DNA of 64,000 nt from assembly GCA_963693055.1 (NCBI GenBank), contig OY843751.1:4928001-4992000 (forward strand), in the 5' to 3' direction. The DNA is from a bacterium (GTDB taxonomy: Bacteria; Zhuqueibacterota; Zhuqueibacteria; Residuimicrobiales; Krinioviventaceae). Shown piece after piece: positions 1 to 64,000 of this stretch; positions within the stretch are counted from its first letter, which is position 1; the number at the start of each line of letters is the position of its first letter. The notes beneath the pieces were generated by a model. That model ran no database searches. It saw only the letters and a list, made by a program, of their open reading frames with translations, and was not told the DNA's origin. The translations under genes and the position numbers were made by a program.

Positions 1-319
1 GTTTTCCTTTGAATTTTTTGGGAATTACTCTATTACAAATCACCACAGATTGCATAAAATATTGTTCTGCATTGCCATAATTATTATCATCGAGTTCTGA
101 ATACCCCAGGTTAGTATAAAAATGAAAAAAATCAGGATAATCTTTCTCAATATGACTAACCAATTCCATAACACCTTCCATATCCCCGGCTTCACCCCTT
201 CCCTCAGCCTCGATAAGCCTGTCATACAATTCATACCATTTCGGACTGAACACAAACGAACCATACCTGATACCGTCAATGGTTTCTGATTTAAATCTTA
301 TCAATGGTGTTTTACTCAT
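1..319 (-). CDS. TPR-like helical repeat protein, partial (runs off left edge); not in ORF track
   Basis: Manual translation from ATG at 319 (upstream AGAAAGGA): MSKTPLIRFKSETIDGIRYGSFVFSPKWYELYDRLIEAEGRGEAGDMEGVMELVSHIEKDYPDFFHFYTNLGYSELDDNNYGNAEQYFMQSVVICNRVIPKKFKGK, open to the edge; YPDF..Y.NLG.....NY..AEQYF is a TPR pattern. Confidence 0.65.
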   Translation of the reverse strand, partial: MSKTPLIRFKSETIDGIRYGSFVFSPKWYELYDRLIEAEGRGEAGDMEGVMELVSHIEKDYPDFFHFYTNLGYSELDDNNYGNAEQYFMQSVVICNRVIPKKFKGK

Positions 320-419
320 TTCTATCAATCCTTTCTGTATGTAAATACAATTATATTATTACAGTCTGTAACATTATAAAAACATTTTTTTCACTGAAAC
401 TGACCGCTGAAAACCTTTT

Positions 420-1301
420 TTATTTCCTCACCACCACCTTTTTCATCCCTTCCTGCCACCAGTCATCCAATGCCGGGTTACGCAGGCTTCGTATCGCGTT
501 CCCACCCGATGCTTTGCTCATATCCAACACAGCGGTTATAGTCTCTTCCGTAAACATATCTGCTTCCACAATGATATTACCATCCGGTTTGATGATACGA
601 CTCTGCCCGTGCGACATCATGGCAGGACTGTTTGCCTGTATAATATAGACATTGTTCTCTACCGCTCGGGCACAGATCTGATAACGATACGGCTCTAGCT
701 TTTTCTCTGCTTTGACATTAGATTCACTCGATATGTAAAAAACCAGCCTTGCACCCGCCAATACCGGCAATCGAACCAGCTCGGGATAACGTTCGTCGTG
801 ACATATAATAATGGAACAGGGTATATTGTCAATGTAAAATACAGACATGACCTCACCGGCAACGGCCCAGTCGTCTCCACCTACCAATTGTATCTTGGCA
901 TAACGTTCTATTATTTTGCCATCAGGATTAAAAACCACCGCGGTATTATAGCGCACACCATTGGAATCAAATGGAGTACCCACAACTGCATAAATATTAT
1001 GTTCATCACATGCTTTTGCAATGTCATCCTCAGCACTTAAAAGCTGTTCGGCTGTCGCGCTGTTGATCACCGCTTTGTCGTATCCTGTAATCACACATTC
1101 CTCAAAAACCACAACACGGACACCCTGTTCAGCACAGGCTGCAATTTTTTCTATAATAGCTTTTGTGTTATCAACTACCGATCCCCGTGTTTGTATCTGC
1201 ACTGCGGCCACATGTAAAAACGGCCCTTCTGTTTCAGCAAAGGCCAATGATAATAGAAAAAAAACCATACAGGCTGAAATAAAAAATCTGTTATTCATCA
1301 T
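420..1301 (-). CDS. Carbon-nitrogen hydrolase (nitrilase superfamily) with signal peptide
   Basis: VAAVQ start, catalytic E (VVFEEC), K (YAKIQL), C (IICHDERYPE), ARAVEN, HGQSRIIKPDG; hydrophobic N-terminus ending AFA. Confidence 0.9.
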   Translation of the reverse strand: MMNNRFFISACMVFFLLSLAFAETEGPFLHVAAVQIQTRGSVVDNTKAIIEKIAACAEQGVRVVVFEECVITGYDKAVINSATAEQLLSAEDDIAKACDEHNIYAVVGTPFDSNGVRYNTAVVFNPDGKIIERYAKIQLVGGDDWAVAGEVMSVFYIDNIPCSIIICHDERYPELVRLPVLAGARLVFYISSESNVKAEKKLEPYRYQICARAVENNVYIIQANSPAMMSHGQSRIIKPDGNIIVEADMFTEETITAVLDMSKASGGNAIRSLRNPALDDWWQEGMKKVVVRK

Positions 1302-1421
1302 CCGGATCCTTTCTAAAAGAATTAAACAATGATAACAGATTCTTTATTAAATAGCAAGAGGATTTATAATGCATGTTTCCATTTCTCATGGCTCGGCATG
1401 CATCACAAGCCCCCATTCTAT

Positions 1422-1450
1422 CTGACTACTGATAACTGATTACTGACTAC
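1422..1450. repeat. Heptamer tandem repeat (CTGAYWA x4)
   Basis: ctgacta-ctgataa-ctgatta-ctgacta directly after the TolC stop codon. Confidence 0.75.
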
Positions 1451-2953
1451 TTAATTATAATCAATCCCACGTCTTTCCAGCAAAGTACCTTCCATCTGGT
1501 AGAGGTTGACCAGTGCGTTCAAATAGTCCACCATGGCACTGGCTTCATCTAGCTGACTGGAGGTATATTCACGCTGTGCCTGTAAAACCAAATAATTTGT
1601 TGACTTGCCCACGCGGAATTTCTCAAGTTCTGCATCCACTTTAAGAGATTGCAGTTCCCGCGTGCTGGTTGTGGCCCCTATCTGTTGGCGTGCACGTTCC
1701 ACTTCAACAAACGCTCCGCGAACATCCCACTCGACGAGTTGTTTCATATTATCGAGAGAAATTTCCATCTGTTCATGCGTCCATTTTGCCCGGGCCAGGC
1801 GTGCGCGTGCCTGACGATTGGGGACCGGAAACTCGAAATTCACGCCCATATTGACATCGTAATAAGGACTGCGAAGTTTGGGCATACTCTGGTCAAAAGA
1901 TTCAGCATAAGTAGAACGGCCTAAGGATATGAAAAAATCCAGTCGTGGCAGCAATCCGTTTTTGGTGCGGGTAATATCCAGTTCGCCTTGCTGTATTTCA
2001 TATTTGGCCTGACGAAGATCAGACCTGAATTCCAATCCCGCTTCTACATGCAATTCAACGGCATCCAAAGTATCTACCGGAATAAAAGGACGGTCAGTGG
2101 GTTGAGGTACAATACCCCAGGTATTCCGAACTGAAGGATTCAGTAAATAAAGAAACCGCAGCCTCGCCTGCTCATAATTACTCTGCGCGTCAATCAATGC
2201 CGATTTACGGGTAGAAACTTCTGCATGCACTGCAGCCAGTTCCAATTCAGGTAAACGCCCCACAGTTACCCTCTCAATGGATTCCTGCAATTGTTTCTCA
2301 GCCAGTTCAAGAGACTGGTGCTGAATATCGATTGCCCGCTTGGCAAGATACAAGCTCCAATACGCATTTTCAACATTGCCAACAGTTTCTTCTGCAACGG
2401 CTTTAAATTCCGCATCCGATATATCCACATCCAAACGGGCATGACGCAAGTCTGCCATGTTCACCCCCAAACCGAATCCGCGTAAAATCGCCTGTGTTAC
2501 GGTTATATTCATATTACCGGTATATTGATCGGTATATATATTGGATATTGAACTGTTTAATGTATAGTTGGCAGAAACATTTGTTCCGGTTGGTAAATTT
2601 TGGGACAAACTCGCTTCATAAACAGCACGTTCTGACAACAACTCGTAAGCTGTTCGCTGTGCACCCAAAAAACGCTGGGTTTTGCTTTCAGTCCGGGTTC
2701 CTCCGGCAGACAATACAGGATCGTATGTGGATTTTTCCTGCATAACAAATGTCTCGGCAATTAGCGGATCTAAACGCTGAATGCGAATAGAGGGATTGTT
2801 ATCTAACGCTATGGTTATTGCTTTTCTCAAATCGAGAAACAAGGTATCATCCTGAGCGGCAATCGTTTCTTTTGTTTCCTGTGACCAGGCTGTCCCGGTA
2901 AGCAAGACCAATAAAATTATATGAAAATATATATTGTTCATCTTTTTCATCAC
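1451..2953 (-). CDS. TolC family outer-membrane efflux protein
   Basis: Signal peptide, ALDNNP, AYWSL, LLPRLD, duplicated helical repeats; last gene of RND operon. Confidence 0.92.
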   Translation of the reverse strand: MMKKMNNIYFHIILLVLLTGTAWSQETKETIAAQDDTLFLDLRKAITIALDNNPSIRIQRLDPLIAETFVMQEKSTYDPVLSAGGTRTESKTQRFLGAQRTAYELLSERAVYEASLSQNLPTGTNVSANYTLNSSISNIYTDQYTGNMNITVTQAILRGFGLGVNMADLRHARLDVDISDAEFKAVAEETVGNVENAYWSLYLAKRAIDIQHQSLELAEKQLQESIERVTVGRLPELELAAVHAEVSTRKSALIDAQSNYEQARLRFLYLLNPSVRNTWGIVPQPTDRPFIPVDTLDAVELHVEAGLEFRSDLRQAKYEIQQGELDITRTKNGLLPRLDFFISLGRSTYAESFDQSMPKLRSPYYDVNMGVNFEFPVPNRQARARLARAKWTHEQMEISLDNMKQLVEWDVRGAFVEVERARQQIGATTSTRELQSLKVDAELEKFRVGKSTNYLVLQAQREYTSSQLDEASAMVDYLNALVNLYQMEGTLLERRGIDYN

Positions 2954-5900
2954 GAATGTCTGGTCCTTTCTTTTTCGAATATTGAATATACCACAGGGAT
3001 CAGCACCAATGTGATGAGTGTTGAGCTCAACAAACCGCCAATCACCACGCGAGCAAGTGGTGCCTGGGCTTCACCACCTTCACCCAAACCAAAGGAAAGA
3101 GGCAGTAAACCTAAAGCTGTTGTCAGAGTTGTCATGATAATAGGACGTAAACGCCGTGCACCGGCTGTTTTAATTGCTTCAAGCAAGGGAACATTATGCT
3201 TGTCACGCAACTGGTTGGTATAATCAACCAGCAAAATTGCATTATTTACCACAATTCCGGCAAGCATAATACACCCTATAAATGCCTGCATGGTAAACAT
3301 GGTACCGGTCAAAATCATGGTCAAGACCACACCAATCAAAGCCATGGGGATGGAAAACAATACAATAAACGGATCTCGAAAAGACTCAAATTGCCCCGCC
3401 ATTACCAGGTATACCAGAAAAATTGCCAGGATCAATCCAAACATGAGCTCACGATACGAGCGTTGCTGCTCTTCATAATCACTTCCAAATACTACAGCAA
3501 AATCACGGGGAACCGGAATTTTCTGCAACTCTTTACGGATATCCGCAACTACAGATCCCATATCACGCTCTGCTATATTGGCATCGATGGAAATTATTCG
3601 TTCCTGGTCTTTTCGCTCAATACGTGCCGGACCTTCTTTGGCTTCGGTACTGATAACATTTCGCAAAATCACCGGTTCACCCCGGTTATTATTCACGGTT
3701 ATATCCATCAGTCCTTCCATATCCTGACGACCTTCACGGTTCAACCGGACCAGTATGCGGTATTCTTTGCCGCCTTCACGATAATAAGACGCATAGGTAC
3801 CACCAATTACAGTTTCAAGAGCTTCTCCAATTCGGGATACGGTTAAACCCAAATCTGCCGCTTTTTGACGATCAATAATCACCAGTTCTTCAGGACTTCC
3901 TTCTTCTCGACTGATACGGGTATCGGTAATACCGTTAACCCGCTGGACGGCCTCATTTACCTGCTGGGCCAGAGCCTGTGCGGTTTCCAGATTGTAACCC
4001 CGGACTTCAACGGTTATACTTTCTGCATCACCCGTTCCCATACGTAATAAAAACAATCCCTGGCCTACACGGGTACGGATGGTTACACCGGGTATACTGG
4101 TTAATTTTTTTCGCAGGTCAATTGCAATATCATCACTGCTGCGTGAACGCTCGGCTTTGGGTACCAGGGTTACGCGGACTTCACCGGTATGCCCACCGGA
4201 TGACCGCCTTCCGCCGCCGCCAACCATAGTCAATACTGATATTTTTTCTGGCACTTCACTGTTTATTATTTCTTCAACCTGTCTTGTAATTTCATCCAAA
4301 ATTTCATATCGGGTGCCCACCTCCATTTCCAGATTCACACGCACCTCGCCTTCATCAGCAGCAGGCATCAATTCCACACCAATGAACCGGATCATAAAAA
4401 CAGACAGGATGAACAATATAGCCATAGAGCCAACCACCCATTTTTTGTGATTGAGGGCTTTTTGTAAAAAGTCCGAATAAAACCCTTCAAAATCCTGAAA
4501 CCATTTTTCGCTTCTATCATAAATCCTTTGTAACAACTTGTGTTCCTTGTCACCAGGTTTACGGAAACGCAAGAATCGGGATGACAACATGGGAATAAGG
4601 GTCAATGCCACAATCAGAGAACATAACAATGAAAAACTAACCACATATGCCATCTGCTGGAACATGATACCAGACATACCTCGAATAAAAATTACCGGGA
4701 AAAACACAACCAACGTTGTCAATGTACTGGCAAGAATTGCTGACCACACTTCTGACGTACCTGTCAAAGCGCTGTTGATAGGATCAAGCCCCTCCTCCCG
4801 GTGTCGGTATATATTTTCCAGCACCACAATGGAATTGTCTACAAGCATACCTATACCCAGCGCAAGCCCGCCAAAGGTGATAATGTTTAGCGTAAAGTCC
4901 CCGAAATACATGAGCGCAAAGGTTGCCACCACAGAGATAGGTATTGCTGTTGCAATAATGGCCGTACTGGAAACATTGCGCAGAAACACAAACAGGATCA
5001 AAATTGCCAGAAAACCACCCACAAGTGTGGAATTACCCACATTATTGATGGAGCGTTTAATATATACCGAAGTATCAATAAGGGGAACCAGTTCAATCTG
5101 AGGTATATCTCTATTGATACGTTCCATTTCTTTTTTCAATTCTTCAGCAGCTTTAACCGTATTGGCGCCGGATTGTTTGTTCACGGATATCCGCAAACCC
5201 GCTTTACCATTCACGCGATATAAACGCCGTATCTCTTCCCAGGAATCGTTAATTTTCGCAACATCACGAATACGAATAGGGGTGCCTTCACGAATAGTAA
5301 TTACAGTATTGCGGATCTGATCCAGGCTGGTAAACTCGCCCTGGGTACGGACCAATACATACATTTTGCCTTTTTCAAGCAAACCTGCCGGTATATTGCG
5401 GTTTTCATTGCGAAGTGCGGTTAGAATATCATTGGGCGATAATCCCAACGATTTCAGCTTTTCCGCCTGCAAATCCACATGGATCTCTCGCATCATTCCA
5501 CCATAGATATTTAATGCCGCCACACCTGGAACCCGCTCAATGCGATATTTCACCTGGTCTTCCACAATTTGACGCAAATCCAGGGGATTCATATTACTCG
5601 ATACACCAAAGATCATGATGGGAAAAGCAGACAAATCGAACTTGCGTATCTGTGGCCGTTCAATATCCTCTGGCAAACGCCTCATAGCCCGGTCCACACG
5701 GTCGCGGATATCATTTGCGGCAACGTCTAAATCGCTGCCCCAGGCAAAAGATACACGAACACGGCTGTTACCTTCTGTAGAGGTAGAGGTTATTTCTTCT
5801 ACACCCTGAACAGCGGCAATAGCCTCTTCTATAGGTCGGGTTACCAGTTCTTCCATTTCCTGGGGACCAATATTACCATAAGAGGTAGATACCGAAATGG

Positions 5901-6030
5901 TGGGATATGTAATTTCCGGCATCAAATCGATGGAAAGACGTGTGAATGATACCATACCAATGGTTATTACAATAATAAATATAATTGAAGTCAAAATGGG
6001 TCGTTGGACCGGCCCTTGAGCAATATGCAT
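2950..6030 (-). CDS. RND efflux permease (AcrB/AcrD/AcrF family)
   Basis: 1026 aa; IGMLVDNSIVVLENI, GIVVNNAILLVD, RLRPIIMTTLTT, PLARVVIGGL. Confidence 0.95.
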   Translation of the reverse strand: MHIAQGPVQRPILTSIIFIIVITIGMVSFTRLSIDLMPEITYPTISVSTSYGNIGPQEMEELVTRPIEEAIAAVQGVEEITSTSTEGNSRVRVSFAWGSDLDVAANDIRDRVDRAMRRLPEDIERPQIRKFDLSAFPIMIFGVSSNMNPLDLRQIVEDQVKYRIERVPGVAALNIYGGMMREIHVDLQAEKLKSLGLSPNDILTALRNENRNIPAGLLEKGKMYVLVRTQGEFTSLDQIRNTVITIREGTPIRIRDVAKINDSWEEIRRLYRVNGKAGLRISVNKQSGANTVKAAEELKKEMERINRDIPQIELVPLIDTSVYIKRSINNVGNSTLVGGFLAILILFVFLRNVSSTAIIATAIPISVVATFALMYFGDFTLNIITFGGLALGIGMLVDNSIVVLENIYRHREEGLDPINSALTGTSEVWSAILASTLTTLVVFFPVIFIRGMSGIMFQQMAYVVSFSLLCSLIVALTLIPMLSSRFLRFRKPGDKEHKLLQRIYDRSEKWFQDFEGFYSDFLQKALNHKKWVVGSMAILFILSVFMIRFIGVELMPAADEGEVRVNLEMEVGTRYEILDEITRQVEEIINSEVPEKISVLTMVGGGGRRSSGGHTGEVRVTLVPKAERSRSSDDIAIDLRKKLTSIPGVTIRTRVGQGLFLLRMGTGDAESITVEVRGYNLETAQALAQQVNEAVQRVNGITDTRISREEGSPEELVIIDRQKAADLGLTVSRIGEALETVIGGTYASYYREGGKEYRILVRLNREGRQDMEGLMDITVNNNRGEPVILRNVISTEAKEGPARIERKDQERIISIDANIAERDMGSVVADIRKELQKIPVPRDFAVVFGSDYEEQQRSYRELMFGLILAIFLVYLVMAGQFESFRDPFIVLFSIPMALIGVVLTMILTGTMFTMQAFIGCIMLAGIVVNNAILLVDYTNQLRDKHNVPLLEAIKTAGARRLRPIIMTTLTTALGLLPLSFGLGEGGEAQAPLARVVIGGLLSSTLITLVLIPVVYSIFEKERTRHS

Positions 6031-6067
6031 AATCAGAATCCTTTAAATAATGAATTCCTAATGTGGA

Positions 6068-7231
6068 TTATTGTTGTGAATCAATAACATTTACGGGACT
6101 TCCATCTTCCAAAAGGTGTTGTCCCAATACCACAACCAGCCCCTGCAGCGGAGGATCCACAATTTCTATAATATCTGTCTGAGAAATACCGGTAACAACG
6201 GGTACAAACTTTGCTTTACTGGCCTCAACATCCACCAGGTACACACCAGTTTCTCCGTTATGATTCACCACAGCATCTCTTGGCACCGTACAAACATTTG
6301 CTTTTTCAGCAAGCACAACCCGCACATGGGTAAACATGCCCGGCTTTAAAATGAGTGAATCATTGTCTACTTCTACCTCAAGTTGTGCCACTCGGGATGT
6401 TTCCTGCAGCATGGGTGCAATACGTGTTACAACGCCGGGGAAATACCTGCCAGGATACGCATCTACCTCAACCTGTGCTTCCTGCCCCTCTTTCATTAAT
6501 GCATAATCACGCTCTACAACCGTGGTCTGTACTATGACTTTTTCATAACCAATAACGGATACAATGGGCGAGTTGGTTGCAATCAGTCCACCTTCATCAA
6601 CAAATCGTTCTCCAATATAACCGGGTTCTGTAGCTTTAAGAATGGTATAACTCAACCGGATCTGGGCCGATTTTAGCGAAGCTTCACGCTGCTCAACCTG
6701 TGCGTTGGCAAGCTCAAGGCGAGAACTTTGGGCTTCAAAGGTACTTGTTGTGGCATCCAGCTCTGATGGGGATGCAATCCCCTTTTGTTGTAGAGACTTG
6801 ACACGGTCAAGCTCTTGCCGTGCCAGTTCATACTGACTTTTTGCTTCTAAAAGCGATGCCTTGGCAATTCTCAAATTGGCTTCAGCTTCAATAACTGCCT
6901 GTTCATATTCTGCATCATCCAAACGGGCAATAATCTCATCGCGGTCAACCCAATCTCCAATCCTTTTGTGAATACGTAAAATTCTACCCGAGACCTTGGG
7001 TGAAACCATATAGCGATAAAGTGGGTGGATGCTTCCCGTGAACTGACGGGTTTGTTTAATACCGGTATAGTAAACACTGTCTACCTGTACCGCAACAGGC
7101 GGTTTGGCCTCCCGCTCTTCTCCTTTTTCACCAGTAAACAGTGAAATAATTCTCCAGCTCAGAAATACAATAAAAACAACTAGCAGCGCATAAAGGGTCA
7201 TTTTTTTCATGTCTTTTGGCACCTTTTTCAT
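6068..7231 (-). CDS. RND periplasmic adaptor (membrane fusion protein)
   Basis: N-terminal TM, PKVSGRI lipoyl half, coiled coil, LKPGMF; upstream of RND permease; start may be the internal Met (MKKMTL). Confidence 0.93.
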   Translation of the reverse strand: MKKVPKDMKKMTLYALLVVFIVFLSWRIISLFTGEKGEEREAKPPVAVQVDSVYYTGIKQTRQFTGSIHPLYRYMVSPKVSGRILRIHKRIGDWVDRDEIIARLDDAEYEQAVIEAEANLRIAKASLLEAKSQYELARQELDRVKSLQQKGIASPSELDATTSTFEAQSSRLELANAQVEQREASLKSAQIRLSYTILKATEPGYIGERFVDEGGLIATNSPIVSVIGYEKVIVQTTVVERDYALMKEGQEAQVEVDAYPGRYFPGVVTRIAPMLQETSRVAQLEVEVDNDSLILKPGMFTHVRVVLAEKANVCTVPRDAVVNHNGETGVYLVDVEASKAKFVPVVTGISQTDIIEIVDPPLQGLVVVLGQHLLEDGSPVNVIDSQQ

Positions 7232-7326
7232 AATTTTAGGGATATAAAAACAATTTTTTGCAAAAAAACCAAGTGAGAGAAAATATCGGTAGCAGAGAAA
7301 AGTATTTAATTATAAATATACAGCAC

Positions 7327-7347
7327 AACTTGAACACTATTCAAGTT
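7327..7347. promoter_or_regulatory. 8-5-8 inverted repeat, candidate repressor operator for the RND operon
   Basis: AACTTGAA-cacta-TTCAAGTT about 100 bp upstream of the adaptor start. Confidence 0.4.
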
Positions 7348-7419
7348 CGCAATACATAATATAACGTAAACATGCATTTTTTGTTCTGGGAAACGTAAAT
7401 CAAACTTGTAAAATAGTGT

Positions 7420-7455
7420 AAAATGTAGATGATCACAATAGATCATCTACATTTT
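7420..7455 (-). terminator. Hairpin terminator after acylase/membrane-protein operon
   Basis: Perfect 15-bp arms AAAATGTAGATGATC / GATCATCTACATTTT with 6-nt loop, 30 bp past stop at 7485. Confidence 0.6.
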
Positions 7456-7484
7456 GCAATATAATGATAAATAATTTATAATAT

Positions 7485-7835
7485 CTAGTATTTTTTCAAC
7501 AGGGATGCAATCCACCAACCCAGGCCACCCAGTATGCCACCAACAATTCCGGTAAGGAGAAAGATAAGAATTGCAAATTGAGAAGGTAAAAACGTGATTT
7601 GTACCAGTTTACCGGCAAACAGCCAACCTGGCGCACCTATTGCAGGAACAAGCGCAAGCAGAAACCACGCTAATCCGGCTCCCGCAAATCCTGCCCGAAA
7701 TAACTTTTTTTGAACAGAAAACACAAATCCGACTACTATTCCGGCAACCAATGCAGAGGGCCAACCGATCAATAAATCCAGTATAATGGTTAACACAAAG
7801 AGAATAAGCATACCCATCCATGATTTATTTCGCAT
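7485..7835 (-). CDS. Small integral membrane protein coupled to the acylase
   Basis: About 4 hydrophobic Gly-rich segments; start overlaps acylase stop. Confidence 0.8.
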   Translation of the reverse strand: MRNKSWMGMLILFVLTIILDLLIGWPSALVAGIVVGFVFSVQKKLFRAGFAGAGLAWFLLALVPAIGAPGWLFAGKLVQITFLPSQFAILIFLLTGIVGGILGGLGWWIASLLKKY

Positions 7836-10398
7836 TTTTCCGCCCTCCCGGATTCAATGTAAGAACCGATTCAATATTTTTTTCTTCCAACGCTTCGGCT
7901 GTTTTGGGATACAGAAGTTCAAAATACTTTTGATTGTACCACGGTGCAATATTGTCATCATAATGCTTACTGGCAGGGTTGCCGCTTTGCCCGCCGGGGT
8001 AAACACCAACTTTTCTGCCCTCATCGCCTGGCTCTACAACCATCCGCCAGAGCGGACCCACATTCCGGGATGCATAAGAGATGGTATACCTGCTGCCTTT
8101 TAGGGGCAAACGGGGGTACCCCAGTCCCGGCAGATCGGTTAGATGATCAATGTAAAAAGCACTTTTCTCATTTCCTCTTCTCATATTTTTTAATTCGACA
8201 CCATATCGTTTTACACTATAGTCATAAACCGATTTTAGTTTAGAAATAATATAATCATCCCGGGTTTCCAGTTCATCAGTTTGGGGTAGATCAAACCATT
8301 CCGGGCCTGCTTCATTGAGAAATATGCATTCCCGGATTTCATTCCGTAAATGGATGAATGACCGGTTGTATTTGCTACGGAATTTATTTTCTATGGGTAA
8401 TGAAAAATTTAATACATGATTAAATATAACCGCAGCACTGGATTCGGGTGTAAAGCGACCATCCCAGTTTTTAAACACATCATATATTTCACGCAAGATT
8501 GGATCATCCATGCCCTTGTTTTCAATCGCTGTTAGCATTATCGGCAAAAGATTTTGCACTCTTGCGTCCACAATATCACACTGTATGCGCTGCATATCCG
8601 CAAAAGAGATTTTTTCTTTGGATTGCAGCAATTGGGTGATGCGTCTGGCGCGAAAGCCTTCTTCCCAGCCGTCTCCCAGGTAATACGGATACCCTTCTCT
8701 GACCGGGTACTGGTTAGCTGAAACCAGAAATCCCTGTTCAGGATTTACACTGTGCGGCATTTGTTCAAACGGAATAAACTTGCTCCAATTCGTTTCTGCA
8801 CTGCTGCCGTCAAGCGGATAGCGGCCATCACTATTGTTTCTCACCGGCACTTTGGCTGAAGCATACATGCCAATGTTTCCATATACATCCGCATAAGCAA
8901 TGTAATGGGGAGAGACAAAGTAATCATCCAGCGCTTGTTCGAATTCGTGGTTCGTCTGCGCCCGATTGATATTTCGAAAGGCATTCATCTCGTTAGAGAC
9001 CTCGTGGCCCACCCATCTGAACGCAAACTTGCCCTTTTTCCAATCCATTACCGGACCGTGGACTGAATTTTCAAACACGCAAAGACTGTCTTTGCCATTT
9101 CGTACTTTTACCAATACTGTATCTTTTTCAATCGGCAGCCACGCCCCATCATAGAGATATTTCTCACCACTCTCATCCAACTGCAGCATATAGCAGTCCC
9201 GCACATCCGCATTGAATGTGGTCGATCCCCAGGCCATATAGCGGTTAAATCCGTAAATAATATAGGGCGTATTCAGCAAGGCAATGCCATATACATCATA
9301 CTCGGGACATACCAAATGCGCTTCGTACCACATGCTGGGCAGGGTGAGCCATACATGCGGATCATGCGCCAGTATCGCCTTGCCGGAAGCGGATTTATCG
9401 GGACTGATCACCCAGTTGTTGCTGCCAATCCCTCTTATATAGGGTGAAGATTGAGATTCCAACCCATCCGCATAAACCATCACATGCTGACGGCCCGTTT
9501 CCGCATTGTTATCAACAAACGACACGACTTTATCCGCATCTGTTACCAGATTGACAGGTCCCTCATCAGTATCCGAAACCTGCCCCAAACCGGGATGTGG
9601 GTTCGTTTTGCTGTAAACGGTCCGGTCCTGCGGTGGCATACCCTTCTTTTCCGGAATAACGGGCGGCGAGTATGCCGGATATTCAGGATAAAACCGATTG
9701 TACAGGCTGTCCCCCAAAATCTCCCGCATTTCTGTCTCAGTTTTCTGTTTCTCGTATGGATAATAACTTCCTGAACTGAGCTGCCAGGTCAGGGATTTGA
9801 TCTGGCAAAAGCAGTGTTCGACAGTCCAGGGCTCCGGGGCATAATTAAACAGCTTAAATTCGAGCGGCAATTCTGATGGATTTAATGATGCCATATAGGC
9901 ATTGATACCAGAGACATACGCTTCCAGTTCCGCGTATAAGGGACTCCCCTCAAGCGCGGCACAATTACGCTCAGCAGCGGCTACCAGTCCCAATTCATGT
10001 TTTCTGAAATTGTCACGTAAAGCGAATTTTCCGAATACCTCCGCAGACCTTCCCGATGCATCACGCTGACCTATATCCATCTGCCAGAGCCGATCCTGCG
10101 CCTGCACATAACCAAAAGCATAGCACAGGTCTTTTGCATTTTGTGCAAATATATGCGGCACCCCGCGCTTGTCACGAATGACCGTAACCTTGTCTCTCAA
10201 TCCCTCAAGTGTTATTGACTGTTCCTGTGGATGCTCAGCCTGTCGGGCATTCTTCCACACCCCTTTTGACGGGTCCAGCAGTTTTGCCAGCGGCGGCACA
10301 GGGTAAAAACCAAATCCCAACAACAGAACAATCAACACGGAAGCGACCAATGCGACTACTCTCTTCCAGACAACATACTGCTTTCGATCTTTTTGCAT
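7825..10398 (-). CDS. Penicillin acylase family Ntn-hydrolase
   Basis: RDKRGVPHIFA, GYVQAQDRLWQMD, autoproteolysis site G/SNNW, HDPH, PSMWYEAHL, PGGQSGNPASKHYDD; N-terminal TM anchor. Confidence 0.93.
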   Translation of the reverse strand: MQKDRKQYVVWKRVVALVASVLIVLLLGFGFYPVPPLAKLLDPSKGVWKNARQAEHPQEQSITLEGLRDKVTVIRDKRGVPHIFAQNAKDLCYAFGYVQAQDRLWQMDIGQRDASGRSAEVFGKFALRDNFRKHELGLVAAAERNCAALEGSPLYAELEAYVSGINAYMASLNPSELPLEFKLFNYAPEPWTVEHCFCQIKSLTWQLSSGSYYPYEKQKTETEMREILGDSLYNRFYPEYPAYSPPVIPEKKGMPPQDRTVYSKTNPHPGLGQVSDTDEGPVNLVTDADKVVSFVDNNAETGRQHVMVYADGLESQSSPYIRGIGSNNWVISPDKSASGKAILAHDPHVWLTLPSMWYEAHLVCPEYDVYGIALLNTPYIIYGFNRYMAWGSTTFNADVRDCYMLQLDESGEKYLYDGAWLPIEKDTVLVKVRNGKDSLCVFENSVHGPVMDWKKGKFAFRWVGHEVSNEMNAFRNINRAQTNHEFEQALDDYFVSPHYIAYADVYGNIGMYASAKVPVRNNSDGRYPLDGSSAETNWSKFIPFEQMPHSVNPEQGFLVSANQYPVREGYPYYLGDGWEEGFRARRITQLLQSKEKISFADMQRIQCDIVDARVQNLLPIMLTAIENKGMDDPILREIYDVFKNWDGRFTPESSAAVIFNHVLNFSLPIENKFRSKYNRSFIHLRNEIRECIFLNEAGPEWFDLPQTDELETRDDYIISKLKSVYDYSVKRYGVELKNMRRGNEKSAFYIDHLTDLPGLGYPRLPLKGSRYTISYASRNVGPLWRMVVEPGDEGRKVGVYPGGQSGNPASKHYDDNIAPWYNQKYFELLYPKTAEALEEKNIESVLTLNPGGRKNAK

Positions 10399-10590
10399 TC
10401 CAGTCTCCCCTCTGTTTGCAAATCATGTTTTCGGCACGAATTCTTTTCATTTTTACACGTTCATTAAAGATCTTATCCCCTTGGAGATACATTCAAAAAA
10501 AATTTTAATCTTTTTAAATCAACATATTTCTATCTTAAACCTCCCGGTGACTGTTGAAAAAGTTCATAATCTAGCAAAAATCACCAACTC

Positions 10591-10624
10591 TCCGACCCAT
10601 CCGTCAGCTGACGGATGGGTCGGA
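10591..10624. repeat. Perfect 34-bp palindrome (REP-like)
   Basis: TCCGACCCATCCGTCAG|CTGACGGATGGGTCGGA, GC-rich in an AT-rich intergenic region. Confidence 0.85.
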
Positions 10625-10724
10625 ACTACGACGCAAAGCTCTGATTCGCAAGCATTTGTAAATTAACAACCTGCCCATCATGAAATTTTCCCAATTTTAT
10701 AAAAATGAAATAAAATATTTTTTT

Positions 10725-10750
10725 CTCTGTATCCTTTGTGGCTCTGTGGT
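10725..10750. repeat. CTCTGTG-type short interspersed repeat
   Basis: ctctgtatcctttgtggctctgtggt; last 17 nt match the reverse complement of 40829-40845 at 15/17. Confidence 0.6.
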
Positions 10751-10976
10751 GAAGTTTTTAATCCCTCCTGATAGCAACACAGATATCTGTATTGCATTAA
10801 ATCAATTTTGCAACCTTAATCCTGAAATTATATTACAAACATCCAACGCTATTCGCAGAATCGATTCATAATGAACAGATCGCGACACAGATGCCTGTGT
10901 CGTGGAATATTATCATGGGACATTCGTCCCATCCTTGGCTAATTCGCATCCAGCTTCTATCTTTACAGAAAAACAC

Positions 10977-11005
10977 TTGCCTTGCTCACCATTTTTTAGT
11001 AAAAT
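10977..11005 (+). promoter_or_regulatory. sigma70-type promoter for aldehyde dehydrogenase
   Basis: TTGCCT-N17-TAAAAT, about 50 bp before ATG. Confidence 0.5.
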
Positions 11006-11056
11006 ATCACATCGCAATCCCATGAAAACCAATTTAACCAAATAACAGGACCCGCA

Positions 11057-12475
11057 ATGCCTGAAACTGCTTTTGAACCTGAATTTATCATACCCCAACC
11101 CGCAATTAAACAGATCATACAATCTCAACGAGATTTTTTCAAAACCCAAAAACCAGATTACTCTTTTCGTATGCAACAGCTCGCTACGCTCAAATCCGCC
11201 ATGGAAGCGTACGAATCCGAGCTGCTGCTTGCCATGGAAAAAGATATGCGCAAACCCCGGTTTGAAGGCTATTTAAGCGACATTGCCTTTACCGTAACAG
11301 AGATTGACCTTGCCCTGAAAAAATTAAAATCCTGGATGAACCCCAAACGCGTTTCCACACCCATCGCCCATTGGCCCGGCTCCAGTTACATCCATGCCGA
11401 ACCCTTTGGCGTTACCCTGGTAATGGCCCCCTGGAACTATCCCATTTACCTGTTGCTCGTCCCGCTGATTGGCGCCATGGCAGCCGGAAACTGTACCGTG
11501 CTCAAACCCTCAGAACTGACGCCCAATACTTCGAGCGTCATTGCCAAAATGTTCAAAGAGTATTTTGACCCGGCCTACATTGCTGTGGTTGAAGGAGACG
11601 GACAAATCGCGCAGGAACTGCTGAATGAAAAATGGGATTATATTTTCTTTACCGGCAGTCCCGCCATTGGAAAAATAGTCATGCAGGCCGCGGCACAACA
11701 CCTGACTCCGGTTACCCTTGAACTGGGCGGTAAAAGTCCCTGTATTGTGGACAAGAACATAAACATGGAAACCGCTGCCCGGCGCATTATCTGGGGGAAA
11801 TTCCTCAATGCGGGACAAACCTGCATTGCCCCGGATTATTTGCTGGTCCATCAATCCATCAAAGATGCATTTATTAAACAATGCAAAACGACATTACTTG
11901 AATTTTACGGTAGCGATAGATTCAACAGTCCGGATCTGGCGCGCATCGTCAATGAACGGCATTTTGATCGGTTGAGCAGCCTGCTCAAGGATGCTAACAT
12001 ACTCGTTGGGGGAGAAACCGACCGGGATTCCCGCTATATTGCGCCCACCCTTTTAGACGGTGTGGATTGGGAGCATCCCGTCATGCAGGATGAAATCTTT
12101 GGTCCCATTTTACCAGTACTGGAATATAGTGATCTGAATGATGCGATTAAAACCATCAACAGCCACCCCAAACCCCTGGCTTTGTACTTTTTCTCAAATG
12201 ATAAATCACTACAGAATAAAGTTATTGCCAAAACCAGTTCCGGCGGAGTGTGTATTAACGATACCATCAATCACATTATCCCCAACAATCTGCCTTTTGG
12301 CGGTGTGGGCACCAGCGGCATGGGTACATACCACGGCAAAGCCAGTTTCGATATTTTCTCACACCACAAAAGCACGCTCAAGCGCTCATTCCTTTTAGAT
12401 ATAAAAATAAAATACGCGCCCTATACTGTAAAAATTGAGCACGCAAAAAAGCTGTTAAAACTGATGACAGGGTGA
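11057..12475 (+). CDS. Aldehyde dehydrogenase (ALDH3/YwdH-like)
   Basis: PWNYP, KPSE, FTGS, LELGGKSP (Glu), NAGQTCIAPDY (Cys), EIFGP, PFGGVGTSGMG. Confidence 0.95.
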   Translation: MPETAFEPEFIIPQPAIKQIIQSQRDFFKTQKPDYSFRMQQLATLKSAMEAYESELLLAMEKDMRKPRFEGYLSDIAFTVTEIDLALKKLKSWMNPKRVSTPIAHWPGSSYIHAEPFGVTLVMAPWNYPIYLLLVPLIGAMAAGNCTVLKPSELTPNTSSVIAKMFKEYFDPAYIAVVEGDGQIAQELLNEKWDYIFFTGSPAIGKIVMQAAAQHLTPVTLELGGKSPCIVDKNINMETAARRIIWGKFLNAGQTCIAPDYLLVHQSIKDAFIKQCKTTLLEFYGSDRFNSPDLARIVNERHFDRLSSLLKDANILVGGETDRDSRYIAPTLLDGVDWEHPVMQDEIFGPILPVLEYSDLNDAIKTINSHPKPLALYFFSNDKSLQNKVIAKTSSGGVCINDTINHIIPNNLPFGGVGTSGMGTYHGKASFDIFSHHKSTLKRSFLLDIKIKYAPYTVKIEHAKKLLKLMTG

Positions 12476-12505
12476 GATTGGTTTATTATTAAATCAGAGG
12501 CAAAA

Positions 12506-12592
12506 ATGAAATACGATGACCGTATCATTATTTATATCGACATACTAGGTTTTAGAGAAAAAATTAAAGAATCGAAAAAAGAAAACAAATGA
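12506..12592 (+). pseudogene. 28-codon remnant of a nucleotide-cyclase-like (IDILGF) protein
   Basis: RBS AGAGG; MKYDDRIIIYIDILGFREKIKESKKENK*; [YF]IDILGF resembles the first metal-binding strand of class III cyclase-like proteins; stops follow. Confidence 0.5.
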
Positions 12593-12749
12593 ATTTAATG
12601 CACACTAATTAATGTAAAGTCATGGCTTAATTGCTTTTACTGATAACTGAATACTTGTAACTTTCTATATTCGATAACGAAAAATAATTTTTAAAAACCC
12701 CAAAACTCTTTTATATACAATTATATTCACTTTTTAAATAAAAAAATAC

Positions 12750-12804
12750 TTGCAATTTACTCAATATATTGAGTAAATTTACTCAACGTATTGAGTAAAT
12801 TGTA
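12750..12804 (+). promoter_or_regulatory. Tandem 26-bp palindromes overlapping a sigma70-like promoter of the DUF4143 ATPase
   Basis: AATTTACTCAATATATTGAGTAAATT (12754-12779, perfect) and AATTTACTCAACGTATTGAGTAAATT (12776-12801), 22-bp period; TTGCAA at 12750, TAAATT at 12774. Confidence 0.8.
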
Positions 12805-12813
12805 AGGCTAGCT

Positions 12814-13992
12814 ATGTATAAAAGAGCCATATATCCCATTCTACAAAAACGTTTATCTGAAAAACGCCGGTTCATTCAGGTTCTGGCAGGTCCCAGACAA
12901 ACAGGGAAAACCACACTCGCACAACAAATCCTCAAATCCGGGACCATTCAGGGAATATATGCCTCTGCTGACGGCCCCACTCTGCAGCCCCATTCATGGA
13001 TAGAGCAACAATGGGAGTTTGGCAGACTGGAAGCGAAAAAAGGCTCCACTGTCCTAATATTGGATGAAATCCAAAAAATTGACAACTGGTCAGAAACAGT
13101 CAAAAAATTGTGGGATAATGATTCATTAAACAATATTCCTCTTTATTGTATCATTCTAGGTTCATCACCTCTATTAATGCAAAAAGGACTATCTGAAAGC
13201 CTGACCGGCAGATTTGAAGTTATCCCGGTTACGCACTGGAGCTTTCAGGAAATGCAGAACGCCTTTGATATATCATTAGAACAATATATCTATTATGGCG
13301 GATATCCTGGTGCAGCAGAATTAATTGCGGAACCAGACAGGTGGCAAAACTATATATTACACTCTTTAATAGAACCTACAATCTCTAAAGACATCTTACT
13401 CATGACCCGTGTAGACAAACCTGCATTGTTGCGAAGATTATTTGAACTGGGTTGTCAGTATTCAGGTCAAATTTTATCTTTTCAAAAAATGTTGGGTCAA
13501 CTCAAAGATGCGGGCAATACCACCACACTGGCGAATTATTTGGAGCTATTGGGGCAGGCCGGTTTGTTAACAGGCCTCTCTAAATATGCCGGCCAAAAAG
13601 TCAGACAAAGGGCATCAAGCCCCAAGCTACAGGTATTAAACACAGCATTAATGGCAGCACTGGGGAATACACGTTTTGAAGATACATTAAACAATAACCA
13701 ATTATGGGGACGATTTGTAGAGTCAGCAATTGGGTCGCATTTAGCCAACAGCAGTCGTTCAACTCAAATAAAAGTTTTTTACTGGTCAAGCCGTAACAGA
13801 GAAGTGGATTTTGTACTGGAAAAAGGTGACAAGCTTGTTGCCATTGAAGTAAAAAGTCATAATAAACCGGCTTTTCTTCCGGGTATGGATGCATTTTCTA
13901 ACGAATTCCCGGTTACAAAAAAATTACTTGTAGGGGGAAATGGTATTCCTGTTGCGGAATTTTTAACAACACCGGTTACAGATTGGTTCTGA
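12814..13992 (+). CDS. AAA_14 ATPase with DUF4143 (wHTH plus PD-(D/E)xK-like C-terminus)
   Basis: Walker A GPRQTGKTT, Walker B LILDEIQ, GSS, ESLTGR, GGYPG, TTLANYLELL, REVDFVL..AIEVK. Confidence 0.92.
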   Translation: MYKRAIYPILQKRLSEKRRFIQVLAGPRQTGKTTLAQQILKSGTIQGIYASADGPTLQPHSWIEQQWEFGRLEAKKGSTVLILDEIQKIDNWSETVKKLWDNDSLNNIPLYCIILGSSPLLMQKGLSESLTGRFEVIPVTHWSFQEMQNAFDISLEQYIYYGGYPGAAELIAEPDRWQNYILHSLIEPTISKDILLMTRVDKPALLRRLFELGCQYSGQILSFQKMLGQLKDAGNTTTLANYLELLGQAGLLTGLSKYAGQKVRQRASSPKLQVLNTALMAALGNTRFEDTLNNNQLWGRFVESAIGSHLANSSRSTQIKVFYWSSRNREVDFVLEKGDKLVAIEVKSHNKPAFLPGMDAFSNEFPVTKKLLVGGNGIPVAEFLTTPVTDWF

Positions 13993-14005
13993 GAAACTAA
14001 AAGCC

Positions 14006-15268
14006 CTATTCCCCAACATCCCAGAACAACACATCTTTATGGGGTCTGGCATCGAGAATCCGTTTTTTCAAGGTTTTTAACTTGCCCTCAATATCTTTGT
14101 GCAGGTTTTCGGGTCCCACTTCCATATCAATGCCCACACCACCGCAGCTTGGCAGCCACAGCTTGATTGTTTCGGTACCGTTTTCTATTTCGCGGGTATG
14201 CTCAAATCTCTCAATGCGGGAGATCCCTTCCAGCGTTTTGGGTACCGGGATTTCACCAGCAACATGCTGCTCCAGCAGATAATCCATATCCACGATATTC
14301 CGGAGTTTGTAATACTCCATCAGCTTGGCAAGCGCAACCAGTCGAAACAGTTCCTCAAGCTCTGCATACAAGGGCTCGGTCTCTGCCAGTTCCGAATAAT
14401 GAGAGGTAAAATTCTTTGTAAACGCCTCTGCCATAGGATCAGTTTTACCGGCCCCCACGAGTCTCTTTTCCGACGAGTGCAGATATTGCGATTCTGTCAG
14501 CAACGTTACAGGACAATCATCAATCTTTGCAATCTGATCATCATAACTGAACTGATAATCTCCGGGATAAAACCAGAACCGGTTCATTGAAGCAATCCCC
14601 ACGGTGATAGAATTCCCTACCCGAATATCCGTTTCCATTTGTGATTTCACAGCAGGTAATAATCCGGTAATACCGTTTACATCCGGCACAAACGAACCAT
14701 CCACAATACGTTTTAACAGATAATCCGCATCTACCATTACCGAAGCAAACCTAGACTCGAAGGGAATGCCAAACACCCGCACCGTCTGAGGCAATTTACA
14801 GATATCATGCCACATCTCTATCACTGTATCCTTGGCTTCAACATCGGTAACAGTATTCAACCGCTGGGACAATTCATTCAATTGTGCCAACACCTTTGCA
14901 TTCGGATCTATTGAACAACCGGGATTGCTGTAATAGTAGGTATTATCTTTCAACTCGGCATAAACCATCCACGCATTTCGCAAGGCGATCACAAAATCAG
15001 TTGTGTACAGCGGCATACGGTCATCTAATACCTGTCCATACACAACAACATCCTGGTTCTCTGCATCCGTTACAAATCCATCAACACGGTTGATCCCACA
15101 CAAATACAGCAATATAGCATTATCCGTATCTTTACCTGCCTGCTGCCATTGATTTTGGAACTGTGTCAATGAAAACGCACGGGTCCCTGCAAAAACTGAT
15201 GCTGCCGGCCATGTAAAACCGGCAGCAATCAAATAAATGATCAGAATAAATAGAAAATAACGTCTCAA
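14006..15268 (-). CDS. DUF1598-like exported protein
   Basis: Signal peptide; GCSIDP, VFGIPFESRFASVMVDADYLLK, RFWF, YAELEELFRLVALA, GGV; TTG start after GAGG. Confidence 0.7.
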   Translation of the reverse strand: MRRYFLFILIIYLIAAGFTWPAASVFAGTRAFSLTQFQNQWQQAGKDTDNAILLYLCGINRVDGFVTDAENQDVVVYGQVLDDRMPLYTTDFVIALRNAWMVYAELKDNTYYYSNPGCSIDPNAKVLAQLNELSQRLNTVTDVEAKDTVIEMWHDICKLPQTVRVFGIPFESRFASVMVDADYLLKRIVDGSFVPDVNGITGLLPAVKSQMETDIRVGNSITVGIASMNRFWFYPGDYQFSYDDQIAKIDDCPVTLLTESQYLHSSEKRLVGAGKTDPMAEAFTKNFTSHYSELAETEPLYAELEELFRLVALAKLMEYYKLRNIVDMDYLLEQHVAGEIPVPKTLEGISRIERFEHTREIENGTETIKLWLPSCGGVGIDMEVGPENLHKDIEGKLKTLKKRILDARPHKDVLFWDVGE

Positions 15269-15278
15269 AAAAACCTCA

Positions 15279-15977
15279 TTATTTCATTTTGGCAAGTTTA
15301 TCGAGATCAATCTTGTCAACGGCTTTTTTAATATCATCCATTTTTACATTATTGCCATCAACCTCAACAACAAACCGTTCTGCCACAAACAAGGTTACCT
15401 GACCATATTCCTGGTCTTTTTCCCAGCTTTCAAATGCCCGGTGTCCCTTGATAGTTGTGGTTTTCTCATAACCCGAATCACCTTCCTGGTCAATATCCGT
15501 TGCCAACCATGCAAGCTGGGTCATCCGTACGAGTTTATTCATATTGCCCATATCCGTGATCTCGATCTCTATAGAACCCCCGTCATTGTTCTCATATTCC
15601 GCGGTGGCCTGAGAAATCTTCATACCCAATGCAGAAGTCTTTTCTCCACTTGCATCGGTTCTGTTCATACCACGCAAATTACCAGGTAACAAAGATTTCA
15701 GGTCTTTATAATCAACCGGTTCAACTTTGGAATCAACCACTTCATCACTCATTTGCCCCAGTGCTTTAGCCATTTCTTCCATACCTTCGGCCATCTCTTC
15801 CATGCCTTCACCAAAGCCTTCAGCCATTTTTTCGCCAGCCTTGGCCATTTGCTCACTTGCTTTTTCCATCTGGCGTTCTGCTTTTTCCATCTGTTTTTCT
15901 TCAGGTGATTTACCACATCCGCCTAAAACTGACATCATCAAGACAGTGGAAACCAGAATGATCAAACAGCGTTTCAT
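15279..15977 (-). CDS. Lipoprotein with Met-rich heptad repeats, unknown function
   Basis: Lipobox LGGC; MEKAERQ-MEKASEQ-MAKAGEK-MAEG repeats; globular C-terminal domain; RBS AGGAGG. Confidence 0.85.
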   Translation of the reverse strand: MKRCLIILVSTVLMMSVLGGCGKSPEEKQMEKAERQMEKASEQMAKAGEKMAEGFGEGMEEMAEGMEEMAKALGQMSDEVVDSKVEPVDYKDLKSLLPGNLRGMNRTDASGEKTSALGMKISQATAEYENNDGGSIEIEITDMGNMNKLVRMTQLAWLATDIDQEGDSGYEKTTTIKGHRAFESWEKDQEYGQVTLFVAERFVVEVDGNNVKMDDIKKAVDKIDLDKLAKMK

Positions 15978-16133
15978 TGTTGCCTCCTTTTATTAAAATT
16001 ACATTTTTTTACAAGATATTAATAATATACGAAAAAAAAATTGACTCGTTACCCATTTTTTTCTATTTTCATTGAATAAAATATTGTTTTGTGTTTATCA
16101 TCACAAAGCAAACATTCAGGAAAATGAATACAA

Positions 16134-16754
16134 ATGGAGATTGTATTGAACAACCCCGATTCCGCCGCACCGGCAATGGTATCGCAAGCCCGAAAGTCCA
16201 TAAACAGCGACACAGATGCGATACGCTATTGCCAGCAAGGTAACGCGCAGGCGTTTGGCTACCTGGTGGAAAAATATATGCAAAGGGCCTATTATTCCGC
16301 GTTGGGACTCGTAGGATCGCACGACAATGCGGTTGACTTGTCTCAAGACGCATTTGTAAGGGCATTTCGTGCGATCAAAACCTTTGATCCCAGTCGTAGC
16401 TTTTTTACCTGGTACTATCGAATATTACGTAATCTTTGCTTCAATCATTTGCGGGACAAATCTCGTCACGCGCGTTCATTCTCTGAAATGGATGAATACG
16501 AAATCAACTCTATTTCCGACGAGTCCTCAGACACTGAAGCTCTAGCAGAGCAAAACGAAGCTCAAAAAGCGGTCTGGCAGGGCCTTGAACAACTCAAAGA
16601 ACAGGAACGTGAGATTATCATACTCAAAGATATTCAAGATTATTCATATAAAGAAATTGCAAAAGTTCTGGAATGCCCCATCGGCACCGTTATGTCCCGC
16701 CTTTACAATGCCCGCAAAGCATTAAAAGCAAAACTGGAAGGTTTCTACTCATGA
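16134..16754 (+). CDS. ECF sigma-70 factor
   Basis: Region 2 DLSQDAFVRAF..FFTWYYRI; region 4 SYKEIAKVLECPIGTVMSRLYNAR. Confidence 0.95.
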   Translation: MEIVLNNPDSAAPAMVSQARKSINSDTDAIRYCQQGNAQAFGYLVEKYMQRAYYSALGLVGSHDNAVDLSQDAFVRAFRAIKTFDPSRSFFTWYYRILRNLCFNHLRDKSRHARSFSEMDEYEINSISDESSDTEALAEQNEAQKAVWQGLEQLKEQEREIIILKDIQDYSYKEIAKVLECPIGTVMSRLYNARKALKAKLEGFYS

Positions 16755-17212
16755 CAGATTATAATCATATTAAAGAAAAATTTCAAATATTAATGATGGG
16801 TGCTATAGACGGTGAACTGGATGCAAAACAACAACAGGAATTTGAATCACTTCTTGCAGAACACCCGGAATTTTTTCAGGAATATCAAGAATTTCTACAG
16901 CTCAAGGAGAAAACCACAGCAATGAAGCTTAAAACCCCACCTGATGAATTATGGGATACCTATTGGATTGACATATATAACCGTATTGAACGGGGCATTG
17001 GTTGGATATTTTTCTCAATCGGTGCTATGATACTGCTTACCTTTGGTGGTTACAAATTTTTCAAAGCCATTGTTCAAGACGCGCAAATGCCAATCATTCT
17101 GAAATTTGGCACTTTTTTTCTGATCGGCGGACTGGCTGTACTGCTGGTATCTGTTGCACGTGAGCGCATGTTCACTTACAAATCGGACCCGTATAAGGAG
17201 ATTAAACGATGA
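16751..17212 (+). CDS. Membrane anti-sigma factor (ASD without Zn ligands, 2 TM)
   Basis: ATGA overlap with sigma stop; MMGAIDGELD..FESLLAE anti-sigma pattern, two C-terminal TM helices; ORF-track start 16673 is too long. Confidence 0.8.
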   Translation: MTDYNHIKEKFQILMMGAIDGELDAKQQQEFESLLAEHPEFFQEYQEFLQLKEKTTAMKLKTPPDELWDTYWIDIYNRIERGIGWIFFSIGAMILLTFGGYKFFKAIVQDAQMPIILKFGTFFLIGGLAVLLVSVARERMFTYKSDPYKEIKR

Positions 17213-17538
17213 TCATCACCACTACACACACTATACATCACAAACACATTATTAAAACCCTGGGAATGGTCAAAGGCAACACTATTCGGGCACGCTTTGT
17301 GGGTAAAGATATTATTGCAGGCTTTAAGCAACTGGTTGGGGGAGAAATTGAAGATTATACAAAACTTATGGCAGAATCGCGTGAACAGGCCCTTGATCGC
17401 CTGATTGCAGATGCCAAAAGCCTTGGCGCAAATGCTGTTGTTGGCGTAAGGTTCAGTACCAGCGAGCTTATGGCAAACGCGGCAGAAATTCTGGTGTATG
17501 GCACGGCCGTTATTGTAGAAGAAGACGAGGATCAATGA
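17209..17538 (+). CDS. YbjQ/UPF0145 family protein
   Basis: GKDIIAGFKQLVGGEIEDYTKLM..SREQA, GANAVVGVRF, YGTAV. Confidence 0.93.
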   Translation: MIITTTHTIHHKHIIKTLGMVKGNTIRARFVGKDIIAGFKQLVGGEIEDYTKLMAESREQALDRLIADAKSLGANAVVGVRFSTSELMANAAEILVYGTAVIVEEDEDQ

Positions 17539-17756
17539 TGGATCCACATATCAATATAAACTTTGTATGCCCCAAATGCAGAAATACCCAGTGTGAAATT
17601 GATCAAATGCGCGCCACCGGTGGCGCGCTGGCTAAAATCTTTGATGTACAAAATAAAAAATTTACGTCTGTTACCTGTACCCGGTGCAGATATACAGAAT
17701 TTTATAAAACCGATACTACTACAATTGGCAATATTTTTGATTTTTTAACAAATTAA
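17535..17756 (+). CDS. Zinc-ribbon protein (YpzJ-like, putative nucleic-acid binding)
   Basis: CPKC...ATGGALAKIFDVQNKKF..CTRC.YTEFY. Confidence 0.85.
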   Translation: MMDPHININFVCPKCRNTQCEIDQMRATGGALAKIFDVQNKKFTSVTCTRCRYTEFYKTDTTTIGNIFDFLTN

Positions 17757-17792
17757 ACTTGAACCCCAATCAATGTTGTTTTATATTCAACA

Positions 17793-18551
17793 ATGATAAC
17801 CCCTTTCAGGAAAAATTCTTCAAAAAAATCATTATCCGGTTTACTGTCAATCTGGACTGTTTTACTGGCAACGCTTCCTATATTTTCACAGGTATCTGTC
17901 AATCAAAATTCCGTTTATCAGCAGGCCCCAAGACGCACATCTTTTTCCAATTTCAAAAAGCCAAAAGTTTTGCATGCATATTATCAGGTTGAAATCATTT
18001 CTGGTGAAAACAAAGTCTATGGCGAAGAATTTCACACCAATCATCCATTTTCTATCACCAAACTCTCTTTCCTGCCAATTCCCGGACACAAAGGTTGGGG
18101 ATTCACAGCAGCATATATCGATGAAACGATTCCAACAGCAGACCGATATTTATACATTTCACCACGCTATTATTTTCAAACCAGACATGGTTGCGTTATG
18201 TATGGCTTTCGTTACCACTATTCTCTGAAATATGATGAAGGTCCTACTAAAGACAGATTGCAACCCCTTATAGCTTATAAATATGGTAACCTGGAAAAAT
18301 TATATATCTCTATCGATATTTTTTCTGAAAATATTTTTGGCGTTTTAAACATCAGTATGAATTATATTTTTTCGGATAAATACAGCAGTATCTCATTGGG
18401 GTATGTCAATACAAAACGTGGAATTTATAACGGCTTGTCTTACAGGTTGAATTATAAAGTCTATAAACGCTTTATGTTTGTGTTTCAGGGGAATCTTCAC
18501 AACAAACACTATATTACCGGTATGCAGGCAGGTTTAGGGGTTTTGTGGTAA
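17793..18551 (+). CDS. Hypothetical exported protein, possible outer-membrane beta-barrel
   Basis: Signal-like N-terminus; alternating aromatic beta-strand pattern; C-terminal GMQAGLGVLW. Confidence 0.55.
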   Translation: MITPFRKNSSKKSLSGLLSIWTVLLATLPIFSQVSVNQNSVYQQAPRRTSFSNFKKPKVLHAYYQVEIISGENKVYGEEFHTNHPFSITKLSFLPIPGHKGWGFTAAYIDETIPTADRYLYISPRYYFQTRHGCVMYGFRYHYSLKYDEGPTKDRLQPLIAYKYGNLEKLYISIDIFSENIFGVLNISMNYIFSDKYSSISLGYVNTKRGIYNGLSYRLNYKVYKRFMFVFQGNLHNKHYITGMQAGLGVLW

Positions 18552-18552
18552 C

Positions 18553-18579
18553 AAAAAAAGGCGCTGTTAACAGCGCCTT
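18553..18579. terminator. Intrinsic terminator between convergent genes
   Basis: A7 then palindrome AAGGCGCTGTTAACAGCGCCTT. Confidence 0.8.
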
Positions 18580-18591
18580 GAATCTTTAAAA

Positions 18592-19839
18592 TTATTCATA
18601 TCTTAAAGCATCTACAGGTTCAACATTTGCGGCTTTCCTTGCAGGAAAAACTCCCGACAACAATCCGATCAATGTAAGGATAATAACCGTTGTTAAAACA
18701 ACACCGTGTGACAGTAGCGGTCTTCCCAGAAACTGCATGGGACCATCTCCCTGGGCCGGCATCATCCATAACAGCTTGATTACTCCCAGAGCAACGAGAA
18801 GCCCCAATCCTCCTCCAATCGCAGATATAAGCAAAGACTCGAATACAAACTGTGATATAATATGCCGTTTCTTGGCGCCTATAGCACGTTTAATTCCAAT
18901 CTCTCGGGTACGTTCTTTGGCCACAACATACATGATATTGGCTACACCCACACCCGCAATGATCAATGTCATGGCACCAATCACTCCCAAAAAGATATTA
19001 ATACCTTTAAACACTTTGTCGCTTTGCTTTTCCTGCTCGATAAAGTCCCACATGGGTACAGCCCGCTCATCCGTAGGATCAAAACCATATTTTTTACCCA
19101 GAATGCGTCTCACTTCAGATTTTACCAGTTCACTATGCTGAGGTTGGTCCGGCTTTACAATCAATTCTCCCAGGTAACGATATCCGTAAATACTTTGGAA
19201 TGTAGAGAAAGGAATGATTGCCCGCCGGTCATCGGGACCGTTATTCATTGACGTTTGCAGTTTTTTAGGCATAATACCGATAACTTTAAAAGGAATACCA
19301 TCTAAGGTCAGAGTTTGCCCAATGGGGTCCTGGCTTCCAAACAGATCTTTTGCAACTTCGCCACCCAAAAATACTACCCGTTTCTTTTCCAGTTGATCTT
19401 TTTGGTTCAAAAACCGACCTCCGGCAGCAGGGTATGTTCTGCGTAAAAACTCAAATTCCGGGTACACGCCTTCCATAAATGTTGAAGCACTCAATTCACC
19501 ATTGCGCAGGCGCACATGTTTGCCCATTTGCGCGTTAACGGACACAACCTCGGGAATGCTTTCCAGCAAAATCCGGGCATCATCCTCAACCAGACGAATG
19601 CGTCTGCCAATGGGCATTCCCTGGTATTTTTTAGTTGTCTGCCCACCATAAATACGGATGATCCGATCACCGGCATTTAAAAATCCTTCTTTCATCCGGA
19701 AAGCAAGGCCTTCACCAAAAGCCATCAGCAGGATAACCGCCAAAGTACCCCAGGTAATCGCAATTGTAGTTAAAAACGCACGGGTCTTTTGCTTTTTTAA
19801 ATCACCAATAAATTCCTGTAAAAAAATCATTATTTGCAT
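18592..19839 (-). CDS. MacB/FtsX-like ABC permease
   Basis: MacB periplasmic domain (GRFLN), GVANIMYVVAKERTREIGIKRAIGA, FPARKAA..PVDALRYE. Confidence 0.93.
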   Translation of the reverse strand: MQIMIFLQEFIGDLKKQKTRAFLTTIAITWGTLAVILLMAFGEGLAFRMKEGFLNAGDRIIRIYGGQTTKKYQGMPIGRRIRLVEDDARILLESIPEVVSVNAQMGKHVRLRNGELSASTFMEGVYPEFEFLRRTYPAAGGRFLNQKDQLEKKRVVFLGGEVAKDLFGSQDPIGQTLTLDGIPFKVIGIMPKKLQTSMNNGPDDRRAIIPFSTFQSIYGYRYLGELIVKPDQPQHSELVKSEVRRILGKKYGFDPTDERAVPMWDFIEQEKQSDKVFKGINIFLGVIGAMTLIIAGVGVANIMYVVAKERTREIGIKRAIGAKKRHIISQFVFESLLISAIGGGLGLLVALGVIKLLWMMPAQGDGPMQFLGRPLLSHGVVLTTVIILTLIGLLSGVFPARKAANVEPVDALRYE

Positions 19840-19854
19840 TGCGCAACCTTTTCT

Positions 19855-21093
19855 CTAGTATCGCAAACATTCAATAACATCCAGACGTGAGGCCTTGCGT
19901 GCAGGGAAAAATCCCGCCAAAAATCCTATCAAGCCCAAAACTGCTGTGGATGCAATTGCAACAGTCCATGACAACTCCGGATGTCCTACATACTCTTCTA
20001 TGGGTAGCTGGGATATCAGCTTAATCAAAACCACTGCCAATGCCAGACCGATTGCCGCACTCATGCCGATTATCACAAAAGACTCGAACAAAAACTGGCC
20101 CATGATCTGCTTGCTTTTCGCGCCTATAGAGCGCTTTATCCCAATTTCCCGGGTACGCTCCTGGACCACAACATACATAATATTAGCAAGCCCAATACCT
20201 CCAACAATCAGGGTAATAGTGCCAATAATACCCAAAAATATCTTGAAGCCCAGACTGAAATAATATATAAATTTGTCACTTTCCGTTGTATCCCAAATAC
20301 CCAGGGCTTGTTTATCAGTGGGGTCAAATTTTAATTTCTTACCCAAAACCTTATATATTTTCTCTTCCGCAATCTTGTTCCGACGCGGGTCAGCAACCTG
20401 GTATACTACATTACTTACATAAGTATAACCATAAATGGACTGAAACGTGGTCATTGGCATAAATACACGGTCATGGTCACGTGAAGAATAACTGGAAGGC
20501 TGGGTTTTCTCCTGCAATACACCAATAATTCGGAAAGGGATATCTCCAACCATCAAATACTTGCCTATAACCGACGCATTTTCTCCATATAACAAGTCAC
20601 GCAGCTTGTAACCGATAAAACATACCCGCCGTTTCTCCTTTAAATCCATATCATTCAACCATCTGCCGCCGGGACGAGGTAAAACATTTCGCATGGGGCC
20701 ATATTCCGGCAGCATTCCGGCAATGGTTGCCTGGTTGATCTTGTCTCCATGACGTACCGGAACACCATATTTAATAAATTCGGGACTAATGGCACTAAAC
20801 TCACCAACCTCATTACGCATCAGTTCCACATCTTCGGCACGTAAGCGAATGCGCCTCTCCTTGTTATATCCTTGGAATACCATACTGGTTCTTCCCGGCC
20901 ACATGATTGCGATGCTTTCACCCATACCATGCATGTTTTTTTTCATTGATTTTTCAACGCCCACACCAAAAGCCAGCAGCAATACAATGGTCATGGTTCC
21001 CCAGATTATACCAAACATGGTCATAAAGGTTCGGCCTTTGTATTGCCTGAGGTAATAAAATACCTCTCTAATGTTATCTAAAAGCTGGTTCAT
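19855..21093 (-). CDS. MacB/FtsX-like ABC permease
   Basis: GLANIMYVVVQERTREIGIKRSIGA, FPARKASRLD. Confidence 0.93.
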   Translation of the reverse strand: MNQLLDNIREVFYYLRQYKGRTFMTMFGIIWGTMTIVLLLAFGVGVEKSMKKNMHGMGESIAIMWPGRTSMVFQGYNKERRIRLRAEDVELMRNEVGEFSAISPEFIKYGVPVRHGDKINQATIAGMLPEYGPMRNVLPRPGGRWLNDMDLKEKRRVCFIGYKLRDLLYGENASVIGKYLMVGDIPFRIIGVLQEKTQPSSYSSRDHDRVFMPMTTFQSIYGYTYVSNVVYQVADPRRNKIAEEKIYKVLGKKLKFDPTDKQALGIWDTTESDKFIYYFSLGFKIFLGIIGTITLIVGGIGLANIMYVVVQERTREIGIKRSIGAKSKQIMGQFLFESFVIIGMSAAIGLALAVVLIKLISQLPIEEYVGHPELSWTVAIASTAVLGLIGFLAGFFPARKASRLDVIECLRY

Positions 21094-21102
21094 AAGCTCA
21101 CC

Positions 21103-22209
21103 TTAAATGATCTCTTTGATCTTTTTTTCCAGCACTTCATCACCTTCATCAAGACCCGAAGTAATCTCTATGGTAATGGCGTCGCTTAAACCGGTTTCAA
21201 TATATTTTTCAGTGGCTTCTTCACCTTCTGGTGCAGGAAGCATAACAAAAGCAGAATCACTGCGAAAGGTTATCACGCGTTCTGGTAAAGACAGTACACT
21301 ATCTTTTTTCGCGATAATAACATTTACATTTGCAGAGAACCCTGCCCGCAATACGGCATCGTCGGTTTTTTCAATAGCAATTTCTACAGGGAATACCGTG
21401 GTATTGTCTTCTTTACGTGCCTTGAGAGAGATCAACGTTACATGCCCTGCAACTTTTTTGCCCGGTAACGCGCCGATTTGCAAGTCACATTTCATACCTT
21501 CTTTGATTTTACCTACATCAATTTCGTCAACCGTACCCTTGAATATCAAATCATCCATATTAGCCATTTTCATCAGTTCAGTACCCGCCTGATATGATGT
21601 TAAAGGCACAACCGGATCACCAACATTTACACTTTTTTCAAGAATAAAGCCTGAAATGGGGGCCTTGACCACGGTTTCAATATCTGTATCTGCAATTTTC
21701 ACTTTTCCTTTTTCTATCAGATCCAGACCTTCTTTGGCTATCTTGTGGCTCAACACAGCTTGCTCATATTCCTGATTCAGAGTTTCATATTCCTGATCAG
21801 AGATCAGTCCTTTTTCAAGCAGGTTCTTTTTACGGGCTATTTCTTTTTTTACAGTTTCCAGTTCAATCCAGGCACTTTCAACCCGCCGTTTGGCAGCCGC
21901 CAGTTCAAGCGGCGTAGGATCGGGATTCACCTCTAATATAACCTGCCCCTTTTCAACAAAATCCCCTACATCTACTAACAGTTTTCCTACAACTCCTGAA
22001 ACTTTGGACTTTACCGCAATCTCATTTCTGGGTTCTATAGAGCCCACTGCAAGGGCTTTATCTATAATATCTGCACGTGACACCTTGACTGTATTTTGGG
22101 GTGCTTCTTTTTTGCCTGTCTTTGACATAACAACAGCCGCACCGACTACCAATACCAATAAAATAATGATCACGATCCAAACAATTTTTTTTCTGGATTT
22201 CCTTGCCAT
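21103..22209 (-). CDS. MacA-like periplasmic adaptor
   Basis: Start MARKSRKK with RBS GGAGG; TM, KSKVSGVV, APISG, VDEIDVG. Confidence 0.9.
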   Translation of the reverse strand: MARKSRKKIVWIVIIILLVLVVGAAVVMSKTGKKEAPQNTVKVSRADIIDKALAVGSIEPRNEIAVKSKVSGVVGKLLVDVGDFVEKGQVILEVNPDPTPLELAAAKRRVESAWIELETVKKEIARKKNLLEKGLISDQEYETLNQEYEQAVLSHKIAKEGLDLIEKGKVKIADTDIETVVKAPISGFILEKSVNVGDPVVPLTSYQAGTELMKMANMDDLIFKGTVDEIDVGKIKEGMKCDLQIGALPGKKVAGHVTLISLKARKEDNTTVFPVEIAIEKTDDAVLRAGFSANVNVIIAKKDSVLSLPERVITFRSDSAFVMLPAPEGEEATEKYIETGLSDAITIEITSGLDEGDEVLEKKIKEII

Positions 22210-22245
22210 TTGGGTGATACCTCCATAAATGATAAATACCGGAAT

Positions 22246-22283
22246 AAAAAAAGGGCTACATGTATTATTACGCATGCAGCCCT
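22246..22283 (-). terminator. Intrinsic terminator after the YqhD-like gene
   Basis: AGGGCT...AGCCCT imperfect hairpin followed by T7 on minus strand. Confidence 0.65.
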
Positions 22284-22322
22284 GAATTGTTACAAAAATA
22301 GAATGAATAGTTATTACTTATT

Positions 22323-23474
22323 TCATGCGGCAATTTCCAAAATCTGTTCAACTTCTTTAAAGGTGATCTTGCCATGCTCACCCAATTTAACCTTGCGGTT
22401 TTCCAATTGCTTTACTGCTTTACTACAATCTGCCGGTGTCAAATCCACATCTTTTAAACTGACCGGTACCTGCATTTGCTTAAAAAATGCAATCGTTTTT
22501 TCTATTGCAAGATCAATAGCTTTTTCATCATCATGAGTATCAACGCCCCAAACTCTGCGGGCGTATCTGGCCAGCTTTGCTCCCTTTTCTTTACGCTGGT
22601 GTTTCCAAACAGCGGGCATAACAATTGCCAACGTACGGGCATGATCAATACCATACAACGCAGTCAGCTCGTGACCAATCATATGCGTTGCCCAGTCCTG
22701 CGGAACGCCCACACTATTGAGATGGTTCAGCGCCATGGTTGCAGCCCACATAATATTGGCACGTACATCATAATCCTTAGGATTCTCAAGAGCCTTGGGA
22801 CCTTCTTCAATCAATGTCATTAATAGTGCTTCTGCATATCTGTCCTGAATAGGCGCATTTACATCATATGTCATATATTGCTCCATTGTATGTGCAAATG
22901 CATCCACAACACCATTTGATATTTGACGTACAGGCAATGAGAAGGTAGTTTCAGGATCCAGGATTGAAAATTTTGGATAGACATTAGGATTCCCAAAAGC
23001 CAATTTTTCTCCGGTTTCATCTCTCGATATTACCGCATTCATATTCATTTCTGAACCGGTAGCCGGTAAGGTTAATACACATCCAAAAGGCATTGCAGAT
23101 TGAATTTTGGCGCCAGATGTCAAAATATTCCATGGTTCTCCATCAAAATTGACTGCTGCTGAAATAAATTTTACCGCATCTAACACTGAACCGCCACCAA
23201 CGGACAAAACAAAATCTACTTTTTCCCTTTTAATCACATCTACGGCTTTCATACATGTGCTATACTGTGGATTCGCTTCAATTCCGCTGAATTCAACTAT
23301 ATCATAACCTTCTAATGCCTTCATCACCTGCTCATGAACACCGTTATTTTTTATGGAACCGCCACCATAAGCGATCATCACCTTTAAGGATCTATCAATC
23401 AAACGGGACAACTCTTTTATAGTACCTTTACCAAAAACAATTCTTACAGGATTATAAAACTCAAAATTATACAT
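22323..23474 (-). CDS. yqhD: NADPH-dependent iron-containing alcohol dehydrogenase (YqhD-like)
   Basis: YGGGS, GGGSVLD, TLPATGSE, DWATHMIGHELTALYGIDH. Confidence 0.88.
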   Translation of the reverse strand: MYNFEFYNPVRIVFGKGTIKELSRLIDRSLKVMIAYGGGSIKNNGVHEQVMKALEGYDIVEFSGIEANPQYSTCMKAVDVIKREKVDFVLSVGGGSVLDAVKFISAAVNFDGEPWNILTSGAKIQSAMPFGCVLTLPATGSEMNMNAVISRDETGEKLAFGNPNVYPKFSILDPETTFSLPVRQISNGVVDAFAHTMEQYMTYDVNAPIQDRYAEALLMTLIEEGPKALENPKDYDVRANIMWAATMALNHLNSVGVPQDWATHMIGHELTALYGIDHARTLAIVMPAVWKHQRKEKGAKLARYARRVWGVDTHDDEKAIDLAIEKTIAFFKQMQVPVSLKDVDLTPADCSKAVKQLENRKVKLGEHGKITFKEVEQILEIAA

Positions 23475-23562
23475 CTACTATTACTCCTTAATTTTTATTC
23501 CATTATAAAAATAATAAAATCTCTAAATATTTAAAAAGGATTTGTTGCGTAATTTATTCCAT

Positions 23563-23600
23563 AAAAAAAAGCCCTCTGCTTTTTATTACAAACAGAGGGC
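23563..23600 (-). terminator. Intrinsic terminator after MCP
   Basis: GCCCTCTG...CAGAGGGC plus T8 on minus strand. Confidence 0.75.
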
Positions 23601-23633
23601 ATGGCAGGACGTTATTATCAGCTATGCAGATAG

Positions 23634-25676
23634 TTAAAATCTTTCAAACTCGTTGTCAAATGCATCTCCACCATTAGAAGATGCTGTTTCCAGTTGAATA
23701 TGCACACCTCCATTCGCTTTATCGGCACCATTTTTAGCATTGGTTTTTGTAGTTTTTGCAATATTGATTGTCTTGTGCTGCCTTGCTCGTTTTGTGACAT
23801 TTCCAATGTTAAAAAATTCAACCGTCTCAAGCAATTGCTCTGCCTGGCTGGATAATTCTTCAGATGTTGATGACATTTCTTCAGCCGCAGAAGCATTCTG
23901 TTGAATCACCTGATCCAGTTGCTGCATTGCCTTGTTAACCTGCTCAACACCGGTACGTTGTTCTACACTTGCAGCAGAAATTTCCTGTACCAGATCAGCA
24001 GTACGCCGTATATCCGGGACCAGCTCTTTTAACATCGCACCAGCTTTTTCGGCCACCTCGGAAGAAGATCCGGCAAGCGTGTTAATTTCAGCGGCAGTTT
24101 GCTGACTGCGTTCAGACAGTTTACGAACACCTTCAGCAACTACGGCAAATCCTTTTCCATGTTCACCGGCACGGGCAGCTTCAATAGCGGCGTTCAAGGC
24201 GAGTAAATCCGTTTGACGTGCAATCTCTTCAATAATCGAAATCTTGCTTGCAATTTCTCGCATAGCAGCAACGGTTTCATCAACAGCACGACCACTTTCC
24301 TCTGCATCATTGGATGCTTTGGTAGCAATTTTTTCGGTTTGCTGTGCATTGTCGGCATTTGCTTCAATGTTTGAAGCCATCTGTTCCATTGAAGAAGACG
24401 CTTCTTCTGAAGAAGCTGCCTGCTCAGTTGCACCCTGAGACATTTCCTGTGAACTGGAACTCAATTCCATGCTACCGGATGATACATTATCAGCGGCAGT
24501 TTGAACATCCATAATTACACTACGGAGCTTTTCAATCATATTCCGTAACGCCTTGGCCAATTGGCCAATTTCATCATCCTGATCCAGCTCCAGTTCCGCG
24601 GTCAAATCACCGTTGGCAACACTTTTTGCAAACTCTACCCCTTTAATCAATGGAGCCGTAATAATCCGTGTCAGAAATACTGCAAAAGCAATACCTATCA
24701 ACAAAGCGAGTACCAATCCCACTATCATGGTTAAGGATGATGATTTGAGTATGCTCACGGTATCTTTGGCAATACCTTCGGTCTGATTAATACCAGCCAA
24801 AGCAACAGTTTGTGAGCTTTCAAGTACCTGATTTGCAGACTTGTCACGTTTAATATTCAAATCATCCAATGTATACCAATCTTCCAAAATAGCCAAACCC
24901 GTGCTTTTATAAAGGTCTGCAGCAGTTTTGGTGTCATCAATCTCTTTATTATCCTTCGCTTTATGGGTTACTTTCCGCAATTCCAAAAACTTTTCATCCA
25001 TCTGGTTAAATATTGAAGCACTCTGTTCCATCAATGCAGGGCTACGCAATGCCTGAGCTTTCCACACGATTAAACGCGCAGAATTCCCAAGATCTATCAC
25101 ATCATTTACAAGATTCATTTTTGTAACACGTTCTAATAATTTATCATTGCCAACATTATTACGAATATCCGACACCATCTGTGCGTTCTGACTCTGTAAA
25201 AACAAAGCACAACTTTCCATAAAATTTGCCGCCGATTTATCAAGTTGGTTCTGCAACTTGGCTATATTTTGATTGGTTTTCTCAGTCTGATCAACCAAGT
25301 TTCTATAAATATTAACCTGCTCTTCCACTTTCTCAACAGATCCATGCAACTTGACAAGATGTTTTGACTGGTCTGCTAGTTCTAGTGCGTCAGACAAACT
25401 GGATTCTAATTCATCCAGATATTTGCGTCCCTCATCCAAAAACGTTTGTTCTTTTGTAAGTCCATATCCCCTTATATTATACATTGTTAATAAAGAATTA
25501 CGTTCCAGTTGATTTGCAACATCAAATTCAGGAACATATTCATCTGCCAGCATATTGGCTTTTGTTTGAACTCTTGCCATATTAAATATGGCCATAACTC
25601 CCAGAATAATCGAAATGACAATCAAAATCCCGAATCCTAATCCCAACTTTGTACCTAATTTAAAATTCTTAAGCAT
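23634..25676 (-). CDS. Methyl-accepting chemotaxis protein
   Basis: Two TMs, helical periplasmic domain, HAMP (DEIGQLA), signalling tip [30 protein letters not shown]; C-terminal EFERF; start MLKNFKL with RBS AGGAGG. Confidence 0.95.
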
Positions 25677-25677
25677 T

Positions 25678-26223
25678 TTACGCCTCCTGCGCTTCAAGTT
25701 CTTTTTTCAGTTCTTTATTTCCTTTTTTACTTTTCGGCTTTTCTTCAGACTGTTGAATATTGATTATATCATCAATTGAAAATATTTTATCAATATCCAG
25801 TAAAATAATAAAATCTTTTTCACTTTTTCCCATACCTTGTATGAAATCATTATTCACACGTGTACCCATTTTGGGTGCTGCTTCAATCTGGTCCTGTAAT
25901 AACTCTATCACTTCATTAACAGAGTCAGCCAGTAATCCCAATGTTATAGATTCACCATCCAGCATCACCTCAACAATGATGATACAGGTATCACGTGTAT
26001 GCTCTACCTGGCCCATTGCAAATTTCATCTTCATGTCAACTACAGGTACAACACTGCCACGCAAATTAATAACACCCAACATAAAATCAGGTGTACGCGG
26101 TACTTTGGTAATTTTGGTCAAATCCAATACTTCTTTAACTTTTGCAATATTTATCGCGTACAATTCTTTATCAAGTTTAAAGGATAAATACTGAGGAAAA
26201 TCATTTTGCACATCTTGAGTCAT
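25678..26223 (-). CDS. cheW: Chemotaxis coupling protein CheW
   Basis: [42 protein letters not shown]; start MTQDV with RBS GGAGG. Confidence 0.95.
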
Positions 26224-26227
26224 CTGC

Positions 26228-26878
26228 CTACCTCCCATTCAATTCTTGAACTAGATCTATATTATAATCATATTTAATTCCTACTACGGTATTGTTAGGT
26301 GATAACAAAAAAATGGTGTTGCCTTTACAATCAAATTGATCGCATTCATGGTTATGGATAGTAACCTTGATCTTGCCTGAAATTTCACCCTTGATCAATA
26401 CAAATGCTCTTGAAGGGGTTTCACAAAGTTTTAAAAGCTCAACCCGCCGCTCTTTTAAATAGTATAAAATTGAATCCAAAGTCCGTTGACGATTTATCAA
26501 CTTGTCCAATTCTTCCTGAACATTACCAGAAATATTCTCTTCAATGGAGGTAGAAATAACTTTTATTCGTTGTTCAAGACTTGCAATTTCTTCTTCCACT
26601 GCTTCAAGTTTATCTTCAATATCATAATCGCTTCCAACTTTGAAATGCATGACAGCATTTTCAGCCACCTCCACATCTTTGACAATTATCCTTTCTCCTG
26701 CCACCAAAATTGAATTTTGAGCGCTTTTTACCTTACCATCTATCTGAATCGTCTCGGCAGCAAAAAGACATGAATTTTGCACATCATTTTCTACAAATAT
26801 ATTCTGACGTGTTTTATATATTTTATTTTGAATAGATTTACATTCAATATTTGATTCTAAAAGTGAAACCGAACACAT
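26228..26878 (-). CDS. FapA/DUF342-like C-terminal domain protein
   Basis: Beta-solenoid-like repeats (VQNSCLFAAETIQI, ILVAGERIIV), central coiled coil, IKGEISGKIKVTI tail; start MCSVS after GAGGG. Confidence 0.6.
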   Translation of the reverse strand: MCSVSLLESNIECKSIQNKIYKTRQNIFVENDVQNSCLFAAETIQIDGKVKSAQNSILVAGERIIVKDVEVAENAVMHFKVGSDYDIEDKLEAVEEEIASLEQRIKVISTSIEENISGNVQEELDKLINRQRTLDSILYYLKERRVELLKLCETPSRAFVLIKGEISGKIKVTIHNHECDQFDCKGNTIFLLSPNNTVVGIKYDYNIDLVQELNGR

Positions 26879-26974
26879 AACCACCCTCAACACTTTTTTA
26901 AACTTGTAAACAACACCCTGATAAAAACCACCCACCATTTAATAATTGATAATCAATATTATGGCAATTCTATA

Positions 26975-26989
26975 TCAAAATTCGTACCA
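26975..26989 (-). promoter_or_regulatory. sigma54 -24/-12 promoter for the FapA-like/cheW/MCP operon
   Basis: Minus strand TGGTACGAATTTTGA (GG-N10-GA variant of TGGCAC-N5-TTGC). Confidence 0.55.
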
Positions 26990-27052
26990 AAACCGCAAAC
27001 CCTTTATAAACAATGCATTAGTGCGACGATCACAAAAAGGATAAACTTTAAT

Positions 27053-27203
27053 TTGCCATTTTGACAATTTTTAAAAATGGATTAAATTCGGTCCTAAACA
27101 AGAAAATATAAAATTATTTACGCACAACACGTAAATAATCGACCATTTTAGAAATTTGGGCTATTTTAGAAATGAAATTCCCCAAATTGTCATTTTGACA
27201 ATT
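27053..27203. promoter_or_regulatory. Candidate enhancer (UAS) sites for the adjacent sigma54 response regulator
   Basis: AATTGTCA-ttt-TGACAATT (27185-27203), TTGCCA-ttt-TGACAA (27053-27067), and two ATTTTAGAAAT direct repeats between them. Confidence 0.6.
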
Positions 27204-28549
27204 TAATATTGATATGAATGAAGTTTACGATACAGCGTCTTTAAGCCAATATCTAATAGTCTGGCGGTTTTCTCTTTGTCGTGATTACAGTATTCATAAA
27301 CCTTGAGGATGTGTTTGCGTTCAACAGTTTGGAGTGTGTCAATTTGTTCTTCACTGAGCTGTTCTGCTTCCTGCCTTGCAAGATGCGCTTTTTGAATTTC
27401 AACAGGCAAATGAATGATCTTGGGCGGTTTCCCTTTTGACAGCAACAATGCCCGGTCAATTACATTTTCAAGTTCCCGTACATTGCCCGGCCAATCATAC
27501 ATCATTAATGCGATAATGAATGATTCAGAAAACTGCATGGTACATTGTTTTCTACGGATAAAATGCTCCATAATTAAGGGTATATCTTGCTTTCTTTCCC
27601 GTAATGGCGGCAGAGTTATCTCGAATCCGGCGAGTCGAAAATAAAGGTCTTTTCGAAACATTCCATTCTCAATTTCCTCTTCCAGATTACGATTTGTAGA
27701 ACAAACAAACCGAACATCCACATTTATCTCTGCAGTTCCTCCTACCCTGCGTACCGTACCGGTTTCAACAACTCGCAAAAGCTTGGCTTGCAGTTCAATA
27801 GGCATTTCTCCAATCTCATCCAGAAACAAGGTCCCCTGATTTGCGACTTCAAATAAACCGTATTTACGATTTATTGCTCCTGAAAAAGCACCTTTTTCAT
27901 GTCCAAAGAATTCACTTTCCAGAAGATCTTGAGGTATAGCTGCACAGTTGACTGGAATAAACGGTTCATTGCTGCGCGAACTTTTTTGATGGATGGCTTT
28001 GGCAATCAATTCTTTACCTGTGCCGCTCTCTCCGGTCACCAGTACAGAAATATCAGAATCAGCAACAGAATCAACCTGTTCAAGAGTTTTGTGTAATTTT
28101 TCAGACTTGCCTGCAATTGCCGGAAATTGTTCACGATGTAACTGTTGTTTCAACTTTTGATTTTTTTCATATAGCAGCTTGTTCTGATATAACCGCTCAA
28201 CCACTTTATTGATTTTATCAAGGTCAAAAGGTTTGGTAAAATAATCATCAGCGCCAATTTTAATTGCCTCAACAGCCCCCTGAATGGATGAATATCCTGT
28301 AACCAATATAACCTGAGCATTGATATCAAACGATTTGATCATTTTCAACAGTTCAATACCATCTATCTTGCTCATAACAACATCAGAGATCACCAGATCA
28401 TACACATACTTTCTATAGAGCTGAAATGCCTCTATTGCAGTACCAATAGTTTCTACATGATACTCTTGACTCTTGAGAAAATCAGCCAGACTTTCCCGCA
28501 GATCAAGATCATCATCCACAATCAATATACTAAAATCGCGGTTCGACAT
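27203..28549 (-). CDS. NtrC/AtoC-family sigma54-dependent response regulator
   Basis: Receiver (VDDD, SDVVM, KPF), GESGTGKE, GAFSGA, LFLDEIGE, WPGNVRELEN, Fis-type HTH. Confidence 0.95.
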   Translation of the reverse strand: MSNRDFSILIVDDDLDLRESLADFLKSQEYHVETIGTAIEAFQLYRKYVYDLVISDVVMSKIDGIELLKMIKSFDINAQVILVTGYSSIQGAVEAIKIGADDYFTKPFDLDKINKVVERLYQNKLLYEKNQKLKQQLHREQFPAIAGKSEKLHKTLEQVDSVADSDISVLVTGESGTGKELIAKAIHQKSSRSNEPFIPVNCAAIPQDLLESEFFGHEKGAFSGAINRKYGLFEVANQGTLFLDEIGEMPIELQAKLLRVVETGTVRRVGGTAEINVDVRFVCSTNRNLEEEIENGMFRKDLYFRLAGFEITLPPLRERKQDIPLIMEHFIRRKQCTMQFSESFIIALMMYDWPGNVRELENVIDRALLLSKGKPPKIIHLPVEIQKAHLARQEAEQLSEEQIDTLQTVERKHILKVYEYCNHDKEKTARLLDIGLKTLYRKLHSYQY

Positions 28550-29615
28550 CCTTGCCCCGCGCTATTGGTAATAAAACTGTAAATGTAGTTCCTTCATACA
28601 ACATGCTGGTAACAAATATAGTCCCATCGTGTTCCTGAACAATGCTATTACAAATAAAAAGGCCTAATCCTGTACCTTTCCCCGGAGGTTTTGTGGTAAA
28701 AAATGGATCAAAAATATGATTTTTAATTTTATCAGGAATCCCATCTCCTGTATCACTAGCACTGATCATAACACATTCTTGCCCCTTGTAAACCATATTT
28801 TTGGTAATAACTGTAATTTTACCATTTGTATGAATAGCATCCATTGCATTGATCAACAGGTTTAACAATACCTGTTCTATTTTGGTTTTGATTGCAAAAA
28901 CTGCTCGTAAATCGGGATCAAGTTGTGTAATAAATTCTATATTGTTTTTCTTGAGTTGTGTTTCTAAAAGACTATTGACAGTTTGTATTAATTTATTAAT
29001 ATCAACAGATTCATAAAACTGGTCAGCATTTCTAGAAAATCCCAACAGATTTTGGATGATATCTGCCATACGGTCAACATTCTCATCAATATTCATGGCC
29101 TGCTTTAAAAGCTTTTCATCATCAATTGCATTGGCAATAATCTTCATCCGGGTTTTAATAACAGTCAGGGGAGTATTTAACTGGTGGGCCATACCCGCAG
29201 CAAGCTGCCCTACAGTTTCCATTTTATGAGATTGGTAAAGTCTTTGCTGAAGCAGTTTTTTCTGGGTTATATCTGTAACCATCAACAAATATACAAAACT
29301 GAGACCATTTTCATTTTTAACAGGCCAGGTCTTGATATTAACCGGGATCAAATTGCCGTTTTTATGAATACATTCTATTTCAAATTCTTCCGCAATTTGT
29401 TTATCGTCAATCTCTATCCAGATCTTTTCAATCGTTTCAGTCCATTTTAGGGGTAGTAATTTTTTAAAGGCAAGCCCTTCTAATTCAGAATGTTCGTATC
29501 CCAGCAACTCACAAAACGCCGGATTTGCACCGGTGATTGTTTGAGCTTTGGCTAAAAATACAATCCCATCTTTACTTGTATCAAATAAAAATTTGTAATC
29601 TGAACAATTGGGCAT
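28530..29615 (-). CDS. Cytoplasmic PAS-domain sensor histidine kinase
   Basis: PAS (ANPAFCELLGY), H-box AHQLNTP, N-box LNLLINAMDA, DTGDGI, FDPFFTTK, GTGLGL; no TM. Confidence 0.93.
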   Translation of the reverse strand: MPNCSDYKFLFDTSKDGIVFLAKAQTITGANPAFCELLGYEHSELEGLAFKKLLPLKWTETIEKIWIEIDDKQIAEEFEIECIHKNGNLIPVNIKTWPVKNENGLSFVYLLMVTDITQKKLLQQRLYQSHKMETVGQLAAGMAHQLNTPLTVIKTRMKIIANAIDDEKLLKQAMNIDENVDRMADIIQNLLGFSRNADQFYESVDINKLIQTVNSLLETQLKKNNIEFITQLDPDLRAVFAIKTKIEQVLLNLLINAMDAIHTNGKITVITKNMVYKGQECVMISASDTGDGIPDKIKNHIFDPFFTTKPPGKGTGLGLFICNSIVQEHDGTIFVTSMLYEGTTFTVLLPIARGKDVEPRF

Positions 29616-29661
29616 ATGAATCAATCAAAATTAATAAAGTATTTGAATATAAATTCATACA

Positions 29662-29676
29662 ACAAGAATAATGCCA
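29662..29676 (-). promoter_or_regulatory. Possible sigma54 promoter for the kinase/regulator operon
   Basis: Minus strand TGGCATTATTCTTGT (GG-N10-GT). Confidence 0.35.
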
Positions 29677-29751
29677 GTCTTGAGAGTAAATCGTAATTAT
29701 ACTATTTTAAAAGCATTTATAAAAAAAACAATCCCCTGATGGTTCTGATAT

Positions 29752-29786
29752 AAAAAAAGGGGCGGTTATTTTTAAGACCGCCCCTT
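29752..29786 (-). terminator. Intrinsic terminator after GH109
   Basis: AAGGGGCGGT...ACCGCCCCTT plus T-tract on minus strand. Confidence 0.8.
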
Positions 29787-29792
29787 GAAAAA

Positions 29793-31196
29793 TCATGCTA
29801 TAATCTGAAGAGGTTTCGTATTTTTCCATTCTCCGCGGGTAAAATCAGGAAAGACTTGTGGTGCTCCGTCTTGATCAACAGAATCTTCGCTCAGCGGCCC
29901 TACAGCGCTCCAGAAACATCCTTCATATACATTCTGATCCAACGGCAGTCCTTTTCTCAGACATTCAATGATACGATAGCGCATTATAAAATCCATGCCA
30001 CCATGTCCACCCATCTTTTTCGCCAGTTCTCCCAAGCGAACATACAACGGATGTTCATATTGTTCATAAATAGCCTGTAATTTTTCACCCTCAACCCAAT
30101 CATGATGTGTTTCAGTTACACCTTCCACACCGCCTTCAATTGCAATTCGTGCAGGAAAACCCGCCAGCGTTCCTTTGGTTCCCTGGATCAGATTATGACG
30201 AGTATAAGGTCGCGGACTCGTTTCGTCCCATTGCACCATAATAGTTCGTCCCATACCGGTTTTGATAATAGAGGTATTAATATCGCCGCCTTTGAAATCC
30301 AACTGGTTCCACTTGTGTTCCGGTGGGAAATGTGATTTTGCCCAGGCGCTCCTACCTTTTGCCGGTGAAGAAAATGCTACAATACGGGAAAAATTATCAT
30401 CTCCTCTGGCAAGGTTCATATACTGTGCAACAGGACCCAATCCATGTGTAGGATATAAATTGCCGTTACGCTTCGCATAATGATAGGTACGCCACGATCC
30501 TGTTCCTCGTTCTACATCGTTCATTTGAGTACGTAGTTCATGAATATAAGCGGCTTCTCCATGTAACAGTTCACCAATAACTCCCTGACGGCACATGTTG
30601 AGATAAAGCAATTCTTCGCGACCGTAATTAACATTCTCCATCATCATACAATGTTTCCCGGTCTTTTCAGAGGTATTTACAATCTCCCACATTTCATTTA
30701 AATTAATACCTATAGGAACCTCTACAAATGCATGGGCCCCGCTCTTCATGGCCTCAATAACCATTGGCGCATGCAGCTTCCAGGGAGTAGCTATAAATAC
30801 AGCATCGGGTTTAACTTCTGCCAGCATTTTTTTCCATAAATTTTCATCACCAAAATAAGTAGCAATATTCTGATGACGGGTGCCCTTGCCCCGTTCTTTA
30901 CAGGCATTGGCGGTTTTCATTGCCAGATCTTCATACAGATCACTGATAGCAACCACTTCGGTCCCTTCAATCTCGGCAATCTGGCGTGCATGGCCGGGTC
31001 CTCGCGCTCCTACACCAATAAATGCACATCTTACGGTCTCTATTGGTGGTGCTGCATAATCACCCATATATTTTGAACCGGTGGGACGGTCAGACATGTT
31101 GTTCTTGTTTTGACCGCATCCTAAAATAAGGCCGGCACCCAAGCCACTTATAATTTTAATAAAATTGCGTCTTTCCACATTGTTGAAATCTTTCAT
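29793..31196 (-). CDS. GH109 NAD-dependent glycosidase (alpha-N-acetylgalactosaminidase-like), Tat lipoprotein
   Basis: RRNFIK, ILGC; Rossmann IGVGARG, EVP, MMENVNY, YPTHGLGPV, GGHGGMDF, PDFTRG. Confidence 0.9.
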   Translation of the reverse strand: MKDFNNVERRNFIKIISGLGAGLILGCGQNKNNMSDRPTGSKYMGDYAAPPIETVRCAFIGVGARGPGHARQIAEIEGTEVVAISDLYEDLAMKTANACKERGKGTRHQNIATYFGDENLWKKMLAEVKPDAVFIATPWKLHAPMVIEAMKSGAHAFVEVPIGINLNEMWEIVNTSEKTGKHCMMMENVNYGREELLYLNMCRQGVIGELLHGEAAYIHELRTQMNDVERGTGSWRTYHYAKRNGNLYPTHGLGPVAQYMNLARGDDNFSRIVAFSSPAKGRSAWAKSHFPPEHKWNQLDFKGGDINTSIIKTGMGRTIMVQWDETSPRPYTRHNLIQGTKGTLAGFPARIAIEGGVEGVTETHHDWVEGEKLQAIYEQYEHPLYVRLGELAKKMGGHGGMDFIMRYRIIECLRKGLPLDQNVYEGCFWSAVGPLSEDSVDQDGAPQVFPDFTRGEWKNTKPLQIIA

Positions 31197-31229
31197 TACA
31201 ACCTCCGTTAATGACCCTAAGGTCTGTAT

Positions 31230-32756
31230 TTAATTAAAATTCATCTTTTCAGGTGGAACACAAAACCAGCTCAACTGTTCATCAACTGACATATCTTTGG
31301 GAAGCCGATCAGCAAATGGATGTGTTTGTTTAAAATGATTCAACATAAGCGTTTGCATTTTTTCCAAAACATCAGCGTTACCGGCTAAACCAGCCACATC
31401 TCGGTGTTCAAATGGATCATTCACCACATCATACAATCTATGCATCAATCCAGATGGGCCGTTGCCGGTTGCATAACCCTGTCCCAGATCACTCACTCCA
31501 GAGGTAAATATATATTTCCATTTTTCTGTACGAACCATTGCCTTGTTGTCTATTAAAAACTCGGAAAACACATAAGGTTTGTGTTCAGTGGATTTGTTTT
31601 CAATCAAAGGCACCAGACTTTTGCCCTGTGCTTTCTGCATTTTCCCTACACCTAACAGATCAGTTATTGTAGGAGCCAGATCCACAAACTCGCAAATGGG
31701 ATCAATTTCATTTTCAGATTCACAACGGTTTCCAGGACGCATAATTAAGGGAGAGCGTACAGCCTCTTCCCACATCATGTGTTTTTCAAATCGCTTATGG
31801 TGCCCCAACAGATAGCCCTGGTCGCCAATATAAATAACAAGGGTTTCATCTACCAGCCCTTGCTTGTCCAGTTCGTCTAATATAATCCCCACATTCTTGT
31901 CCAGATACTCTACAGAAGTATAGCAGGAAGCAATGATACCTCTTTTATCATCATCGCTCAAATCTTTAAAAATGGCGGGTATCCAACGATCGTCCTCGTC
32001 GCTTGTGGGAGGCAATTGTATATCGTCGGGATTATATTTATTCTGATATTCTATAGGAAAATTAAACGGAGAATGCGGTTCATGGAAACCTACCCACAGG
32101 CAGAAACGCTCGTCTTTGTGATCTCGAATAAAACCGGCAGATTCATTGGCAAGATAGGTTCCCAGATCGTCCTTGTCATAATATTCCGATGGCAGCCCAT
32201 CTGCGTTTAGCCAGATTCGTGCAGGCGTTCTGAACGGTTTCCAAACCGGACGGTGCTCCAATGTTTCCGGTGTCATTTGAGGAGGATTGGCCTGCAAATG
32301 ATCTTTCCATACTTTTGTGTCTTTGAGCACATCAAAACCATGGGGCAAATCATTATTAAAATGTGTTTTGCCAATCACGCCGGTAGCAAAACCATAGGTT
32401 TTCAAATGCTCCGCTATGGTTTCCTGCTTATCAGAAAAAGAGGTTTGTAGCAGGGTAACACCACTGGCATGCGGATAGCGTCCTGTTAACAACGACTGCC
32501 GGGAAGCACTACACACCGGTGCATTGGCGTATGCGTGTGAAAAACGTACACTTTTTGTTGCCAACTTGTCCAAGTTGGGGGTTCTTACCAATTCATTGCC
32601 ATAACAGCCCAACGCATGTGCGGCATGATCATCCCCAATAATACATATCACATTCTTTAGTGGTTTAGCCGATTTTCGTGCACAACTCCAGGGAGCAGTT
32701 AAACCTGCCAAAGCAAATACAGCAGACTGTTTCAAGAACTGGCGCCTTGTTTTCAT
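31230..32756 (-). CDS. Sulfatase (S1, Cys-type), Tat lipoprotein
   Basis: RRQFLK, PWSC; DD, CSASRQSLLTG, GKTH, PHSP, GDQG. Confidence 0.93.
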   Translation of the reverse strand: MKTRRQFLKQSAVFALAGLTAPWSCARKSAKPLKNVICIIGDDHAAHALGCYGNELVRTPNLDKLATKSVRFSHAYANAPVCSASRQSLLTGRYPHASGVTLLQTSFSDKQETIAEHLKTYGFATGVIGKTHFNNDLPHGFDVLKDTKVWKDHLQANPPQMTPETLEHRPVWKPFRTPARIWLNADGLPSEYYDKDDLGTYLANESAGFIRDHKDERFCLWVGFHEPHSPFNFPIEYQNKYNPDDIQLPPTSDEDDRWIPAIFKDLSDDDKRGIIASCYTSVEYLDKNVGIILDELDKQGLVDETLVIYIGDQGYLLGHHKRFEKHMMWEEAVRSPLIMRPGNRCESENEIDPICEFVDLAPTITDLLGVGKMQKAQGKSLVPLIENKSTEHKPYVFSEFLIDNKAMVRTEKWKYIFTSGVSDLGQGYATGNGPSGLMHRLYDVVNDPFEHRDVAGLAGNADVLEKMQTLMLNHFKQTHPFADRLPKDMSVDEQLSWFCVPPEKMNFN

Positions 32757-33514
32757 TTCACCTCTTTGTCTACAAAGTATAAAGGTTCATTTTTCATCTG
32801 GGTGTGAGCACGTGACCACAATTCCGGGGCCTCTATTAAATAAGAGTGTGCGTTCAAGACTTTGCCTTGACGTAACCCTTGTTTGATGCGTTCAACTTTA
32901 TCGTATCTCTGGATCCATCCATAAAATCCATGCCGTCGATATGTTTTAACTGCCTGATTTCCTTTACCATCTATCAGGGTATGCTCCACTTCCGGTCCCC
33001 AAAGATATTCCGGATTCACCAGTTCTTCAATACCGTGCATGGAAGTGTTGGGCTTTAAGCCACAACCCAGCATCAATATCTGGCCATTCAGGTTTCGTAA
33101 CTGAGAAAATGGTGAATTACTGCCGCATGGAGTAGTATCAAGTATATGTTTTTCAAGGATCTTTTGTGCTTTTGGGCCCACACCACAAACCGAATGGGTG
33201 GGGTGCATGCTGCGAATGGTACCTTCCCGCTTACGGAAATATTCGGGAATAGCACCAACACAGGATAGAGTTTTTGCAATATCAAAAACGGATTGTTCAG
33301 GAGTAACACTTTCATAAGACAATGCTGGCATTAACAACGTACCATCACCACCTATAGCTTTAAGAATTCCACGGATTACTGTTTCTGCGCCCCCGGGTAC
33401 ATGACCAAGTGCTTTTAACGATGAATGTACCATCAAAACACCACCTTTGCGAACGCCCAGGCTTTGCAAGCCATTGGCAATGCTTTGTTCAAATTGCTGG
33501 TTCATATTTGTCAT
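32753..33514 (-). CDS. AAC(3)/YokD family N-acetyltransferase
   Basis: MVHSSL, GTLLMP, GAIPEYFR, RSMHPTHSV, SPF, NTSMHGIEE. Confidence 0.9.
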   Translation of the reverse strand: MTNMNQQFEQSIANGLQSLGVRKGGVLMVHSSLKALGHVPGGAETVIRGILKAIGGDGTLLMPALSYESVTPEQSVFDIAKTLSCVGAIPEYFRKREGTIRSMHPTHSVCGVGPKAQKILEKHILDTTPCGSNSPFSQLRNLNGQILMLGCGLKPNTSMHGIEELVNPEYLWGPEVEHTLIDGKGNQAVKTYRRHGFYGWIQRYDKVERIKQGLRQGKVLNAHSYLIEAPELWSRAHTQMKNEPLYFVDKEVK

Positions 33515-33756
33515 AAAGATTCCTGCTGTTCTGAATTATATTTTCGATCTATTTTGTTGTTGAAAAAAAAGCAAATACTTAATATTGATTATATAGTATA
33601 AAAATTTTCAACAAAAAAACAGAAAAATTTTGGTCCCGTATTGATTCTGGCAGTTAAATTATATTAAAACTGATATTAACTGACAGAACAAAAAAAGTCG
33701 AATTACACGAATCCTTACGATTTTTATCGAAAAAACATTCTTGTTCAATTATCATT

Positions 33757-33784
33757 AAAAAACAGGTGTTCAAATTTGACCTGT
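33757..33784 (-). terminator. Intrinsic terminator after GH106
   Basis: ACAGGT...ACCTGT plus T-tract on minus strand. Confidence 0.5.
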
Positions 33785-33831
33785 GCATTTTTACACAATC
33801 CCCATTTTTTTCAGTCAGAACCAGCAAAACA

Positions 33832-36663
33832 TCAAGATTTTATTTTATATACACGCACAGGCCCCAATAATCCTGCAGGTTCCGGTTCTGTTCTTTTGGT
33901 CCGATCAACCCATAATTGTGCAATTTTATTATCTTTTAAAGAAGCACAATAATTGAATAATAAATTGGTAACCGATATCTGTAAAACATGTTCCGTATTG
34001 GGTACAAGCTCTACTACAAACTGGCGTTCTCCCCACCATTTTACTCCCAGCTCTTTATTATCGAATTTTAATTCAGCAATATCAAACACCCGTCCCAAAT
34101 CCAACACATGTTTTCCGCTCCAGCCGGATTTGAATTTACAGGTATAAACAGCCGTACCGGAAAAGCTGCTCAATTCAGGATCGGTAGACAAATTTTTGAG
34201 CGTTTTCAAGGATTTATGATAAACTTTGCCATTAACATGTTTAAGCTCGATGGTCCAGGTTGAATCTATTTCAAAAAAATGCTCCGGATCTTTTATTGTA
34301 AAAAAGTCCTTGTCCACAAATTGATTTGAAAAAATGGCATCAACGCCTTTTTTAGACTCGGCTGGTTCTGCTTCAAGCTTGTAGACCACCAGCAGAGATT
34401 CCAAAGGCCCCAGCTTAACATTGATGATTTCGGGCAGCATTCCATGTGGATAGCGTTTCGACTCACCGGTTTCAGCATCCAGCTTCCAGGGGATTTTTTT
34501 GCCTGTAGAGAAACTGGCATCAAACTCTAATCGTTTATCCCGGTTCTGGTTGCTGATCAGGAAAATATCGTTATCTCCCTCAGTATGATGGATGAAGAAC
34601 AGCTTTTCATCCGGAACTGTAAACAAAACATCAGGTACCAGCCGCATGCCCTGTATGGTATGCAATGCCCACGGTATAACCTGACCTTTTTCGGGGGCCG
34701 GTACACGCTTTACCATGCCCGGATATTGAGTGAATAGTTCCTCAATGGTTGATTTTATAAATTCATCATCATGCATGGTCCCCTTGTACCCCAAACTCTT
34801 GATAGGTACCTGACCTATAAAAATAATCTGTCCGCCACTGGCAGCAAATGCATTAAGCGCCTCAACAGTCTTGGATGATAACGAGGATACATCGGTCACC
34901 AACAACAACTTGTATGCCATGGGGCCATAGCAAAGTTTCCCTTTTTCAAAGGTTGCATTTTCCAACACGGTGGAATTGATATAGTCGCTCATGTAGCCAA
35001 AATGATTAAACGCCTGCCACAACTGGTGCAGATAATGCGGTTCAGTATTCCAAGGATTTCGATCCAAACCGTATTTTGACCATTTGTCCGGTGTATTGCC
35101 AAGAATTGCAATCTGCGTAACAGGAGCCGAATTTTGGAATATATGGCAGAGTCGCGCGGCGTAATCAAACCACAAGCCAGCAAAGGGCCACCAGGTATTG
35201 TTTTCACTAAAATAGGTGCCATACCGGATCCATCCAGGAAAACCCGCTTCGGGCGGTGAATAATTAAATCCGTGCAAAACCAGTTGATTGACTCCACAAA
35301 TTATATTCAAATCCGTAGCTTGCTTTATATATTCCAGAGTTGCACAAAAAACTCCGATTGTATTGGTCATGGCCTCGCAGCTTGTTATCTTTTTACCCGT
35401 TAAATGCGCTCCGGAAGATGCATATTTGTTCCAGATGGCATACCGGATCTGATCTATTTCTGCCTCATGTACCCAACCCCGATTAAATAGCCACTGATCG
35501 CTTTCCGGAATATCGGGAACCAGGTAACCGTCGAGTAGATTCGTATACAAAAAGGGAACACCATACGCCTGATAACGGCTCTGAACATTGTTTTGACCAC
35601 ACCACTGGTGGAATGGCTGAATAAACCTTTCCATAAAAAGGTCTGCTAAAAGCTTGCTCATATCAAAACGCACCCGGTCTACTGTTTCTTTAAAATTGGC
35701 TTTAACAGTAATTTCACGATTCAGCAGCAACGGCAGCCAGGGCATTAACGAATATCCATATCGTTTTTCAAATTCATCAGGCAGATCACCGGTCCAGTTT
35801 GCGCCTTCCAGTTCTATACTGTCGCAAAACATGGAACGGATATGTGCACCCAAGTCATCACCCAAAACGGATTTTAATTCATCAGACATGCGGTTCAAAT
35901 ATTTTTCTACTGCGGTTTTGTTAAAATGGTCAAGCACCGGTCCATCTGCTCCCGGTGCACCGTGCAACACATCGCGAAAACGGCTACGCCAGGTTATGAT
36001 ATAGAGTTTATACTCACCATCGTCTAATTCTATCTGCAATTTACCATCTGACGATAACCGACCCATCACATCCTGACCGTCAGCTTCAGACTGCGGTACA
36101 GCAGGAAACAGCTTTAACTGTATGAGCTTGTGGTTATCGTCATTTGGGATTTCGATCCGGGTTTCAAAGGTACCCGGGCCCTTGCAATCCCTCACCTCAA
36201 GTTCAACACCCTGTATAGTCTCCTCGGGGGCTAAAAACTCGCCTCCAAAAGGCCATCCGGTCCCAACAATCAAATCCACATACATATCCAAAGATTTGGC
36301 TTCTTTGCACGCAACTTTGACCATATTTAGCCATTCTTTACTCAACCAGTCCAAAGGTTTTGCAGGCAAGTGCGGGTACAATTCTTCATCCAAAGCTATA
36401 GGATTAATCTCTACCCCGCCGGCGCACTTTTCTTTCATCAGCCGTAATTCTCTGCGGATCTCTTTTGCGGTCACCCGATTGCCATTCCACCACCAGCGGA
36501 AAAACGGACGCGCCAGCGATGGAGGGTTCGCAAAAGAATCAACCAGAGGCCGTGATTCCTGCGCACCCCAGGATGCCATGGCAAGAGGAGCAAAAGAGAC
36601 TGCACTGCTGCATACAACTGTTTTTTTAAGAAAAGAACGACGAGTACAACGGGTATCAATCAT
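33832..36663 (-). CDS. GH106 alpha-L-rhamnosidase-like glycoside hydrolase, Tat substrate
   Basis: RRSFLKK; RPFFRWWWNG, GGVEI, GTGWPFGG, FCDSIE, ASSGAH, CEA, GVNQLVLHG, GLLGPV. Confidence 0.87.
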   Translation of the reverse strand: MIDTRCTRRSFLKKTVVCSSAVSFAPLAMASWGAQESRPLVDSFANPPSLARPFFRWWWNGNRVTAKEIRRELRLMKEKCAGGVEINPIALDEELYPHLPAKPLDWLSKEWLNMVKVACKEAKSLDMYVDLIVGTGWPFGGEFLAPEETIQGVELEVRDCKGPGTFETRIEIPNDDNHKLIQLKLFPAVPQSEADGQDVMGRLSSDGKLQIELDDGEYKLYIITWRSRFRDVLHGAPGADGPVLDHFNKTAVEKYLNRMSDELKSVLGDDLGAHIRSMFCDSIELEGANWTGDLPDEFEKRYGYSLMPWLPLLLNREITVKANFKETVDRVRFDMSKLLADLFMERFIQPFHQWCGQNNVQSRYQAYGVPFLYTNLLDGYLVPDIPESDQWLFNRGWVHEAEIDQIRYAIWNKYASSGAHLTGKKITSCEAMTNTIGVFCATLEYIKQATDLNIICGVNQLVLHGFNYSPPEAGFPGWIRYGTYFSENNTWWPFAGLWFDYAARLCHIFQNSAPVTQIAILGNTPDKWSKYGLDRNPWNTEPHYLHQLWQAFNHFGYMSDYINSTVLENATFEKGKLCYGPMAYKLLLVTDVSSLSSKTVEALNAFAASGGQIIFIGQVPIKSLGYKGTMHDDEFIKSTIEELFTQYPGMVKRVPAPEKGQVIPWALHTIQGMRLVPDVLFTVPDEKLFFIHHTEGDNDIFLISNQNRDKRLEFDASFSTGKKIPWKLDAETGESKRYPHGMLPEIINVKLGPLESLLVVYKLEAEPAESKKGVDAIFSNQFVDKDFFTIKDPEHFFEIDSTWTIELKHVNGKVYHKSLKTLKNLSTDPELSSFSGTAVYTCKFKSGWSGKHVLDLGRVFDIAELKFDNKELGVKWWGERQFVVELVPNTEHVLQISVTNLLFNYCASLKDNKIAQLWVDRTKRTEPEPAGLLGPVRVYKIKS

Positions 36664-36676
36664 GATTTCCTCTTTT

Positions 36677-39319
36677 TTATATCGAAAACCAGTAATTTAA
36701 TTTCATCATGAACACATTCTGCGGCTCGACAGAAAACAACCGATCAGCATTACTACTCAAAGACCGAACAGATTCATGAATATAATCCGAACGACCATGT
36801 GTCCAAACAAAATAAAATGTAGAACCGGGGGTAAATTCCCACCTCAGCACCAAATTGGATCGCATCTCGAAAAAGTTAAAATCCGGATGCCCAATATTGT
36901 AATCTGATGCTCCATCATGGGTTTCATCAAACGCCATGGTATTGTTATCAGCATCAATCACAGTCTCTTCATCAGAAAAAGTATAAAACCGATCATCATA
37001 TTCATCTGCATCCGCGTCATTAACATATTTGATATGAGAAAAAGAACCGGCTGAAATATAAGGGCTCACATAATATTGCAAAATCAGGTTAGGTGTAAAC
37101 GCATAATTGGCACGCAAGGTCATTTCCCAGGTATCTTGATCAATGCGACCCAGTACATAACGATTCACATCATTGAAATTGATTGTGCTAATGTATTGCG
37201 TGTCATCAATATTATGGCTATATGTCAATTCACCCGACATGTTGAAGCGATTCCCCACACGCAGTGACACACCGGGATTCAGACTAAACAATGACGTAAT
37301 ATCATCATCCACTTTGGTAACGGAACTGTGCAAAGAATAACTGAATTTTTTGCGGGAATCGGATTGAATACCCGCAGAATAATACCAATACCCATCCAAA
37401 GTCAATGCCGGGCCGCCGCGAAGCAAACGGGTATCCTGCCATTGTGGTACCCGGCTGAGGTATGCATTAAATTTCCAGTAATTTTTTAAGGTCCATGAAT
37501 TTTTAAATTCATAGCTGGACATTATCAAAGAACCGTCAAAATCCCACTCGTTTGATTGATCAACAGTAATGGAATATGTTCGATATAACGAGGTTGGGGT
37601 CTGAACAATATAAGCCAATTCTGTATTTTGAGAAACAACATCAGTCATTCTCAAATATCCCAGGTCATTCAGGTCCAGTCCGGGAGATAACCAGCTTATA
37701 TTTTCAGAGTACTGCCAGCGGCCCATGCCGCCCTTTCCTACACCAATACTTCCACCAAAACCGCCAAGCGATGTTCTGGTAGTATCCAGATCTACATGGT
37801 CGATATCCGGACGTTGAAAATAATGTCTCGAATTTCTTTGAAGGGCCAAAATGGCTTCGGGCTCACCCTGAATTTGGCTGAATATGGTTTTCACATCCAG
37901 ATAATAGGTACGATTCTTCCAACGCTGTAAATAATCAATACCACCGGTAAAGGCATCTGTTGCAAGCGAGTTCAGGTGCACATCCTCATCAGCAATAAAT
38001 CGCTGGGTTGATGTAAACATGGCGCCAATTGAAGAGTTACCCTTGTTGTAATCTTTTAAAACACGCGCCAGAAAATAGTTTGACCAGGGTTCAACGGTTT
38101 GCTTGCTTCGATTGCCATTATCATCGATCTCTGCTGTTTCTTTTGGGGTAATACTTTGTATTACACCTACAGATAAACCATTTTTGGTTTTACCTGTTAT
38201 TTTAAGCGCATTGAGGATAGTTGTCTCTTCCGGTTCATTTGCATATTGATTACCTGTCAGGTCTGCGGAATGAGAGGGTTGGTGCCCAATTCTTCTTGAA
38301 TAAAACAACTGGTTACCACCTACTGCAAAATCGAAAATGGTTTTACCTTCCAAAAAGAAGGGACGTTTTTCATCATAGAACGTTTCAAATGCTGTTAGAT
38401 TCAATACAGAGGGGTCAGCTTCTACTTGCCCAAAATCAGGATTTACAGTAAAATCCATAGTGAAATTGTTAGACAAGCCCACTTTGCCATCAAAACCTAT
38501 ATTATATTTAAAATCCTTTCCATCAGCAAAGGGATTACCCTCCTCTTTTGGATAAAAATTTCCACTGGACAACCCATAAGGCATGAGCTCTATTCTTCGG
38601 ATTTTGTTCAAACCGCTAATACCATGCAGCTCACCATAATTATCTACCCAGCTTGGCGTATTAATAGCAAACACATTCCACTGATCTTCTTCTTTATTGC
38701 GGTTGATCCATCTCCAAATATGCATACCCCATACCTGATCATGAGCATCAGAGAACCGAAGCTGACTAAAAGGAATTCGCATTTCTACAGTCCACGCTGA
38801 ATCTTCAAAAGCAACATCCCCATACCAAACCGGATCCCAGTTTGTATGATAATCTTTATCATGTATGGTTAAATCAATTTTACTCCCCGCAGCTGTCAGA
38901 TCAAATTCAAAGGATGATCGCATGTCATGATAGCTGTCAAACCCTATCCCTACAATATCGCCTTTAAACTGGTCACGTCTTGCGCCCTGTATATCAATTG
39001 AATCCGGATCATCAAAACAACGTATGGCGACATAGATGTTAAGATCATCATACAGTATTTTGAACTCGGTCTCCCGGGTCGGCTTGGCGTAATTGTCCGG
39101 CATGAATTGCTGAAACCGTGTGGCCCATTCTCCTTGCTCCATCCAGCAATCATCTTTGATTACACCGTCAATTTCCGGAGCATCACCCTGCAAGCGTTGC
39201 GTGTAATATTTTCGCTTTTCTTTTAATGGTTTATGATATTCCTGCGCAAAAACAACCCATACTTGAAACAGTATGGCAATAATGATAAAAATTGAAATCT
39301 TCCTTCCATATCCTCGCAT
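36677..39319 (-). CDS. CBM9-like plus DUF5916 protein (probable outer-membrane protein)
   Basis: PEIDG..W, YDDLNIYVAI, WTVEMRIPFSQLRF, TVNPDFGQVEADP, EKRPFFLEG, FYSRRIG; C-terminal KLNYWF. Confidence 0.85.
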   Translation of the reverse strand: MRGYGRKISIFIIIAILFQVWVVFAQEYHKPLKEKRKYYTQRLQGDAPEIDGVIKDDCWMEQGEWATRFQQFMPDNYAKPTRETEFKILYDDLNIYVAIRCFDDPDSIDIQGARRDQFKGDIVGIGFDSYHDMRSSFEFDLTAAGSKIDLTIHDKDYHTNWDPVWYGDVAFEDSAWTVEMRIPFSQLRFSDAHDQVWGMHIWRWINRNKEEDQWNVFAINTPSWVDNYGELHGISGLNKIRRIELMPYGLSSGNFYPKEEGNPFADGKDFKYNIGFDGKVGLSNNFTMDFTVNPDFGQVEADPSVLNLTAFETFYDEKRPFFLEGKTIFDFAVGGNQLFYSRRIGHQPSHSADLTGNQYANEPEETTILNALKITGKTKNGLSVGVIQSITPKETAEIDDNGNRSKQTVEPWSNYFLARVLKDYNKGNSSIGAMFTSTQRFIADEDVHLNSLATDAFTGGIDYLQRWKNRTYYLDVKTIFSQIQGEPEAILALQRNSRHYFQRPDIDHVDLDTTRTSLGGFGGSIGVGKGGMGRWQYSENISWLSPGLDLNDLGYLRMTDVVSQNTELAYIVQTPTSLYRTYSITVDQSNEWDFDGSLIMSSYEFKNSWTLKNYWKFNAYLSRVPQWQDTRLLRGGPALTLDGYWYYSAGIQSDSRKKFSYSLHSSVTKVDDDITSLFSLNPGVSLRVGNRFNMSGELTYSHNIDDTQYISTINFNDVNRYVLGRIDQDTWEMTLRANYAFTPNLILQYYVSPYISAGSFSHIKYVNDADADEYDDRFYTFSDEETVIDADNNTMAFDETHDGASDYNIGHPDFNFFEMRSNLVLRWEFTPGSTFYFVWTHGRSDYIHESVRSLSSNADRLFSVEPQNVFMMKLNYWFSI

Positions 39320-39347
39320 TTCTGATACCCGCTTTCTGAATTATTTG

Positions 39348-40796
39348 TTAGTGTTTTCTTTCTCCTGGTACAGGAAATGATTTTTCCCCGTTATCTAGTA
39401 CCAATACCCAATCATTCTCGGGACCCTGGTATGGGGTAATAAATGTTGTATAATTCTTTTCTTTCAATTGCCCAATTTTTTCAGCAACCCCATTCACCGG
39501 CATATACCACCACGCTGTTATTAAACTGCCACTTAATTTATTCAAATCAACCTCTACTTTGCCGCCTTGGGGAAGATAAATCATTGCGTAACTGCCGTCA
39601 ATTGCACGCGTTGCCAGTACATGTGTACTATCATCCGGATTTTCAGATACAATCAATGACGGATCCGGTATCCGCTCCAACATGGGGCGAGATTCCATCA
39701 AATTCCGCACATGGGTCATCTGAGTAGCTCCGGGCAGGTCCATTGCTACAGGCCAGGGTGTACGTGCTGCTGCTGTTTTCTCTCTACCGGGTAGCCATAA
39801 CTGCCAGATATCATTGCAGCCATAGGTGTATCCAAACGCTCCGGCAAATAAAGATCTGTACGCGGCTTTACGGACATCCCAGGCACTAAACCAGCCGGCA
39901 TCACCCGGTTTAAAATTAACAGGATGGTCCTCGTAATTGGATTCTCCATCAAAAACCGGCTTTATGGGTGAACGCCGGTAATCGGTTATAATTTTTTGCC
40001 AATTGGGATCATCTCTGTGGCTATGCCCGGATTGCCAAGTATTAAAATCGAGCCAGCTATCATCATGAAACCATTGTGACGAACTGGTGCCGCCCCAGGA
40101 ATGGTATCCCATCAAATGCCGTTTATCCACAGATTTTATGGCGTTTGCCATGGCCCGCCAGATGGGTTTATAATCCTCCTCTTCCCATTCAGGCGCCCGG
40201 TCTCCTCCCAACATCCAGATGATATTGGTCTTGTTTTTATAACGATTGGCAATCCATTTACCATATGTAACCGCATTGGTAGAATCAAACACAACCGGAC
40301 CTACCCCCCAGCGTTTCAAAACCTTGTCTCCCCAGGTGGGAAGCAGTGCGATATAAATACCCTTTTCCGCGGCCTTGTTGATGATCCAATCCACATGGTC
40401 CCAGTAATCATACGCCTCATCATTGGCAATGGTACTACCCGCAGTGGTATCGGGTTTGGCAGGATCATTGTCCACCAGAGGTCTGTCACCATAGCTGTTT
40501 GGGGTATCCAATCCGTCCAGTTCTGCCAGTGCGACCGCCTGAATAACCGTAAATCGCTTTTGTCTGCGATTTTCCAGGTATCTCTCGGCTTCTTCCCGCG
40601 TGGTACGATGAAACAGCTCCCAGCAGGTATCCCCCAGATAGAAAAACAGAGTTCCATCGGCATGCACCAGCATCCGATGATCGTCGGAGACCTCTAGATC
40701 GCCATGGCTAAAATCCACAGACGGTTCCGGCCGCTCAACGATGGGCGAACAGGCAAACATAGATAATATTAATAATAAAGTTGCAAATCTTTTCAT
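39348..40796 (-). CDS. GH140 apiosidase-like lipoprotein (DUF4038)
   Basis: Lipobox FAC; FYLGDTCW, YWDHVD, LPTWG, WMLGGD, WLDFNTWQSGH, KPVFDGESNYE, GYTYG, DWVLVL. Confidence 0.9.
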   Translation of the reverse strand: MKRFATLLLILSMFACSPIVERPEPSVDFSHGDLEVSDDHRMLVHADGTLFFYLGDTCWELFHRTTREEAERYLENRRQKRFTVIQAVALAELDGLDTPNSYGDRPLVDNDPAKPDTTAGSTIANDEAYDYWDHVDWIINKAAEKGIYIALLPTWGDKVLKRWGVGPVVFDSTNAVTYGKWIANRYKNKTNIIWMLGGDRAPEWEEEDYKPIWRAMANAIKSVDKRHLMGYHSWGGTSSSQWFHDDSWLDFNTWQSGHSHRDDPNWQKIITDYRRSPIKPVFDGESNYEDHPVNFKPGDAGWFSAWDVRKAAYRSLFAGAFGYTYGCNDIWQLWLPGREKTAAARTPWPVAMDLPGATQMTHVRNLMESRPMLERIPDPSLIVSENPDDSTHVLATRAIDGSYAMIYLPQGGKVEVDLNKLSGSLITAWWYMPVNGVAEKIGQLKEKNYTTFITPYQGPENDWVLVLDNGEKSFPVPGERKH

Positions 40797-40828
40797 AATA
40801 GCTTTCTAATATATAATTAAAAACATTA

Positions 40829-41023
40829 ACCACAGAGGCACAGAGATCACAAAGAGTCAGCTTTTATCTTTTAGTTCGTTTACAAATAAATCATAAAAAC
40901 TTGAAGCATCTCATTAAACATTTTTTTTATATCTATTTTCCTATTTCACTTAACCTTTTCACAACACATCCAATTTATCTACTACAGAGGTTTCCTTCCG
41001 TGTCTTTTCGCGTATTCCGTGGT
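40829..41023. repeat. Intergenic element bounded by inverted CACAGAG/CCGTG-type short repeats
   Basis: ACCACAGAGGCACAGAGATCACAAAGAG (40829-40856) and TTCCGTGTCTTTTCGCGTATTCCGTGGT (40996-41023), outer ends ACCAC...GTGGT; AT-rich core. Confidence 0.55.
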
Positions 41024-41037
41024 CAATATTAACACAA

Positions 41038-42939
41038 TTATGGCACTGTAATATTGGCGATCAACCACGCAAACAAAATCACCAATATAGAGATGGCTAT
41101 ACAGGCGAAAAATCCCCACACATCGGTTTTGCTGAATTTCTTTAATCCCCACGCAGAGGGATTGGCTTCCTGCTCATACGCCATTATCTCTGCATCCACA
41201 TTTTGCACGTCCTGGTTCGGATCACTGCTCACCGGCATGTTTAAACGTGCAAACACATTATCAACAGCTTTCCGCTCCGGTTTGGATGTAAACAGGCTCA
41301 CAACAACCAGCAGTACAAATGGCAGGATTATGTTCAACGAATAATTCAACGTCATCAATATCGGATTTGAAGCACCATCAAATCCTACTCCCATTAACGC
41401 CAATACAACCAGCATGGGCTTGTCCGCAACACCCGCAGGTACATGTCCCGCCACAAACGACATCTGTGGCAGAATATTGGGCAGCATTACAATCACCATC
41501 CACGAGAAAAAAACCGTAACCAGCGCAGCGGTCCGGGTTACATAACGCCACAGTATACTGACCCAGAAAACCGCTCCAAAAATGACCGGCAATTGCCAGT
41601 AATATTTGATCAGGCTCAACACATCATTAAAATAAAGACTAATGGCAATAGCACCGGCAATCATAATCGCAGAAACCAACCGCCCAACTTTGACATAGTG
41701 TTCCTCACTCTTGTCAGATACCAATGGACGGTAAAAGTTGCGTGTAAACAGGGCAGAGCCGCAGATCATGAATGCATCCGCACTGGACATGGATGCCGCT
41801 AGCAAACAGGCAATCATAATCCCTACAAACCCGGGACCGAGGAGTTGATCGGTTGCGTATCCCCAAATCATATCCGGATCACTGATCACATTTTTGTACA
41901 GAGCAAAAGCAACTACACCGGTAAAGCCCCACATAATGGTGGTGAAACGCTTTAGGTAATTACCAAACACCAACCCTATCCTTGCGGTCATTTCATCTTT
42001 GGCACTGCCGCCACCGGTAACAAATATATGCGGTTGTGCAGCCACACCCACCAGGTTCATGGCTATAAGCGCTACGATATAATACCAGGTATAATCGCTG
42101 CTGGCGGATGTACTGATAATTTTAAACATATCCGCGGGCACCGTGGCATGCAGCCCGGAGAACCAGCCCGCTTTGTACATCCCCATAGGCAACAAAAGCA
42201 CGGAAAGAACCAAAATTAGAATCCCCTGCAAGGTATCGGTCCAGGCAGCGGCATAGAGTCCGCCTAAAAGTCCATAGATCAAAATGATCAATGCAATAAT
42301 AGGTACAATCTGTTGAGTGGATATATGTGAATAGTAGGCTTTTATCTTTTGCTGTTTTTCAAGCTGCTTTAGATCAGCAAGCTGCTGTTTTTGCTCTACT
42401 GTAGGATTTTCAAGAGCCGTAAGGGTTTTCAGCGTTTTATATTGTTCAACACTCTGCTTTTCCAATACTGTCAGCACAGATTCCGATTTTACTGTCACAA
42501 TCTCGATTGTTTTTCCAATGGCTGTCAGACCGATTGCGATGTAAAACATTAACCAGATAATACTGGTCCAGACATACAAAGCTGTCAAACCTTTACTCTG
42601 AAAACGCTGTTGAAAGTAATCACCACCGGTAATAACACGCAGCCTCCGGTACCAGGGCGCAATAATCCAGTAAAACGGAGTGATAAACAACCAAAGTAAT
42701 TGTATCCAAATTCCAGACATTCCCACACGATACGTCTCACGGGATGCAGAGATGGCCGTATCCGAACTGGTGCCAGTTCCAAATGATAAAAAGATGGAAA
42801 CCAGTTTGCCAAACCGTCGCCCTCCAAGAAAATAATCTGTTTCGTTTTTTATCAATCGTTTTGACAACCAACCGATACCAATCACCAGCAAAAAATAGCC
42901 TGCAATTGCAAGAATATCCAGAATGTGCAATCCAAACAT
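41038..42939 (-). CDS. Sodium:solute symporter (SSS)
   Basis: DYFLGGRRFG, YFQQRF, GGLYAAAWTD, LLAASMSSAD, many TMs. Confidence 0.93.
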   Translation of the reverse strand: MFGLHILDILAIAGYFLLVIGIGWLSKRLIKNETDYFLGGRRFGKLVSIFLSFGTGTSSDTAISASRETYRVGMSGIWIQLLWLFITPFYWIIAPWYRRLRVITGGDYFQQRFQSKGLTALYVWTSIIWLMFYIAIGLTAIGKTIEIVTVKSESVLTVLEKQSVEQYKTLKTLTALENPTVEQKQQLADLKQLEKQQKIKAYYSHISTQQIVPIIALIILIYGLLGGLYAAAWTDTLQGILILVLSVLLLPMGMYKAGWFSGLHATVPADMFKIISTSASSDYTWYYIVALIAMNLVGVAAQPHIFVTGGGSAKDEMTARIGLVFGNYLKRFTTIMWGFTGVVAFALYKNVISDPDMIWGYATDQLLGPGFVGIMIACLLAASMSSADAFMICGSALFTRNFYRPLVSDKSEEHYVKVGRLVSAIMIAGAIAISLYFNDVLSLIKYYWQLPVIFGAVFWVSILWRYVTRTAALVTVFFSWMVIVMLPNILPQMSFVAGHVPAGVADKPMLVVLALMGVGFDGASNPILMTLNYSLNIILPFVLLVVVSLFTSKPERKAVDNVFARLNMPVSSDPNQDVQNVDAEIMAYEQEANPSAWGLKKFSKTDVWGFFACIAISILVILFAWLIANITVP

Positions 42940-42941
42940 GA

Positions 42942-44078
42942 TTATTGACCGCCTCTCAGGGTTTCAACAAATTCATACAATGCCAACTGCTCTTTTCGAG
43001 TCTCACAATAACTGGTCACTATCAGCTTTATTCCGGGTGCCCACAACTCGCTGATTTTTTCTTTCAATGTTTCCAGATCACCTACAATACGTGCGTTTAC
43101 AATCACACCGGTGCCCGTAAAAGTATCTCTAAACGGTGCGCAAGGATTCGGATCGGGATCCGTTTGTGCGGAAAACGCCGCGTCGATCACTTTGAGCCCG
43201 GGAATATCGCGAATAGTGGTTGCCTTGCTGCTCCAGTTTCCGCAGGAATGAAATACAGCTCCTCCAAATGCCTCGCCAATATGCTGCATTGCAGGATATT
43301 CAAATTCAACATATTGATCTGGCGAAATCATAACCGAAACATCACTGCTTAATCCCAGGCCGTTAAAAACACGACTGCTGGGAAAGCCATGACCGGGCAA
43401 TACCATTGCATCGCCAATCAGTTCTTTTTGTTTTTGAGTAAATTCTATGGTCAAATCGGTTATTACAGCTAGAAGCTTTTTCAGCGCATCAGGATTCATG
43501 ATCATATCCATGAAAAACGTATCCGTGGGGAACAAAAAAGAAGCCGCGTTTAACGATGCCTGAGAATCCGTAGGAGATATGGGTATTTTGCCACGGGTGC
43601 TTTCCAGAAAATAGTCGATCATGTTGAGAATGTGCTTACCAATGGGGGTTTCATGTACCGGAACAATCTCCCGCGCTAATGCTTCATCAATGGATTTAAA
43701 CGGGGGATGGATTGCCGGCGCGTTTCCCTCTTTCCAGTCATATTCAATGCCAAAGGCGCTTGCGGTAACACCAATGCCATACCAGGGCTCCAGAAAATTG
43801 GCAATATCTCCGGCATATTCCATGCTTTGCTGAAGCAGGCCCAGTTGAAGTGCCAGTGATTTTTTCATGTCCCTGCTGTCATAAGCAAAAACACCGGGAC
43901 TCCTAAACCGTCGGTACACCAGAATGCCCTCCGAAGCATTCCAGAACGACTGGTTATTTTCCAGCAGATATTGTTCATAATCATAATATCTTTCGATATC
44001 AAATTTTTTCGGATCCAACTCATTTCCAAGGGTTCCCTGAGAATCCGACAGGGTATAATCAAATTCTTTAGACATCAT
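42942..44078 (-). CDS. UroD/MtaA-CmuA superfamily TIM-barrel protein
   Basis: ASAFG, TDSQASL, FMDMIMNPD..LL, SD..VMISP.QY.EF..P, FHSCG motif. Confidence 0.82.
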   Translation of the reverse strand: MMSKEFDYTLSDSQGTLGNELDPKKFDIERYYDYEQYLLENNQSFWNASEGILVYRRFRSPGVFAYDSRDMKKSLALQLGLLQQSMEYAGDIANFLEPWYGIGVTASAFGIEYDWKEGNAPAIHPPFKSIDEALAREIVPVHETPIGKHILNMIDYFLESTRGKIPISPTDSQASLNAASFLFPTDTFFMDMIMNPDALKKLLAVITDLTIEFTQKQKELIGDAMVLPGHGFPSSRVFNGLGLSSDVSVMISPDQYVEFEYPAMQHIGEAFGGAVFHSCGNWSSKATTIRDIPGLKVIDAAFSAQTDPDPNPCAPFRDTFTGTGVIVNARIVGDLETLKEKISELWAPGIKLIVTSYCETRKEQLALYEFVETLRGGQ

Positions 44079-44138
44079 ACGCTCCCAACCGATTATGTAA
44101 TGTCCCTATCTATCTATATCAAATTTCACATCATAACA

Positions 44139-45566
44139 TCAGGTCTTATCTTTTAATGGCCACAGTTCATGATCTGTACGTGTTGTATCCAGCAACTCCT
44201 TCATTTTGGCAACAATTTGAGGATACTGGTCCGCAATATTGTTCTGCTCTTCAATATCAACAGACAGATTGTACAGTTCAACAGGCCCGGAAGGATAATG
44301 CCTCACCGCCTTCCATTCTCCCATTCTTACGGCCTGATCTGTCGCCTTGTTTTCATGAAACTCCCAATACAGGTATTCATGCTGTGGCTGCTTATTACCC
44401 AACAGTTCAGGCAAAAATGAAACACCATCAATATCTTGCGGAACATCAACTCCGGCAAGTTGACACGCCGTAGGTAAAAAGTCCCAAAATGCGGATACAT
44501 GTTTAGATGTGCTCTTTGCCTTGATCTTGCCGGGCCAACGTACCATAAACGGAACACGTATACCGCCATCATACAGATCGCGTTTATATCCACGTACAGG
44601 ACCGTTACTGTCAAAAAAGTCAGGGTCTGCACCACCTTCTTTATGAGGACCATTGTCGCTCGAAAACATGACAATAGTATTATCATCAATTCCCAATTCT
44701 TTTAACAGATCCATCATGTGGCCCACATCCCGGTCCATTCGCTCAACCATACCTGCAAAAGCGGCTTTCGGCATGAGCTGCGTTCCATAATGTCCACGAC
44801 CTCCATCTTTGGCGCTGTAATGTGGTGTTTCCTCAAACTTGCCCTTGAAAGGACCAATAGAATCTTCCGGTACCAGCAATTCCGCATGCGGAATGGTAAA
44901 GGGAACATATAAAAAAAACGGCTCATCTTTGTGGCGTTTTATAAAATCGAGCGTTTCGTTAGCAATCAGGTCATGGGTATATTGTTGCTGTTTACCATCC
45001 TGGTTTCCTTCAAGCGTGATCTTTTCACCATTTTTCCAGAGATAATCTGTATAATAGAAATGAGCATGTCCCTGGTTCAGGTACCCCATAAACTCGTCAA
45101 ATCCCTGCTTGTCCGGTTGACCGGTAGTGGTCATTACACCCAAACTCCACTTGCCGAAAACTCCGGTGGCATAGCCGGCAGGTTTCAACAATTCAGCAAC
45201 GGTAACATCCTGCGGACGCAATTCCAAACACGCACCAAATCCATGCGGACCGGATTCATAGTTTCCGCGTACGCGGGAATGCCCGGTATGGAACCCGGTC
45301 ATCAAGCTGCATCGCGAAGGTGCACAAACTGTACTTCCTGCGTAATGATCAGTAAATTTCATCCCCTCTGCGGCCAATCTGTCAAGATTGGGAGTATTAA
45401 AATGCGTTTGTCCATAACATCCCAAATCTCCATAGCCCAGATCATCCGCAAGAATATAAATAATATTGGGTTTAGCTGCGGATTTGGAACAGGAAGTAAA
45501 ACCTAATGGCAGCGCGGCAATTCCAGCAATACCGCACAATTGTTTCATAAATTGTCTGCGATTCAT
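44139..45566 (-). CDS. Arylsulfatase (S1, Cys-type), Tat lipoprotein
   Basis: RRQFMK, FTSC; ADDLGYGD, CAPSRCSLMTG, GKW, PHA, SDNG, KRDLYDGGIRVP. Confidence 0.95.
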   Translation of the reverse strand: MNRRQFMKQLCGIAGIAALPLGFTSCSKSAAKPNIIYILADDLGYGDLGCYGQTHFNTPNLDRLAAEGMKFTDHYAGSTVCAPSRCSLMTGFHTGHSRVRGNYESGPHGFGACLELRPQDVTVAELLKPAGYATGVFGKWSLGVMTTTGQPDKQGFDEFMGYLNQGHAHFYYTDYLWKNGEKITLEGNQDGKQQQYTHDLIANETLDFIKRHKDEPFFLYVPFTIPHAELLVPEDSIGPFKGKFEETPHYSAKDGGRGHYGTQLMPKAAFAGMVERMDRDVGHMMDLLKELGIDDNTIVMFSSDNGPHKEGGADPDFFDSNGPVRGYKRDLYDGGIRVPFMVRWPGKIKAKSTSKHVSAFWDFLPTACQLAGVDVPQDIDGVSFLPELLGNKQPQHEYLYWEFHENKATDQAVRMGEWKAVRHYPSGPVELYNLSVDIEEQNNIADQYPQIVAKMKELLDTTRTDHELWPLKDKT

Positions 45567-45591
45567 ATTTACCCGATTCTTTTCATAGCAA

Positions 45592-46431
45592 TTATTTTAA
45601 ATAATCAAGCGTCGTTAAAAACTGGTCCATTTCTTCTACTGTTTTAATATAATATTTGTTTTCAAATTTCCCATAATTAAAAAAACCATGTCCCACATCA
45701 GGAAAAGTAATCAGCTCACATGTGTTGCCGTTTTCGTGCATAAGACGACAAAAACGTTCTACATTTTCAACCGGTACTGTGGTATCACTCTGTCCATGAA
45801 ATATAATTGTGGGAGGTATGCCCGCTCTTACATGATGTACAGGCGAGATCTGTTCCCAGTTTTCTCCACATTTTCCCTTGCCATACCCCTTTTCAGACGT
45901 ATCAATTACAGGATTATACAACACCAGGGCATTGGGAACAGAACTGACAGATAAATCTTCATCTGGCGAATCAAATCCCTCAATCACGGCGGTACATGCT
46001 GCCACATGTCCTCCGGCGGAACCACCGCCAGCCGCAATCATATCTGGAGCTACACCCAGGTCACCAGCATGACTGCGTATCCAGCGAACTGCGGATTTGC
46101 CATCGGTTACACAATCAAAGGGTGTGGTACCATGCTTATCTTTGATACGGTATTCCGCACAAATCGCAACCATTCCCCGCGAGGCAAGATGTTTACTGTG
46201 CTCATAAAAATGTTTGGCTGTGCCATGTGTCCAGCCGCCTCCAAAAAAGAAAACAATTGCCGGTAATGGTTCACTATCTGATTGGGTGGGTTTAAAAACA
46301 TGTAAATTCAACCGGGTTGTATCAATTTGCTTGTATTGGACAATCTCCAAAGTGTATTTCTTTGGGTCCTGCGCATAAAGAAAAGACACCCCAACAAAAA
46401 AGAAAACCAGAATAAATCGCACAATCTTCAA
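45592..46431 (-). CDS. Exported alpha/beta hydrolase (carbohydrate-esterase-like)
   Basis: FGGGW, GGSAGGH nucleophile elbow, HGQSD..VP, GHGF; signal peptide; TTG start after GAGG. Confidence 0.9.
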   Translation of the reverse strand: MKIVRFILVFFFVGVSFLYAQDPKKYTLEIVQYKQIDTTRLNLHVFKPTQSDSEPLPAIVFFFGGGWTHGTAKHFYEHSKHLASRGMVAICAEYRIKDKHGTTPFDCVTDGKSAVRWIRSHAGDLGVAPDMIAAGGGSAGGHVAACTAVIEGFDSPDEDLSVSSVPNALVLYNPVIDTSEKGYGKGKCGENWEQISPVHHVRAGIPPTIIFHGQSDTTVPVENVERFCRLMHENGNTCELITFPDVGHGFFNYGKFENKYYIKTVEEMDQFLTTLDYLK

Positions 46432-46522
46432 ATAAACACCTCAATATTTTAAAAAAGTGATTGATATGTCATCGAATATTATACAATAACATCACGTATA
46501 ATTTAAGACAAAACAGTGCTCT

Positions 46523-46565
46523 AAAATAAAAATGCGGGATATATTACAAATCATATCCCGCATTT
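46523..46565 (-). terminator. Intrinsic terminator
   Basis: 13-bp arms AAATGCGGGATAT / ATATCCCGCATTT. Confidence 0.7.
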
Positions 46566-46585
46566 ATTGAATATCTAATAAATCA

Positions 46586-46780
46586 TCAATCTTTTTTCTT
46601 GTCCGCAATCAGCCAAAAGGGAGAGAAAACAAACCATAGCAGGGTGCTGATATTTGTAATGATTATAAATAATTCTTTGCTCTGATTTCCCAGGAACACC
46701 TGGGTAGCAAACAATAGGATCATTACAAGAGCAAATATAGAAACAAAAGGTGCCAGTTTACGCATAATTTTTGTGAACAT
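46586..46780 (-). CDS. Small 2-TM protein downstream of the NCS1 permease
   Basis: RBS GAGGAG; two hydrophobic helices, TLLWFVFSPFW. Confidence 0.8.
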   Translation of the reverse strand: MFTKIMRKLAPFVSIFALVMILLFATQVFLGNQSKELFIIITNISTLLWFVFSPFWLIADKKKD

Positions 46781-46798
46781 TTTTTTCTCCTCTCGTGG

Positions 46799-48163
46799 TT
46801 AAGCTTTTTTCAGGTTAACGGCATAGCTCAGTCCAATATATAAAATTTGAGCAATAAAATAACCTGGCAGCCATTTAAAAAACATATCCAGGGGAAGGAT
46901 AAACACAATAATCAGCGTAGCGGCCCAGGTAACCAGGGCTGGCCAGTTGATAAACAACTTTTGGGTTTCCGCACGATATTGCGGCAATCCCAGCTTGGGG
47001 ATGAGCCAATGTTCTGCAAAAACAACTGCACCCATAGGCATAAGAATTAATCCATAAAGAGCTACAAAATCCAGCAAACGGGTAAATACCAGTGGAAAAC
47101 ATGCAACCGCAGAGGTTACCAATCCCGCAACCAATGTCACTTTCCAGCGCTGCCAGTTGGGTGTAACCACCTGAAGCGCGAGTCCGGCACGGTACATGGT
47201 AGGATTAGATGTTGTCCAACCCGCGATAACTACAGCAACTGCACCTGAAAAACCTGCGGCAGCAAAAGCCATCATACCGGGATTCATATCACGTGCAACA
47301 GCGGCAACCATAATTCCCGAACAAATCCAGGCTAAAAAGTGACCGGGGTACATACCAAAAGCGCTGTAAAAGCCGTATTTCCAGTTTTTAGCATATCGTA
47401 AAGTCGCCATATCCGCAAGCCCTACGTGCATAGCAAGATTTGCAAACCAGGCAAAAAACAATATATGCCACATGGTATATTTCTGTTGACCGGGAGTTGG
47501 TACACCCGTCCAGATCTTGGTTTCAGCAATATGCCAGAAATCAGAAAAGCTGTGAATATGACCCAGGCTGGGCAGTAATGCAAGGGCGCCTGCAATAAAA
47601 ATTGCAAACATCCAGGGAGAACAAACAGAAGAAAATTTACTCACTTTATCAAAACCCAGAATGGCAAACAAGGTTACTATAGCTCCAACAAACAATGTAA
47701 TCACAACCCAGCCAACACTGTTGGGCAAAACATCTGTTAGCGCAGGGGTGGGCACATTAAAAGCAAGCCCCACCGCGCTTGCGGAAACAGAGATCATTGC
47801 ACCGGCTAGCACACAGTATAAAAATGCGTTTATGATATTATAAATAATTGTAACACCGGGTCCGGCTACCTTTCGAAGATACCAGTACAACGTCAAACGG
47901 GTACGAACAGCAATAGGGGCAACAATAAAACCCCAAGACAAAACAGCCAAAAGATTTCCAATAAGCAAACCAATAAACAGGTCTTTGGCTGCAACACCAT
48001 GTATTACAAACATGGCACCAATTACAAACTCGGTTGCCGCAACATGCTCACCTGCAAACAGACCAATAAACCGGCCTGATCCATGCAACTTGTCTTCAGT
48101 AACCGGTTGACGGTCAAATTCAAACAAGGCATCTAAACGTTTTGCTAATGTAGTTTTTTCCAT
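46799..48163 (-). CDS. NCS1 (purine/cytosine permease-like) transporter
   Basis: About 12 TMs; GEHVAATEFVIG, AGWTTSNPTMYRAGLA. Confidence 0.82.
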   Translation of the reverse strand: MEKTTLAKRLDALFEFDRQPVTEDKLHGSGRFIGLFAGEHVAATEFVIGAMFVIHGVAAKDLFIGLLIGNLLAVLSWGFIVAPIAVRTRLTLYWYLRKVAGPGVTIIYNIINAFLYCVLAGAMISVSASAVGLAFNVPTPALTDVLPNSVGWVVITLFVGAIVTLFAILGFDKVSKFSSVCSPWMFAIFIAGALALLPSLGHIHSFSDFWHIAETKIWTGVPTPGQQKYTMWHILFFAWFANLAMHVGLADMATLRYAKNWKYGFYSAFGMYPGHFLAWICSGIMVAAVARDMNPGMMAFAAAGFSGAVAVVIAGWTTSNPTMYRAGLALQVVTPNWQRWKVTLVAGLVTSAVACFPLVFTRLLDFVALYGLILMPMGAVVFAEHWLIPKLGLPQYRAETQKLFINWPALVTWAATLIIVFILPLDMFFKWLPGYFIAQILYIGLSYAVNLKKA

Positions 48164-48188
48164 TCCCAACCTTTTTTTTAAATGTTAA

Positions 48189-49412
48189 CTACTGACGTTC
48201 TTTTTCAATCTTTTCCTGATACCCACTTTCAACATATGCAGTAACCGGATCAAGTGGTAAATTGTTTTCCAAACGTGCCGCACCCACCAGAGGTCTTACA
48301 TCGGCATTCATCATTGCATTATTGAATATACGATTTGCCAGAATGATCTCATCCTTATCCTGGAATTTTGCCAATGCATCACTGTCTACAAGTGCAGCTT
48401 TTGCTAATGAAATCTGTAAAGAATCGATAGAATGTAAAATAGCATGAATACGGTTTTCACGACTGCTGCACTGATCTATCATATATGCCCAATTCTTTGA
48501 AGCATCAGAATTCACAATAACATTTCCTGCAACCAATTCATAAAAAATACGTGCCATCTCACCATTAGGTTCAACAGAATGATCATCATCCGCTGCATAG
48601 CGTGTATTGAAATGGAATCCACATTTCATGTCATCATTAATGAGGCGGGCAACAATCTGCTCAATATTGGTAGCATGTGCATGGTGGCCCAAATCTACCA
48701 GAACACCTGTATTGCCACCGGCTTTTTTCGCCATCATGTATGCGCTGCCCCAATCAGACAATACGGTGCTATAGGTACCGGGTTCAAAAACTTTGTACTC
48801 GATTAGGATGGAAACGTCATTACTGATTTTGGAACGCATTTCAACAATCCCGGATTCTAAATTATCATATGCTTTCCGTAATTCCAACTGTCCAGGATAC
48901 GCGGAACCATCAGGAAGCCACAAGGTAACCAGCTTGTCACCAAATTTTTCCGCAATCTCACCCGCCATTAGAGATTGATCAATGTATCTTTTACGGGTTT
49001 CCTGTTCTGTTGCTGAAATACTGCCACGATGAGAACCCCGTAAAAAATAGGTCGGGCTAATTGATCCAATACGCAAACCGCGCGCGCTTGTTTCTTTTGC
49101 TACGTTTTCCGCAATCTTTACGTCCGATTCCATACAATCATCGGAAAAATCCCACAACATGTGCATAGCAACTGAATCTGCAGCACCGGTAATTTTGTTA
49201 ACCATAGCAGCATCATCCAGTTTTTCTAAAATCGTTCTGCCAAACGCTGGTGGCATATAGTCGCCAAAACGTCCACCACCAAATTCTCCAAATATCCAGC
49301 TGGGTATCTCTATCCGAAAGCGGGCCACTTTATCTATCGCGTCTTTTACTCTTTCTTTACCAAATTCGAGTTCCAACAGCTGAACTCCCAATGTAATTTG
49401 TTTTTCATTCAT
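48189..49412 (-). CDS. L-rhamnose isomerase-like sugar isomerase (xylose-isomerase fold)
   Basis: IEIPSW, LWLPDG..YPGQ, IEYKVFEP, VDLGHH, NIEQIVA, FHFN.RY.DDD, YMIDQ; start MNEKQ. Confidence 0.85.
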   Translation of the reverse strand: MNEKQITLGVQLLELEFGKERVKDAIDKVARFRIEIPSWIFGEFGGGRFGDYMPPAFGRTILEKLDDAAMVNKITGAADSVAMHMLWDFSDDCMESDVKIAENVAKETSARGLRIGSISPTYFLRGSHRGSISATEQETRKRYIDQSLMAGEIAEKFGDKLVTLWLPDGSAYPGQLELRKAYDNLESGIVEMRSKISNDVSILIEYKVFEPGTYSTVLSDWGSAYMMAKKAGGNTGVLVDLGHHAHATNIEQIVARLINDDMKCGFHFNTRYAADDDHSVEPNGEMARIFYELVAGNVIVNSDASKNWAYMIDQCSSRENRIHAILHSIDSLQISLAKAALVDSDALAKFQDKDEIILANRIFNNAMMNADVRPLVGAARLENNLPLDPVTAYVESGYQEKIEKERQ

Positions 49413-49448
49413 TGCAATTCCTGTTTTTTTATACATATTTAAATGTTG

Positions 49449-50474
49449 TTATAATTTTCTTTTTATACCAATGTCATGGTATATTAATTTTGATTTGATA
49501 ATTTTATGGACCGGTTTCTTGTGTTTTGCTGGATTGTCTATCAGACCTACCATCATATCTACTGCCATACTACCAATTTTATAAGGATATTGATAAACAG
49601 TCAAAAAAGGAACACCCAGACGCGCTACAATATCATTATCACCAAACTCGGTAATAGCAATATCATTGGGAATGTCATACCCTGCATCGAGAATGGCCTT
49701 TCCCGCACCATATGCAATCATACCACCTACGCACATAACCGCATCAAACGGGATGTTTTTTTTGATAAATTCTTTGATACTGTTATAAGCATTTATCTGG
49801 TCAATCTCACAAGGGATGACCAAATCCGGGTCAAACGCTAATCCATTTTCATCCAAGCCCTTTTGATAACCGGCATATCTGTTTTTCAAAACGGAAATTC
49901 CACTGGTGGGTCCTAAATACAAGATACGTTTTTTTTCGTCAGCAACCAATTTTTCAATCACGATAACGGCTGCATGCTCATCATCAATAGTTACCGAATT
50001 AAATCCCAATGTGTCCAAAGATCGGTCATAAGAAACAAATGGGATTCCCATTTTTTGCGTATCTTTAAGAATACCATGATTGGCATTGCCCGGAACAGCA
50101 TCAATCAATATACCGTCAACTGCCAGGGATGACAGAAACTCGAGGTTTTTTCGTTCATTCTCTGCATTCTCATCATTAACCATGATAATTGCTTCATACC
50201 CATATCGACGAACACGCTCATATATGCCTCGAACACATTCCGAAAAAAAAGAAATTTGTAAATTGGGCACAATAACACCCAGCATAAATGTGCGTTTGCT
50301 TACCAGGCTTCTCGCCATAATATTGGGACGGTATCCCATCTTTGCGGCAAGGGCTTTAACTTTTTTTCGGGTTTCAATAGAGATATCATTGCTGTCACGG
50401 AGGGCTTTGGAAATAGTCGCAGGAGTTACATTTAATATTTGCGCAAGCTGTTTTAATGTGACTTTTTGTGACAT
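49449..50474 (-). CDS. LacI family transcriptional regulator
   Basis: HTH TLKQLAQILNVTPATISKAL, GYRPNIMARSL, periplasmic-binding-like core; start MSQKV. Confidence 0.95.
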   Translation of the reverse strand: MSQKVTLKQLAQILNVTPATISKALRDSNDISIETRKKVKALAAKMGYRPNIMARSLVSKRTFMLGVIVPNLQISFFSECVRGIYERVRRYGYEAIIMVNDENAENERKNLEFLSSLAVDGILIDAVPGNANHGILKDTQKMGIPFVSYDRSLDTLGFNSVTIDDEHAAVIVIEKLVADEKKRILYLGPTSGISVLKNRYAGYQKGLDENGLAFDPDLVIPCEIDQINAYNSIKEFIKKNIPFDAVMCVGGMIAYGAGKAILDAGYDIPNDIAITEFGDNDIVARLGVPFLTVYQYPYKIGSMAVDMMVGLIDNPAKHKKPVHKIIKSKLIYHDIGIKRKL

Positions 50475-50546
50475 AAAATCTCTAATTTTAACATAAAATA
50501 TGCGAATTGATCTTGTATTTCCCCCAATTGCTAAATTTTCAACCAA

Positions 50547-50604
50547 ACTTAAACGTTTGCGATAAAACCAACAAAAACATAAACAAATTTGAGAAATTAG
50601 TCAA
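50547..50604 (-). promoter_or_regulatory. sigma70 promoter and LacI-type operator
   Basis: Minus strand TTGACT-N17-TATGTT (50604-50576); TCGCAAACGTTTAAGT (50562-50547) with AAACGTTT core just downstream. Confidence 0.65.
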
Positions 50605-50645
50605 GTTTTTTTTATGTAAATCCTTGATTATTTTTATTTTTTCTC

Positions 50646-50674
50646 TTGATTTCACCTGTTCAATTCTTTATCTT
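50646..50674 (+). promoter_or_regulatory. sigma70-type promoter for OPT
   Basis: TTGATT-N17-TATCTT. Confidence 0.5.
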
Positions 50675-50721
50675 TTTGTCCAGTGACTGGCCCACCAAAC
50701 AATTTAATGCAAGGAGTTGAT

Positions 50722-52713
50722 ATGGAACCTACCAAAACTTCTCTTCCGGAAAATGCGTACAGAACGCTGAAAGAGGGTGAAACCTATCAGCCTGTCGTTC
50801 CCGATGATAAACCCCTTCGGGAAATTTCAGCCTATTCTCTGATTTCCGGATTATTTTACGCGGCCCTGTTTTCTATGGCCGCTGCTTACCTGGGACTCAA
50901 AATCGGACAAGTGTTTGAAGCCGCTATTCCCATTGCTATTTTAGCTGTGGGTGCATCTACTTTTTTCAAACGCAAAAACTCTCTTTCCGAAAATGTCATG
51001 ATCCAGTCTATTGGGTCCGCTTCAGGTGTAATCGTTGCCGGCGCCATTTTTACATTGCCCGCCATTTATATCCTGGGACTTGAAGCTTCCTTTTTCCAGA
51101 TATTTTTCGCGTCACTGTTTGGCGGTTTTTTGGGCATTCTTTTTCTAATTCCCTTTCGCAAGTATTTCGTACAAGATATGCACGGACAGTTTCCCTTTCC
51201 CGAAGCTACCGCAACCACCGAAGTATTGATCGCCGGAGAAGCCGGTGGCGATCAGGCCAAAATTCTGCTAAAAGCTATGGCCATTGGAGGTATTTACGAC
51301 TTTATAATCAGCAAATTCTACTGGTGGAGTGAGGTTTTTGAAAGCCGTGCAATACCGTTTCTTACCGGTCTTGCCGACAACCTTAAACTTGTCTTTCGTC
51401 TCAATGTTGGCGCTGCTGTTATGGGTTTGGGATACATTATTGGTTTGAAATATTCTGCCATTATTGCAGCAGGCTCTTTTCTGTCATGGTTTGTGTTCAT
51501 CCCTGTGGTTTACTATTTTGGTCAACACGCGCCTGCTATTATTGGCAGTACCGCTTCTGACCTCATTGCAAACATGTCTGCCGAACAGATCTTTTCCGAA
51601 TATGTTCGCCATATCGGTATTGGCGGTATAGCTTGCGCCGGTATTCTGGGAATTATCAAATCCTCCAGTATCATAGGCGGAGCGCTTTCACTGGCCTGGA
51701 AAGAAATGACCGGTGGCAGAAAAGGCGGAAAAGCAACTACATCCCGAATGGGCAAAGATATTCCCATGGGTCTTGTAGGCTTGTTGACTGTTTTAACAGC
51801 TATTTTTATTTTTGTTTTCTTTGCTGTAGGTGTTGTAAGCAACATCTGGCACGCGGTTGTTGGCATTCTCATTGTAATGATCATTGCATTCCTGTTCACT
51901 ACTGTGGCGGCACGGGCCATCGCCATTGTGGGAACCAACCCTGTATCCGGTATGACATTAATGACCCTGATCCTGTCATCCTTTATCCTGGTCAAAGTCG
52001 GACTTACCGGAACCACCGGAATGCTCTCGGCACTTATCATTGGTGGTGTTGTTTGTACAGCATTGTCCATGTCTGGTGCATTTGTAACAGATTTAAAGAT
52101 CGGCTACTGGCTCGGTACTACACCCATTACCCAGCAGAAATATAAATTTTTGGGTACCCTGGTTGCCGCGGCATCGGTAGGTTTTGTAATCATGATGCTG
52201 AACGAAACTTATGGATTCGTGGGCGAAGGCGCTCTGGTAGCTCCACAGGCAAACGCCATGGCCGCTGTCATTAAACCGCTCATGTCTAACCAGCCCGCTC
52301 CCTGGATGCTCTATATCACTGGTGCTATCTTTGCCCTGCTGTTAGAGATGGTTGGCGTTCCCCCGCTGGCTTTTGCACTGGGCATGTATATTCCTCAAGA
52401 CTTTAATACACCTATCCTGGCTGGTGGTTTAATCTCTTATTTTGTACTGAAAAGCAGCAAAGTTGAAGCGGTTATCAATAAACGCCGCGAACGCGGTACC
52501 CTCATCGCTTCCGGGTTCATAGCCGGTGGCGCTATTATGGGTGTTTTAGCTGCATTCATGAAATATGTGGGATTCGATGAAATCCCTTGGGTACAACCCA
52601 TTTTAACGGAACACTGGGCCGAAAGCCACGGCGGCGAACTGCTGGCACTGGCATTTTTCCTTTTGCTCAGTTTCTACCTGTACTGGGATGCTAAACGAGT
52701 TAAAGAAGATTAA
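50722..52713 (+). CDS. OPT family oligopeptide transporter
   Basis: YLGLKIG, AAIPIAIL, FPEATAT, NPVSGMT, DLKIGYWLG, APQANAM; RBS AAGGAG. Confidence 0.95.
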   Translation: MEPTKTSLPENAYRTLKEGETYQPVVPDDKPLREISAYSLISGLFYAALFSMAAAYLGLKIGQVFEAAIPIAILAVGASTFFKRKNSLSENVMIQSIGSASGVIVAGAIFTLPAIYILGLEASFFQIFFASLFGGFLGILFLIPFRKYFVQDMHGQFPFPEATATTEVLIAGEAGGDQAKILLKAMAIGGIYDFIISKFYWWSEVFESRAIPFLTGLADNLKLVFRLNVGAAVMGLGYIIGLKYSAIIAAGSFLSWFVFIPVVYYFGQHAPAIIGSTASDLIANMSAEQIFSEYVRHIGIGGIACAGILGIIKSSSIIGGALSLAWKEMTGGRKGGKATTSRMGKDIPMGLVGLLTVLTAIFIFVFFAVGVVSNIWHAVVGILIVMIIAFLFTTVAARAIAIVGTNPVSGMTLMTLILSSFILVKVGLTGTTGMLSALIIGGVVCTALSMSGAFVTDLKIGYWLGTTPITQQKYKFLGTLVAAASVGFVIMMLNETYGFVGEGALVAPQANAMAAVIKPLMSNQPAPWMLYITGAIFALLLEMVGVPPLAFALGMYIPQDFNTPILAGGLISYFVLKSSKVEAVINKRRERGTLIASGFIAGGAIMGVLAAFMKYVGFDEIPWVQPILTEHWAESHGGELLALAFFLLLSFYLYWDAKRVKED

Positions 52714-52742
52714 AAAAAGCCGGGGCAACCCGGCATTTTTTA
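52714..52742 (+). terminator. Intrinsic terminator
   Basis: GCCGGG-gcaa-CCCGGC followed by T-tract. Confidence 0.75.
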
Positions 52743-52756
52743 TTATCGGGACATAA

Positions 52757-53839
52757 ATGAACTGGGCATACTATATTACCGGGCATGGGTATGGGCATAT
52801 CGTCCGGTCTGTGGAGATTATTAAATCAATTCTCGTACATGATCCAATGGCAACCGTCCACATTCGCACCACAGCTTTCGAGTGGTTGTTCTCGGATGTT
52901 CTGGGGGAAACGGTCTTTTTACATAAAAGCAAACTGGATGTTGGCGTGTTACAAAAAAATAGTTTTGCTGTGGACAAACCAGCTACTTTGCAGGCCAATC
53001 AGGAATTGTTACTAAACAAAATAAGCCTGATAAATCTGGAATCCGATTTTTTACGACAAAACCAAATCGATATTGCTCTGGCAGATATCCCCCCACTTGC
53101 ATTCGAAATCGCGGAAAAGGCAAACATCCTATGTTATGCGGTTGGCAATTTCTCATGGGACTGGATCTATAGCGACTTTACAGTCGAACACCCCCAGTTT
53201 CACGAAATCATTCGGAATATTAAAAACGCTTACAGCAAGGCAACCTGTTTGTTCCAACTCCCCTTTAGTGGTGACATGTCTGTTTTTCCCAAAAGTATTT
53301 CTACACCGTTGGTAGCCAGAAAAGCCCAAATTTCAAAAGAGCAGGCAAGAAAAATACTCGGGCTGAATAATTACGATACAGTGATTCTGATCGCCCTGCG
53401 CAGCCAGGACCTTGAACAAGTCAATTGGGACAATGTGGGGAGATTAAAAAACTATAAATTCCTGATATCATCCAAACAGATTGACCAACCCAATTTTGTG
53501 CATATTCCGGAAGGTACGCTGACATTTACGGACATTTTGAATGCCTGCAATCTGGTGATATCCAAACCCGGGTACAGTTTACTTTCGGAATGTATTGCGA
53601 ATCAGATCCCCATTCTTTACATCCCCAGACAACATTTTATTGAAGATGTTCCCCTCATCCGGGCGCTCAAACAGGATTTCAAAAGCCAGGAGCTGGATTA
53701 CCCATCGTTCATTAGCGGAGACTGGCAATCTGCTATAGATCGATTACTTCATAGTGATAAAAAGTGGAGACCTGTTCCGTCTGATGGTGCGGATTTTATT
53801 ATTAAAGAGATTCTAAAAGGCAAAAGGCGCCCTGCCTGA
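52757..53839 (+). CDS. GT-B glycosyltransferase-like protein (resembles the arabinokinase N-terminal domain)
   Basis: YYITGHGYGH..RS, DVGVLQ, ADIPP, NFSWDWIY, ISKPGYS..SEC. Confidence 0.78.
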   Translation: MNWAYYITGHGYGHIVRSVEIIKSILVHDPMATVHIRTTAFEWLFSDVLGETVFLHKSKLDVGVLQKNSFAVDKPATLQANQELLLNKISLINLESDFLRQNQIDIALADIPPLAFEIAEKANILCYAVGNFSWDWIYSDFTVEHPQFHEIIRNIKNAYSKATCLFQLPFSGDMSVFPKSISTPLVARKAQISKEQARKILGLNNYDTVILIALRSQDLEQVNWDNVGRLKNYKFLISSKQIDQPNFVHIPEGTLTFTDILNACNLVISKPGYSLLSECIANQIPILYIPRQHFIEDVPLIRALKQDFKSQELDYPSFISGDWQSAIDRLLHSDKKWRPVPSDGADFIIKEILKGKRRPA

Positions 53840-53854
53840 TCTCAGAGCGCCTTT
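53823..53854. terminator. Hairpin between convergent genes
   Basis: AAAGGCGC...GCGCCTTT overlapping the GT stop. Confidence 0.55.
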
Positions 53855-53891
53855 AATACCGGAGTGTGTGTGGAGTTGTCTGTGTTACATT

Positions 53892-54281
53892 TTACATACT
53901 GGCGATCAATCTGTTTTCAAGCATATTGATTGCGCCATTTAAAACCGTACGTACAGTCTGACGGTTTTCTACATCCAGGCAGTCCCGCAATGCGGATACT
54001 GTATATTCATCACCTACACGTGTAAGCGCTACAATCGCTACAATGCGTGCGGCATAATTATCTTCATTCTGTGCCATATCAATCAGACGATCTTGAACTT
54101 CACGGCATCCATCGTCAGCTAGATGCATAACGGCATCAGCTCTTTTTTCCACCATTGTATGATCAAGGTTCTTTAAATATTTACCCTCGCATACATGATC
54201 GCTATTGGGCATATTGCTAAAAGAAAAAGCCATTCCACTCAGGAACAGTATTACAATAGATATACAAACCAGATTTTTCAT
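53892..54281 (-). CDS. Small secreted HEAT-repeat protein
   Basis: Signal peptide; R..AV..L, R..AI.AL..VGD, VR....AI HEAT pattern; RBS GGAGG before MKNLV. Confidence 0.78.
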   Translation of the reverse strand: MKNLVCISIVILFLSGMAFSFSNMPNSDHVCEGKYLKNLDHTMVEKRADAVMHLADDGCREVQDRLIDMAQNEDNYAARIVAIVALTRVGDEYTVSALRDCLDVENRQTVRTVLNGAINMLENRLIASM

Positions 54282-54324
54282 GATGACCTCCATTTAATTG
54301 TTCTCGTTTTATGCTTCTCCTTAC

Positions 54325-54339
54325 GCAAGGTACATGCCA
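54325..54339 (-). promoter_or_regulatory. sigma54 -24/-12 promoter of the HEAT gene
   Basis: Minus strand TGGCATGTACCTTGC (GG-N10-GC). Confidence 0.8.
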
Positions 54340-54389
54340 TAAAATTGTTAACAATTGTTAAAAATAAAACTTCCCCACAAACTCAAAAT

Positions 54390-54505
54390 TAACAACATAT
54401 TGGGTAGTCAAAATGAATTAGTATTCAAACACGGAAATGTAATTGGTACCTTTTAGAGCACTTTGAACTGGTACACAACCCCCACCTGGTACGTTTCGTA
54501 CCAGG
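54390..54505. promoter_or_regulatory. IHF-like site plus candidate enhancer sites
   Basis: TAACAACATATTG (54390-54402, one mismatch to WATCAANNNNTTR); TGGTAC at 54444 and 54469; palindrome CCTGGTACG-ttt-CGTACCAGG (54485-54505). Confidence 0.5.
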
Positions 54506-56044
54506 CTAGAGCTCGATATTATATTTTTGGATTTTCTCGCGAAGGGTTTTACGGGCAATCCCCAATATTCTTGCTGCCGCACTTTTGTTATTTTCTACCT
54601 GCTTTAAAACGGAAATTATATGGTCACGCTCCAAAGCATCCAACGATAACTGGGATTTCTTTTCAACTTTGGGATGTCCGTTTTTGCCACTGGTGGGCAT
54701 ATAATTAAGTGTTACGATATCATACTGTCCCATTATCACGGCCCGTTCAATAATATTTCGCAATTCACGTACATTCCCGGGAAAATGATAACCATGCATC
54801 CAGTCAACAACTGATGGATCAAAGCCCTTGACTGATTTCTGATATCGCTCATTAAAAATGTGCAAAAAATTATTCGCGAGCAGCAAAATATCATCACCTC
54901 TTTCCCGCAAGGGTGGAATCTCAATCTGGAATACATTTATTCGGTAGAACAAATCTTCTCTAAACTCTCCATTTTGCATTGCAGAAGACAGGTTTTTATT
55001 GGTTGCCGCAATCAATCGAACATCCGAATAGGTATTATCATTACTGCCAATACGTTGAAACTGACCATCCTGCAAGACACGCAGCAGCTTGGCTTGCACA
55101 TGCAGGTTCATATCTCCTATCTCATCCAGAAACAGTGTAGAATCGTTGGCAAATTCAAACTTGCCTTTTTTCGCAGCAATTGCTCCGGTAAATGCCCCCT
55201 TTTCGTGCCCGAACAATTCACTTTCTACCAGATTGTCAGGCATGGCGGCACAATTCATGGTTACCAGAGGCTTTGTTGAACGTCTGCTTTGCACATGTAT
55301 AGACCGTGCAACCAACTCTTTACCGGTACCGCTTTCTCCGGTAATGAGCACCGGTACTTTTTCAGCTGCAATTCTGCTGATCATTTCTTTGACCCGAATA
55401 ATCTCTGAAGAGTGCCCCAAAAGCTCGTCATAATCATCCTTGGCCTTTACCCGGATATATGGATGAAAAACCTGAACGGTTTCATCTTGCAACGGTTTTT
55501 CAGAGTTGACAACATGATCTTTAACATAAACCGCTTGACGTAATGACAGATTGTCAAACTGCACTCCAATATGACTGGTTAAAATTCGCATCAGGTCAAT
55601 AAGTTCTACTGTATACTCTCTTCCTGACCGTGGTTTCCCCAATCCCAGCACACCAATGTATCTGTCTTTAACAAAAAAAGGAATCCGCAATTCACAGTAT
55701 TCCAATTGATCAGGATCATAAAGCATGATAAATGTATCGCTGTGATTCTCAGGTGCCGCTAATACTTCACCACCTTTTGCAATCGCAGCCGCAACATCCA
55801 CACAACGGTTCATTGCCGGGGGAATGTTTCTTTCAAAACAGCATCCAAGATATTTATCCAGAACCAGATCTCCAGAGCTGCTTTCAAATAATGTAATGGA
55901 AACATAATCAGGTTGTACATGTTTTTCAATAAACTCCAGGGTAAACTGGGCCAATCCATCAAAATCACCCAACTTGCCAACACTGTCTGCAAATTCAGCC
56001 AGCTTTGCAATCAATTCCGAGGTATTCAATTCCTGTTGGTGCAT
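54506..56044 (-). CDS. sigma54-dependent activator (bEBP) with GAF-like input domain
   Basis: GAF-like (RIPFFVKDRYIGVLGLG), GESGTGKE, GAFTGA, LFLDEIG, FPGNVRELRN, Fis HTH; start MHQQEL with RBS AAGGA. Confidence 0.92.
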   Translation of the reverse strand: MHQQELNTSELIAKLAEFADSVGKLGDFDGLAQFTLEFIEKHVQPDYVSITLFESSSGDLVLDKYLGCCFERNIPPAMNRCVDVAAAIAKGGEVLAAPENHSDTFIMLYDPDQLEYCELRIPFFVKDRYIGVLGLGKPRSGREYTVELIDLMRILTSHIGVQFDNLSLRQAVYVKDHVVNSEKPLQDETVQVFHPYIRVKAKDDYDELLGHSSEIIRVKEMISRIAAEKVPVLITGESGTGKELVARSIHVQSRRSTKPLVTMNCAAMPDNLVESELFGHEKGAFTGAIAAKKGKFEFANDSTLFLDEIGDMNLHVQAKLLRVLQDGQFQRIGSNDNTYSDVRLIAATNKNLSSAMQNGEFREDLFYRINVFQIEIPPLRERGDDILLLANNFLHIFNERYQKSVKGFDPSVVDWMHGYHFPGNVRELRNIIERAVIMGQYDIVTLNYMPTSGKNGHPKVEKKSQLSLDALERDHIISVLKQVENNKSAAARILGIARKTLREKIQKYNIEL

Positions 56045-56051
56045 ATATTCC

Positions 56052-56879
56052 TTACAATTTAGATCCACAAAACTTGCAATAAACAGCATCCCATTCATGA
56101 CCCTCAGCACTGCAAGACGGACACGACTGGGTAGAAACTTTGGCTCCGGCAATTTGTGTCATTTCAGCGGTAACAATACCGGTAGGGACCGCAATAATCG
56201 CATACCCCAGTATCATAATCACCGCTGCCAGTGCCTGTCCCAGATTGGTTTGCGGAGCAATATCTCCATATCCCACAGTGGTGAGTGTTACTATAGCCCA
56301 GTATATACTTTTGGGTATGCTGGTAAATCCATTCTTTTCGCCTTCTATTATATATATAAGCGAACCCAGAATAATGACAAGCGTCAATACGGTAAACAAA
56401 AACACAATGATCTTGCGTTTACTCGCCCGCAATGCTTTCATCAATTGCCTGGCCTCACGCAGATATTGAACAAATTTTAACACACGGAAAATCCTCAAAA
56501 CCCGCAAAATCCGGATAACCAGAAAAAACTGACTGCCGGGCAATATTAAACTGAGATAGGTGGGAAGGATTGCCAATAAATCAATAATTCCGAAAAAACT
56601 CTTAGCATATGACCAGGGGCGACGGACACTCACTATGCGGACCAGGTATTCAATGGTGAACAAAATCGTAAAAAACCATTCCAGCATCAAAAACTGCTTT
56701 CCAAACATGGACCGAAATGAGGCCACACTGTCCAACATGACCACAAGCACACTGGCAAGAATGCAAACGATTAACGCAATATCAAACAGCTTGCCTGCGG
56801 TTGTATCTGCTTCAAAAATAATCTCGTGCAGCCGGGTCCTTGCTCGCCCCCCTTGCGCTTTTCCAAAATAATCCACCAT
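56052..56879 (-). CDS. Voltage-gated-type potassium channel
   Basis: S4 RILRVLRIFRVLK, filter TTVGYGD, C-terminal CPSC...CKFC. Confidence 0.95.
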   Translation of the reverse strand: MVDYFGKAQGGRARTRLHEIIFEADTTAGKLFDIALIVCILASVLVVMLDSVASFRSMFGKQFLMLEWFFTILFTIEYLVRIVSVRRPWSYAKSFFGIIDLLAILPTYLSLILPGSQFFLVIRILRVLRIFRVLKFVQYLREARQLMKALRASKRKIIVFLFTVLTLVIILGSLIYIIEGEKNGFTSIPKSIYWAIVTLTTVGYGDIAPQTNLGQALAAVIMILGYAIIAVPTGIVTAEMTQIAGAKVSTQSCPSCSAEGHEWDAVYCKFCGSKL

Positions 56880-57235
56880 TACCTCTCGTTCTCTTTTACA
56901 ATGAACTCATCATTGGGATCAAAAGCTGGCTGTGCAACAATGACAGCCGTCACTTTACCCATCACCTTGTGTTTTATACCGGGTGGAATCTGTATCACTA
57001 CACCCGGCTCAAGCTCTGCATGTTCATTATCTAACACCATCGTCCCGCGTCCGTTCAGAATATAATAAATTTCAGTAATTTTTGCATGATAATGTAGTTC
57101 GGCATCCTCAATCTCGGTACGGTGCACACTCACATTCGGGTTCTCATCCCGGTTTATAAAACGCTGGCTGGTCCCGCAGGGACACGGTACCGCTGGCACA
57201 TCGTCTATATGCTTTACGATCAATTCCACACTCAT
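56879..57235 (-). CDS. Cupin domain protein
   Basis: CPCG, HYH...EIYYIL.G.G, IPPGIKH; start MSVEL with RBS GGAG. Confidence 0.9.
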   Translation of the reverse strand: MSVELIVKHIDDVPAVPCPCGTSQRFINRDENPNVSVHRTEIEDAELHYHAKITEIYYILNGRGTMVLDNEHAELEPGVVIQIPPGIKHKVMGKVTAVIVAQPAFDPNDEFIVKENER

Positions 57236-57451
57236 GTTCCACTCCAAAAAAAATACTTTTTCATACCTTAAATATGGCAACCAAAATGTAAAATTTCAAT
57301 AGATTAATTTTAAAAAAAGACAATCTGGAAGCGTCGATGTTTTTAAGCTCTTATTAGCTTATCAACTACAGGTTTTAATCATTCGTTTTATTCGTGTTCC
57401 ATCTGTTAATTTTATTTATCTACCTGAATTCACGCATCACCAGAAAAAACA

Positions 57452-57480
57452 TTGATTGTCCGCAAATGTTTTCCTAAATT
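57452..57480 (+). promoter_or_regulatory. sigma70-type promoter for pdp
   Basis: TTGATT-N17-TAAATT, 22 bp before ATG. Confidence 0.5.
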
Positions 57481-57502
57481 ACCCACAAAAACAGATGGGC
57501 CT

Positions 57503-58804
57503 ATGAATTACACAACTATTCTTGAAAAAAAACGTGACGGTTTACGGCTGAACAGCCGTGAAATAGATTTTTGTATAGACGAGATTGCTCGCGGACATGT
57601 TCCCGATTACCAGGTGTCCGCATTACTCATGGCAATTTATATTCAGGGTATGACACCCCAGGAAACTGCCCGCCTGACACGCGCAATGACCCATTCCGGA
57701 GAAATTATTGACCTCTCAGATATTCCCGGCCCTAAAATTGACAAGCATAGCACTGGCGGTGTGGGAGACAAAGTATCTATCGTCCTTGCACCACTCGCTG
57801 CCGCCGCAGGTATCAATGTTCCCATGATCTCGGGTCGAAGTCTGGGACACACCGGTGGTACGCTCGACAAGCTGGAATCTATTCCGGGATTCAGAACTGA
57901 CCTCAGCATTGAGGAATTTAAAACCAATATTAAGGATCTGGGCTTGTGTCTCATCGGCCAAACCAAAGACGTTGCACCGGCAGACAAGATCATGTACTCG
58001 CTTCGAGACGCAACCGCAACAGTCAGCTCGGTTCCGCTTATCACGTCCAGCATTATGAGTAAAAAACTTGCTGAAGGGATAAACGGCTTGGTTCTGGATG
58101 TCAAAATAGGCAATGGCAGCTTTTTACCCGACATGGACAAAGCAGAACAATTGACCCAAAGCCTGATCGATACCGCAATGCTTAACGATCTCAAAGTAAC
58201 AGCCATGCTCACAGACATGGACCAGCCGCTGGGAGACTGTGCGGGTAACTGGGTAGAAATTGTAGAGTCGGTTAATACATTACAAGGCAAAGGCCCTCAG
58301 GACCTTACCGAATTAACCCTTGCTCAGGCAGCACACATGATGCTGATGGCTGAAAAAGCCGAGACATTCGACCAAGCCAAAGAAACATTGACCGGTCTTT
58401 TGAACAATGGCAAAGCCTATGAAAAGTTCCTACAAATTGTGGAAAGACAATACGGTGACATCTCTGTATTTGAAAACCCGGAGGAATTGTATCAACCTGC
58501 TCAAAAGATCAGCATTCTTGCGCAGGAAAGCGGAATTATATCTTCCATGCAAACACGGGATATTGGCTATATACTGGTAGACCTTGGCGGTGGTAGACGC
58601 CACGTGCATGACAAAATCGATCCTGCCGCAGCAATCTGGTTCCATAGAAAAAAAGGAGAAGCTGTGATTGCGGGTGATACATTAATGACAGTTTATACCA
58701 ATCGCCCGGTCAAAGACCTTGAAAAAAAATTACTTGAAACCGTAACAATTAGTGAAGAATTTAACCTGGATAATCATCTGATTTACAAGACCATAAAACC
58801 CTGA
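57503..58804 (+). CDS. pdp: Pyrimidine-nucleoside/thymidine phosphorylase
   Basis: KKRDG, DKHSTGGVGDK, SGRSLGHTGGTLDKLESIPG, SIMSKK. Confidence 0.95.
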   Translation: MNYTTILEKKRDGLRLNSREIDFCIDEIARGHVPDYQVSALLMAIYIQGMTPQETARLTRAMTHSGEIIDLSDIPGPKIDKHSTGGVGDKVSIVLAPLAAAAGINVPMISGRSLGHTGGTLDKLESIPGFRTDLSIEEFKTNIKDLGLCLIGQTKDVAPADKIMYSLRDATATVSSVPLITSSIMSKKLAEGINGLVLDVKIGNGSFLPDMDKAEQLTQSLIDTAMLNDLKVTAMLTDMDQPLGDCAGNWVEIVESVNTLQGKGPQDLTELTLAQAAHMMLMAEKAETFDQAKETLTGLLNNGKAYEKFLQIVERQYGDISVFENPEELYQPAQKISILAQESGIISSMQTRDIGYILVDLGGGRRHVHDKIDPAAAIWFHRKKGEAVIAGDTLMTVYTNRPVKDLEKKLLETVTISEEFNLDNHLIYKTIKP

Positions 58805-58817
58805 GGCACTATATAAA

Positions 58818-59366
58818 ATGCGAATCGAAAAAATGGAAATCCCCGATGTGCTGCTCATCACCCCTAAAGTCCATGGAGACCACAGGGGCTATTTCATGGA
58901 GATTTATAACCAGCAGATCCTGAAAGAGCAGGGTTTTACAGCAAATTTTGTACAAGACAATATGAGCAGTTCAGTCAAGGGCACCTTACGCGGTTTGCAT
59001 TACCAGCTTGAACCGCATGCCCAGGGAAAACTCGTAAGGGTTATCAGAGGTTCGGTCTTTGATGTAGCTGTAGATATACGGCAAACTTCACCCACCTATG
59101 GGAAATGGGTTGGCGCTGAACTCTCGGAAGACAATAAACAGGCATTATATGTACCCCCGGGTTTTGCGCATGGATTCTATGTATTGTCTGATATTGCCGA
59201 ATTCATGTACAAATGTACCGATTTGTACGCACCACAGGCCGAACGTGGAATTATCTGGAACGATCCGGAAATAAATATACAATGGCCTTTGTTGGATAAA
59301 AAGATGATAATATCTGATAAAGATAAAAACTTGCCGTTGCTCAAAAATACGGATAACAATTTTTAA
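58818..59366 (+). CDS. rfbC: dTDP-4-dehydrorhamnose 3,5-epimerase
   Basis: DHRGYF.E, FVQDN.S.S.KGTLRGLHYQ, QGKLV, DVAVDIR, PPGFAHGF. Confidence 0.97.
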   Translation: MRIEKMEIPDVLLITPKVHGDHRGYFMEIYNQQILKEQGFTANFVQDNMSSSVKGTLRGLHYQLEPHAQGKLVRVIRGSVFDVAVDIRQTSPTYGKWVGAELSEDNKQALYVPPGFAHGFYVLSDIAEFMYKCTDLYAPQAERGIIWNDPEINIQWPLLDKKMIISDKDKNLPLLKNTDNNF

Positions 59367-59369
59367 ATA

Positions 59370-59663
59370 ATGAACCCAAATACAAAAAATGCGCTTTCAT
59401 GGATTATCATTCTCGCAGGAATGATTTTCCTTTTTCTCACAACCGCGTCTCCTTTTCTGCATAATCACAACGCAGATTTTGAGCACCATGAAGACTGTCC
59501 GGTTTCCCGGATGGAAGCCACGCTTTTTATTATTATCCTCACCATTATTCTGGCTTTTGTACAAACCCTGCAAAAGACCGGCTCTGCTCTTTTCCACAGG
59601 GACCTTGTCATTATCAGCCAGGTTGCATCTTCTCCGCTCAAATTACGGGCTCCTCCTGCTTAA
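59370..59663 (+). CDS. DUF2946-like His-rich leader protein ending in RAPP
   Basis: TM - HNHNADFEHHEDCPVS - hydrophobic helix - LKLRAPPA*. Confidence 0.78.
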   Translation: MNPNTKNALSWIIILAGMIFLFLTTASPFLHNHNADFEHHEDCPVSRMEATLFIIILTIILAFVQTLQKTGSALFHRDLVIISQVASSPLKLRAPPA

Positions 59664-59748
59664 TCCGTTTACCTAACAAAATACAACTCTTTTTTATACC
59701 ATTTTATCAGGTACTTGGAAACGTATATCTATAAACAGGAGAAATCCC

Positions 59749-60222
59749 ATGAAAATTATAAATACATCCAAATGGATCATATTATTCAGCATCATTACAA
59801 TCCTTTTTTTCACTGCATGTTCAGATGACAGCAATCCCGTTGACACCCATGAATCAGACCATGACCACGCTGAAGCTGCTGGCTTAATTGTATCTTTAGG
59901 TGATCAGGAACTGGTCAGCTATAAAGAAGGCACCGTTACCGGCTCTTTTGCCATTACCACAGGACAAACTACAGACAAATTGACCATTCAATTTATCGCA
60001 GAAGACGGTGATATTTTCACCCCCGAAGGCGATCATTATGCATTTGTCTGGGAAGTTGGCAATACTGCGGTAGCAAACATTCTTCAGGAAGATAGTTATG
60101 GCAAATGGGAATTTGCCATTTCGGCAATTGCGGCAGGACAAACAACTGTCATTTTCAAAATTTTTCATGAAGACCATGCCGATTTTGTCTCTCCAGAGAT
60201 TTCTATAACTGTTGCAGATTAA
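59749..60222 (+). CDS. His-rich lipoprotein, putative metal binding
   Basis: Lipobox FTAC; HESDHDHAEAAG and HEDHADF; RBS AGGAG. Confidence 0.85.
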   Translation: MKIINTSKWIILFSIITILFFTACSDDSNPVDTHESDHDHAEAAGLIVSLGDQELVSYKEGTVTGSFAITTGQTTDKLTIQFIAEDGDIFTPEGDHYAFVWEVGNTAVANILQEDSYGKWEFAISAIAAGQTTVIFKIFHEDHADFVSPEISITVAD

Positions 60223-60228
60223 GGTGGC

Positions 60229-62475
60229 TTGATCATGAGAACAAGGTTATTTATTCTGCTCTTACTATCAACCAGCATTCTCATTAAACCGGTTTACACA
60301 GCACCCGGGTCCGGATTACCGGACCCAGAGTGTCCGGTAGAGTCTTCTGTTTTGACAGGTACAGTCAGAGATTCCATGAACGCAGAGCCCATTGGATTTG
60401 TCAACATTCTGCTGCAAGAGCTCAATCGCTCCATCACCACTGATGCCAAAGGCAGATTTGTCTTGTCAGATTTGAGATGTGGTAGCTTTACCGCAAGAAC
60501 TTTTCGTATAGGCTACAAAAACATTACCTTTCCGGTCACTCTGGTGCACAAAGACACAACACAATTGGACATTGTGCTTGAGCAAACGCCATTAATGTTT
60601 CAGGATGTTTTGGTAGAAAGCCAACGCAGCAGCAATGAGGAACTGGCAAGCACACCCATCATGCTGTCAGATAAGAAACTGCATGCCAACCTGGGCAAAA
60701 CCATTGCCGAAACCGTAGATTATGAACCGGGAGTATCTCAGCAAACAATGGGGCCCGCTCCCGCCAGACCCGTTTTACGTGGACTGGGAGGAGCCAGGCT
60801 CCTCATGCTGGAAGATGCCAATACTACCGGCGATCTCTCGGCAACATCCGCTGACCATGCGGTTGCCATTGAGCCATTGACTACAGAACGCATTGAAGTG
60901 GTCCGTGGTCCCAAAGCGCTTACGTACGGCTCTAATACCCTGGGTGGTGTGATCAATGTGGTTCGGGGATTCATACCCACTACCGGCGTCAAAGTCCCAA
61001 CCGGCTCATTTACCTTGAATGGCGAAACCGTCAACAGCGGCAACGCAGTTGGTGGAGATATCTCACTGCCGGTAGGACCTTTAACTGTACGGTTGGATGG
61101 CAGTACCCGCCGGGCCGAAAGCATCCAAACCCCTGCGGGAACTCTTTCAAATACAGGTATTCACACCAAGAACGCATCCGCCGGAGCGGCATTGATCCGT
61201 AAATGGGGACGTGTAGGCTTTGCCGCGGGCGATTATGAAAGCAGTTACGGCATCCCCCCTGATCCCTATGGCGGTCATCCAAAGGGTGTGGATATCAATC
61301 TTGAGCGCAGACACACAGAAACCCTGCTGGAATGGTTTCCGCATCAACAACGTATTAAAAGCGTAAATATAATCCATACATGGTCACGCTATTACCATGA
61401 AGAAATAGAAGCCTCGGGCGATCTGGGAATGAATTTTGGCGCCATAAACCACAACCTGCGCATAGAAACCACACTGGGAAGCTGCGGCAAATTTGAAAAC
61501 AGCAAAATCGGATTGAAATCCAGCTATCGCGATTATGCTACAGGCGGCCTTACCTTTACTCCGGCAGTTCAGGAATATAATCACGAGTTTTATTTTTACC
61601 AGCAGGCAAACCTGGGGCCATTTATTCAAAACGGAGCGGTGCGGTACAATTTCAAATCCATCAAACCAGATACCCTCTATGAATCAAGACAGGTGGGCAC
61701 AGTTAGAGAACGACAGTTTCAGGGCGTTGCCGCGTCTGTATCGTTGCAATATGATTATAATAATTGGCTCCTGGGTAGTACCGTGACCCGCACCTTTATG
61801 CCGCCGGGCGTGGAAGAACTGTTCTCTGAAGGACCGCATCTGGCCGCGTATGCCTATGAAGTGGGCAATGCAGCACTGAATGCAGAAACCGGACTGGGCA
61901 CCGAGCTGTTTATCAAAAAGAACCAGCGAGATCACTCGCTCTATTTTGCGGTATACCAGAACTATATCGACAATTACCTGATCCCGGTCAATACGGGAAC
62001 AAAAAGCTGGCGGCGCGCGGACCTTTACGTATACCGCTATCTGGGAGAGGCGGTTATGATGCGCGGTACAGAGTTATCAGGCAGCTGGTTATTGTCCCGA
62101 TATTTTTCATTATCAGGCACCCTCAGCTATGTCTGGGGCGAGATTAGCTCTCAGCACACACCCATTCCCCGCACGCCTCCGTTGGAAGGCCGACTGGCAC
62201 TGAACTATCGCAAAGGTAGCTTCTCAGCGGGCATAAACCTGCGCGCGGCAGACGCGCAAACTCGTACCGGCGAATTTGAAACCACAACAGATGGCTATAC
62301 CGTGCTTGATCTTTCAGCGCAATACCTCATCGCCGCAGCGGGATTCATGCACAGTATTTCCTTGTCCGTCAACAATGCAACGGACACATCCTATCGCAAG
62401 CACCTCAACCGCGTCAAAGACGTCATGCCCGAACCCGGTAGAAACGTGCGATTGTTGTACAAGGTGTTTTATTGA
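60229..62475 (+). CDS. TonB-dependent receptor, ZnuD-like metal transporter
   Basis: N-terminal carboxypeptidase-regulatory-like domain, RPVLRG, SADHAV plug motif, IEVVRGP..L.YG..GGVIN, ELFSEGPH, PGRN..Y..F end; start may be ATG 60235. Confidence 0.92.
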   Translation: MIMRTRLFILLLLSTSILIKPVYTAPGSGLPDPECPVESSVLTGTVRDSMNAEPIGFVNILLQELNRSITTDAKGRFVLSDLRCGSFTARTFRIGYKNITFPVTLVHKDTTQLDIVLEQTPLMFQDVLVESQRSSNEELASTPIMLSDKKLHANLGKTIAETVDYEPGVSQQTMGPAPARPVLRGLGGARLLMLEDANTTGDLSATSADHAVAIEPLTTERIEVVRGPKALTYGSNTLGGVINVVRGFIPTTGVKVPTGSFTLNGETVNSGNAVGGDISLPVGPLTVRLDGSTRRAESIQTPAGTLSNTGIHTKNASAGAALIRKWGRVGFAAGDYESSYGIPPDPYGGHPKGVDINLERRHTETLLEWFPHQQRIKSVNIIHTWSRYYHEEIEASGDLGMNFGAINHNLRIETTLGSCGKFENSKIGLKSSYRDYATGGLTFTPAVQEYNHEFYFYQQANLGPFIQNGAVRYNFKSIKPDTLYESRQVGTVRERQFQGVAASVSLQYDYNNWLLGSTVTRTFMPPGVEELFSEGPHLAAYAYEVGNAALNAETGLGTELFIKKNQRDHSLYFAVYQNYIDNYLIPVNTGTKSWRRADLYVYRYLGEAVMMRGTELSGSWLLSRYFSLSGTLSYVWGEISSQHTPIPRTPPLEGRLALNYRKGSFSAGINLRAADAQTRTGEFETTTDGYTVLDLSAQYLIAAAGFMHSISLSVNNATDTSYRKHLNRVKDVMPEPGRNVRLLYKVFY

Positions 62476-62487
62476 TGGGATTATTTT

Positions 62488-62516
62488 CTCCCCAATTAGG
62501 ATTGGTGGTTGGGGAG
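62488..62516. terminator. Hairpin between convergent genes
   Basis: CTCCCCAA...TTGGGGAG. Confidence 0.4.
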
Positions 62517-62588
62517 GATATAGCATTTTTATTAACATTATTTCAATCATCAAATCATGGTTAACAATTTAATGAAATCAATAATCAA

Positions 62589-63245
62589 TTATTGAATCAA
62601 TTCCATAATTTTATCTCTGAAATAACAAAAACTGGGCGAATTATTATTATGAATATCCATATGGGGAGTTATTTTCTCGACCCATTCGGATTTCATCATA
62701 CCAATAAAATTCCATGGCCCTTTTTTTAAACTTTCAGAACCACCTTTATATATAGCATCTGCTAAAAACTCCCAGGTATCACATATAGAATCATTTTCAT
62801 AACGATTTAAAACAGTATCTCTAGCATTTGAATAAGCCGACTTTATAGCCGGTATATCACCTAGCAGCCATGCCTCTCCCTCCTCAATTGCAATACAAAA
62901 TCGTGTTTCGGGTTTTGGCTTACATTGGTCCAAAACAGAAAATAATTCTTGTCGAAAAGTTTTCAAACATTTCTTGTCCAAATCACAGATAATAAAAACA
63001 CATGCACGATAATCAGTGGGATATTGATTGAATGTCTTTCCATATCCTTTTAATAAATTAAGTAATTGGTCTAGTAAAATCCTTTTAGAGGCTTCTGTTC
63101 CAGGCTTTAAATTTCGTGGGATTTTCCCAATCCCTTTATAAGATTTTATCTTAAAAGAATGATTTTCATTATTAATAATTTGGGGTATGAGCTTTTCAAG
63201 CATTACTTTTCCTGATGCATCCTCTACCAATATCTCAAAATGCAT
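62589..63245 (-). CDS. DUF4276-like TOPRIM-fold protein
   Basis: ILVED.S, CDLD, EEGEAWLLGD, N.SPSF..F; directly behind an ABC ATPase. Confidence 0.8.
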   Translation of the reverse strand: MHFEILVEDASGKVMLEKLIPQIINNENHSFKIKSYKGIGKIPRNLKPGTEASKRILLDQLLNLLKGYGKTFNQYPTDYRACVFIICDLDKKCLKTFRQELFSVLDQCKPKPETRFCIAIEEGEAWLLGDIPAIKSAYSNARDTVLNRYENDSICDTWEFLADAIYKGGSESLKKGPWNFIGMMKSEWVEKITPHMDIHNNNSPSFCYFRDKIMELIQ

Positions 63246-63248
63246 TCA

Positions 63249-64000
63249 TTACCTCGCATCCAAATAATCGCTATACCATAACCCTCCTAATGGCAATCCC
63301 TCGCTCACAAGCCCCTCAACAACAGGATCATCACTTGCACGACGAATTTTAGAGAAACCATCATCACCTTTTTCTAAAATCCAAACTTCTTTTGGTGCCA
63401 GTGCGTCAACAAAATAGGGTTGATGCGTTGTTACAAAAATCTGGGCACCATCTTTTCTTTTTATAGCATGTGCACGTAATTCTTGCGCCAAAGTCTCTAA
63501 TAATTTGTGATAAAGCCCGTTCTCAGGCTCTTCAATACAAATGAACGGCGGAGGTGTAGGATCATTCAACAACAAAAGGTATGAAAACAATTTAAGTGTT
63601 CCGTCAGACATTTGCTGCGCATAAAAGGGATCTTTAAAGCCTTTGTCATTAAAGCGGAGTAATAAACGGCCGTCTTCACTTTTTTGTGTATTTATCTTGT
63701 TAACACCAGGAATTTTTTCAGCAATTGAATTCAAAACAGACTTTAACCTGTCCGGATGTTCTCTTTCCATATATTGCACAAAGTTACCCAGGTTATCACC
63801 ACTCACATTCAAATGTTTTTGAGGCCCGGCTAAAGGTAAACTGCGCGCCGCATCAGGAGCAAAATAGCTCAAATACCAACCTTCAATAAAATTTCGAAAA
63901 GCTGATATCCGGGGATGTTGTTTCAGGGCCCCTAATGTCGCAATTCCTAATTTCCTTATATCTTCAAGCTCTACAATTTCCGTTTCCCTACCTTCTTCAA
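63249..64000 (-). CDS. ABC-type (AAA_21) ATPase, partial (continues past right edge)
   Basis: Signature MSDGT, Walker B IEEPENGLY, H-loop TTHQP; frame stays open beyond 63872 (EEGRETEIVELEDIRKLGIATLGALKQHPRI...). Confidence 0.9.
   Translation of the reverse strand, partial: EEGRETEIVELEDIRKLGIATLGALKQHPRISAFRNFIEGWYLSYFAPDAARSLPLAGPQKHLNVSGDNLGNFVQYMEREHPDRLKSVLNSIAEKIPGVNKINTQKSEDGRLLLRFNDKGFKDPFYAQQMSDGTLKLFSYLLLLNDPTPPPFICIEEPENGLYHKLLETLAQELRAHAIKRKDGAQIFVTTHQPYFVDALAPKEVWILEKGDDGFSKIRRASDDPVVEGLVSEGLPLGGLWYSDYLDAR

Follow-up and report, generated by a model that had tools for sequence, protein, structure and literature searches.

A 22-bp-phased repeat array as the candidate self-operator of a PDC-S01 ATPase-nuclease gene

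Introduction

The PDC-S01 gene of the analyzed window (the whole 64,000-nt stretch of DNA, whose positions are used throughout) is preceded by an array of alternating half-sites that is likely, with a probability of about 0.7, the binding site of the protein encoded downstream, which would thereby repress its own transcription. Homologs carry the box, the box is not found before other genes, its sequence covaries at the level of rows with the predicted recognition helix, and it overlaps the predicted promoter; the self-operator is therefore well supported by comparison. The initial annotation had proposed that the protein binds its own operator, and this part of its proposal gains comparative support from the four lines of evidence. 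New here is a candidate self-operator for a known but unexplained family, with counts set beside controls, a residue-to-base test on held-out rows, promoter rewriting, and a scar hypothesis that failed.

The accessible portion of PMC12988326 describes PDC-S01 as an ATPase fused to a PD-(D/E)XK domain and as the fourth most common defense in prokaryotes, counts 9,986 copies in archaea and 29,494 in bacteria, and states that most PDCs still await validation. Together these make approximately 39,000 copies; the initial annotation had described the family as abundant yet functionally obscure. According to PMC13356809, PDC-S01 ranks first in frequency among the single loci of rumen genomes. One PDC-S01 is among eight candidates in E. 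coli B in the available part of PMC12881386, which places it outside the four that protect against T4, T5 or T7. In PMC4406477, an AAA_14/DUF4143 gene is up 6.6-fold when Argonaute and a plasmid are both present. Within the searched literature, which leaves most subscription journals outside and is partly represented by excerpts, no upstream site, operator, DNA target or regulation of PDC-S01 was found. The string "PDC-S" is absent from the main text of the PADLOC preprint, whose supplements may bear on PDC-S01. The family has no known ligand, target or mechanism; as a first concrete substrate for biochemistry and structural work, it gains a DNA site that is conserved, specific to the gene and paired with a candidate recognition residue.

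Repeat array

The array contains the following elements, to which no strand is assigned.

12754-12779: palindromic box 1, perfect, 26 bp, with 13-nt arms and half-sites at 12756-12764 and 12769-12777 (repeat finder)
12776-12801: palindromic box 2, with 11-nt arms, a CGTA spacer and half-sites at 12778-12786 and 12791-12799, at a 22-bp period from box 1
12756-12764, 12769-12777, 12778-12786 and 12791-12799: four 9-bp half-sites in alternating orientation, reading TTTACTCAA, TTGAGTAAA, TTTACTCAA and TTGAGTAAA, respectively
12769-12786: junction palindrome formed by half-sites 2 and 3, perfect, 18 bp, containing the predicted -10 TAAATT at 12774-12779

Both the sequence and the repeat finder confirm the arrangement described earlier, namely two 26-bp palindromes composed of four alternating half-sites with a 22-bp period, ending 12 bp from the ATG. 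Aligned as direct repeats, the two boxes are offset by 22 nt and share 91% identity, and the array ends at 12801, 12 bases short of the ATG at 12814. As had also been claimed, the block taken as a whole is near-palindromic, with 26 of 29 positions pairing over 12749-12806. The junction at 12769-12786 is a second symmetry center that the initial annotation overlooked, and it alone is retained in some homologs (L232, L235, L241).

The box pattern has two matches in the 64-kb window against 0.04 expected by chance, and these two sites are the only matches in the 6.5-Mb genome at up to two mismatches. With a position weight matrix (PWM) derived from 249 homologous boxes, the two array sites score 34.4 and 32.1, while the next best genomic site scores 17.2. 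A genome scan for the motif had been suggested at the outset, and both scans place it before no other gene. A box that occurs nowhere else in the 6.5-Mb genome does not belong to a host regulon.

Distribution across homologs

The homolog set comprises 195 clade members gathered by genome, metagenome and taxon-centered searches, each full-length, entered once and preceded by at least 100 nt of DNA; broken frames, duplicates and rows with less than 100 nt upstream were excluded (7 of 68 in one batch). The upstream DNA of 151 of the 195 homologs, from about 12 phyla including archaea, contains a canonical box or tandem half-site, which bears out the expectation that homologs possess an upstream palindromic box; 111 of the 195 rows are from Bacteroidota, so row counts overstate independence. 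A lag of 22 ranks alone as the best one for repeats in 163 of the 195 upstream regions, compared with 5 of 169 control windows further upstream, and this signal extends to lineages with other motifs. In the first 135 rows, which include one row without upstream DNA (L007) that is left out of later counts, the forward half-site spacing is exactly 22 in 90 of 100 cases and the gap from the last box to the start codon has a median of 10 nt. The same rows show the box in only 9 of 3,617 flanking windows and in none of 17 distant paralogs. Genome scans and homolog flanks thus confine the site to the upstream region of its own gene, as expected of an operator.

The carriers come, among others, from Bacteroidota, Pseudomonadota, Acidobacteriota, Thermodesulfobacteriota, Myxococcota, Gemmatimonadota, Lentisphaerota, Ignavibacteriota, Thermoplasmatota archaea and the window's own phylum, and further include a Verrucomicrobiia genome, Collinsella and, with a variant box, Thermus. 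The AT-rich box is retained in 14 genes with a GC content above 55%. An exact-pattern search of the window's phylum finds the box in 35 of 167 genomes, with at most three per genome and zero matches for the reversed control. Fetching homologs without reference to the box yielded 11 new genes with a 5' end, all 11 of which have it.

Distant PDC-S01 paralogs (L012-L030, approximately 25% identity) have other upstream palindromes or repeats and share no common 22-bp lag. These include TTGCGA..TCGCAA (L012, L016), CCATGAAA..TTTCATGG (L018, L020, L029), and TTGCAA.TTTACA (L013, L014, L027, L030).

Predicted promoter and host-specific rewriting

The following promoter and leader elements are predicted on the forward strand.

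12736-12746, forward strand: A-tract upstream of the predicted -35, UP-element-like as judged from its sequence
12750-12755, forward strand: predicted -35 hexamer TTGCAA, adjoining half-site 1
12774-12779, forward strand: predicted -10 TAAATT, inside the junction palindrome
12804-12807, forward strand: AAGG, Shine-Dalgarno-like by sequence, 6 nt before the ATG

TTGCAA and TAAATT are separated by 18 nt and together match sigma70 at 8 of 12 positions by our own count, and the pair is absent from the output of a promoter scan with a threshold of 9/12. The initial annotation placed the array across this promoter; the local match is weak and below the scan threshold, whereas host-adapted promoter patterns in the arrays of homologs favor the placement. 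The predicted promoter role draws on this comparison across homologs and not on the local sequence alone.

Among Bacteroidota, assigned by record title or by the center of the search, the pattern TTTG-N19-21-TAnnTTTG occurs in 32 of 111 arrays and in 0 of 64 rows of other phyla; the -7/-33 promoter consensus behind it is taken from the available part of PMC7366714. Conversely, a sigma70-type pattern occurs in 18 of 64 non-Bacteroidota homologs and in 1 of 111 from Bacteroidota. Since the two patterns differ by phylum, the array junction is, as far as sequence comparison reveals, rewritten to suit the host sigma factor, even at the expense of an inverted half-site. Through these host-specific patterns written into the array, the site overlaps a predicted promoter, as an operator does. 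No strong inverted partner is present in 67 of 111 Bacteroidota arrays, and one Bacteroidales lineage has direct repeats only, in 3-6 copies at 22 bp. As that lineage retains direct repeats only, it is the head-to-tail period of 22 bp, and not the palindrome, that stays invariant.

Protein architecture

The gene and its predicted domains are as follows.

12814-13992, forward strand: intact gene for a PDC-S01/COG1373-type protein of 392 aa, with AAA_14 and DUF4143 domains
12889-13214, forward strand: AAA+ motifs, comprising Walker A (G26-T33), Walker B (D84-E85), G116-S117 and R133
13420-13638, forward strand: predicted winged helix-turn-helix, aa 203-275, with recognition helix 236-248, T237 at 13522-13524 and wing residue R266
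13645-13989, forward strand: nuclease domain of PD-(D/E)xK-like type, in which E303, E330-x-D332 and E345-x-K347 are intact

The protein matches PF13173 (AAA_14, N-terminal) and PF13635 (DUF4143, C-terminal) above both Pfam cut-offs, and it matches the PADLOC PDC-S01 model PDLC04791 over its full length (E 1e-174). It is thus a full-length member of PDC-S01, to which the present work adds the upstream candidate operator, and the 6.5-Mb genome encodes no other member of the family. Residues G26, R28, G31, K32, D84, E85, G116, S117 and R133 are invariant in an alignment of 98 sequences (A2); we take G116-S117 and R133 to be the sensor and arginine-finger set. In the same number of sequences, the nuclease residues E303 and E345 are invariant, and E330, D332 and K347 are conserved in at least 90%. 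Profile matches of the nuclease domain to YraN/UPF0102, NERD and SfsA are all weak, and a table row of PMC3424549, the part of that source used here, places DUF4143 among PD-(D/E)XK folds. The C-terminal domain is a predicted PD-(D/E)xK nuclease fold.

An alignment-based AlphaFold2 model (pLDDT 92, pTM 0.91) divides into an ATPase core, a lid made of helices, a winged unit of three helices (203-275) and an alpha/beta domain at the C terminus; a single-sequence model (pLDDT 33) was discarded. The invariant motifs, the modeled fold and the intact nuclease residues uphold the earlier reading of the protein as ATPase motifs, a wHTH-like segment and a PD-(D/E)xK-like tail. Fold searches with the model effectively cover residues 1-285 and barely cover the nuclease part beyond 304. 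The archaeal AAA+ ATPases PAB2304 (2qen; Z 16.4, rmsd 3.1, 252 aligned) and SSO1545 (2fna; Z 16.2, rmsd 3.5, 254 aligned) share the AAA+ core, lid and winged helix in the same packing over residues 1-285, but are only 16-17% identical and are matched without the nuclease domain. The Foldseek list is headed by ORC, Cdc6 and CED-4, with 2qby and 2v1u among the top matches, and DNA-bound Cdc6/Orc1 (2qby) aligns with Z 13.4 and rmsd 9.3 over 249 residues.

Archaeal Cdc6/Orc1 proteins combine an AAA+ module with a winged helix that binds specific DNA. The present protein differs from them in the orientation of the winged helix (rmsd 9.3 Å), in its fused nuclease, in having only one predicted target, which lies at its own gene, and in the lack of any origin sign. 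Because the model packs compactly, like PAB2304 and SSO1545 and unlike DNA-bound Orc1, the recognition helix may require a conformational change to reach DNA. The core fold resembles CED-4/NB-ARC, although the domain order departs from that of a STAND NTPase: where a STAND protein has an N-terminal effector and a C-terminal repeat sensor, this one has its ATPase first, its nuclease last and no repeat domain.

Covariation of box and recognition helix

Covariation was followed on a tree built without the helix columns, on which box changes map to separate lineages, and the tables exclude 6 rows without a repeated site. Among 97 conserved-but-variable columns, the top two are R266 and T237, both in the winged helix. 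All 16 rows in which residue 237 is neither T nor V have a changed box, whereas such residues occur in none of the 148 canonical-box rows. In held-out rows alone, 9 of 9 rows with such a residue have a changed box, and 0 of 33 canonical rows carry one. One of the changed rows, L235, is so counted by an automatic threshold and looks canonical. T/V237 is retained with 25 of 41 changed boxes, so other residues matter.

Individual lineages show the same association. In Zwartia, T237S goes with TGCGC while its sisters have TGAGT; L195 and L197 combine T237A with TGCGT, whereas L093 and L196 have TGAGT. T237A/S occurs with TGCG in separate lineages, namely L051, the L195/L197 pair, and the held-out L248 and L262. 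Three Alphaproteobacteria-level rows pair A236-S237 with TGAAC, and the L236 residue goes with a CTAAT box. Co-resident clade paralogs have different cores in 7 of 9 genomes by our own reading.

A residue-to-box rule fixed beforehand was then tried on 58 held-out rows, giving 45 correct calls, 9 false alarms (8 from V236) and 4 misses. For V236, 8 of 15 held-out rows contradicted the prediction. Held-out T237A/S rows carry TGCG as predicted in 2 of 4 cases, and the other two, L275 and L277, have mainly TGAGA. In phylogenetically independent pairs, residue 237 gives 4.4 with the same direction, 0.0 with the opposite direction and 3.6 unchanged (sign test, median p 0.125); the corresponding test for the held-out rule gives p 0.0625. 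Covariation with wHTH residues, which the initial annotation had proposed as a check, therefore stands at the level of rows (16/16 against 0/148), while independent pairs reach p 0.06-0.25 across tests and V236 fails. Independent box-switch events are too few for significance, and covariation of the box with residue 237 of the predicted recognition helix is thus a strong suggestion rather than proof.

Locus context and decay

The gene is flanked by an aldehyde dehydrogenase gene on one side and a convergent DUF1598 gene on the other. Across the homolog set, 119 of the 146 nearest flanking ORFs were scanned and belong almost all to different families; 12 are defense- or TA-like by our own reading, without a background rate, including three paralogs. 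Apart from these DUF4143/AAA_14 paralogs (3 cases), no neighbor recurs in the 119 ORFs, and no conserved regulator appears among them. PDC-S01 is accordingly a single-gene system, which sustains the initial view of a one-gene module with no adjacent regulator.

In a genome of the same genus (G001), both boxes are kept and the reading frame is lost. There, an orphan box pair (L120:1504-1547) is followed by a short ATG frame, and the ATPase-nuclease gene is deleted. In a set of 30 loci chosen by the box, the gene is intact at 13, broken or internally deleted at 9, and without any profile-detectable remnant at 8; a start codon still lies behind the box in 4 of these 8. The idea that scars preferentially keep the operator is not supported, since five partial remnants found without reference to the box lack it (L295, L297, L298, L299, L307). 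Because remnants chosen by protein are often without a box, the decay is read as ordinary and frequent. Another intact gene is followed, 220 bp downstream, by a further pair of boxes with a few start codons (L141, G036:C255:1402-1445), which makes a tandem decayed duplicate.

The intergenic gap of the window holds one further frame.

12506-12592, forward strand: relic ORF of 28 codons starting MKYDDRIIIYIDILGF, within a segment of about 250 bp that is missing from G001; no Pfam match

The relic ORF is probably a decayed gene start, and its IDILGF motif presumably recalls nucleotide-cyclase-like proteins. The absence of its segment from G001 suggests that the gap is a small gain-and-loss hotspot. 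Elsewhere in the window, the region 10475-10930, between a penicillin-amidase-like gene and the aldehyde dehydrogenase, matches many places in G001 and is multi-copy and REP- or MITE-like, and several palindrome families recur genome-wide in the window's genome. An ECF-sigma-like ORF (16134-17212, forward strand) followed by a probable membrane anti-sigma gene lies 2 kb away, with no link to the box found. In Coxiella burnetii plasmids, a 59% identical homolog is annotated as an ATP-binding protein (3 matches).

Proposed mechanism

Under the self-operator reading, the winged helix would read TTGAGTAAA through the start of the recognition helix (N235-T238, above all T237) and wing residue R266, as the covariation implies. 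Protomers would line up head-to-tail along one face of the DNA at intervals of 22 bp, or about two helical turns. In this array, two opposite rows interleave, a geometry visible in the half-sites themselves, and up to four protomers could occupy the -35/-10 region. Judging from its fold, the Cdc6/STAND-like ATPase would use its nucleotide state as the switch for assembly. Negative feedback would keep a potentially harmful nuclease low and let the gene function on arrival in any host, and self-repression that works in any host would fit a solitary gene that has spread between phyla and often decays.

The most likely purpose would be conditional nuclease action against invading DNA, or that of a selfish accessory gene. 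A true anti-phage role is plausible but tentative, with the odds leaning slightly against it. A more far-reaching scheme is doubtful. It would make PDC-S01 a one-gene DNA-gated nuclease that polymerizes head-to-tail on its own array under a code in which T237 specifies TGAGT and A/S237 specifies TGCGT. The array would then be operator and antidote at once, and its loss or disturbance, for example through phage breakdown of host DNA, would free active nuclease.

Alternative interpretations

An alternative that keeps the protein-array contact, and is itself unlikely, sees in the array chiefly a platform for assembly or sequestration on which the ATPase-nuclease stays inactive, the DNA serving as antidote or sensor, with release or ATP-driven spreading triggering cutting and repression being secondary. 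Arrays reach 5-9 half-sites, and the pure 22-bp direct repeats of one Bacteroidales lineage lie 60-130 nt upstream and exceed what simple occlusion needs. Intact nuclease and ATPase residues, a fold like both STAND switches and origin-binding Orc1, and loss of the intact gene at 17 of 30 box loci also agree with a platform. It is less easily reconciled with promoter elements written into the array, with the box-blind gene remnants that often lack a box, and with the one tested PDC-S01, which lies outside the protective candidates in the available part of PMC12881386.

A transposon-end-like function is much less probable. The protein would then be a Cdc6-like ATPase/REase transposase, resembling the elements of Zhang et al. 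2016 as summarized in the accessible part of PMC8195603, and the scars with box and remnant would be non-autonomous copies. Differing neighbors at almost every locus would suit such an element, as would the first and last codons that remain in several scars (L122, L126, L138). Against it, 88 homologs inspected by eye share no conserved sequence after the stop codon, the flanking windows rarely contain the box (9 of 3,617), no genome among the 167 has more than three exact boxes, and the window's genome has a single gene copy. The G001 site is a deletion scar and not an empty target, and scars of sister genomes share their locus (L137/L138, L144/L145). With no 3' motif, a single copy and a deletion scar, the locus does not have the features of a DNA transposon or IS.

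Slim prospects attach to two readings in which the protein plays no part. In one, the palindromes act as nucleic-acid structure, either as a hairpin in the leader RNA or as a cruciform, and not as duplex DNA read by a protein. The 58-nt block does fold as DNA at -18.6 kcal/mol (z -9.2) and has four Rfam hairpin matches, but these are all far under the gathering score, and the array is mostly upstream of the predicted transcript start. The many Bacteroidota direct-repeat arrays (67 of 111) speak against such a structure, and pairing of spacer positions is at chance level for pairs 1/6 (0.45 vs 0.47) and 2/5 (0.64 vs 0.62), with the central pair at 0.51 vs 0.39. In the other, a host regulator unrelated to this protein, global or local, binds the box, which overlaps the predicted promoter as host operators do. 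This agrees poorly with a box that is unique in its genome, recurs in about 12 bacterial phyla and archaea, is absent as an exact pattern from 132 of the 167 genomes of the phylum, has different cores before paralogs of one genome, and has no conserved regulator beside it.

Iterons occur with a 22-bp period in some plasmids, and an origin with iterons or ORB-like boxes and the protein as initiator would match that period and the Cdc6/Orc1-like fold, but it can practically be set aside: the site has no GC-skew switch, only 7 of 72,556 plasmid records contain a clade-level homolog, as does 1 record of a phage collection, viral contigs searched with this query contain no relative, and the genes sit in chromosomal housekeeping contexts with frequent pseudogenes and a fused nuclease.

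Relation to known systems

Conflict genes that repress themselves are familiar, and the regulatory logic of the self-operator is in that respect unsurprising. AbiEi of AbiE, a toxin-antitoxin system of type IV, represses its own promoter by cooperative binding to inverted repeats (excerpt of PMC7319586), and the available portion of PMC12490963 describes Orc1-2 as a promoter-binding transcription regulator. PDC-S01 resembles AbiEi as a defense-linked protein with self-repression, predicted in the present case. AbiE is a two-gene system without an ATPase, whereas PDC-S01 has reader, ATPase and nuclease in one chain and no partner. Unlike the inverted repeats of AbiE, the inverted repeats of PDC-S01 can be replaced by head-to-tail phasing.

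A single-chain ATPase-reader-nuclease with strict 22-bp phasing, host-sigma rewriting and natural orthogonal protein-operator pairs is a useful object for further work, and the presence of the native promoter array is suggested as a relevant variable in phage assays of PDC-S01. A divergent gammaproteobacterial branch (L236-L239) with GNTDL and GNVEI helices has its own 22-bp-phased boxes, of CTAG and CTATC type, which form a natural orthogonal set.

Follow-up and report, generated by a model that had tools for sequence, protein, structure and literature searches.

Bordetella pertussis CruR (Bp2923, DUF2946/PF11162) is the leader of the operon cruR-bfrG-bp2921 (PMC9426467). Its arrest was demonstrated with the third and fourth residues of RAPP in the P and A sites (PMC12992588). 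C90 and R139 of CruR are 49 residues apart, and the leader functions without its export signal. CutF of Rhodobacter capsulatus (PMC9973294; bioRxiv 10.1101/2025.02.05.636593) is exported and combines a metal motif (CxxxC) with a proline-rich end (PPP). It senses copper, and the metal induces a stall which unmasks the ribosome-binding site belonging to the next gene and turns on a detoxifying oxidase. In the literature found, copper is the only metal for which sensing by an arrest leader was shown experimentally; the main text of PMC12992588 neither contains the word zinc nor tests a zinc-sensing case. Related leaders listed there comprise RAPP/RGPP endings, a TonB-related class and Streptomyces SLIV_16130 and SLIV_18480, and none of the rows examined is a KSB1 entry or a single-Cys leader with two helices. 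PMC9973294 contains related His-only CutF-like clusters (14 and 17) and suggests that His-only CutF-like leaders sense nickel or cobalt. Both the leader class and the idea of a signal other than copper have therefore been published already, so a further case is less of a surprise.

We analysed a 97-codon gene (Table 1) in the window, the whole stretch of 64,000 nucleotides of DNA under analysis, and are highly confident that it is a metal-responsive arrest leader. Our main reading, with a probability of about 0.55, is that this RAPP leader stalls when zinc is scarce, keeping the lipoprotein and receptor genes on, and that zinc at its His3-Cys loop releases the stall.

Table 1. Features of the leader locus, with positions in the window
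Feature	Position	Strand	Basis or remark
rfbC/rmlC, upstream neighbour	58818..59366	+	family match
leader ORF, 97 aa/97 codons	59370..59663	+	TM1, His/Cys loop, TM2, RAPPA-stop
first hydrophobic helix, residues 9-27	59394..59450	+	hydropathy and AlphaFold; predicted signal anchor or signal peptide
predicted metal site H31-N-H33-x2-D36-x3-H40-x2-C43, acidic loop	59460..59498	+	conservation
second hydrophobic helix, about residues 50-66	59517..59567	+	hydropathy and AlphaFold
second pyrimidine stretch	59630..59635	+	predicted SD pairing when the mRNA carries a single stalled ribosome
RAPP codons R93-P96, predicted arrest motif	59646..59657	+	sequence, conservation; arrest by analogy with CruR
anti-Shine-Dalgarno CUCCUG in Pro-Pro-Ala codons	59653..59658	+	predicted pairing with 59736-59741
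spacer, 85 nt, C-rich, candidate Rho-loading stretch	59664..59748	+	1 change/85 nt versus sister species
Shine-Dalgarno CAGGAG of lipoprotein gene	59736..59741	+	sequence
lipoprotein-type protein, 157 aa	59749..60222	+	predicted Ig-like fold; invariant H40, H140, H143, D145
ZnuD-like TonB-dependent receptor	60235..62475	+	ZnuD ligand alignment; possible TTG start at 60229

The leader and its relatives

As in CruR, the gene opens an uptake operon that includes a TonB receptor, its product has a hydrophobic N-terminal segment and a Cys 49-50 residues before a RAPP motif that lies a few residues from the stop, and it has a C-over-G stretch at its end and a weak translation signal. However, CruR carries CxxC where this leader has His3-Cys(+Asp), and only here is there a full second membrane helix. 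CruR precedes a copper receptor, whereas here a His-lipoprotein comes first and the receptor is of the ZnuD type. Further differences are the predicted masking of the Shine-Dalgarno (SD) sequence and the missing PF11162 match, and CruR is found in Proteobacteria, the present family in KSB1 and neighbouring phyla.

The first-pass annotation had linked the leader to CruR and DUF2946. The comparison with CruR as an arrest leader of a metal-uptake operon was supported by the RxPP ending, the Cys-to-Arg spacing and the importer-type genes downstream. Membership in DUF2946 by profile was rejected, since the PF11162 cut-off was reached neither by the leader, which had no match, nor in its genome (no match at E<=1) nor across the phylum (0/167 genomes). 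Among 150 family members there were four weak matches (best E 0.011), and of the 91 matches of the CxxC subtype one carried PF11162. Alignment of the leader family to DUF2946 with hhalign gave probabilities of 2.9% and 1.3%, against a DUF2946 alignment of two sequences that is too shallow to weigh either way. In the Atlas, a cluster that is half DUF2946 stands at 0.90 and shares 134 features, which is a lead only. Despite failing this profile, the leader likely works like CruR and CutF.

The ORF was present as annotated, with its His/Cys loop and RAPPA-stop end. Its two hydrophobic stretches (residues 9-27, mean 2.1, and 49-67, mean 2.2; 19-residue Kyte-Doolittle windows) correspond to helices 3-25 and 44-69 of an AlphaFold model, so that an export signal or membrane helix is present at the N-terminus; a fold search with this model gave no match. 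The first helix is kept throughout the family, and the N-terminus is net-positive in 111/115 relatives. The family has no name and comprises 358 clusters; it occurs in 52 of the 167 genomes of its phylum, KSB1, and the clusters of ten relatives carried one database name only, 'hypothetical protein'.

The mean column identity of the family is 12%, yet H31, H33, H40, C43 and RxPP are conserved. Among 150 relatives, H31 was kept in 149, H33 in 150, D36 in 118, H40 in 122 and C43 in 150, and besides RxPP only three His and one Cys are near-invariant. The loop formed by H31, H33, D36, H40 and C43 may bind metal and is predicted to face the periplasm. Four nearby His and a CPVS in place of CxxC had been annotated. 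Three of these His stood, while H39 was conserved in just 14/150 relatives, which refines the site to His3-Cys (+Asp36). CPVS is true of this ORF, but its serine occurs in 2/150 relatives, where the same position is H in 39, Y in 34, F in 33 and C in 18. Neither 'four His' nor CPVS is thus a feature of the family.

RxPP ended 134 of the 150 relatives (RAPP 97, RGPP 21, RSPP 16) and KxPP 11 more; the RAPP, RGPP and RSPP variants match motifs that were arrest-capable or partly permissive in PMC12992588. From C43 to R93 there are 50 residues, and 131 of 134 scored relatives had a spacing of 48-50; most of the others, from different groups, were three at 53 and three at 47. The genome has 649,855 stop-bounded frames, and in only 31 of them does R[AG]PP lie at most 8 residues from the stop, a rarity which argues that the leader ending is more than chance. 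Five of the 31 are long, hydrophobic or His-rich, and all five precede metal-transport-type operons. It is most improbable that the product is a small membrane metal-binding protein, a chaperone or accessory subunit, that acts after its synthesis and carries RAPP incidentally. Two helices with a metal-type loop could form a stable protein (pLDDT 85), but the distance from Cys to RxPP is fixed, the leader is always first in its operon, an SD precedes only 3 of 54 leaders, the spacer is strongly constrained and RAPP is avoided in ordinary proteins.

Operon context and the metal

The ATG of the leader lacks a preceding SD and lies, as annotated, 3 nt after the end of rfbC, which could be a source of translational coupling. 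This link is kept in the sister species, in which the leader shows 12 synonymous and 7 non-synonymous codon changes. Two relatives (L008 and L010) have a gap of about 130 nt and most others different upstream genes; the tight link to rfbC is therefore local. No convincing promoter was found at this locus (best 8/12), and 9/12 was reached by 14 of 52 relatives against 14% of shuffles. Apart from one tRNA, an Rfam search for riboswitches in 14 loci gave no match.

That no Fur or Zur box is evident was borne out by the absence of enrichment upstream of leaders. Zur-like boxes scored a mean of 7.2 versus 7.4 in shuffled sequences with a pattern from Caulobacter sites, and Fur boxes 10.9 versus 10.8 with a Fur consensus, so that a box specific to the lineage may be missed. 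By best match, the metal regulators of the genome are Fur-like and PerR-like only. ZnuD-type genes are usually controlled by Zur (PMC4176598, Caulobacter); here, a leader is present and no Zur box is evident. The genome contains five different His-rich RAPP leaders, four at importer operons and one at a CusA/CzcA-type exporter.

A neighbourhood survey of homologs showed that 53 of 54 leaders directly precede envelope genes, of which 25 encode a lipoprotein, 3 a receptor and 25 an exported protein of about 430 aa; at the remaining one the contig ends. The gene for ZnuA came next after the exported protein in 18 loci. All 15 binding proteins scanned belonged to the ZnuA family and all six permeases to ABC-3, so the downstream genes are of importer type. 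When loci were chosen by the lipoprotein and not by the leader, an RxPP leader headed the operon in 18/19 (KSB1, Latescibacterota, Gemmatimonadota, Zixibacteria and Chlorobiales). Related receptors also occur at eight plasmid loci. Of these, only the one in Salinibacter (L111) has a His/CxxC leader that ends in RGPP; in the seven proteobacterial ones no leader was recognised, and a plasmid search with a CxxC-type leader as query gave no match. It is very unlikely that what the leader senses is not metal but the capacity for membrane insertion or export through Sec/YidC, in the manner of SecM, MifM, ApdA and ApdP, or its cysteine's redox state. The first RAPP leaders to be described lay upstream of sec genes (PMC10987492) and the second helix is placed where insertion pulls, but of the 53 leaders whose downstream sequence is present none was followed by sec or yidC, and the three His and one Cys are near-invariant.

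Given a metal-responsive arrest leader, zinc is probably the main signal. The His-rich lipoprotein, likely a metal-capturing partner, and the receptor with a DHAV plug motif (residues 207-210) were both confirmed. D207, H208, E390 and H535 of the receptor align with the high-affinity zinc ligands D99, H100, E340 and H499 of ZnuD from Neisseria meningitidis (PDB 4RDR, PMC4557270), and all four are also kept in 14/14 related receptors. ZnuD was the best match among NCBIfam families (NF038289, 150.9 bits, but below the cut-off of 950 bits) and solved structures (4RDR, E 1e-21), ahead of the copper receptor OprC. Differing from ZnuD, the receptor has an N-terminal carboxypeptidase-regulatory-like domain, and the His-rich loop-3 clusters are absent from the alignment.

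An unlikely alternative is that the stalling switch is the same but responds to a different metal (Mn, Ni, Co, Cu or Cd) or to more than one. A His3-Cys site is able to bind various divalent ions, and the ZnuA and ABC-3 families also carry manganese and iron, an overlap that was apparent in our scan. Moreover, a paralogous leader in the same genome (L001) heads a receptor without the ZnuD ligand pattern, and the nickel or cobalt proposal for His-only leaders points the same way. Against this, the four zinc ligands are kept, and no copper-chaperone or Ni/Co-permease family was found among 32 downstream proteins scanned, of which 11 had no family or receptor domains only. Of the originally suggested tuning to Zn, Ni or Co, zinc was thus strengthened by the ZnuD ligands and the ZnuA/ABC-3 neighbours, and Ni and Co are less favoured.

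Shine-Dalgarno pairing, Rho and the second helix

The spacer was confirmed to be G-poor in its first half, with one G in 43 nt. Versus the sister species it differs at one position, compared with synonymous differences in 119 of 495 receptor codons. C-minus-G reaches +14 at the leader stop, a value found at 0.4% of 3,550 gene ends, and C exceeds G after RxPP in 40/54 leaders versus 29% of gene ends. Since the spacer is nearly invariant and C-rich, and a rho gene is present in the genome, Rho may also act.

In folding models with a stall footprint, the last leader codons paired with the SD of the next gene at 0.80, compared with 0.03 after synonymous recoding, and none of 20 recodings reached the native value. 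This pairing was at least 0.5 at 26 of 46 loci (mean 0.50 versus 0.22) and lower at 20, among them most loci of the CxxC type and most of those from Latescibacterota; another six, whose spacers exceed 300 nt, were excluded. A stalled ribosome reduced the opening cost of the start site by a mean of 3.1 kcal/mol, with at least 1.5 at 33/46 loci, whereas control gene pairs showed a change of 0.0 and 11/120 at 1.5 kcal/mol or more. When leader ends were swapped, the native end gave 3.9 and the swapped one 1.4 kcal/mol, with the native ahead in 28/39. Because the loci are kin, the statistics for pairing, opening cost and swap overstate significance. At the present locus the gain from one stalled ribosome was only 1.8 kcal/mol, and the GGAG core was still paired via the second pyrimidine stretch; 4.7 kcal/mol was reached if the upstream part was covered or absent. 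The region as a whole folded no better than shuffles (z -0.08).

These data bear on a rather unlikely reading in which zinc is sensed in the cytoplasm and Rho-dependent termination acts mainly, as in CruR, with the membrane helices and SD pairing secondary. The strong C-over-G stretch with rho present, the independence of CruR from an export signal, the weak SD switch at this locus and relatives with spacers of 340-620 nt fit such a reading. However, the first hydrophobic helix is kept family-wide and SD pairing was matched to its locus in the swap; besides, an anti-SD also needs a C-rich stretch, so that the Rho and SD signals are not independent.

The second helix begins 45 residues from the predicted P-site proline, and the median in 115 relatives is 44 (range 35 to 49, depending on the window rule chosen). 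The onset of force for helices was reported at about 45 residues (PMC7886326), and in an engineered construct zinc-driven folding could free an arrest peptide (PMC4571824). CxxC occurred in 18/150 relatives and 20/54 locus leaders, and both subtypes form one family (hhalign 99.5%, with some shared kin). The second helix was found in 33/34 single-Cys locus leaders and was absent in 15/20 with CxxC. These 15 nonetheless head ZnuA operons, so the helix is not required across the family. Co-evolution of the loss of the second Cys with the gain of the helix is not claimed, as 13/17 CxxC proteins of a wider set have the helix.

Proposed mechanism and meaning

In the reading we prefer, zinc release of a stalled leader, the ribosome would synthesise the first helix, the loop and the second helix and then arrest at RAPP, as judged from CruR, ApdA and ApdP. 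At this point the second helix would start 45 residues from the peptidyl-transferase centre, where helices begin pulling at SecYEG. The H-H-D-H-C loop, which is acidic, would then be located immediately outside the inner membrane, as its position and predicted topology suggest. When zinc is absent, the pull may stay under the threshold, and the anti-SD together with the first part of the C-rich stretch would be hidden beneath the stalled ribosome; the next gene would be translated and Rho would be unable to load, as the computed folding suggests. When zinc is present, the loop may close and aid insertion of the helix, so that the chain would be pulled free and the ribosome would terminate. After release the last codons would pair with the SD, and termination by Rho would likely add a second layer. 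The metal very probably relieves rather than induces the stall; polarity opposite to that of CutF is expected since the target here is an importer and not a detoxifying oxidase, although CutF, which is built alike, counts against this. The first-pass annotation had proposed an arrest leader for metal uptake but missed the predicted SD pairing by the last codons and the possible role of the second helix. We put forward only tentatively the wider idea of a nascent-chain zinc sensor in which the periplasmic His3-Cys loop gates insertion of the second helix at the translocon, zinc is read as pulling force on the stalled ribosome and such leaders replace Zur in the lineage as a ribosome-based metal regulon of both polarities.

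The family offers natural contrasts, with one Cys and a second helix against CxxC without it, and a spacing of 48-50 against 53. If our reading is true, a natural zinc arrest leader would extend the principle beyond copper and offer a means of reading zinc outside the inner membrane that needs no transcription factor. The leader would also provide a short, portable system for studying how ligand binding is turned into force on the ribosome.

Conservation of the leader ORF

The window is part of a complete 6.5-Mb genome whose nearest relatives with a name belong to candidate division KSB1/Zhuqueibacterota, and the features that the first-pass annotation had listed at the leader locus were all found in the sequence. 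The 97-codon ORF is a real, conserved leader, which matched no Pfam or NCBIfam family. A profile built from 13 leaders upstream of lipoprotein homologues matched 52 of the phylum's 167 genomes (E<=0.01; about 7 of the 52 are marginal) and 358 cluster representatives (E<=0.001).

Features of the leader locus and of related loci (window positions unless another sequence is named)
Feature	Position	Remark
Pyrimidine-nucleoside phosphorylase gene		first of the locus
rmlC/rfbC	58818-59366	directly ahead of leader ORF
Leader ORF	59370-59663	97 codons
Competing segment	59630-59635
Pro-Pro-Ala codons	59653-59658
Spacer		85 nt, leader ORF to lipoprotein-type gene
Lipoprotein Shine-Dalgarno	59736-59741
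Lipoprotein-type gene	59749-60222	157 aa
TonB-dependent receptor gene	60235-62475
ATPase and DUF4276 gene pair	62589-63998 (-)	convergent with receptor gene
Leader paralogue	G000:C1 2105178-2105516 (+); L001:3206-3517	190-nt spacer
His-rich RAPP leader, different type	G000:C1 2397332-2397757 (+); L002:3381-3758
H-x-H...H-S-H leader, L003	G000:C1 1482741-1483151 (-)	ends RAPP
H-x-H...H-S-H leader, L004	G000:C1 552226-552837 (-)	ends RAPP
His/CxxC leader, Salinibacter plasmid	L111:670-1122	ends RGPP
Exported protein gene (example)	L061:2644-3921 (-)
Lipoprotein paralogues	L009:451-921; L011:2430-2891; L015:941-1435	no N-terminal His motif
Presumed CobW/COG0523-like GTPase and beta-propeller-like genes	L087:376-3422; L089:3-2197; L091:1076-3807	before leader

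Residue counts were taken over the best 150 relatives and are inflated by selection with the profile itself. From the four histidines and CPVS motif proposed earlier, H31 (149), H33 (150) and H40 (122) are conserved, whereas H39 (14) and the serine at position 46 (2; otherwise H 39, Y 34, F 33, C 18, L 12) are not. N32 (133), D36 (118) and C43 (150) are also retained. The C-terminal motif is RAPP in 97, RGPP in 21 and RSPP in 16; about 5 have none. The remaining 11 (P0029, P0045, P0058 and 8 others) end KxPP, mostly N-K-A-P-P; the main text of PMC12992588 makes no mention of KAPP. Loci chosen by the lipoprotein, not by the leader, served as an independent sampling. An RxPP leader heads the operon in 18 of these 19 loci (all but L091), with a different His/Cys pattern in 3 and ahead of the receptor in L095. 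A leader lies directly upstream of 14 of 24 lipoprotein matches. Among the other 10, one is the second domain of a gene counted already; the remainder comprises more distantly related or paralogous copies, a contig end and a spurious match. Between this leader and that of the sister species there are 12 synonymous and 7 non-synonymous changes; the loop and RAPP are free of either kind. The Salinibacter plasmid leader is unannotated and precedes a related receptor. The ATPase/DUF4276 pair has HEC-01A and HEC-01B as top PADLOC matches and is a candidate anti-phage system.

Downstream genes and probable cargo

We retained 54 distinct leaders from the fetched loci; the 15 low-scoring candidate rows discarded include real but divergent leaders (L004, L095, L096, L097), and the selection rule overlooked long-tailed ones in L044, L045 and L092. 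The next gene encodes a lipoprotein in 25 (receptor observed next in 18), an exported ~430-aa protein without Pfam family in 25 (then ZnuA in 18) and a receptor in 3; one leader lies at a contig edge. All 15 binding proteins scanned downstream belong to the ZnuA family and all 6 permeases to ABC-3. For the window receptor, ZnuD is the best NCBIfam match (151 bits vs a cut-off of 950) and the best PDB match. Its D207, H208, E390 and H535 align with D99, H100, E340 and H499, described as the high-affinity zinc ligands of ZnuD (PMC4557270). All four are retained in 14 of 14 related receptors, but not in the three other leader-linked receptors of the window's genome. The lipoprotein has invariant H40, H140, H143 and D145 on a predicted Ig-like fold. 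Because of the ZnuA/ABC-3 neighbours, the ZnuD-type ligands and these lipoprotein residues, zinc is the best-supported cargo of the importer operon, which narrows the earlier Zn/Ni/Co proposal in favour of Zn.

In many KSB1 genomes an exported protein of ~420-460 aa lies between leader and znuA (L053-L077); it matches no Pfam or NCBIfam family and is a candidate zinc outer-membrane channel. The lipoprotein paralogues stand immediately 5' of a leader or by themselves, and in many cases they follow the same unnamed 270-aa gene. In the Latescibacterota/Gemmatimonadota loci L087, L089 and L091 a beta-propeller-like gene also precedes the leader, and together with the presumed GTPase gene this neighbourhood looks like a zinc-starvation type.

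Proposed arrest model and predicted regulatory outputs

CruR combines CxxC, RAPP 45 residues further on, Rho and a dispensable export signal (PMC9426467). CutF is stalled by copper, which unmasks a Shine-Dalgarno (SD) sequence (PMC9973294; bioRxiv 10.1101/2025.02.05.636593), and some of its relatives may bind Ni or Co (PMC9973294). Membership of DUF2946 was not borne out by the profile, which the leader fails; it also has no CxxC, but it shares the architecture of CruR and CutF. By analogy it likely works like them, as a candidate member of their family at most. RAPP leaders ahead of TonB receptors are described across Gram-negative phyla (PMC12992588); in supplement file 8 of that study, zinc-regulated receptors lie downstream in at least 9 rows, and there are at least 2 HNH-loop look-alikes, with no KSB1 text among the rows listed. 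The family could already sit among the clusters of PMC9973294. No experimentally tested zinc-sensing arrest leader was found in the literature searched, subscription journals being mostly outside it.

In CruR arrest the two prolines of RAPP occupy the P and A sites (PMC12992588). This register places the start of the second hydrophobic helix (TM2) 45 residues before the P-site proline (115 relatives: median 44, range 35-49). Helices are reported to start exerting a pull once ~45 residues separate their N-terminal end from the peptidyl-transferase centre, an onset which an upstream periplasmic loop can delay (PMC7886326); loop net charge is -4 in the leader (median of relatives -3). Zinc-dependent folding released SecM arrest in an engineered construct (PMC4571824). 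Taken together, the TM2 distance, pulling onset, loop delay and SecM release make metal-gated TM2 insertion a plausible way in which the stall would be released. Fifteen CxxC-type relatives lack TM2, with a spacing near 53, and therefore the family has a second way.

In the minimum-energy fold the Pro-Pro-Ala codons pair with the lipoprotein SD, though the stability of the leader-spacer region does not exceed that of shuffles. The computed SD pairing probability is 0.80, and synonymous recoding brings it down to 0.03. Over 46 loci with spacers <=300 nt and start codons picked by eye (6 long-spacer loci and 2 without start left out), the mean is 0.50 native vs 0.22 recoded (>=0.5 in 26). Masking the stalled-ribosome footprint lowers the start-site opening cost by 3.1 kcal/mol on average (>=1.5 in 33/46) vs 0.0 in 120 control gene pairs (>=1.5 in 11), and native leader ends give 3.9 vs 1.4 kcal/mol for swapped ends (native better in 28 of the 39 loci whose spacers are <=200 nt); the loci in the pairing and masking statistics are kin, so that significance is overstated. 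CCT encodes the first proline in 21/54 leaders vs 18% in downstream genes. At the window locus a single stalled ribosome is computed to free the start site by just 1.8 kcal/mol because the competing segment can take over the pairing, which speaks against a clean switch; the value is 4.7 with this part absent, and a second ribosome queued behind the first would hide the segment. In L019, L041, L042, L048, L051 and L075, 340-620 nt lie between the leader and the gene after it, a distance beyond the reach of simple SD masking; these spacers matched no Rfam family.

Only 1 of 85 spacer nucleotides differs from the sister species; in the receptor gene 119/495 codons differ synonymously. C minus G is +14 in the 78 nt around the leader stop, a level that 0.4% of 3,550 gene ends attain; the sequence after RxPP is C-rich in 40 of 54 leaders, and the genome has a rho gene. 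The predicted output may be SD masking, Rho or both. An SD-like sequence precedes 3/54 leaders only, in agreement with CruR being hardly translated (PMC9426467); translational coupling to rfbC could start the window leader.

Other leaders of the genome and overall reading

The L001 paralogue, with the same H-N-H...H..C loop, heads two large lipoproteins and a TonB receptor without the ZnuD ligand pattern. The L002 leader heads an OEP/HlyD/CusA-CzcA heavy-metal efflux operon and, by analogy, would need metal-induced, CutF-like polarity. For one of the L003/L004 leaders, a ~560-nt spacer without Rfam match separates it from the PepSY_TM, receptor, DUF1007 and NicO genes that it heads; the other lies between an MntR/DtxR-type gene, which precedes it, and a receptor gene. 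As noted earlier, no Fur or Zur box stood out. The genome's two Fur-family proteins match Fur and PerR best, both under the cut-offs, which does not prove Zur absence, and its sole znuABC-like operon has neither an adjoining fur-family gene nor a RAPP leader. The boldest reading, with a probability of about 0.3, is that the leader may be a zinc sensor that works by force, as one of five leaders in a metal regulon standing in for Zur.
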